NCBI GenBank assembly: GCA_019057375.1
Contig: DXJF01000154.1
Span: 1 to 14,128 of the forward strand
Origin: Candidatus Heimdallarchaeota archaeon
Lineage (GTDB): Archaea > Asgardarchaeota > Heimdallarchaeia > Heimdallarchaeales > Heimdallarchaeaceae
Direction of reading: 5' to 3'
Length of the DNA: 14,128 bases
In this document: in pieces, positions 1 through 14,128 of the stretch
How positions within the stretch are numbered: position 1 is the first letter of the stretch
Layout of the letters: each line of letters begins with the position of its first letter
Program-made: the position numbers and the translations under genes
Notes under the pieces: generated by a model
Told to the model about the DNA's origin: nothing
Databases searched by the model: none
The model's input: the letters and a program-made list of their open reading frames with translations, nothing else

Positions 1-375
1 GTAAATCCTTTAAACCTCGATATTGTTCGCAAGTGGGCGAATGAAAATGGTGTTAGTCCTATTTTTATTCTTCCAGGTTTTAAAAAATTTTACAAAACTT
101 TTCAAAATTACAATGACGTAATTCTAATAGATCCTCAAATATACGATGATATCGCTATTCTAGAATATGCTAGACAATTTAGAGCACCAATTCTCTCTAA
201 CGATAAATATAGGGAATTTAGAAAAATGTTTTATGATCTAGACTTTAATAGAGTCTTCCCCTTTGTTATAGAAAGAGGGAGATTGATGACAAACGCAGTC
301 GAACATCTACCTCTGCAAAGAATAGATTTTCCGTCTTTGTCCACTATTAATGAGTACTTGGGAGGTTTCAATTAA
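1..375 (+). CDS. NYN/PIN-domain ribonuclease, Zc3h12a/Regnase (PRORP-like NYN) family; 5'-truncated by the window edge
   Basis: Frame 1 is open from base 1 to TAA at 373-375: VNPLNLDIVRKWANENGVSPIFILPGFKKFYKTFQNYNDVILIDPQIYDDIAILEYARQFRAPILSNDKYREFRKMFYDLDFNRVFPFVIERGRLMTNAVEHLPLQRIDFPSLSTINEYLGGFN*. YDD (142-150) followed by ILSNDKYREF (SND at 196-204) matches the acidic YDD...SNDxYRD pattern of Regnase-type NYN nucleases. The stop overlaps the viperin ATG (TAATG). Not in the ORF track because the start lies outside the window. Confidence 0.75.
   Translation, partial: VNPLNLDIVRKWANENGVSPIFILPGFKKFYKTFQNYNDVILIDPQIYDDIAILEYARQFRAPILSNDKYREFRKMFYDLDFNRVFPFVIERGRLMTNAVEHLPLQRIDFPSLSTINEYLGGFN
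361..366 (+). promoter_or_regulatory. Shine-Dalgarno site for viperin
   Basis: GGAGGT 8 nt upstream of ATG 375, inside the last codons of the NYN gene. Confidence 0.65.
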
Positions 376-1259
376 TGGGTTGCGAACAAAAACATCTCAA
401 TCATACAAATGAATACTTTCCATTGGTCAGTGTGAACTGGCATTTATGGCCTCGTTGCTTGAATAACTGTAAGTTCTGTTTTGGAACCTTCAACGAGATT
501 AAATCTGTTTTGACTAAAGAAGAAGCATTGAGAATACCATCTGTCCTTAAATCTGCAGGAACAGAGAAATTATCTTTTACTGGTGGGGAACCATTACTCT
601 GTCCTCATTTGGGAGATTTAATCATAGAAGCTAAGAATCTTGATTTGACTACAATGCTGATTACAAGTGGTTCTTTATTAACAAAGAAATTTATCGAAGA
701 GTACAGTTCTTACATTGATTGGATCGCTTTAAGTGTAGATAGCTCAAATGAAGAGACACAATATAAACTTGGAAGAGGTTCTGGAAATCATATCCAAAAA
801 ATTAAAGAAATAGTACAAGATATTCATATAGCTGGTATCAATCTTAAAATAAACACAGTTGTTACTAGTTTGAACTGGGAAGAAGAGATGTCTGAATTGA
901 TTAGGGAGCTTAGTCCTCAAAGGTGGAAAGTATTTCAAGTTTTATCAGTTAAAGGACAAAATGATGACTATTTTCAATCTCTTCAAATTTCCAATAAGCA
1001 ATTTGAGACCTTCATTAGTATGCATAAAAATCTAAATCCAGTTGCTGAAAATAATAAAATTATGAGAGGATCCTATCTAATGCTTGATGCACTTGGGAGA
1101 TTCTTTCAGAACTCTAAAGGATATCTAGAATATAGCAACTCTATTTTAGGAACTAATCCACAAGAAGCTTTAGATAAAGTTGGATGGGATTATCAAAAAT
1201 TCCTGAAGAGAGGAGGAAATTATAATTGGAATTTAAAAATGAAGGAGGAGCTGTTCTAA
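375..1259 (+). CDS. pVip: Prokaryotic viperin (RSAD2-like radical SAM ddhNTP synthase), antiviral
   Basis: SVNWHLWPRCLNNCKFCF (CxxxCxxC at 456-479), KLSFTGGEP, DWIALSVDS, KINTVV, RWKVFQVL, GQND, ENN..MRGSYLMLDALGRFF and C-terminal KFLKRGGNYNW. This is the full viperin motif series and differs from MoaA. GGAGG RBS at 361-365. Confidence 0.93.
   Translation: MGCEQKHLNHTNEYFPLVSVNWHLWPRCLNNCKFCFGTFNEIKSVLTKEEALRIPSVLKSAGTEKLSFTGGEPLLCPHLGDLIIEAKNLDLTTMLITSGSLLTKKFIEEYSSYIDWIALSVDSSNEETQYKLGRGSGNHIQKIKEIVQDIHIAGINLKINTVVTSLNWEEEMSELIRELSPQRWKVFQVLSVKGQNDDYFQSLQISNKQFETFISMHKNLNPVAENNKIMRGSYLMLDALGRFFQNSKGYLEYSNSILGTNPQEALDKVGWDYQKFLKRGGNYNWNLKMKEELF
1241..1250 (+). promoter_or_regulatory. Shine-Dalgarno site for the helicase
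   Basis: GAAGGAGGAG within the viperin 3' end, 10 nt upstream of ATG 1261. Confidence 0.6.
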
Positions 1260-1260
1260 T

Positions 1261-4014
1261 ATGGCATATTTATACTATGAAAATCTACCTGATGTCTATT
1301 CATCAGAAGTTGCTATTTCAATTATGTCAAACACTTATAATGCAGTAAAACCTTACATAGATTTCATAGAAAAAATTAGAATATCTGAAAAAAGAAAGAT
1401 AATTAGTTTAATAGTCGACTATTTTCCTTTAGAAGATCTTCTTGCAGAGGAAAGAGAATTAATTAGAAATCAGATGGATGAAGAATTAAAGGAAGATGAA
1501 TATGAAATAGAAAGAAATTATTCAAAACAACTTAAACGAGTTATTAAGCTAGTTAACAAAGGAGAAGGAGTGCTTTATAAAATTCTTGAAGATGAAGATG
1601 ATGAGGGTTTTGATAGAAAAAAGGAGCGATTCTTGAATGCTGAAAAAGTATACCCCAATAGAAGTCTTCGGAGTCCAAAAAGAATAGAAGTACTAACCAG
1701 CTATTCACCATATGATATACTTGTATTAAAATCTAAAGATCTTAAAGGTGATAATACGCGAAGAAGATTATTTCTACGTGCTAATCTTTCACAATATGGC
1801 ATTATACGAGATTCTTTAGAACAACTACTGAACAAACCTGTTTCTCATAATCGCAATCTAATAAGATTATTTGAGAATACTAACAATGTAAAATTTAATA
1901 ATTTTACACCTATTAAACTAAATGAAGACGAATGGATTTTTCTAACAGATAACAATCGATCTGGTAATTCAATGCAAAGAGAATTTGTAGAAATAGCTCT
2001 TAATACACCTGATTATGCAATTCTTGAGGGACCACCTGGTTCTGGAAAAACAACAACAATATGTGAACTAATATTTCAAGCACTAAAACAAGGTAAACGC
2101 ATACTACTAGTTGCTTCTACCCACGTAGCAGTTGATAATGTATTAGAAAAATTAATGGATGAAAAAACTGATTTATACAATACCATCAATAATGTTGTTC
2201 TACCCATACGTATTGGTCGAACAGATAGAATTTCTGATCAAGCTTCAAAATATCATTTAGATGCATTTTGGTTAAGTAAGAGTGAAGAATTACGAAATAA
2301 GATATCTAGAATAAAAGACAAAACAAAATCACAAAGAATGTTTTTAGAATTGCTAAATAATCGAAATTTGTATCCTCCTGAATATTCAAAAAGAGTTTTT
2401 GTACGCGCAGCCAATCTTGTATGTGGAACAACAATCGGTATTTTGAAACATCCTGAGATTCAGAAGCTTCAAAGACAAAATAAAGTTACAAATAAACCAT
2501 ACGATTACCTGATTTTGGATGAAGCAAGTAAAACAACTTTCCAAGAATTCTTGGTACCTGCATTACTAGCAGAGAAATTTATCATTGTAGGAGACGTTAA
2601 ACAGCTAGCACCTTTTGTAGATGAGGAAGGTGTTACGGGTAATGTGTCAATGGCACACCCAAATGAAGGTGAATTTATAGCTCTTATTAACAATATTAGA
2701 AATGCTCAAAATTCTCATAAAAAACCAATTAAATGTCTTAAAGTCCTTAATAAAAATCTGACATCTGTAAATGAAGATAAAATTCTTGCACTCGAAAAAG
2801 CTTTTAGTATACCAATTTACCTTTTGAAAGAAAATCAAGAAATAGACAAAACCAAACTGTTTGGTTCTACATTAATCATGGGAACAATAAATGCAATTAG
2901 CAATTACTCTCGTATATTGCCACTTGGAATTAATTGGATAAGTCTAGATGATTCTCAAATAATTCATATAAGTGAGTCAAAATTTCTAAAAAATATCAAG
3001 CAATTCCAAAGAAAGCATTCATATGTAAAAAATAAACTGGAAAACCATAATAACGCTTTTTCTAATGATGAGAATTGGAATGATGCAGTAAGTTGGAGAT
3101 TGATAAGGGATTTCGAGTTAAGGAATCTAAACGATGATAGATATTTAAAACAGATTGAGCATTTGCTTCCAAACTACATGGATGAAAAAGAGCGAACTAA
3201 AATTCTGAAAGTATTAAACCAAATTAAACGACTTTCCTTCCCCTCAATTATAGAGTTACTTCAGAAGGGTTTTGAGAGAAATAGAAAACAAATAGAGAAA
3301 GATATAGGTTTAAGCATAACAGACGGTCTTTCTAAAACAGTTCTCAAAAGTAGACACAGAATTCTGAAGTTTCAACATAGAATGCATCCTGAGATTTCTT
3401 CATTTCCGCGGACAAATTTGTATGACAAAGAAGCATTATTCGATCTACCTGATATTCAAAATGATAGGGTTTTCTCTTATGATAACTATAGTAATAGATC
3501 TCTTTGGATTGATGTGCAGCTATCTAGTAAAGAAAAGAGGAAAATGAAGAAGAATAAAAATGAGAAAGAAGCTCAAGTAATTGTAAATGAAATAAAGGAA
3601 TTATTGGATTTTACAAAAGATTACAAAAAACCAGATAATTCTCCTTGGGAGATTGCGATTTTGCCTTTTTATAATTCTCAAGAAAGCCTTATTAGAAAAA
3701 AACTTCAATCAATGTTTAAAACCCGTAGAATCAGAACATTTTACGCGAAAAATAAGAATGCTATTATTGAATTATGTGTTGTGGATCGATTTCAAGGACA
3801 TGAAGCTGATATTGTTTTTCTTTCTCTTGTAAAGAACAGGGGTTTAGGTTTCTTAGATACCCCTAATCGACTAAATGTTGCTCTTACTAGAGCTAAGTAT
3901 CAATTACTTATTGTTGGAAATAAGAATCATTTCAGCAATCAAAAAAGATCAGAACTACTAAGGAAATTAGCTGTGGAAACTCCAAAGAAAATGAGTTATG
4001 GTGATGTTGAATGA
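1261..4014 (+). CDS. SF1B helicase, UPF1/DNA2-NAM7 family (AAA_11 + AAA_12), Mokosh MkoA/MkoC-like helicase lacking a kinase domain
   Basis: Walker A GPPGSGKT (2029-2052), ASTHVAVDN (Ia), CGTTIG, LILDEAS (Walker B, 2518-2529), IVGDVKQLAP (III), QHRMHPEI (3373-3396), VVDRFQGHEADIV (V), NRLNVALTRAK (VI). GAAGGAGGAG RBS at 1241-1250. Confidence 0.92.
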   Translation: MAYLYYENLPDVYSSEVAISIMSNTYNAVKPYIDFIEKIRISEKRKIISLIVDYFPLEDLLAEERELIRNQMDEELKEDEYEIERNYSKQLKRVIKLVNKGEGVLYKILEDEDDEGFDRKKERFLNAEKVYPNRSLRSPKRIEVLTSYSPYDILVLKSKDLKGDNTRRRLFLRANLSQYGIIRDSLEQLLNKPVSHNRNLIRLFENTNNVKFNNFTPIKLNEDEWIFLTDNNRSGNSMQREFVEIALNTPDYAILEGPPGSGKTTTICELIFQALKQGKRILLVASTHVAVDNVLEKLMDEKTDLYNTINNVVLPIRIGRTDRISDQASKYHLDAFWLSKSEELRNKISRIKDKTKSQRMFLELLNNRNLYPPEYSKRVFVRAANLVCGTTIGILKHPEIQKLQRQNKVTNKPYDYLILDEASKTTFQEFLVPALLAEKFIIVGDVKQLAPFVDEEGVTGNVSMAHPNEGEFIALINNIRNAQNSHKKPIKCLKVLNKNLTSVNEDKILALEKAFSIPIYLLKENQEIDKTKLFGSTLIMGTINAISNYSRILPLGINWISLDDSQIIHISESKFLKNIKQFQRKHSYVKNKLENHNNAFSNDENWNDAVSWRLIRDFELRNLNDDRYLKQIEHLLPNYMDEKERTKILKVLNQIKRLSFPSIIELLQKGFERNRKQIEKDIGLSITDGLSKTVLKSRHRILKFQHRMHPEISSFPRTNLYDKEALFDLPDIQNDRVFSYDNYSNRSLWIDVQLSSKEKRKMKKNKNEKEAQVIVNEIKELLDFTKDYKKPDNSPWEIAILPFYNSQESLIRKKLQSMFKTRRIRTFYAKNKNAIIELCVVDRFQGHEADIVFLSLVKNRGLGFLDTPNRLNVALTRAKYQLLIVGNKNHFSNQKRSELLRKLAVETPKKMSYGDVE
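4000..4005 (+). promoter_or_regulatory. Archaeal-type Shine-Dalgarno site (GGTGAT) for the 367 aa gene
   Basis: GGTGAT 5 nt before ATG 4011, complementary to the AUCACC of the 16S 3' end. This form is commonly used in archaea. Confidence 0.55.
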
Positions 4015-5114
4015 AAATTAGAATGAAGAAAGTAGTACCTATAAATGTTTATGAGGTAAATATGACCGTTTTTATTAGTGAAAAGAGACCTGAAATTCTA
4101 CCTATAATTCAAGCAGTTAATGAAGCGAATGAAAAGGGTAAAGCAGCTATTAAATATCTTAGTGAAGTACTTTTTATTGGTTTTCCCTTAAAATTTTCAG
4201 AAAATATCCTTGAGGAGTTGAAATTGCTTGAACTTGTAAACGAAAACGGAGAACTAACACCAAGAGGGTATGAATCTCTAACTACAAGTAACATAATGGA
4301 ACCAGATAAAGGTTCTTTTCAGATTAAAGTCGTAAACGATCCTCTTATTCCTAGCTGTATTATTGCTGTAAAACAATTAGATCCTAATGCCCGAAAAGAA
4401 ATTTTCAGTTCAAAAGAGAAGAGAGAAGAAAAGAAAATTCAGATACCAAAACACATTGTTAGTCAAAAAGGAAATCGATTTAAAACCCTTGATGAGAGAC
4501 AAACTCTAATTGATGTCCAAGAAATCGCTCCACGAGGTTCAATAGATAGAAGTGTTCAAGAAAAACTTGAGTATTATCTGTCTTTTGAAGGAAATGATTG
4601 GAAAGCAGAGGTTAGATATCGAAATAAATCTATTAGTCTTGAAGTTCCTGAATCCTTTGATGGAACTGCGATTATCAACTCTTTGCTTTTCTCTATCCAA
4701 AAGAACGTTGACATTTCCACATGGCGTGTACCACAGACCCCTTCTGCGTTAACAACTAAGGAATTACTGAATTTTATTAAGGATTTTCAGCTTAAAAAAA
4801 TAGAAATTCAAAACATAGGAATTTTTGATACCATAACTCTTAGAGATGTGTCAATATGTCCAGAGGATAATAAAACAGCAAAAGAATGGGCAATGAAGAT
4901 TTTTACTGAAACCCTCTCCAATTATCTTATTGATAGAGAATATCTGGTGAAATGGGGAGAAATAATTAATCAAAATAATGAATTGAAGAAGTTTCAAATA
5001 GAAATCCCATCTATGCATGAAGTTTTATCAAATTTAGATCCTGGGTCAAAAAAGTATTGGTTTTTACAGGCCCCATTTGACTTGAAATTAAATGAGTTGA
5101 TAATAAATGATTAA
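4011..5114 (+). CDS. Hypothetical protein with a possible N-terminal winged-helix; accessory subunit of the helicase-PLD module
   Basis: 367 aa ORF with ATGA overlap with the helicase stop, GGTGAT SD at 4000-4005 and an 8-nt overlap with the PLD gene. The segment NILEELKLLELVNENGELTPRGYESL resembles a wHTH recognition helix plus wing. No catalytic motif recognised. Confidence 0.7.
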   Translation: MKIRMKKVVPINVYEVNMTVFISEKRPEILPIIQAVNEANEKGKAAIKYLSEVLFIGFPLKFSENILEELKLLELVNENGELTPRGYESLTTSNIMEPDKGSFQIKVVNDPLIPSCIIAVKQLDPNARKEIFSSKEKREEKKIQIPKHIVSQKGNRFKTLDERQTLIDVQEIAPRGSIDRSVQEKLEYYLSFEGNDWKAEVRYRNKSISLEVPESFDGTAIINSLLFSIQKNVDISTWRVPQTPSALTTKELLNFIKDFQLKKIEIQNIGIFDTITLRDVSICPEDNKTAKEWAMKIFTETLSNYLIDREYLVKWGEIINQNNELKKFQIEIPSMHEVLSNLDPGSKKYWFLQAPFDLKLNELIIND

Positions 5115-6630
5115 AACAGAAATTTTGACTAAAATTGTTGAACAAAATACCGAAATTCCTTCTCATTGGAGGATTATAAATACTGACGATTATTCTCTCC
5201 CCTCCACTCGAAGAATAATTCCTATGGGTAATGGAAATCAAAAATTTAAGAAACTTCTAATCGATTCAATTAATGATGCTACAAGCCATGTGATGCTATG
5301 TTCTTTCCTTTTAAGTGATCAAGATATAATAGACAGTCTACTCAAGGCAAGTGATAAGGGTGTAAGATGTTATCTTATGTTTTCTACAGAGGCTCAACTT
5401 TCGAAAGAATATAAAGAAGAAGTTTCTGATTTTGATTTGCATGTTTTAAACAAGCATAAAGAAATGCTAGATAAATTAGCTGGTAAAGCACTAACTAGAA
5501 CTAGTGATCATTTACATGCAAAATTCCTTCTAATTGATGTAGGAACAGAAAAAGAAGAAGGTTACATGTCAACAGCTAATTTTACACAGGAAGCTTTGAC
5601 AAGAAATGAAGAGGTTGGAATTGTACTAAAGAAGACTGAAATAAAGACTATTGCTCATTTCTTCAATGTAGGTTTCTGGGAAGAAAGCAAAAATGAACTT
5701 ATTAGAAAAGGATCTTGGGATGATGTAAGAAATTTAGATATCAAAACTATTGAGAGCAATTCCGAAGTTGTTTTTACAACTTCAAAAGACAGAGGAATGA
5801 AGGAAAGAATAAAAGAGATTATTGTTGGAGCAGATAATGAACTCTTAGTGAGTAGTTTTGGATTTGGAGAAAACAATGATCTTGTAAAATTATTGATTAA
5901 ACATTCTGAACAGAGGAAGCTATCAATCCTAACAAGACCTAGAGAAAAAACTCATAACTTCTTATCAAAAATAGAAAAAGAAAACACTGTAGCATATGCT
6001 TTTCCATTCTTACATGTTAAAATGATTCTAGATCCAGCAAAGAGGATAGGAATTATTATGACTGCAAACTTTGAAGATAGGGGAATGGAAACAGGATATG
6101 AAGTTGGTATAGTGGTTCAAAATGAAGACTTTGATGAAGCACTACATATATTTCAAAATTGGATTGAGTCAGCATCTATGATGTGGAACAGCTCAACTAA
6201 ATTGTCGTTTCTAGATGAAGGATTAATCAGAGTTCCTAAAGGTAGATCATTGGAACAAAAAGAAGTAAAAAACTATAGTGAAATAGATATGCCCCAAGAA
6301 AAACCAAATGATTTGCGATTAATGCAAAAATTAGTTTCTAAGACTCTTGAATATGAAGTCAAAAAAAGTGATATTCTAATAAAAGAAATGAGACTCAAAA
6401 AAGAAATATTACCTCCTAGGCTACCTGAAAGTGCCCAAGAAGTGATTTTTAGTGATCTTTTTTTATCAAAGAAACAGAAGAGTAAAGGAGAAAAACTTGA
6501 GTTTAAATTTCCATTTAAGACATATCTATACCAAGGGCAGTATTATGTTGTCATCAAGAAATGGGCTGATTTAGAAAGAATAAGTTCTTTTCCAGATTTC
6601 AAAAAACACACAAAGATAGTAATTAAGTAA
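5107..6630 (+). CDS. Phospholipase D-superfamily nuclease with two PLD domains (MkoB-like)
   Basis: First domain: ...HVMLCSFLLSD...GVRCYLM...HAKFLLID (canonical HxKxxxxD, 5515-5538)...STANFT...NEEVG. Second domain: LLVSSFGFG...HVKMILD (HxKxxxD, 6013-6033)...MTANF...YEVGI. About 150 C-terminal aa unassigned. Confidence 0.88.
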   Translation: MIKTEILTKIVEQNTEIPSHWRIINTDDYSLPSTRRIIPMGNGNQKFKKLLIDSINDATSHVMLCSFLLSDQDIIDSLLKASDKGVRCYLMFSTEAQLSKEYKEEVSDFDLHVLNKHKEMLDKLAGKALTRTSDHLHAKFLLIDVGTEKEEGYMSTANFTQEALTRNEEVGIVLKKTEIKTIAHFFNVGFWEESKNELIRKGSWDDVRNLDIKTIESNSEVVFTTSKDRGMKERIKEIIVGADNELLVSSFGFGENNDLVKLLIKHSEQRKLSILTRPREKTHNFLSKIEKENTVAYAFPFLHVKMILDPAKRIGIIMTANFEDRGMETGYEVGIVVQNEDFDEALHIFQNWIESASMMWNSSTKLSFLDEGLIRVPKGRSLEQKEVKNYSEIDMPQEKPNDLRLMQKLVSKTLEYEVKKSDILIKEMRLKKEILPPRLPESAQEVIFSDLFLSKKQKSKGEKLEFKFPFKTYLYQGQYYVVIKKWADLERISSFPDFKKHTKIVIK

Positions 6631-6641
6631 AACAAATAGCT

Positions 6642-7748
6642 CTATATAAAAAAGTCAATTTTCTTTTGTTTTTTATCAGATGGAAATGATACGGTTTTTA
6701 TTCTTTCTTTAAATTCATTAGGAATATATTTTTCTATGTTTTTTGAGAATTTTGGAGCAAATAAATAATATTCAATATTTGATGTATCTATATTGAAACG
6801 TTCTCGAAGTTTATGTAACCATTTTGCATATCTTATAACTTGTTCAATTTCTCCTTTTCCTGCTTGTTTATTCTTAAGTTCTATAATTACATTAGGTAAT
6901 GTTCCTTCTGCAATTTCCTGTTCTCCATAATAACATACATCAGCTCTGTCCATCTGATATGATTTAAAAGGAGAGATGGGAACTTGACGTAAAATATTCA
7001 TTTTTAGAGGTTTTAATTCATCAGGCAATAAATTAGGATTGGCAATGATTGTTGCTTCCAACTGTGCTTCGATTTCTGCTATATGTAAATCTTGTATGGA
7101 AAATGAAGTTGAATACTCTTTCATTTTACCTTGTAGTTTGACATCCTCAATCATTTCATACTCCTCTGTTCCTTCATTATTCTCAGTTAGGAGATTAAGT
7201 AAAATTCTAGTTTCTCCAGGGGTCATTATGCAAAATCCCATATTCATTATACTAATAGATGGTAGAGGATAAGGATATCTCCCTAATTCAAAGTAAAGAA
7301 CATCAGAAGTAATGAAATTACCTTGAATCCCAATATTATCCTCAAATCTAATTAAGAAATGTTGACATCTTTCTGTTTCATTGAAAATAAAGATTCCCTT
7401 ATCTTTTGTTTCCTTATATCTAGTTCTTATTGATTCATCCCAAACTAATTGTGCATTTGCCTTCCTACCTATAGGACCATAGTTACCATTAACAAAAAAT
7501 GATGGCTCTGTTCCTTCACCTTTGATCTGACCTCCATAGTAGATTTTTCTTTTCAGAAAGAAGAAAACATGATCTCCTTCTCTACAACATGCATAATCTG
7601 CCATTGTTCGATAATAAACTCTTTTTGAACCTCTAGTTTCTATATGCGGGGGTAAATGTTGTCCATATATTCCTTTATTTAGATAGAGTTTCAAAGTTTC
7701 GATATCATAAAGTGTGATAAAAAGTCCCTTTTGTGACAAATGAATCAA
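6642..7748 (-). CDS. EVE/PUA-like domain fused to a NucS/EndoMS-like PD-(D/E)xK endonuclease; putative modification-dependent (type IV-like) restriction or repair nuclease
   Basis: C-terminal half has EAQLEATIIANPNLL, RQ, ADV, IIELK (ELK at 6873-6881) and IEQVIRY, typical of NucS-like PD-(D/E)xK domains. N-terminal half (LYLNKGIYG...CREGDHVFFF..RKIYYGGQI...F..LDVLYFE-like segment) resembles EVE/PUA. Start is TTG (7748-7746) with an in-frame stop at 7769-7767. Confidence 0.72.
   Translation of the reverse strand: MIHLSQKGLFITLYDIETLKLYLNKGIYGQHLPPHIETRGSKRVYYRTMADYACCREGDHVFFFLKRKIYYGGQIKGEGTEPSFFVNGNYGPIGRKANAQLVWDESIRTRYKETKDKGIFIFNETERCQHFLIRFEDNIGIQGNFITSDVLYFELGRYPYPLPSISIMNMGFCIMTPGETRILLNLLTENNEGTEEYEMIEDVKLQGKMKEYSTSFSIQDLHIAEIEAQLEATIIANPNLLPDELKPLKMNILRQVPISPFKSYQMDRADVCYYGEQEIAEGTLPNVIIELKNKQAGKGEIEQVIRYAKWLHKLRERFNIDTSNIEYYLFAPKFSKNIEKYIPNEFKERIKTVSFPSDKKQKKIDFFI
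6659..6674 (+). terminator. Putative archaeal oligo-T terminator of the viperin/helicase/PLD operon
   Basis: TTTTCTTTTGTTTTTT begins 29 nt after the PLD stop (6630). It lies antisense to the KKQKK codons of the convergent nuclease gene. Confidence 0.3.
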
Positions 7749-7905
7749 CTTAAGTACACAAATCGTTCAATTAAATATTGTTCTAGTTACTTTAAACTTA
7801 CCTCTAAATTAAATATCAATTTAAGTAATAATATGTAGGGAACACTGAAAAACAATCTTAAATAGTGAAAAAAAATTGTAAATTTAGTTCTAGGGTAGAT
7901 AATTC

Positions 7906-8826
7906 ATGAACAACAATCCTCAAAAAAATGGTCAAAATAGCAGACCGAAGCAATCTCGTTTAACTTCTTATATCTCTAATGGAGAGAATACTAGGGAAAT
8001 TGAGTACGCAATTCTTGCCCATCCTATTGTTAAGTGGGCAGGAGGAAAAAGAGGATTAATTGAGAAGTATAAACCATATTTACCTAAGGATTTCAATAAA
8101 TACTATGAACCGTTTTTTGGTGGGGGAGCTATATTCTTTCATCTCTTTTCGATTGGTAGAGTAAAAGAAGCTAAAATTTCTGATATTAATTCCGAACTTG
8201 TCAATATGTATAAAGTAGTCAAAACTAAGGTTGATGATTTAGTAGAAGAGCTTAAATCAGGAAAATATTTAAATGATAAAGATATTTTTTACGAAATTAG
8301 AGCTGAAGAACCAGAAGAGCCTGTTCTAAGAGCTGCACGCTTAATTTACCTAAATCGAACATGTTTCAATGGTCTTTATAGAGTTAATAAACAAGGAAAA
8401 TTCAATGTTCCATTTGGAAAATACCCGAAAAACGTTAAGATCTTGAATGAAGAAAATCTAAGAAATGTGAATCAATGTCTACAGGATGTTGAATTAACAT
8501 CTGAAGATTTCGAAAAATCTGTTAAAGATGCAAAGGAAGGAGACTTTGTTTATTTTGATCCACCATATATGCCTTTAACTGAGACAGCTAATTTCACAGA
8601 TTATACCTCTAAAGGTTTTGGAATAAAGGAACAAGAAAGACTAGCTAAAGTATTCAAAGAACTAGATGAAAGAGGGTGTTATGTTATGGAAAGCAATTCT
8701 GACGTTCCTAAAATTGCTGAGTTATACGAAGGATATGAAATCAAGAAAGTTCATGCAAGAAGATTCATTAGTAGTGATCCTAATGGGAGAGGAGGAGTTC
8801 TAGAATCTTTGATTTTGAATTATTAG
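7906..8826 (+). CDS. dam: Dam/DpnM-family N6-adenine DNA methyltransferase (D12 class, likely GATC)
   Basis: PIVKWAGGKR, YYEPFFGGGAIFF (motif I), ISDINSEL, YLNRTCFNGLYRVNKQGKFNVPFGKY (Dam-type target-recognition segment), DFVYFDPPY (DPPY at 8557-8568), VMESNS. It has a ~30 aa N/Q-rich N-terminal extension. Confidence 0.93.
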   Translation: MNNNPQKNGQNSRPKQSRLTSYISNGENTREIEYAILAHPIVKWAGGKRGLIEKYKPYLPKDFNKYYEPFFGGGAIFFHLFSIGRVKEAKISDINSELVNMYKVVKTKVDDLVEELKSGKYLNDKDIFYEIRAEEPEEPVLRAARLIYLNRTCFNGLYRVNKQGKFNVPFGKYPKNVKILNEENLRNVNQCLQDVELTSEDFEKSVKDAKEGDFVYFDPPYMPLTETANFTDYTSKGFGIKEQERLAKVFKELDERGCYVMESNSDVPKIAELYEGYEIKKVHARRFISSDPNGRGGVLESLILNY

Positions 8827-8827
8827 C

Positions 8828-9700
8828 TTAAAGAATCTCATTATTTTTGGAACTATACTTGAATTTTGTAATGTTTTCATCATCTCTGGGTTTTCTAAAA
8901 ACATATAGATGTTCATGCATGATCAAATGAAAATTGTATTTCATGCTTTGTTTCCTCCATTGAGGAGTACTTGCACAGTTCCATTGGTGTTTAATGATAT
9001 CTTCTCTCAAGATAAAACCTGTATCTAGAAAAGTTTTCAGAACATAAGCAGAAAGAGGAACATAGTGTCTGTGCTTTCGAGTGTCACCTATTAAGATAGC
9101 TAGAAACTTATCTCCTTTGAGAACACGGTAACATTCTCGAGCTATTTTCTTCATCTCGTCAGTAAAATATCTAACACTTCCAATTGATGAGAGATCTTGG
9201 AGATTGTTCTCTGAATATCTTATTATATTTAGATAGGGAGGGTGAGTACAGATTAAATCAATAGAATTATCATCAATTTTATCTAGTTTTCTAGCGTCAC
9301 CTAAGTATAAAATGTGAGAAGAATCATTGGTATTAGGAACTTGAGAAATTCTTTCTTTAGCGACTTCAAGAGGTTTCTTGTTGATGTCGACGCCAATACT
9401 ATTTCTACCTGTTAGTTTAGCTTCAATAATAGTTGTACCACTACCAACCATTGGATCTAAAACCAAATCTCCTTGCTCAGAATATCTTTCAATAACATTC
9501 CTAGGAATTTGAGGAGCAAAATTTCCTCGGTAATCTCCTTTATGAGTAGCCCATTTACCTCTATTAGGAAAAGACCAAATAGTTGTTGCTTCAAGCTCAA
9601 AATCATTTGTGTCTTGCTGATTTGTACTAGTTTCAGTTTTTAAATCAGGGTTATCTTTATAAAATTCTTTCATTCCTTTTGGACCTTCTAATTTGGGCAT
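8828..9700 (-). CDS. Amino (N4-C/N6-A) DNA methyltransferase-like, N6_N4_Mtase/TRM11-like fold
   Basis: TIWSFPNRGKWATHKGDYRGNFAPQIP, VLDPMVGSGTT (motif I, 9457-9434), GVDIN, GDAR, IDLICTHPPY (motif IV variant, 9247-9233), HEHLYVFRK. Substrate (m4C vs m6A, DNA vs RNA) cannot be fixed from the motifs. Confidence 0.82.
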   Translation of the reverse strand: MPKLEGPKGMKEFYKDNPDLKTETSTNQQDTNDFELEATTIWSFPNRGKWATHKGDYRGNFAPQIPRNVIERYSEQGDLVLDPMVGSGTTIIEAKLTGRNSIGVDINKKPLEVAKERISQVPNTNDSSHILYLGDARKLDKIDDNSIDLICTHPPYLNIIRYSENNLQDLSSIGSVRYFTDEMKKIARECYRVLKGDKFLAILIGDTRKHRHYVPLSAYVLKTFLDTGFILREDIIKHQWNCASTPQWRKQSMKYNFHLIMHEHLYVFRKPRDDENITKFKYSSKNNEIL

Positions 9701-9723
9701 TAATGCTTCTATCCACAGTATTA

Positions 9724-9731
9724 AATATAAA
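9724..9731 (-). promoter_or_regulatory. Putative archaeal TATA box for the THPPY methyltransferase (leaderless or short-leader transcript)
   Basis: Minus strand TTTATATT lies at -31 to -24 relative to ATG 9700, the canonical archaeal spacing, and no SD is evident. AT-rich background lowers specificity. Confidence 0.4.
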
Positions 9732-9892
9732 GGTCAGCTTTTAAACACAGCAATTTCACTTTAACAAAAATGTTTGTATTTATAATAGGATCAATAAATT
9801 TATACATTAGATAAGTTAAGCTATATATACAAAATTCAATAATTAATATGATACTTTGAAAACTAACCAGCAAAAGTTGAATGTGACCAAAG

Positions 9893-11272
9893 ATGAATAT
9901 CTTACTTGTAGAACCAAATTTTCCTGTTCCACCAAAAAGCAAGAATCATAAGGATTTTCTTCCAATTGGTCTAATGAAGCTATACAGCTATCATTTTTCT
10001 ATTGGAAATAAAGTTCAATTAGTAAGAGGTTGTGTAAGAAAAGAGGATATTTATTTTGATTCTATAGATCAAATATGGATCTCTTCACTGTTTACTTATT
10101 GGTTCTACAGTGTGCAAGAGAGCCATAACCATTATCGAAATTTGTTTCCAGATTCAACTATTCTTGTAGGAGGGATAGCTGCATCTCTCTTCCCTGAGGA
10201 GGCAAAACGAAGACTAAGTGCTGATCTTATTTTGAATGCTGGTTGGGGATCAACATTTGGTATTAAAACTAGCAATAAAAATAAAGCAAAAACAATTATT
10301 GTTAAAGGTGTAGAAGAATTTGCAGAGAATAACAAGGAAGAATCTTCCCATTTTGATTGTTTTTGTTTTAATTCATCATTGAATGCTGTTTATAAAGAAG
10401 TAGCACCTAGAATAGAATTTCAAATTATTCATGGTCAACGAGGATGTATAAGAAATTGTAAATTTTGTGGAGTTCATATTATTGAACCCCAATTCAAAGG
10501 TAAGTCAAGTATCAAAGACAGCTTGGTAAGGAAGAAGAATTTAGTATTCTATGACAACAATTTTCTTGCGGCTGTAGATAATCCAACAAGAGTCACAAAC
10601 TTGCTAAATGAGCTAATTAAACTAAAGAAATCTAATAGAATCAATTCTTGTGAATCTCAAAGTGGTTTTGATGGTAGGATACTTCTAAAAAATCCCAAAT
10701 ATGCAATAATGCTAAAAGAAGCGGGTTTCAGAAATATCAGAATAGCATGGGACGGGAGTTATGAGGAAAAGGATCATATTAGGAAACAAATAAGCATTCT
10801 TACAAAGAAAGGAAGATATAACTCAAAAGATATTTTTGTTTTTATGATTTATAACTGGGAAATTGATTACAAGGAAATGGAACAAAAAAGAAAACAATGT
10901 TGGAGGTGGGGAGTTCAGATTTCAGACTGTAGAAACAGGCCTTTAAAATTATTTGACAAACAAAACTATCGTCCCCGAATAATCGGACAAAAGAATGACG
11001 ACTATTATATTCATCCTAAATGGACAGATTCAGAAATAAAGCAGTTTAGAAGAAACATAAGAAGACAAAATATTGCGATCAGGCAGAATATAAAATTCTA
11101 TTCAAAGCTTTGCGAGCAGAAGAAAATAGATAGAGAAAAAACAAGAGAATTGAATTCTTTGTCAACGTCAGAGGCTAAAACTTATGCAAAACAACATGAT
11201 ATTGATCTTTGGTTTCCAGGTAGAAAAACTGAACCTATTTCAAATACGAAATTGTTTGATTCTCATGTGTAA
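9893..11272 (+). CDS. Radical SAM protein with an N-terminal cobalamin-binding-like domain; function unknown
   Basis: N-terminal ILLVEP..P...LPIGLMKL...IWISSLFT.W...ILVGGIAASLFPE is the Rossmann-type B12-binding-like pattern of class B radical SAM enzymes. RGCIRNCKFC (CxxxCxxC at 10445-10468), VFYDNNFLA, GFDGRIL, IRIAWD. Confidence 0.85.
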   Translation: MNILLVEPNFPVPPKSKNHKDFLPIGLMKLYSYHFSIGNKVQLVRGCVRKEDIYFDSIDQIWISSLFTYWFYSVQESHNHYRNLFPDSTILVGGIAASLFPEEAKRRLSADLILNAGWGSTFGIKTSNKNKAKTIIVKGVEEFAENNKEESSHFDCFCFNSSLNAVYKEVAPRIEFQIIHGQRGCIRNCKFCGVHIIEPQFKGKSSIKDSLVRKKNLVFYDNNFLAAVDNPTRVTNLLNELIKLKKSNRINSCESQSGFDGRILLKNPKYAIMLKEAGFRNIRIAWDGSYEEKDHIRKQISILTKKGRYNSKDIFVFMIYNWEIDYKEMEQKRKQCWRWGVQISDCRNRPLKLFDKQNYRPRIIGQKNDDYYIHPKWTDSEIKQFRRNIRRQNIAIRQNIKFYSKLCEQKKIDREKTRELNSLSTSEAKTYAKQHDIDLWFPGRKTEPISNTKLFDSHV

Positions 11273-11278
11273 AATGAT

Positions 11279-13891
11279 TTATTGTTTCACTCTTTGAATT
11301 GAAATTATTCTATAAAGACCTCTAGAAATTCTTTCATACAAAATTGTTTCTTCAAAACTCCATTCTTTCATCATTCTTTCTTTTCTTAAAATAGCCTTTA
11401 CTATTTGTTTAATAAATTTACCAACTTTTCGATGTAAAACTCTTAATTTACTAATTTCCAAATGCATTGAAACATAGTCTTCAGATATTATATGATCATT
11501 TATAACTTCACCAATTAAACGGAGATCGTCCTGAACTTGAGGTCCAATAACACTACCTCTTATCCACGAATATACTGTTTGTATGGTTTTCTTACCCCCT
11601 TTACTCTTATAACAGTTGTAGAATTCTTTATATGTTATCTCGTTATATTCAATATATTCACTTGTTCTTTTCTTCCAGTATTCTATAAATTCCTTATCTA
11701 TATTTTCTTCGAAACTATATGTATCTAAAATTGTATCAAGAAGTGTTTTTCTCTCATCTCCTCCAAGGAGAACAATTAACTCGCCTGGTTTGAGATTTTT
11801 AGGTGTAATTTCTATAATACTTCCATCGTCTTCATCTATTGTTAAAAATGTTTTATTAATGTCTAAATACTTTGTTATTATTCCTTCGTCTCCTTCTTTT
11901 TTAAGTAGAACTTGATAAGATAAACTAGTTCTTGTTTTAGATATTTCTTTTTCTACTTGATTTAAAATCTCTTTTGATATCTTATCAAGTGATTTTTGAT
12001 CATTTTCGTATTCTCGCAAATCATCATAATTATTTGTTGAACTAAATATGTTATTAATAATTTCATTGATTGCTGGTAGCTCATTATGAATAGAAATTTT
12101 ATCATTAATTTCTTCGTCTTCAATGTCCCCCTCACTTGATTTTATCTTAATAAATTGTTCCTGTTCCAGTTCCTGTTCCTCTAAAGTGTTTTCATCTTTT
12201 TGGATAAATTCATCAAGAATTTCATTGTTAGTAATTTTTAAATACCTAAATATTTCTTGTAAATAGTTGATAGCTTTTTCTTGTTTAGCTAGAGTAAAAT
12301 CAGAAATTAGGTTAATTTGTTTTTTTGCAATATCATAATTTAATCCTTCATATGCTAAAATAATTATTTTGTTATATGGTCTTAATAATTCTGAAAGGTA
12401 ATTGAATCTTATTGGACCAGGAAGTATCAATATGCAATTTTTTCTTTCAAAAATTGAATTATATATCTCCTTCATAGTAAAAACTCTAATATTAGTATTA
12501 TCTTTGAAATATTCTCTAATCCTATTTCTTTCATAAGGTGAATTAGTTGAAATTATTATATCTTTTTGATCAAGTTCAGAAACTAATTCTCTTAATTTAG
12601 TTTCCTTGGAAGTTCTTTCATAGCTTGTAATTTCATTAAATCTCTTTACTTCCTTTAATTCACTATATAAGTTAAATGCATAATCACAGATTTTCTCTAA
12701 TATTTTTGAATTTTTATTAGATTCTTCTGTAGTTGCATCATTTGTTAGTTCAATTATCTGTGGAATTGACAGGTATCTTAGTTCTCCTTTACGGGATAAA
12801 AATAATGTTTTAAATTTAGAAGGATTTAATACCATATTTTGAAGATTATTTACTATTTTGAGAAGTGTATAAACCTTTAAACCATTTTTCAAAGATTCTT
12901 TATCAATTAAAGCTCTTAATTTCTTGATTTCGAGGTAATAAAAGTCAATATTTCCCCCTTTTAAAGTTGGTTCTAAAACTGATATGTTTTCCTTATGTTC
13001 ATAATCGCTTTTTGAATCTAAATTATATGCATTAAGTAAGGACCAATTTATATTTGAAATTTCATTTTCTTGATAATATTCTAATGATTTTTCCCTTAAC
13101 ATTCTATTCATGGATATGAACTTATTTCCAAGAGGAAGTACAAAACAATTGAATTCCCTTTTTAAGTTCTCAATAAATGAAGACTCAGGATTTGAGAAAT
13201 GAAAAACAAATCGAAAATCTAATTTCTTATATTTTTGCAGCCACTTTACAAATTCATTGTATTTGTAATTTGAGTGTACAAATCGGTCAACATTCTCAAT
13301 AATACAAAGATCTGTCTTAATTGTAGCTTTTTTATCAATTATCTCGTCTTCAACTTCCAAGCTTTCAATGTTTTCTGCTATTCTTGATTTCTCTTCAGAA
13401 TTATCAAATAGTAGTTTAGCTGTTTCAGTTTTTGCTAGATTATCTTTTAAGAATTTTATGTATTGTTCTCTATATGTTTTTGTTATCCATTTAGAATATA
13501 ATTTCACGGAAATTGTTGAATTTTCAACACAACCAACTGGATAATTCATAAAATAAAAGTGATTATATGAATCTTGTAACAAAGTAAAATTTTTGACGTG
13601 AAGGTCAATTGGGCGTTTTGAAATTGAACTATTTTTTTGACTCAGAACATAGACAGACTTATTACAAGTTTTCAAATAAAGCAATGTTATTAGAGCTAGA
13701 GGTTTTAAAATAGAGGAGTTATAAACAATTATTAAGTTATTATTAGTAATTACTCTGAAGAAAATATTCAATAAGAAATTTGTAACAGGGCTTAGGTTGT
13801 AAGATATTTTTATGATTTTTGGATAATTATTTCTACTTCTAGGTTCAAATCTGTAAACATCATTTATAAATTTATCATGCCATGAACTCAT
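11279..13891 (-). CDS. DrmE-like large protein (degenerate helicase-like N-terminus, acidic linker, DrmE-type C-terminal domain)
   Basis: 870 aa. The C-terminal pattern LKPGELIV...YWKKR...FY..YK.KGG..T.QTVYSWIRGSVIGP...DLRLIG...I.KLRVLHR resembles DrmE-family C-termini as recalled. Walker-B-like CIIENVDRF but no Walker A. Acidic linker EEQELEQEQ...EGDIEDEE. GAGGAG RBS at 13907-13902. Confidence 0.6.
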   Translation of the reverse strand: MSSWHDKFINDVYRFEPRSRNNYPKIIKISYNLSPVTNFLLNIFFRVITNNNLIIVYNSSILKPLALITLLYLKTCNKSVYVLSQKNSSISKRPIDLHVKNFTLLQDSYNHFYFMNYPVGCVENSTISVKLYSKWITKTYREQYIKFLKDNLAKTETAKLLFDNSEEKSRIAENIESLEVEDEIIDKKATIKTDLCIIENVDRFVHSNYKYNEFVKWLQKYKKLDFRFVFHFSNPESSFIENLKREFNCFVLPLGNKFISMNRMLREKSLEYYQENEISNINWSLLNAYNLDSKSDYEHKENISVLEPTLKGGNIDFYYLEIKKLRALIDKESLKNGLKVYTLLKIVNNLQNMVLNPSKFKTLFLSRKGELRYLSIPQIIELTNDATTEESNKNSKILEKICDYAFNLYSELKEVKRFNEITSYERTSKETKLRELVSELDQKDIIISTNSPYERNRIREYFKDNTNIRVFTMKEIYNSIFERKNCILILPGPIRFNYLSELLRPYNKIIILAYEGLNYDIAKKQINLISDFTLAKQEKAINYLQEIFRYLKITNNEILDEFIQKDENTLEEQELEQEQFIKIKSSEGDIEDEEINDKISIHNELPAINEIINNIFSSTNNYDDLREYENDQKSLDKISKEILNQVEKEISKTRTSLSYQVLLKKEGDEGIITKYLDINKTFLTIDEDDGSIIEITPKNLKPGELIVLLGGDERKTLLDTILDTYSFEENIDKEFIEYWKKRTSEYIEYNEITYKEFYNCYKSKGGKKTIQTVYSWIRGSVIGPQVQDDLRLIGEVINDHIISEDYVSMHLEISKLRVLHRKVGKFIKQIVKAILRKERMMKEWSFEETILYERISRGLYRIISIQRVKQ

Positions 13892-14128
13892 TTTCTATAA
13901 TCTCCTCAGAAACTAAAATCAAATAATCGAAGATTTTTGAAACATCCCGCGCTAGGGTCCCTTTAACAGTTATACCAAGTTCAAAATTCTTCATGAATGA
14001 ATTTTTTCTTATTTCACCACTCCCGATATAAACAGTTTTTTTATCTATTATCATGATTTTTGCATGGGTGCTACTTGCTAAATATCCATTTTGCTGATGA
14101 TAATAATTATAGATTCTAAAATTGTAAA
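13875..14128 (-). CDS. PLD-family nuclease (DrmC/Nuc-like), C-terminal part; 5' end outside the window
   Basis: Manual translation of the minus strand from 14126: YNFRIYNYYHQQNGYLASSTHAKIMIIDKKTVYIGSGEIRKNSFMKNFELGITVKGTLARDVSKIFDYLILVSEEIIENEFMA* (TGA at 13877-13875). HxKxxxxD at 14066-14043, then YIGS and NFELGI. Overlaps the DrmE-like ATG by 17 nt. Not in the ORF track. Confidence 0.85.
   Translation of the reverse strand, partial: YNFRIYNYYHQQNGYLASSTHAKIMIIDKKTVYIGSGEIRKNSFMKNFELGITVKGTLARDVSKIFDYLILVSEEIIENEFMA

Follow-up and report, generated by a model that had tools for sequence, protein, structure and literature searches.

A conserved viperin operon of Heimdallarchaeia with a helicase, a winged-helix protein and a tandem-PLD nuclease, adjoined by a Csa3-type regulator

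Introduction

Prokaryotic viperin systems (pVips), reportedly described by Bernheim et al. in 2021, are said to occur with or without a nucleotide kinase. Some pVip systems do carry such a kinase (Shomar et al., bioRxiv 10.1101/2023.09.13.557418), a survey of viperin gene neighbourhoods reports nucleotide kinases and gene fusions as the sole partners, and a TPR-protein-associated viperin system is listed in a different paper. Asgard viperins other than the one described here make ddhNTPs and, acting alone, protect E. coli from phage (PMC11291487).

[quoted passage not shown] Genes for UPF1-like helicases of the CnuH family usually precede one whose product joins an elongated winged helix to a nuclease (Bell et al., eLife 2024, PMC11090510). 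In type III-C CoCoNuT, this nuclease (CnuE) is made up of two PLD domains, and CnuH–CnuE pairs are associated with RtcR-type CARF regulators (PMC11090510).

Here, we describe an operon in a window of 14,128 nucleotides, the whole stretch of DNA analysed, from Candidatus Heimdallarchaeota archaeon. Among known systems, Mokosh type I and the CnuH–CnuE pairs of CoCoNuT come closest to it, and it fits the definition of neither. The literature searched contains no description of an NYN–viperin–helicase–Unk4–PLD operon with an adjacent regulator, nor of a helicase–adaptor–PLD trio, an NYN RNase or a Csa3 regulator as a conserved viperin partner.

Results

Layout of the operon

The window carries five consecutive open reading frames on the plus strand:

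1–375, plus strand: NYN RNase, C-terminal 124 residues of a ~157-residue protein, 5′ end open (PF11977, motifs)
375–1259, plus strand: prokaryotic viperin (pVip), a radical-SAM enzyme (NF038283, PADLOC pVip, CxxxCxxC)
1261–4014, plus strand: UPF1-like SF1 helicase, 917 residues, MkoA-like, without a kinase domain (AAA_11/AAA_12, PADLOC MkoA)
4011–5114, plus strand: Unk4, a 367-residue winged-helix protein, putative adaptor and family-specific marker of the trio (AlphaFold model, structure matches)
5107–6630, plus strand: tandem-PLD nuclease, 507 residues, with two HKD motifs and a C-terminal extension of unknown fold (PLDc_2)

All four junctions are overlaps or a 1-nt gap: TAATG at 373–377, in which NYN stop and pVip start overlap, one nucleotide at 1260 between pVip and the helicase, ATGA at 4011–4014 between the helicase and Unk4, and ATGATTAA at 5107–5114 between Unk4 and the PLD gene. 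The initial annotation had read these junctions in exactly this way and had proposed that the five genes form one coupled unit, which their tight spacing supports. It had also placed Shine-Dalgarno motifs at three of the junctions, of which two are clear, GGAGG at 361–365 (10 nt upstream of the pVip start) and at 1244–1248; the helicase/Unk4 and Unk4/PLD junctions display partial matches only (GGTGA at 4000–4004). Because the window is an entire contig, the open 5′ end of the first gene is an assembly cut and not biology. Elsewhere, the same contig has the character of a defence island: it encodes an OLD-like nuclease, a probable restriction-modification pair, one more methylase, and DrmE, whose gene is accompanied by a PLD fragment of its own.

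The NYN RNase and the viperin

The first 33 codons of the NYN RNase are found at the end of a 2.7-kb contig of the same genome (C30), which abuts the window start. C30 ends in ...GACGTAA and the window starts with GTAAAT; the join, made on this 4-nt overlap and on synteny rather than on reads, is in frame and colinear with a 163-residue orthologue (locus L022). The gene matches PF11977 (E 2.1e-5, 24.7 bits, cut-off 23), and a profile built from six Asgard homologues matches the structures of KHNYN and ZC3H12A/B/C (1.2e-5 to 3.2e-5). The catalytic acidic motifs DGxN, DD and SND are found as DGLNV (on C30), YDDIAI and SNDKYRE. The protein consists of the NYN domain alone and lacks the CCCH zinc finger and the other domains of Regnase-1. 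The likeness to the Regnase/UPF1 and MOV10L1/Zucchini pairs that had been drawn for this locus holds at the level of domains and goes no further.

The viperin lies well above the curated cut-off of its prokaryotic family (NF038283 viperin_w_prok, 286.6 bits against 180), as known pVips do, and its radical-SAM CxxxCxxC motif is formed by C28, C32 and C35 within CLNNCKFC. By analogy with the family, the expected products of this copy are ddhNTP chain terminators. An amino-acid-kinase-family gene (PF00696) adjoins pVip in family f4, which echoes the known linkage of viperins with kinases. In PADLOC, the check that the initial annotation had suggested, the viperin matches pVip (2.9e-83) and the helicase matches MkoA (2.8e-82); with Pfam and NCBIfam, all four proposed homologies (NYN, viperin, helicase and PLD) stand.

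The helicase–Unk4–PLD trio

The helicase matches AAA_11 (1.8e-30) and AAA_12 (2.5e-39), and its motifs GPPGSGKT, DEAS, GDVKQL and QGHEADIV are intact. MkoA is its best PADLOC match, with residues 35–456 aligned to profile positions 449–834 of 1112. The NCBIfam model of the IGHMBP2 family is matched at 3.1e-55, below the cut-off.

Unk4 has no match in Pfam, PADLOC or NCBIfam. Its AlphaFold model (pLDDT 88.7) contains a winged helix (residues 25–93) that is similar to 2x4h_A (Z 9.8, rmsd 1.8, 67 residues aligned) and to that of Csa3 (6wxq_B, Z 7.5, rmsd 1.9, 65 residues aligned), and its family comprises 1003 clusters at E ≤ 1e-3. The complex of Unk4 with the PLD protein is predicted with an ipSAE of 0.81, against 0.00 for the best control, a score that expresses the model's own confidence on custom alignments; in the benchmark, 58 of 80 solved complexes and 2 of 110 mismatched pairs attained this mark. 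The contacts agree between runs to at least 88%, with partner pLDDTs of at least 81. The interface is made by Unk4 residues 344–366 and uses the most conserved motif of the family, YWFLQAPxDL. The conserved C-terminal helix of Unk4 is predicted to dock on the PLD protein. Far from being a bystander, Unk4 marks the trio more specifically than either of the other two proteins and is, according to this model, a PLD-binding adaptor.

The PLD nuclease matches PLDc_2 across two stretches (1.4e-22), and its residues H137/K139/D144/N158 and H303/K305/N321 are invariant across 20 homologues. Its best PADLOC match is DrmC (2.5e-23), with MkoB at only 1.6e-6. It is not the DrmC of DISARM: the NCBIfam DrmC model (NF038319) is matched with 63.6 bits, below the curated cut-off of 133, and the partners are always an SF1 helicase and Unk4 rather than DrmA and DrmB.

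Comparison with Mokosh and CoCoNuT

The trio has in common with Mokosh type I a UPF1-like helicase and a PLD nuclease. It is not Mokosh type I itself. The 917-residue helicase matches the MkoA profile only from position 449 and displays no family match to a kinase domain, and there are three genes instead of two, with that of Unk4 between those of the helicase and the PLD protein. The PLD protein, with two HKD motifs, matches MkoB weakly, and Unk4 matches no PADLOC model.

The order of helicase, winged-helix protein and tandem PLD resembles that of CnuH–CnuE, a comparison made by architecture only, and the bacterial copies of the trio likewise carry an RtcR-like gene. Unlike in the fused CnuE, the winged-helix and PLD parts are here separate polypeptides that are predicted to bind each other. 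The operon does not fit the definition of CoCoNuT: the ten proteins of the window include no AAA_5 or McrBC match, i.e. neither the McrB-like GTPase (CnuB) nor the McrC homologue (CnuC).

Recurrence and separability

A viperin gene lies immediately 5′ of the helicase gene in 11 of 400 Asgard genomes, which belong to four families of Heimdallarchaeia (f1, f4, f5 and f7) and are related rather than independent samples; in some of them, the amino-acid-kinase-family gene comes after pVip and before the helicase. Their pVips are 42–79% identical. In G011, G015, G082 and G081, the two genes overlap by 1 nt or lie up to 16 nt apart, compared to the 1-nt gap in the window. All 20 Asgard loci fetched, as well as three bacterial contigs, have the helicase, Unk4 and PLD genes in colinear arrangement. 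A form of the trio with the winged helix fused to the PLD protein was not found. Eight of nine pVip-linked helicases fall into a single clade (support 99), and the similarity of pVip and helicase to those of the window declines in step across loci, consistent with joint inheritance. In G081, the same pVip lineage precedes a trio of a different lineage.

The viperin, the RNase and the helicase–PLD genes might be independent systems that became neighbours by chance, and the other defence genes of the contig (OLD-like nuclease, probable restriction-modification pair, methylase, DrmE with a PLD fragment) would suit such a reading, but the overlapping start and stop codons, the order and spacing shared by the 11 genomes at the pVip identities given above, and the parallel drop in pVip and helicase similarity make it barely credible. 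The initial annotation had pointed to chance clustering if the combination occurred in no other genome; the recurrence already largely refutes it.

The modules are also found apart. In 12 Asgard loci, as in bacteria, the trio has no pVip beside it, and other Asgard lineages have pVip but no trio; three loci (L072, L073 and L076) contain NYN–pVip pairs without the trio, and a fourth (L068) has a weaker NYN match (5.6e-4). These distributions bear on the integrated model of the initial annotation, in which the helicase–Unk4–PLD complex and the NYN RNase would specifically be triggered by, or act on, stalled polymerases or the 3′-ddh-terminated RNAs that arise when viperin's ddhNTPs truncate viral transcripts. 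The fixed gene order with pVip first and tightly coupled to the helicase, the retention of this linkage in four families, its re-formation with a different trio in G081 and the NYN–pVip pairs all speak for it. We nevertheless consider it unlikely, as each of the two modules occurs without the other, Asgard viperins protect E. coli unaided (PMC11291487), and none of the three trio proteins was found to differ in any feature with pVip linkage. The clustering behind the unit proposed initially is borne out; viperin and trio are separable. Since either can occur alone, the locus is best read as a composite of separable modules under common regulation, and co-regulation fits the data at least as well as mechanistic coupling.

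A CARF regulator upstream

C30 supplies, in addition to the NYN N-terminus, a divergent regulator gene, 131 bp from the NYN start. The upstream extension recommended in the initial annotation thus yields both the start of the RNase and a conserved Csa3-type CARF gene, which sits just outside the window and was missing from that inventory. The regulator passes the NCBIfam Csa3 model (TIGR01884, 62.5 bits, cut-off 60.2), carries a winged helix behind its CARF domain (HFX_2341_N, 1.9e-15; DUF6293_C (wHTH), 1.4e-6), and is the sole match to its subfamily in this genome. The CARF model also matches genes adjoining the trio or pVip in most loci with upstream sequence, and the bacterial trios have an RtcR-like CARF–sigma54 activator. 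Conserved blocks of the intergenic region align across five loci. TTGTATWATACAA, an exact palindrome, occurs only once within 19 kb and is shared with the orthologous intergenic regions of G011 and G015; when mismatches are allowed, its counts do not exceed those expected by chance in such AT-rich DNA. The Csa3-type CARF regulator is probably the control element of the operon.

Like Csa3 of Sulfolobales, the regulator passes TIGR01884, combines CARF with a winged helix and is divergent from its putative target genes. The known targets of Csa3 are cas genes and CRISPR arrays, whereas the neighbour here is a viperin/helicase/PLD operon in a genome in which no Cas10 was found. The operon could in principle be an accessory module of type III CRISPR, with second-line effectors switched on by a Csa3 regulator that answers the cyclic oligoadenylate of Cas10. 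One solved Csa3 structure contains cA4, the trio of one locus (L031) lies 3′ of cmr4–cmr5–cmr6 on the same strand, Cas6 is near the trio in another (L032), and Cmr2-like genes are present elsewhere in the G015 and G011 genomes. We regard this role as distinctly improbable, because searches with TIGR02577, TIGR02578, PF22335 and a Heimdall Cmr2 protein detect no Cas10 in the window genome (G000, 89% complete), G050, G074 (99% complete), G081 and G082, and because the trio is physically joined to cas genes in only one of ~30 loci (L031).

Discussion

The reading that we prefer, with a probability of roughly 0.6, is a single inducible antiviral operon of separable modules that act in parallel and are linked mainly by shared regulation. 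The regulator would probably bind palindromes within the 131 bp between its own gene and that of the NYN RNase and switch the operon when it senses a nucleotide signal; cyclic oligoadenylates and RNA ends bearing a cyclic phosphate are candidates. The products would be a minimal NYN endoribonuclease, viperin and a helicase–adaptor–nuclease effector. Viperin would convert NTPs to ddhNTPs, chain terminators of viral RNA synthesis, as is established for its family. The UPF1-like SF1 helicase may translocate along RNA or single-stranded DNA, a substrate suggested by Mokosh and CnuH–CnuE, while the conserved C-terminal helix of Unk4 would tether the tandem-PLD nuclease to it; the contact with the PLD protein is predicted, and that with the helicase is proposed by analogy with the same two systems. 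The modules would hit viral nucleic-acid synthesis in parallel, kept together mainly through shared regulation, and a hand-over of substrate from viperin to the nucleases is possible and not required.

These results define a three-gene helicase–adaptor–PLD cassette with a marker protein of ~1000 clusters that belongs to no Pfam, PADLOC or NCBIfam family. By its architecture, the cassette may bridge Mokosh and the CnuH–CnuE pairs of CoCoNuT, and in archaea (Csa3 type) as in bacteria (RtcR type) CARF-domain transcription factors probably guard it.

Viperin belongs to a small set of immune enzymes that eukaryotes are believed to have acquired from Asgard archaea. The Asgard viperin described here is not alone: it is part of a conserved, regulator-adjoined operon that also encodes homologues of three further RNA-level defence activities of eukaryotes. 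A form of antiviral RNA surveillance in the Heimdall group, in which a CARF switch induces viperin and viral transcripts left ddh-terminated or stalled are recognised by the helicase and adaptor and destroyed by the PLD and NYN nucleases, is quite unlikely. If true, it would be a prokaryotic forerunner that joins activities of the viperin, UPF1/MOV10, Regnase and PLD6 types, which are unlinked in eukaryotes. Whether chain-terminated transcripts are fed to the helicase–nuclease is now a question that can be addressed at the bench.

The operon and its 5′ end

The 14,128-bp window spans one contig from end to end, in a 3.47-Mb assembly (89% complete), and its source is a Heimdall-group Asgard archaeon whose relatives include Ca. 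Heimdallarchaeum aukensis PM71. The contig carries five closely packed open reading frames:

1–375, +, gene 1, NYN RNase, 5′ end open
375–1259, +, gene 2, viperin (pVip)
1261–4014, +, gene 3, SF1 helicase
4011–5114, +, gene 4, a protein here called Unk4
5107–6630, +, gene 5, tandem PLD protein

All five lie on the plus strand with the tight junctions described in the initial annotation (TAATG at 373–377, one base at 1260, ATGA at 4011–4014 and ATGATTAA at 5107–5114). SD motifs had been placed at three of the four junctions; GGAGG is found at 361–365 and 1244–1248, but the remaining two starts have only partial matches.

Upstream extension of the contig, proposed in the same annotation, led to C30, a second contig of this genome (2669 bp), which supplies the N-terminal frame of the RNase and a divergent gene for a CARF-wHTH protein. 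C30 runs out in a 34-codon open frame, MMTTEIQ...LLIVDGLNVLKYHNGDV, and closes with GTAA, the tetranucleotide that opens the window in the same frame. The C30 frame and the window fragment align to residues 5–39 and 43–160, respectively, of a 163-aa sister-genome orthologue, and the V common to both sits in one alignment column. The join thus yields an RNase of about 157 aa, which includes the first catalytic motif.

The NYN RNase, viperin and the helicase–PLD pair

Gene 1 matches PF11977, the Zc3h12a-type NYN domain, at 24.7 bits (cut-off 23). A profile of six Asgard homologues matches solved structures of the KHNYN and ZC3H12A/B/C NYN domains at around 1e-5, unlike a phmmer search of the PDB with a single NYN protein, which gave no match. 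The viperin encoded by gene 2 scores 286.6 bits in NCBIfam (cut-off 180) and 2.9e-83 against PADLOC pVip, and contains the CxxxCxxC motif. Gene 5 encodes two PLD domains, and both HKD sets are invariant across 20 homologues.

The initial annotation called the helicase and PLD genes a Mokosh-like module, a description that holds in part. Mokosh type I consists of a helicase-kinase protein and a PLD protein (bioRxiv 10.1101/2022.05.11.491447). The gene 3 product, a UPF1-like helicase of superfamily SF1, keeps its motifs intact; its top PADLOC match is indeed MkoA (2.8e-82), but the match starts only at profile position 449, so the MkoA kinase part is absent. The operon further differs from Mokosh type I in its obligatory third gene and in the weak match to MkoB. 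Another likeness is to the systems described by Bell et al. (PMC11090510), in which the gene for a UPF1-like CnuH helicase typically has that for CnuE next downstream. CnuE joins an elongated winged helix to a nuclease, which in type III-C CoCoNuTs consists of two PLD domains; RtcR-type CARF regulators are frequent. In architecture, the helicase–Unk4–PLD trio resembles CnuH with a split CnuE and has no McrBC part. Helicase–PLD, NYN or Csa3 partners go unmentioned in the literature searched on Asgard defence and on how viperin evolved. An NCBIfam match to PLuB_AAA was rejected: it lies far below the 999-bit cut-off, 11 of the 14 control genomes also raise it, and the system is named in no paper.

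Unk4, a winged-helix protein predicted to bind the PLD protein

Unk4 (367 aa) has no match in Pfam, PADLOC or NCBIfam. Its family comprises 1003 clusters at E ≤ 1e-3 and is also present in bacteria. The structural model (pLDDT 88.7) contains a winged helix at residues 25–93 that is similar to 2x4h_A (Z 9.8, rmsd 1.8, 67 residues aligned) and to Csa3 6wxq_B (Z 7.5, rmsd 1.9, 65 aligned). VIA-align detected the winged helix only, and Foldseek found no match to the full model in the PDB at E ≤ 0.001. Residues 95–367, modelled alone (pLDDT 90.1), had no match reaching Z 5 in a set of 48,161 chains. The ESM Atlas returned only unnamed bacterial clusters with the Unk4 fold, and a word-indexed protein search one close relative. 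A search for longer, fused forms of Unk4 found none, which is weak evidence.

Complex prediction of Unk4 with the PLD protein gave an ipSAE of 0.81 (best control, 0.00), a mark that 58 of 80 solved complexes attain, against 2 of 110 mismatched pairs; these counts are rough, custom alignments having been used. Contact agreement between runs was at least 88% and the pLDDT of the partner at least 81. The predicted interface places Unk4 residues 344–366, the most conserved motif of the family, on the first PLD domain. These models support binding of Unk4 to the PLD protein.

The flanking defence island

Apart from the operon, the window is a defence island, to which C30 adds one more defence-type gene beside the operon:

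6642–7748, −, 368-aa protein, weak NucS-like nuclease C-terminal match (2.7e-6)
7906–8826, +, Dam-class N6-adenine methyltransferase (PF02086, 4.2e-66), divergent from the 368-aa protein
8828–9700, −, N4/N6 DNA methylase, with homologues no more than a few kb from the operon in loci L026 and L062
9893–11272, +, 459-aa protein, weak radical-SAM/B12-binding matches (Pfam 6.6e-4, NCBIfam 2.2e-4)
11279–13891, −, DrmE-family protein (76.8 bits, just under the cut-off of 80)
13875–14126, −, PLD-domain protein, C-terminal end only, upstream of the DrmE gene and running off the contig
C30 (locus L050) 2–1693, +, 563-aa OLD-family protein (AAA_15/AAA_21 ATPase and OLD-like TOPRIM), convergent with the CARF-wHTH gene

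The first two genes are probably a type II restriction-modification pair, and the DrmE gene with its PLD fragment looks like a DISARM-like piece. Gene 5 as the DrmC of this DrmE was rejected: a separate PLD fragment lies upstream of DrmE, and the trio recurs without DrmE. No Rfam families or tRNAs were found.

Recurrence across genomes

Among 400 Asgard genomes Unk4 occurs in 22 and pVip in 29, and every one of the 20 Unk4 loci retrieved keeps the order helicase–Unk4–PLD. The neighbourhood search suggested at the outset places pVip directly before the helicase in nine complete and two truncated loci, which cover four families, with pVip identities to the window of 42–79%. The clustering is conserved across these loci and is not a product of chance. 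Gene spacing is tight in most pVip-linked loci; an amino-acid-kinase-family gene lies between pVip and the helicase in three complete loci and a truncated one. A scan of viral contigs found no related loci, and one of metagenomes a single partial contig.

Eight of the nine pVip-linked helicases form one clade (support 99). The ninth is from genome G081, where pVip is as in a family-mate and the trio is from a different lineage, a mixed pedigree that implies that formation or repair of the arrangement happened on two or more occasions. In the G081 locus (L062 3471–10761) the viperin groups with that of family-mate G082, and the helicase groups with non-viperin-linked copies of other Asgard families; judging from these groupings, the trio behind this viperin seems exchanged. 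NYN–pVip pairs are also found without the trio, and a lone pVip often faces a CARF regulator. The initial annotation had proposed a tighter model, in which viperin is mechanistically coupled to the trio in one anti-viral-transcript system. Given that the parts also occur separately, we regard this coupling as unlikely, and favour a composite of separable modules.

Two variants stand apart. In family f20 (L029 5068–7032 and equivalent positions in L034 and L035) the place of viperin, between regulator and helicase, is taken by two more conserved genes; the product of one is about 280 aa long and matches CARF weakly, that of the other is about 370 aa long and has no match. In L065 (2248–3927) a 559-aa viperin frame extends about 260 aa beyond the N-terminus of its relatives, which may reflect a fusion or a wrong start call.

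The trio also has CRISPR and bacterial contexts. In one Asgard genome (L031 122–11923) it comes after six genes set close together on the same strand; the final three were scanned and are RAMP, Cmr5 and RAMP (cmr4–cmr5–cmr6), and this trio appears to close a type III-B CRISPR operon at its 3′ end. In another genome cas6 lies near the trio. Cas10 was not found in the genome of the window or in four other carriers (one 99% complete). Bacterial trios were found in Treponema and two metagenome contigs, and in two of the three the fourth gene encodes an RtcR-like CARF-sigma54 activator (L055 10738–11685, 1e-47; L056 10901–12334, 1.6e-39).

A Csa3-type regulator

The divergent CARF-wHTH protein on C30 (216 aa), encoded 131 bp upstream of the operon, scores 62.5 bits with the curated Csa3 model, above the cut-off of 60.2, and its gene is the sole match in the genome to its regulator subfamily. 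In most loci with upstream sequence, a CARF model built on nine CARF-wHTH neighbours matches genes adjoining pVip or the trio. The bacterial link to RtcR parallels this link to Csa3 in Asgard archaea. At five Heimdall loci the intergenic DNA shares three blocks: TTGTATWATACAA, a second TATAAAA block and TTTAATAT. In two of the five, the exact palindrome occurs only once in 19 kb; palindrome counts allowing mismatches are not above chance. A sigma-70 promoter and terminator scan was discarded, its counts being at shuffle level and its model inapplicable to archaea. The best reading of the operon, to which we give a probability of about 0.6, is that of a Csa3-controlled composite of separable antiviral modules.

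Follow-up and report, generated by a model that had tools for sequence, protein, structure and literature searches.

Putative PCNA-docking tails on the enzymes of a restriction-modification-type cassette in a Heimdallarchaeaceae archaeon

Introduction

Type II restriction-modification (R-M) systems of the DpnII/MboI type possess two GATC methylases, a Dam-class M1 and an N4/N6-class M2. Eukaryotic DNMT1 carries a PCNA-interacting peptide (PIP) box in its disordered N-terminal region and is coupled to PCNA. The nuclease NucS binds PCNA by means of a PIP at its C-terminus that is placed after the nuclease domain (PMC4929162). PIPs are mostly located at the extreme terminus (PMC3504372), and PCNA affinity is increased by basic flanks (PMC6881253).

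The locus described here lies at positions 6642-9700 of the window (the whole stretch of 14,128 nucleotides that was analysed) and shares features with each of these systems. Similar to DpnII/MboI-type systems, a Dam-family methylase (M1), a PF01555-type methylase (M2) and one nuclease occur together. In contrast, the cassette nuclease has no match to the DpnII family, to any Pfam family (E <= 0.01) or to any PADLOC REase model, and none among plasmids or phages; its M2 has the motif order I then IV, and the archaeal cassette members have PIP-like tails.

The C-terminal PD-(D/E)xK domains of the cassette nuclease and of NucS/EndoMS (P. abyssi 2vld, T. kodakarensis 5gke), a PCNA-stimulated endonuclease of archaea, are homologous in fold, with weak sequence homology as well, and in both proteins a disordered tail that carries a clamp-binding peptide (predicted for the cassette nuclease) follows directly (PMC4929162). 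However, the N-terminal half of the cassette nuclease is PUA-like instead of the NucS DNA-binding domain, and the protein belongs to a methylase cassette in a genome that has a separate NucS. Whole-chain Foldseek comparison also relates it to MspJI, AspBHI and VcaM4I, which likewise combine an N-terminal PUA-like reader with a C-terminal nuclease (PMC6765204, PMC7897488, PMC7641849). These enzymes have no obligatory methylase pairing, whereas the cassette nuclease family is almost always paired. This near-obligate pairing argues against a dependence of the nuclease on modification made by Dam or M2. On the other hand, the modelled PUA-like domain, in its resemblance to modified-base readers, would sit uneasily with a restriction enzyme of the classical kind that methylation blocks.

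The cassette Dam resembles DNMT1 in being a methyltransferase whose disordered N-terminal extension contains a (putative) PIP box, and by analogy this suggests methylation behind the fork. In contrast, DNMT1 is a C5-cytosine enzyme and Dam is an N6-adenine enzyme of an unrelated class, and the cassette Dam gene is accessory and mobile. The likeness would represent convergence and not ancestry, because different archaea appear to have gained the PIP independently of one another, at one terminus or the other.

Genomic context of the cassette

The nuclease, Dam and M2 constitute a conserved cassette: of 32 archaeal and bacterial loci, about 29 have the nuclease next to one or both of the methylases. 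The proposal of the first-pass annotation that these adjacent DNA-acting enzymes form one module is thus borne out. In bacteria the cassette is frequently a single operon, and in loci L030-L033 Dam and M2 are convergently paired. Both methylases are matched by PADLOC MTase_II, in the case of M2 by PDLC03376 at 3e-82. Situated in a defence island (Table 1), the cassette is accessory and patchy in its distribution, and it is syntenic with the block at 9893..14126 in a Methanomassiliicoccales contig, where the gene order is Dam-nuclease-M2-rSAM-DrmE-PLD (L049).

Table 1. Genes and motifs of the window, with positions and strands
Feature	Position	Strand	Remarks
Defence island	1..6630	+	Pfam and PADLOC; begins with NYN RNase fragment
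Prokaryotic viperin	375-1259	+	PADLOC pVip 3e-83
MkoA-like SF1 helicase	1261-4014	+	PADLOC MkoA 3e-82
367-aa protein	within 1..6630	+	Defence island
PLD nuclease	5107-6630	+	PADLOC DrmC/MkoB-like PLD
Nuclease	6642..7748	-	368 aa; N-terminal PUA-like and C-terminal NucS/EndoMS-like PD-(D/E)xK domain
PIP-box-like QKKIDFFI	6645..6668	-	Extreme C-terminal end of disordered nuclease tail
Dam-family N6-adenine DNA methyltransferase (M1)	7906..8826	+	306 aa; 40-residue N-terminal extension
PIP-box-like QSRLTSYI	7951..7974	+	Dam Q16-I23, in disordered basic N-terminal extension
M2 methyltransferase	8828..9700	-	PF01555/'TRM11-like'; DPMVGSGTT and THPPY motifs
M-K-E-F-Y motif of M2	9659..9673	-	N-terminal, half-PIP-like, no Gln
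Radical-SAM-like gene	9893-11272	+	Pfam
DrmE_C-domain protein	11279-13891	-	Pfam
PLD fragment	13875-14126	-	Pfam

Host clamp and its client peptides

The host, an archaeon of the Heimdallarchaeaceae, has a single PCNA gene (PCNA_N match at contig C47, 55.8 bits). DnaN is absent from the host genome, in which the DNA_pol3_beta profile finds no match, while the control gives matches in 10 bacteria. An archaeal host with a PCNA clamp, as presumed earlier, is thus confirmed, and the objection that the host might be a bacterium fails. The closest relatives of the window Dam and M2 are from Heimdallarchaeaceae and Heimdallarchaeum.

Several proteins of the same genome have tails of the form Q-[KT]-x-L-x-x-F-[FLI], namely PolB (two copies), DinB, RFC-L, FEN1, Hel308, NreA and UDG, and the separate canonical NucS ends in ...AQLEDFF... 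A PIP matrix was built from eight PCNA clients of the genome, and their leave-one-out range served as the yardstick. A scan of 2802 crude ORFs of the genome with the relaxed PIP pattern gives a frequency of 2.4e-4 per residue. The pattern is enriched at C-termini (24 observed vs about 5 expected) but not within the 30 N-terminal residues (16 observed vs about 20 expected). In the proteome, 8-mers scoring as high as the nuclease tail are found 14 times in C-terminal windows, against 0.9 expected. A terminal PIP is present in only two of the roughly 19 DNA methylase genes of the genome, the window Dam and an Eco57I-like enzyme, and PIP tails as a general trait of the host DNA methylases were therefore rejected.

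The nuclease and its C-terminal tail

The AlphaFold model of the nuclease (pLDDT 91, pTM 0.89) has an N-terminal PUA-like domain of the EVE/YTH/ASCH type, and Foldseek matches it to NucS 2vld, EndoMS 5gke, THYN1, PH1033, YTH domains, AspBHI, MspJI and VcaM4I. The NCBIfam NucS model gives a partial match (E 2.7e-6; 26.6 bits, cut-off 216) over residues 212-345 only, and a profile search of the PDB returns NucS at E 0.0026. An assignment of the protein as NucS itself was rejected, given the score below the equivalog cut-off, the PUA-like N-terminal domain and the separate NucS in the genome. The residues D270...E290-x-K292 are invariant in the nuclease alignment. A total of 506 homologues were found, the nearest of which is only 56% identical, and there is no close orthologue. 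This widespread family, for which no Pfam family exists, is likely the third component of a Dam-linked system.

All three PIP-like motifs reported by the first-pass annotation are present where it placed them, as read directly from the sequence. The nuclease ORF ends in ...SDKKQKKIDFFI, followed by TAG, and bases 6668-6645 encode exactly QKKIDFFI, which as Q1-x-x-I4-x-x-F7-I8 agrees with the archaeal PIP pattern in its relaxed form. Both this peptide and QSRLTSYI of Dam conform to Q-x-x-[LIM]-x-x-[FYW]-[FYWLI]. In the model, the pLDDT of residues 361-368 is below 50, and the tail is predicted to be disordered. With 10.7 bits in the own-genome matrix, the tail ranks in the top 6.7e-5 of all 8-mers in the proteome and falls inside the leave-one-out range of the PCNA clients; it is also similar to the PolB tail QKDLSCFI, both being directly followed by the stop codon. 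The nuclease motif exceeds chance by itself.

Conservation of this motif amid diverging tails had also been anticipated, and it holds for the core only. In the tails of 120 nuclease homologues, Q-x-x-[LIMVF] occurs in 61, against 11.8 in shuffles, but the full PIP is seen once, in the window nuclease. Most homologues have just Q-x-T-L and end there without aromatic residues, and about one-fourth lack the tail entirely. Q-x-x-L-type tails occur in archaeal members (8-9 of 14) but in no bacterial one (0 of 13).

Motifs of the two methylases

Dam matches PF02086 (D12) at 4e-66, with the D12 domain starting at residue 44, and TIGR00571 with 301 bits against a cut-off of 115; D218-P-P-Y221 is invariant in the alignment. 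Among the 16 palindromic 4-mers, GATC shows the strongest depletion in the genome (O/E 0.64), and we infer GATC specificity for Dam. Residues 1-15 and 25-32, on both sides of the motif at 16-23, have pLDDT below 50. The motif scores 3.9 bits in the own-genome matrix (top 0.2%) and is alone indistinguishable from chance. However, all but one of the 23 Dams of the Heimdall clade (22, window included) retain Q-x-x-[LFIV]-x-x-[FY] between diverging flanks, just as had been predicted for a functional motif, and the upstream flank in this clade has a mean net charge of +2.1. Cassette Dams of Halobacteria, Thorarchaeota and Methanomassiliicoccales have a C-terminal motif instead: QQGLADF, QKGLADFS and QTRIDEF, each directly before the stop codon, and QQVLTEY. 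Altogether, 12 of 17 archaeal Dams have a motif compared with 0 of 10 bacterial ones (Fisher p = 3.6e-4, computed on loci that are not phylogenetically independent).

In M2, residues P7-Y14 read PKGMKEFY (9682-9659), which does not conform to the PIP consensus and has no Gln. The third motif had been called weak from the beginning, and it survives only in part. It is conserved as M-x-x-[FYCI]-[YFH] in all 15 Heimdall-clade M2 sequences (window included), 26-37 aa ahead of the M2 core. On the contrary, its score of -7.2 bits in the own-genome matrix is noise and its flank is acidic. The Met of the motif is invariant in the clade and is the first ORF residue in three of the 15 sequences; it is probably the initiator, and the true start of M2 is probably Met10 at 9673. 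M2 may carry a Gln-less N-terminal half-motif for PCNA. Both methylase motifs go beyond chance only by being conserved in orthologues. A regex scan of the M2 termini over the cassette loci gave few matches, the pattern being too strict. The C-terminal tail of M2 (…KFKYSSKNNEIL) was rejected as a PIP, as it is conserved in bacterial homologues too.

Proposed mechanism and alternative explanations

Taken jointly, it is rather likely that positions 6642-9700 hold a mobile R-M-type cassette common to bacteria and archaea, and that the cassette tails are PCNA-docking peptides through which R-M would work from the clamp. In archaeal hosts, the cassette proteins would have acquired PCNA-interacting peptides on their disordered terminal tails. 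Dam and M2 would dock on PCNA that remains on freshly replicated DNA, which they would promptly methylate, and the nuclease would be recruited or stimulated by the clamp as is NucS/EndoMS, in which the same nuclease domain is followed by the same kind of tail. The gene identities, the conservation of both cassette and motifs, the predicted tail disorder and the archaeal-bacterial contrast are shown by the data; PCNA binding and the nuclease target are what we infer. The chances are roughly even for the further proposal that the whole R-M cassette became adapted to the archaeal clamp. According to this proposal, the Dam PIPs would have been gained independently after transfer between domains, at the N-terminus in the Heimdall group and at the C-terminus in Halobacteria, Thorarchaeota and Methanomassiliicoccales, and the nuclease PIP would have been gained or kept.

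The motifs could instead lack any function and have arisen by chance, the tails being of low complexity and rich in K/N/Q and the genome being AT-rich; the lack of significance of the Dam and M2 motifs in a single sequence, the lack of N-terminal enrichment genome-wide and the uniqueness of the full nuclease PIP among the 120 homologues would agree with this. Such an origin is very improbable, however. It is largely refuted for Dam by the retention of the motif through completely changed flanks, and for the nuclease it is countered by an excess of Q-x-x-L over shuffles that is more than 5-fold and by a tail that is in the top 7e-5 of the proteome at the exact C-terminus. The difference between archaeal and bacterial members also speaks against it. 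If the motifs are real short linear motifs, their partner might be another one than PCNA, such as the cassette proteins themselves in an M1-M2-R complex or another PIP-like hub. The N-terminal extensions of Dam and M2 were gained in the same Heimdall clade, the M2 motif with its missing Gln and acidic flank is unlike known PCNA binders (PMC6881253), and many nuclease tails are merely Q-x-T-L. Another partner is nevertheless unlikely, as the conserved Q, +3 hydrophobic and +6 aromatic residues are exactly the PIP positions of the host's own PolB, FEN1 and RFC-L, and the Dam motif is retained in loci that lack the nuclease. The occurrence of the motif at either terminus across archaeal lineages and its absence from bacterial cassettes, in which all three partners are present too, argue against contacts within the cassette in particular.

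As a further alternative, only the nuclease might use PCNA, through an inherited NucS-type module, and act as a modification-dependent (type IV-like) or repair-type enzyme with no reliance on the adjoining methylases, whose motifs would be unrelated. The fold, which resembles both NucS/EndoMS and the PUA-type readers MspJI, AspBHI and VcaM4I, and the placement of the PIP after the nuclease domain as in NucS (PMC4929162) are in line with this, and Dam-M2 pairs do occur without the nuclease in the Heimdall group. Yet the nuclease is almost never found without an adjoining Dam and/or M2, which is the signature of cognate R-M and not of a free-standing type IV enzyme, and a G6mATC-dependent cutter beside Dam would be self-lethal. 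Restricting clamp binding to the nuclease is an improbable solution also because it does not account for cassette Dams having gained PIPs independently in several lineages of archaea.

Should the tails bind PCNA, R-M enzymes of archaea would be clients of the replication clamp. This would explain the timely protection of newly copied host DNA and the reuse of a NucS-type nuclease domain for defence. It would also mean that the coupling of methylation to the clamp, as in DNMT1, arose more than once among archaea, the closest relatives of eukaryotes included. The archaeal members with motif tails and the bacterial members without them represent a clean natural experiment within one cassette. Under the proposal of an adapted whole cassette, archaea would have restriction guided by the clamp and adenine methylation coupled to replication, as a counterpart of DNMT1-PCNA coupling that arose by convergence; no description of this was found in the literature searched.

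Distribution of the cassette genes

The first-pass annotation had proposed maintenance-like methylation, and such a core function is not indicated by the distribution of the genes. Among 83 genomes of the class, 10 encode Dam, and among the 24 other genomes of the genus, 3 do; the nuclease is encoded by 6 of 400 genomes across the phylum. A core maintenance methylase was rejected on the basis of the Dam counts. The cassette is patchy and located in a defence island, which therefore points to clamp-coupled R-M and not to core maintenance methylation. In Heimdallarchaeum genomes, a conserved gene of 436-503 aa adjoins Dam.

Motif positions and chance levels

Direct reading of the sequence places the three motifs where the first-pass annotation had put them, namely at the C-terminus of the nuclease, in the N-terminal extension of Dam, and near the N-terminus of the second methylase, M2.

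Features of the contig
Feature	Position	Strand	Remarks
NYN RNase fragment	within 1-6630		defence island
Prokaryotic viperin pVip	within 1-6630		3e-83
MkoA-like SF1 helicase, Mokosh-type	within 1-6630		3e-82
367-aa protein	within 1-6630		family-less
507-aa double-PLD nuclease	within 1-6630		DrmC/MkoB-like
Nuclease ORF, 368 aa	6642-7748	-	C-terminus ...SDKKQKKIDFFI-stop
Nuclease C-terminal motif QKKIDFFI	6668-6645	-	direct reading
Dam	7906-8826	+	D12 domain from residue 44
Dam motif QSRLTSYI	7951-7974	+	residues 16-23, N-terminal to D12 domain
M2 (second methylase)	8828-9700	-	PKGMKEFY = residues 7-14

The chance level was set with a crude ORF set from the host genome (n = 2802). At C-termini the relaxed PIP pattern turns up 24 times where about 5 are expected, an enrichment of about five-fold; the first 30 residues show no excess (16 found, about 20 expected). 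Host proteins ending in Q-[KT]-x-L-x-x-F-[FLI] include PolB (two genes), DinB, the RFC large subunit, FEN1, Hel308, NreA and UDG, and also DUF72, DUF2797, metallo-beta-lactamase-fold and HEAT-repeat proteins. On a scoring matrix built from eight canonical host clients, true clients score 5.6-20.4 bits when left out one at a time. The nuclease tail reaches 10.7 bits, a score equalled or exceeded by 62 of 930,632 8-mers, and 14 of these fall in C-terminal windows, where 0.9 would be expected. With 3.9 bits for the Dam motif (top 0.2%) and -7.2 bits for the M2 motif, the nuclease motif is, by sequence alone, the only one of the three that stands out.

Conservation of the motifs

Conservation of the motifs in orthologues with diverging tails, proposed as a check by the first-pass annotation, held for Dam and in part for the nuclease. 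Dam passes TIGR00571 (301 bits, cut-off 115) and was compared among the 23 closest sequences, i.e., the window protein and 22 homologues at 53-93% identity. All 23 carry an N-terminal extension of 30-40 residues, which is absent from more distant Dams, and Q-x-x-[LFIV]-x-x-[FY] is aligned in 22 of them (QSRLSKFY, QYRLTKFM, QPRFTQFV, QTSLSGYF, QTFIESYI, QARLDKYL), while the flanking residues diverge throughout. Apart from a brief ordered stretch at the motif, the extension has a disordered predicted structure. The seven residues on the N-terminal side of the motif are net basic (mean +2.1), in keeping with the higher affinity for PCNA that basic flanks are known to confer (PMC6881253). Cassette Dams of other archaea have the motif at the C-terminus: GQQGLADF-stop, QKGLADFS-stop, QQRIGDFS-stop and QLKLQNY-stop in Halobacteria, QTRIDEF-stop in Thorarchaeota (homologues VQTSLDEF-stop and LQLRLDQF-stop), and QQVLTEY in Methanomassiliicoccales. 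A terminal motif is present in 12 of 17 archaeal and 0 of 10 bacterial Dams (Fisher p = 3.6e-4). The loci are not independent, but the archaeal cases span four lineages or more and both ends of the protein.

A Pfam search gave no family for the nuclease; its homologues, at about 50% identity, number 506. Its AlphaFold model is of high confidence (pLDDT 91, pTM 0.89) and disordered at residues 361-368. With Foldseek, the C-terminal half matches NucS/EndoMS, the N-terminal half matches the PUA-like readers THYN1 EVE, PH1033 and YTH, and the whole chain matches AspBHI, MspJI and VcaM4I; sequence profiles agree weakly with NucS. D270...E290-x-K292 are invariant. The tail past the last conserved strand is variable (0-26 residues), and the full PIP motif occurs in the window protein only among 120 tails. 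The core Q-x-x-[LIMVF] is found in 61 of the 120 (shuffles: mean 11.8, maximum 23), and Q-x-[ST]-L in 33 (shuffle mean 2.1). In residue pattern, the latter matches the first half of QSTLDSFF, the archaeal consensus PIP peptide (PMC4929162). Among taxonomically labelled loci, tails of the Q-x-x-[LIMVF] type belong to 8-9 of 14 archaeal and 0 of 13 bacterial members. Many homologues (sequences P0002-P0120; loci L036, L037, L063), especially acidic ones of haloarchaeal type, terminate exactly at Q-x-T-L-stop, half a PIP box without the aromatic residues; FEN1 of those haloarchaeal genomes retains the full QxGLDxW.

M2 has a full-length match to a PADLOC type II methylase model. Heimdall-clade M2 proteins have in common an N-terminal extension whose invariant Met directly precedes x-x-[FYCI]-[YFH]; this motif is conserved, lacks Gln and has a neutral to acidic flank. 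The true start is probably Met10, since the residues before the Met are unconserved and three ORFs begin there.

Cassette, host and neighbourhood

The nuclease, Dam and M2 form one conserved cassette, because in about 29 of 32 loci from species-representative genomes the nuclease has homologues of Dam, of M2 or of both as neighbours. These loci come from archaea (Halobacteria, Bathy-, Thor- and Promethearchaeota, Thermoplasmatales, Methanomassiliicoccales) and bacteria (Aminicenantes, Clostridia, Omnitrophica, Lentisphaera, Prevotellaceae and others). DpnII and MboI are two-methylase GATC systems, and the cassette resembles them in gene content (two methylases and a nuclease), whereas its nuclease is unrelated to theirs. 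GATC is the most under-represented palindromic 4-mer of the host genome (O/E 0.64), followed by GCGC (0.81) and GTAC (0.83).

The cassette is accessory: 10 of the 83 genomes from the class have Dam, as do 3 of the 24 others from the genus. The nuclease occurs in 6 of 400 genomes across Asgard archaea and in 0 of the 30 others from the family. Four other Heimdall loci have the Dam-M2 pair without the nuclease. A conserved, family-less protein of 436-503 aa lies divergently upstream of the PIP-bearing Dam in three Heimdall genomes (L031:6487-7815, L032:6526-8037, L033:6573-7883); it may serve the pair as an alternative partner, and weak language-model hints lead to HhH-GPD/AGOG glycosylases. A class-level relative (L034:7523-7993 and neighbours) represents a different Dam-linked defence context, with Dam beside a PDDEXK_11 nuclease, a C5 methylase and two HATPase_c_3 (MORC/GHKL-like) proteins.

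The window is a complete 14.1-kb contig of a 3.47-Mb MAG (completeness 89%). A bacterial host, which the first-pass annotation had set against its own proposal, is contradicted because the genome has one PCNA gene, a search of it found no bacterial beta clamp, and the nearest relatives of Dam and M2 are from Heimdallarchaeaceae/Heimdallarchaeum. The cassette sits in a defence island whose products include pVip, a DrmE-domain protein, PLD nucleases and the MkoA-like helicase; positions 1-6630, which make up the contig's left half, are themselves such an island. On the 9893-14126 side, synteny is shared with a Methanomassiliicoccales contig (L049:6737-14681) in the order Dam, nuclease, M2, radical-SAM-like gene, DrmE-domain protein and PLD, which suggests a larger DISARM-like system including a B12/radical-SAM-like protein.

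Predicted PCNA clients

The cassette is best read as a mobile R-M-type cassette whose proteins probably became PCNA clients in archaea. NucS binds PCNA through a tail placed after its nuclease domain (PMC4929162), and the host's own NucS ends in ...AQLEDFF... The window nuclease repeats this order of nuclease domain and clamp-type tail and is predicted to use its tail likewise, while the methylases would work from the clamp on newly replicated DNA. No description of a PCNA-client R-M cassette was found in the searched literature.

Five little-characterised host proteins (loci L002, L005, L010, L013, L015) that terminate in near-perfect PIP sequences are candidate new PCNA clients: a DUF2797 protein (GQKSLSEFF-stop), a metallo-beta-lactamase/RMMBL protein (QTILDSFF-stop), a HEAT-repeat protein (QKRITDFF-stop), a DUF72 protein (QQKLADFFG-stop) and a PDDEXK_9 nuclease (QSIIADFF...). 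An Eco57I-like N6 methylase/type IIG-like protein elsewhere in the host genome (G000:C153:17621-19591, locus L017) is a further R-M enzyme with a PIP-like C-terminus, ...DAQKHISQYLVK-stop.
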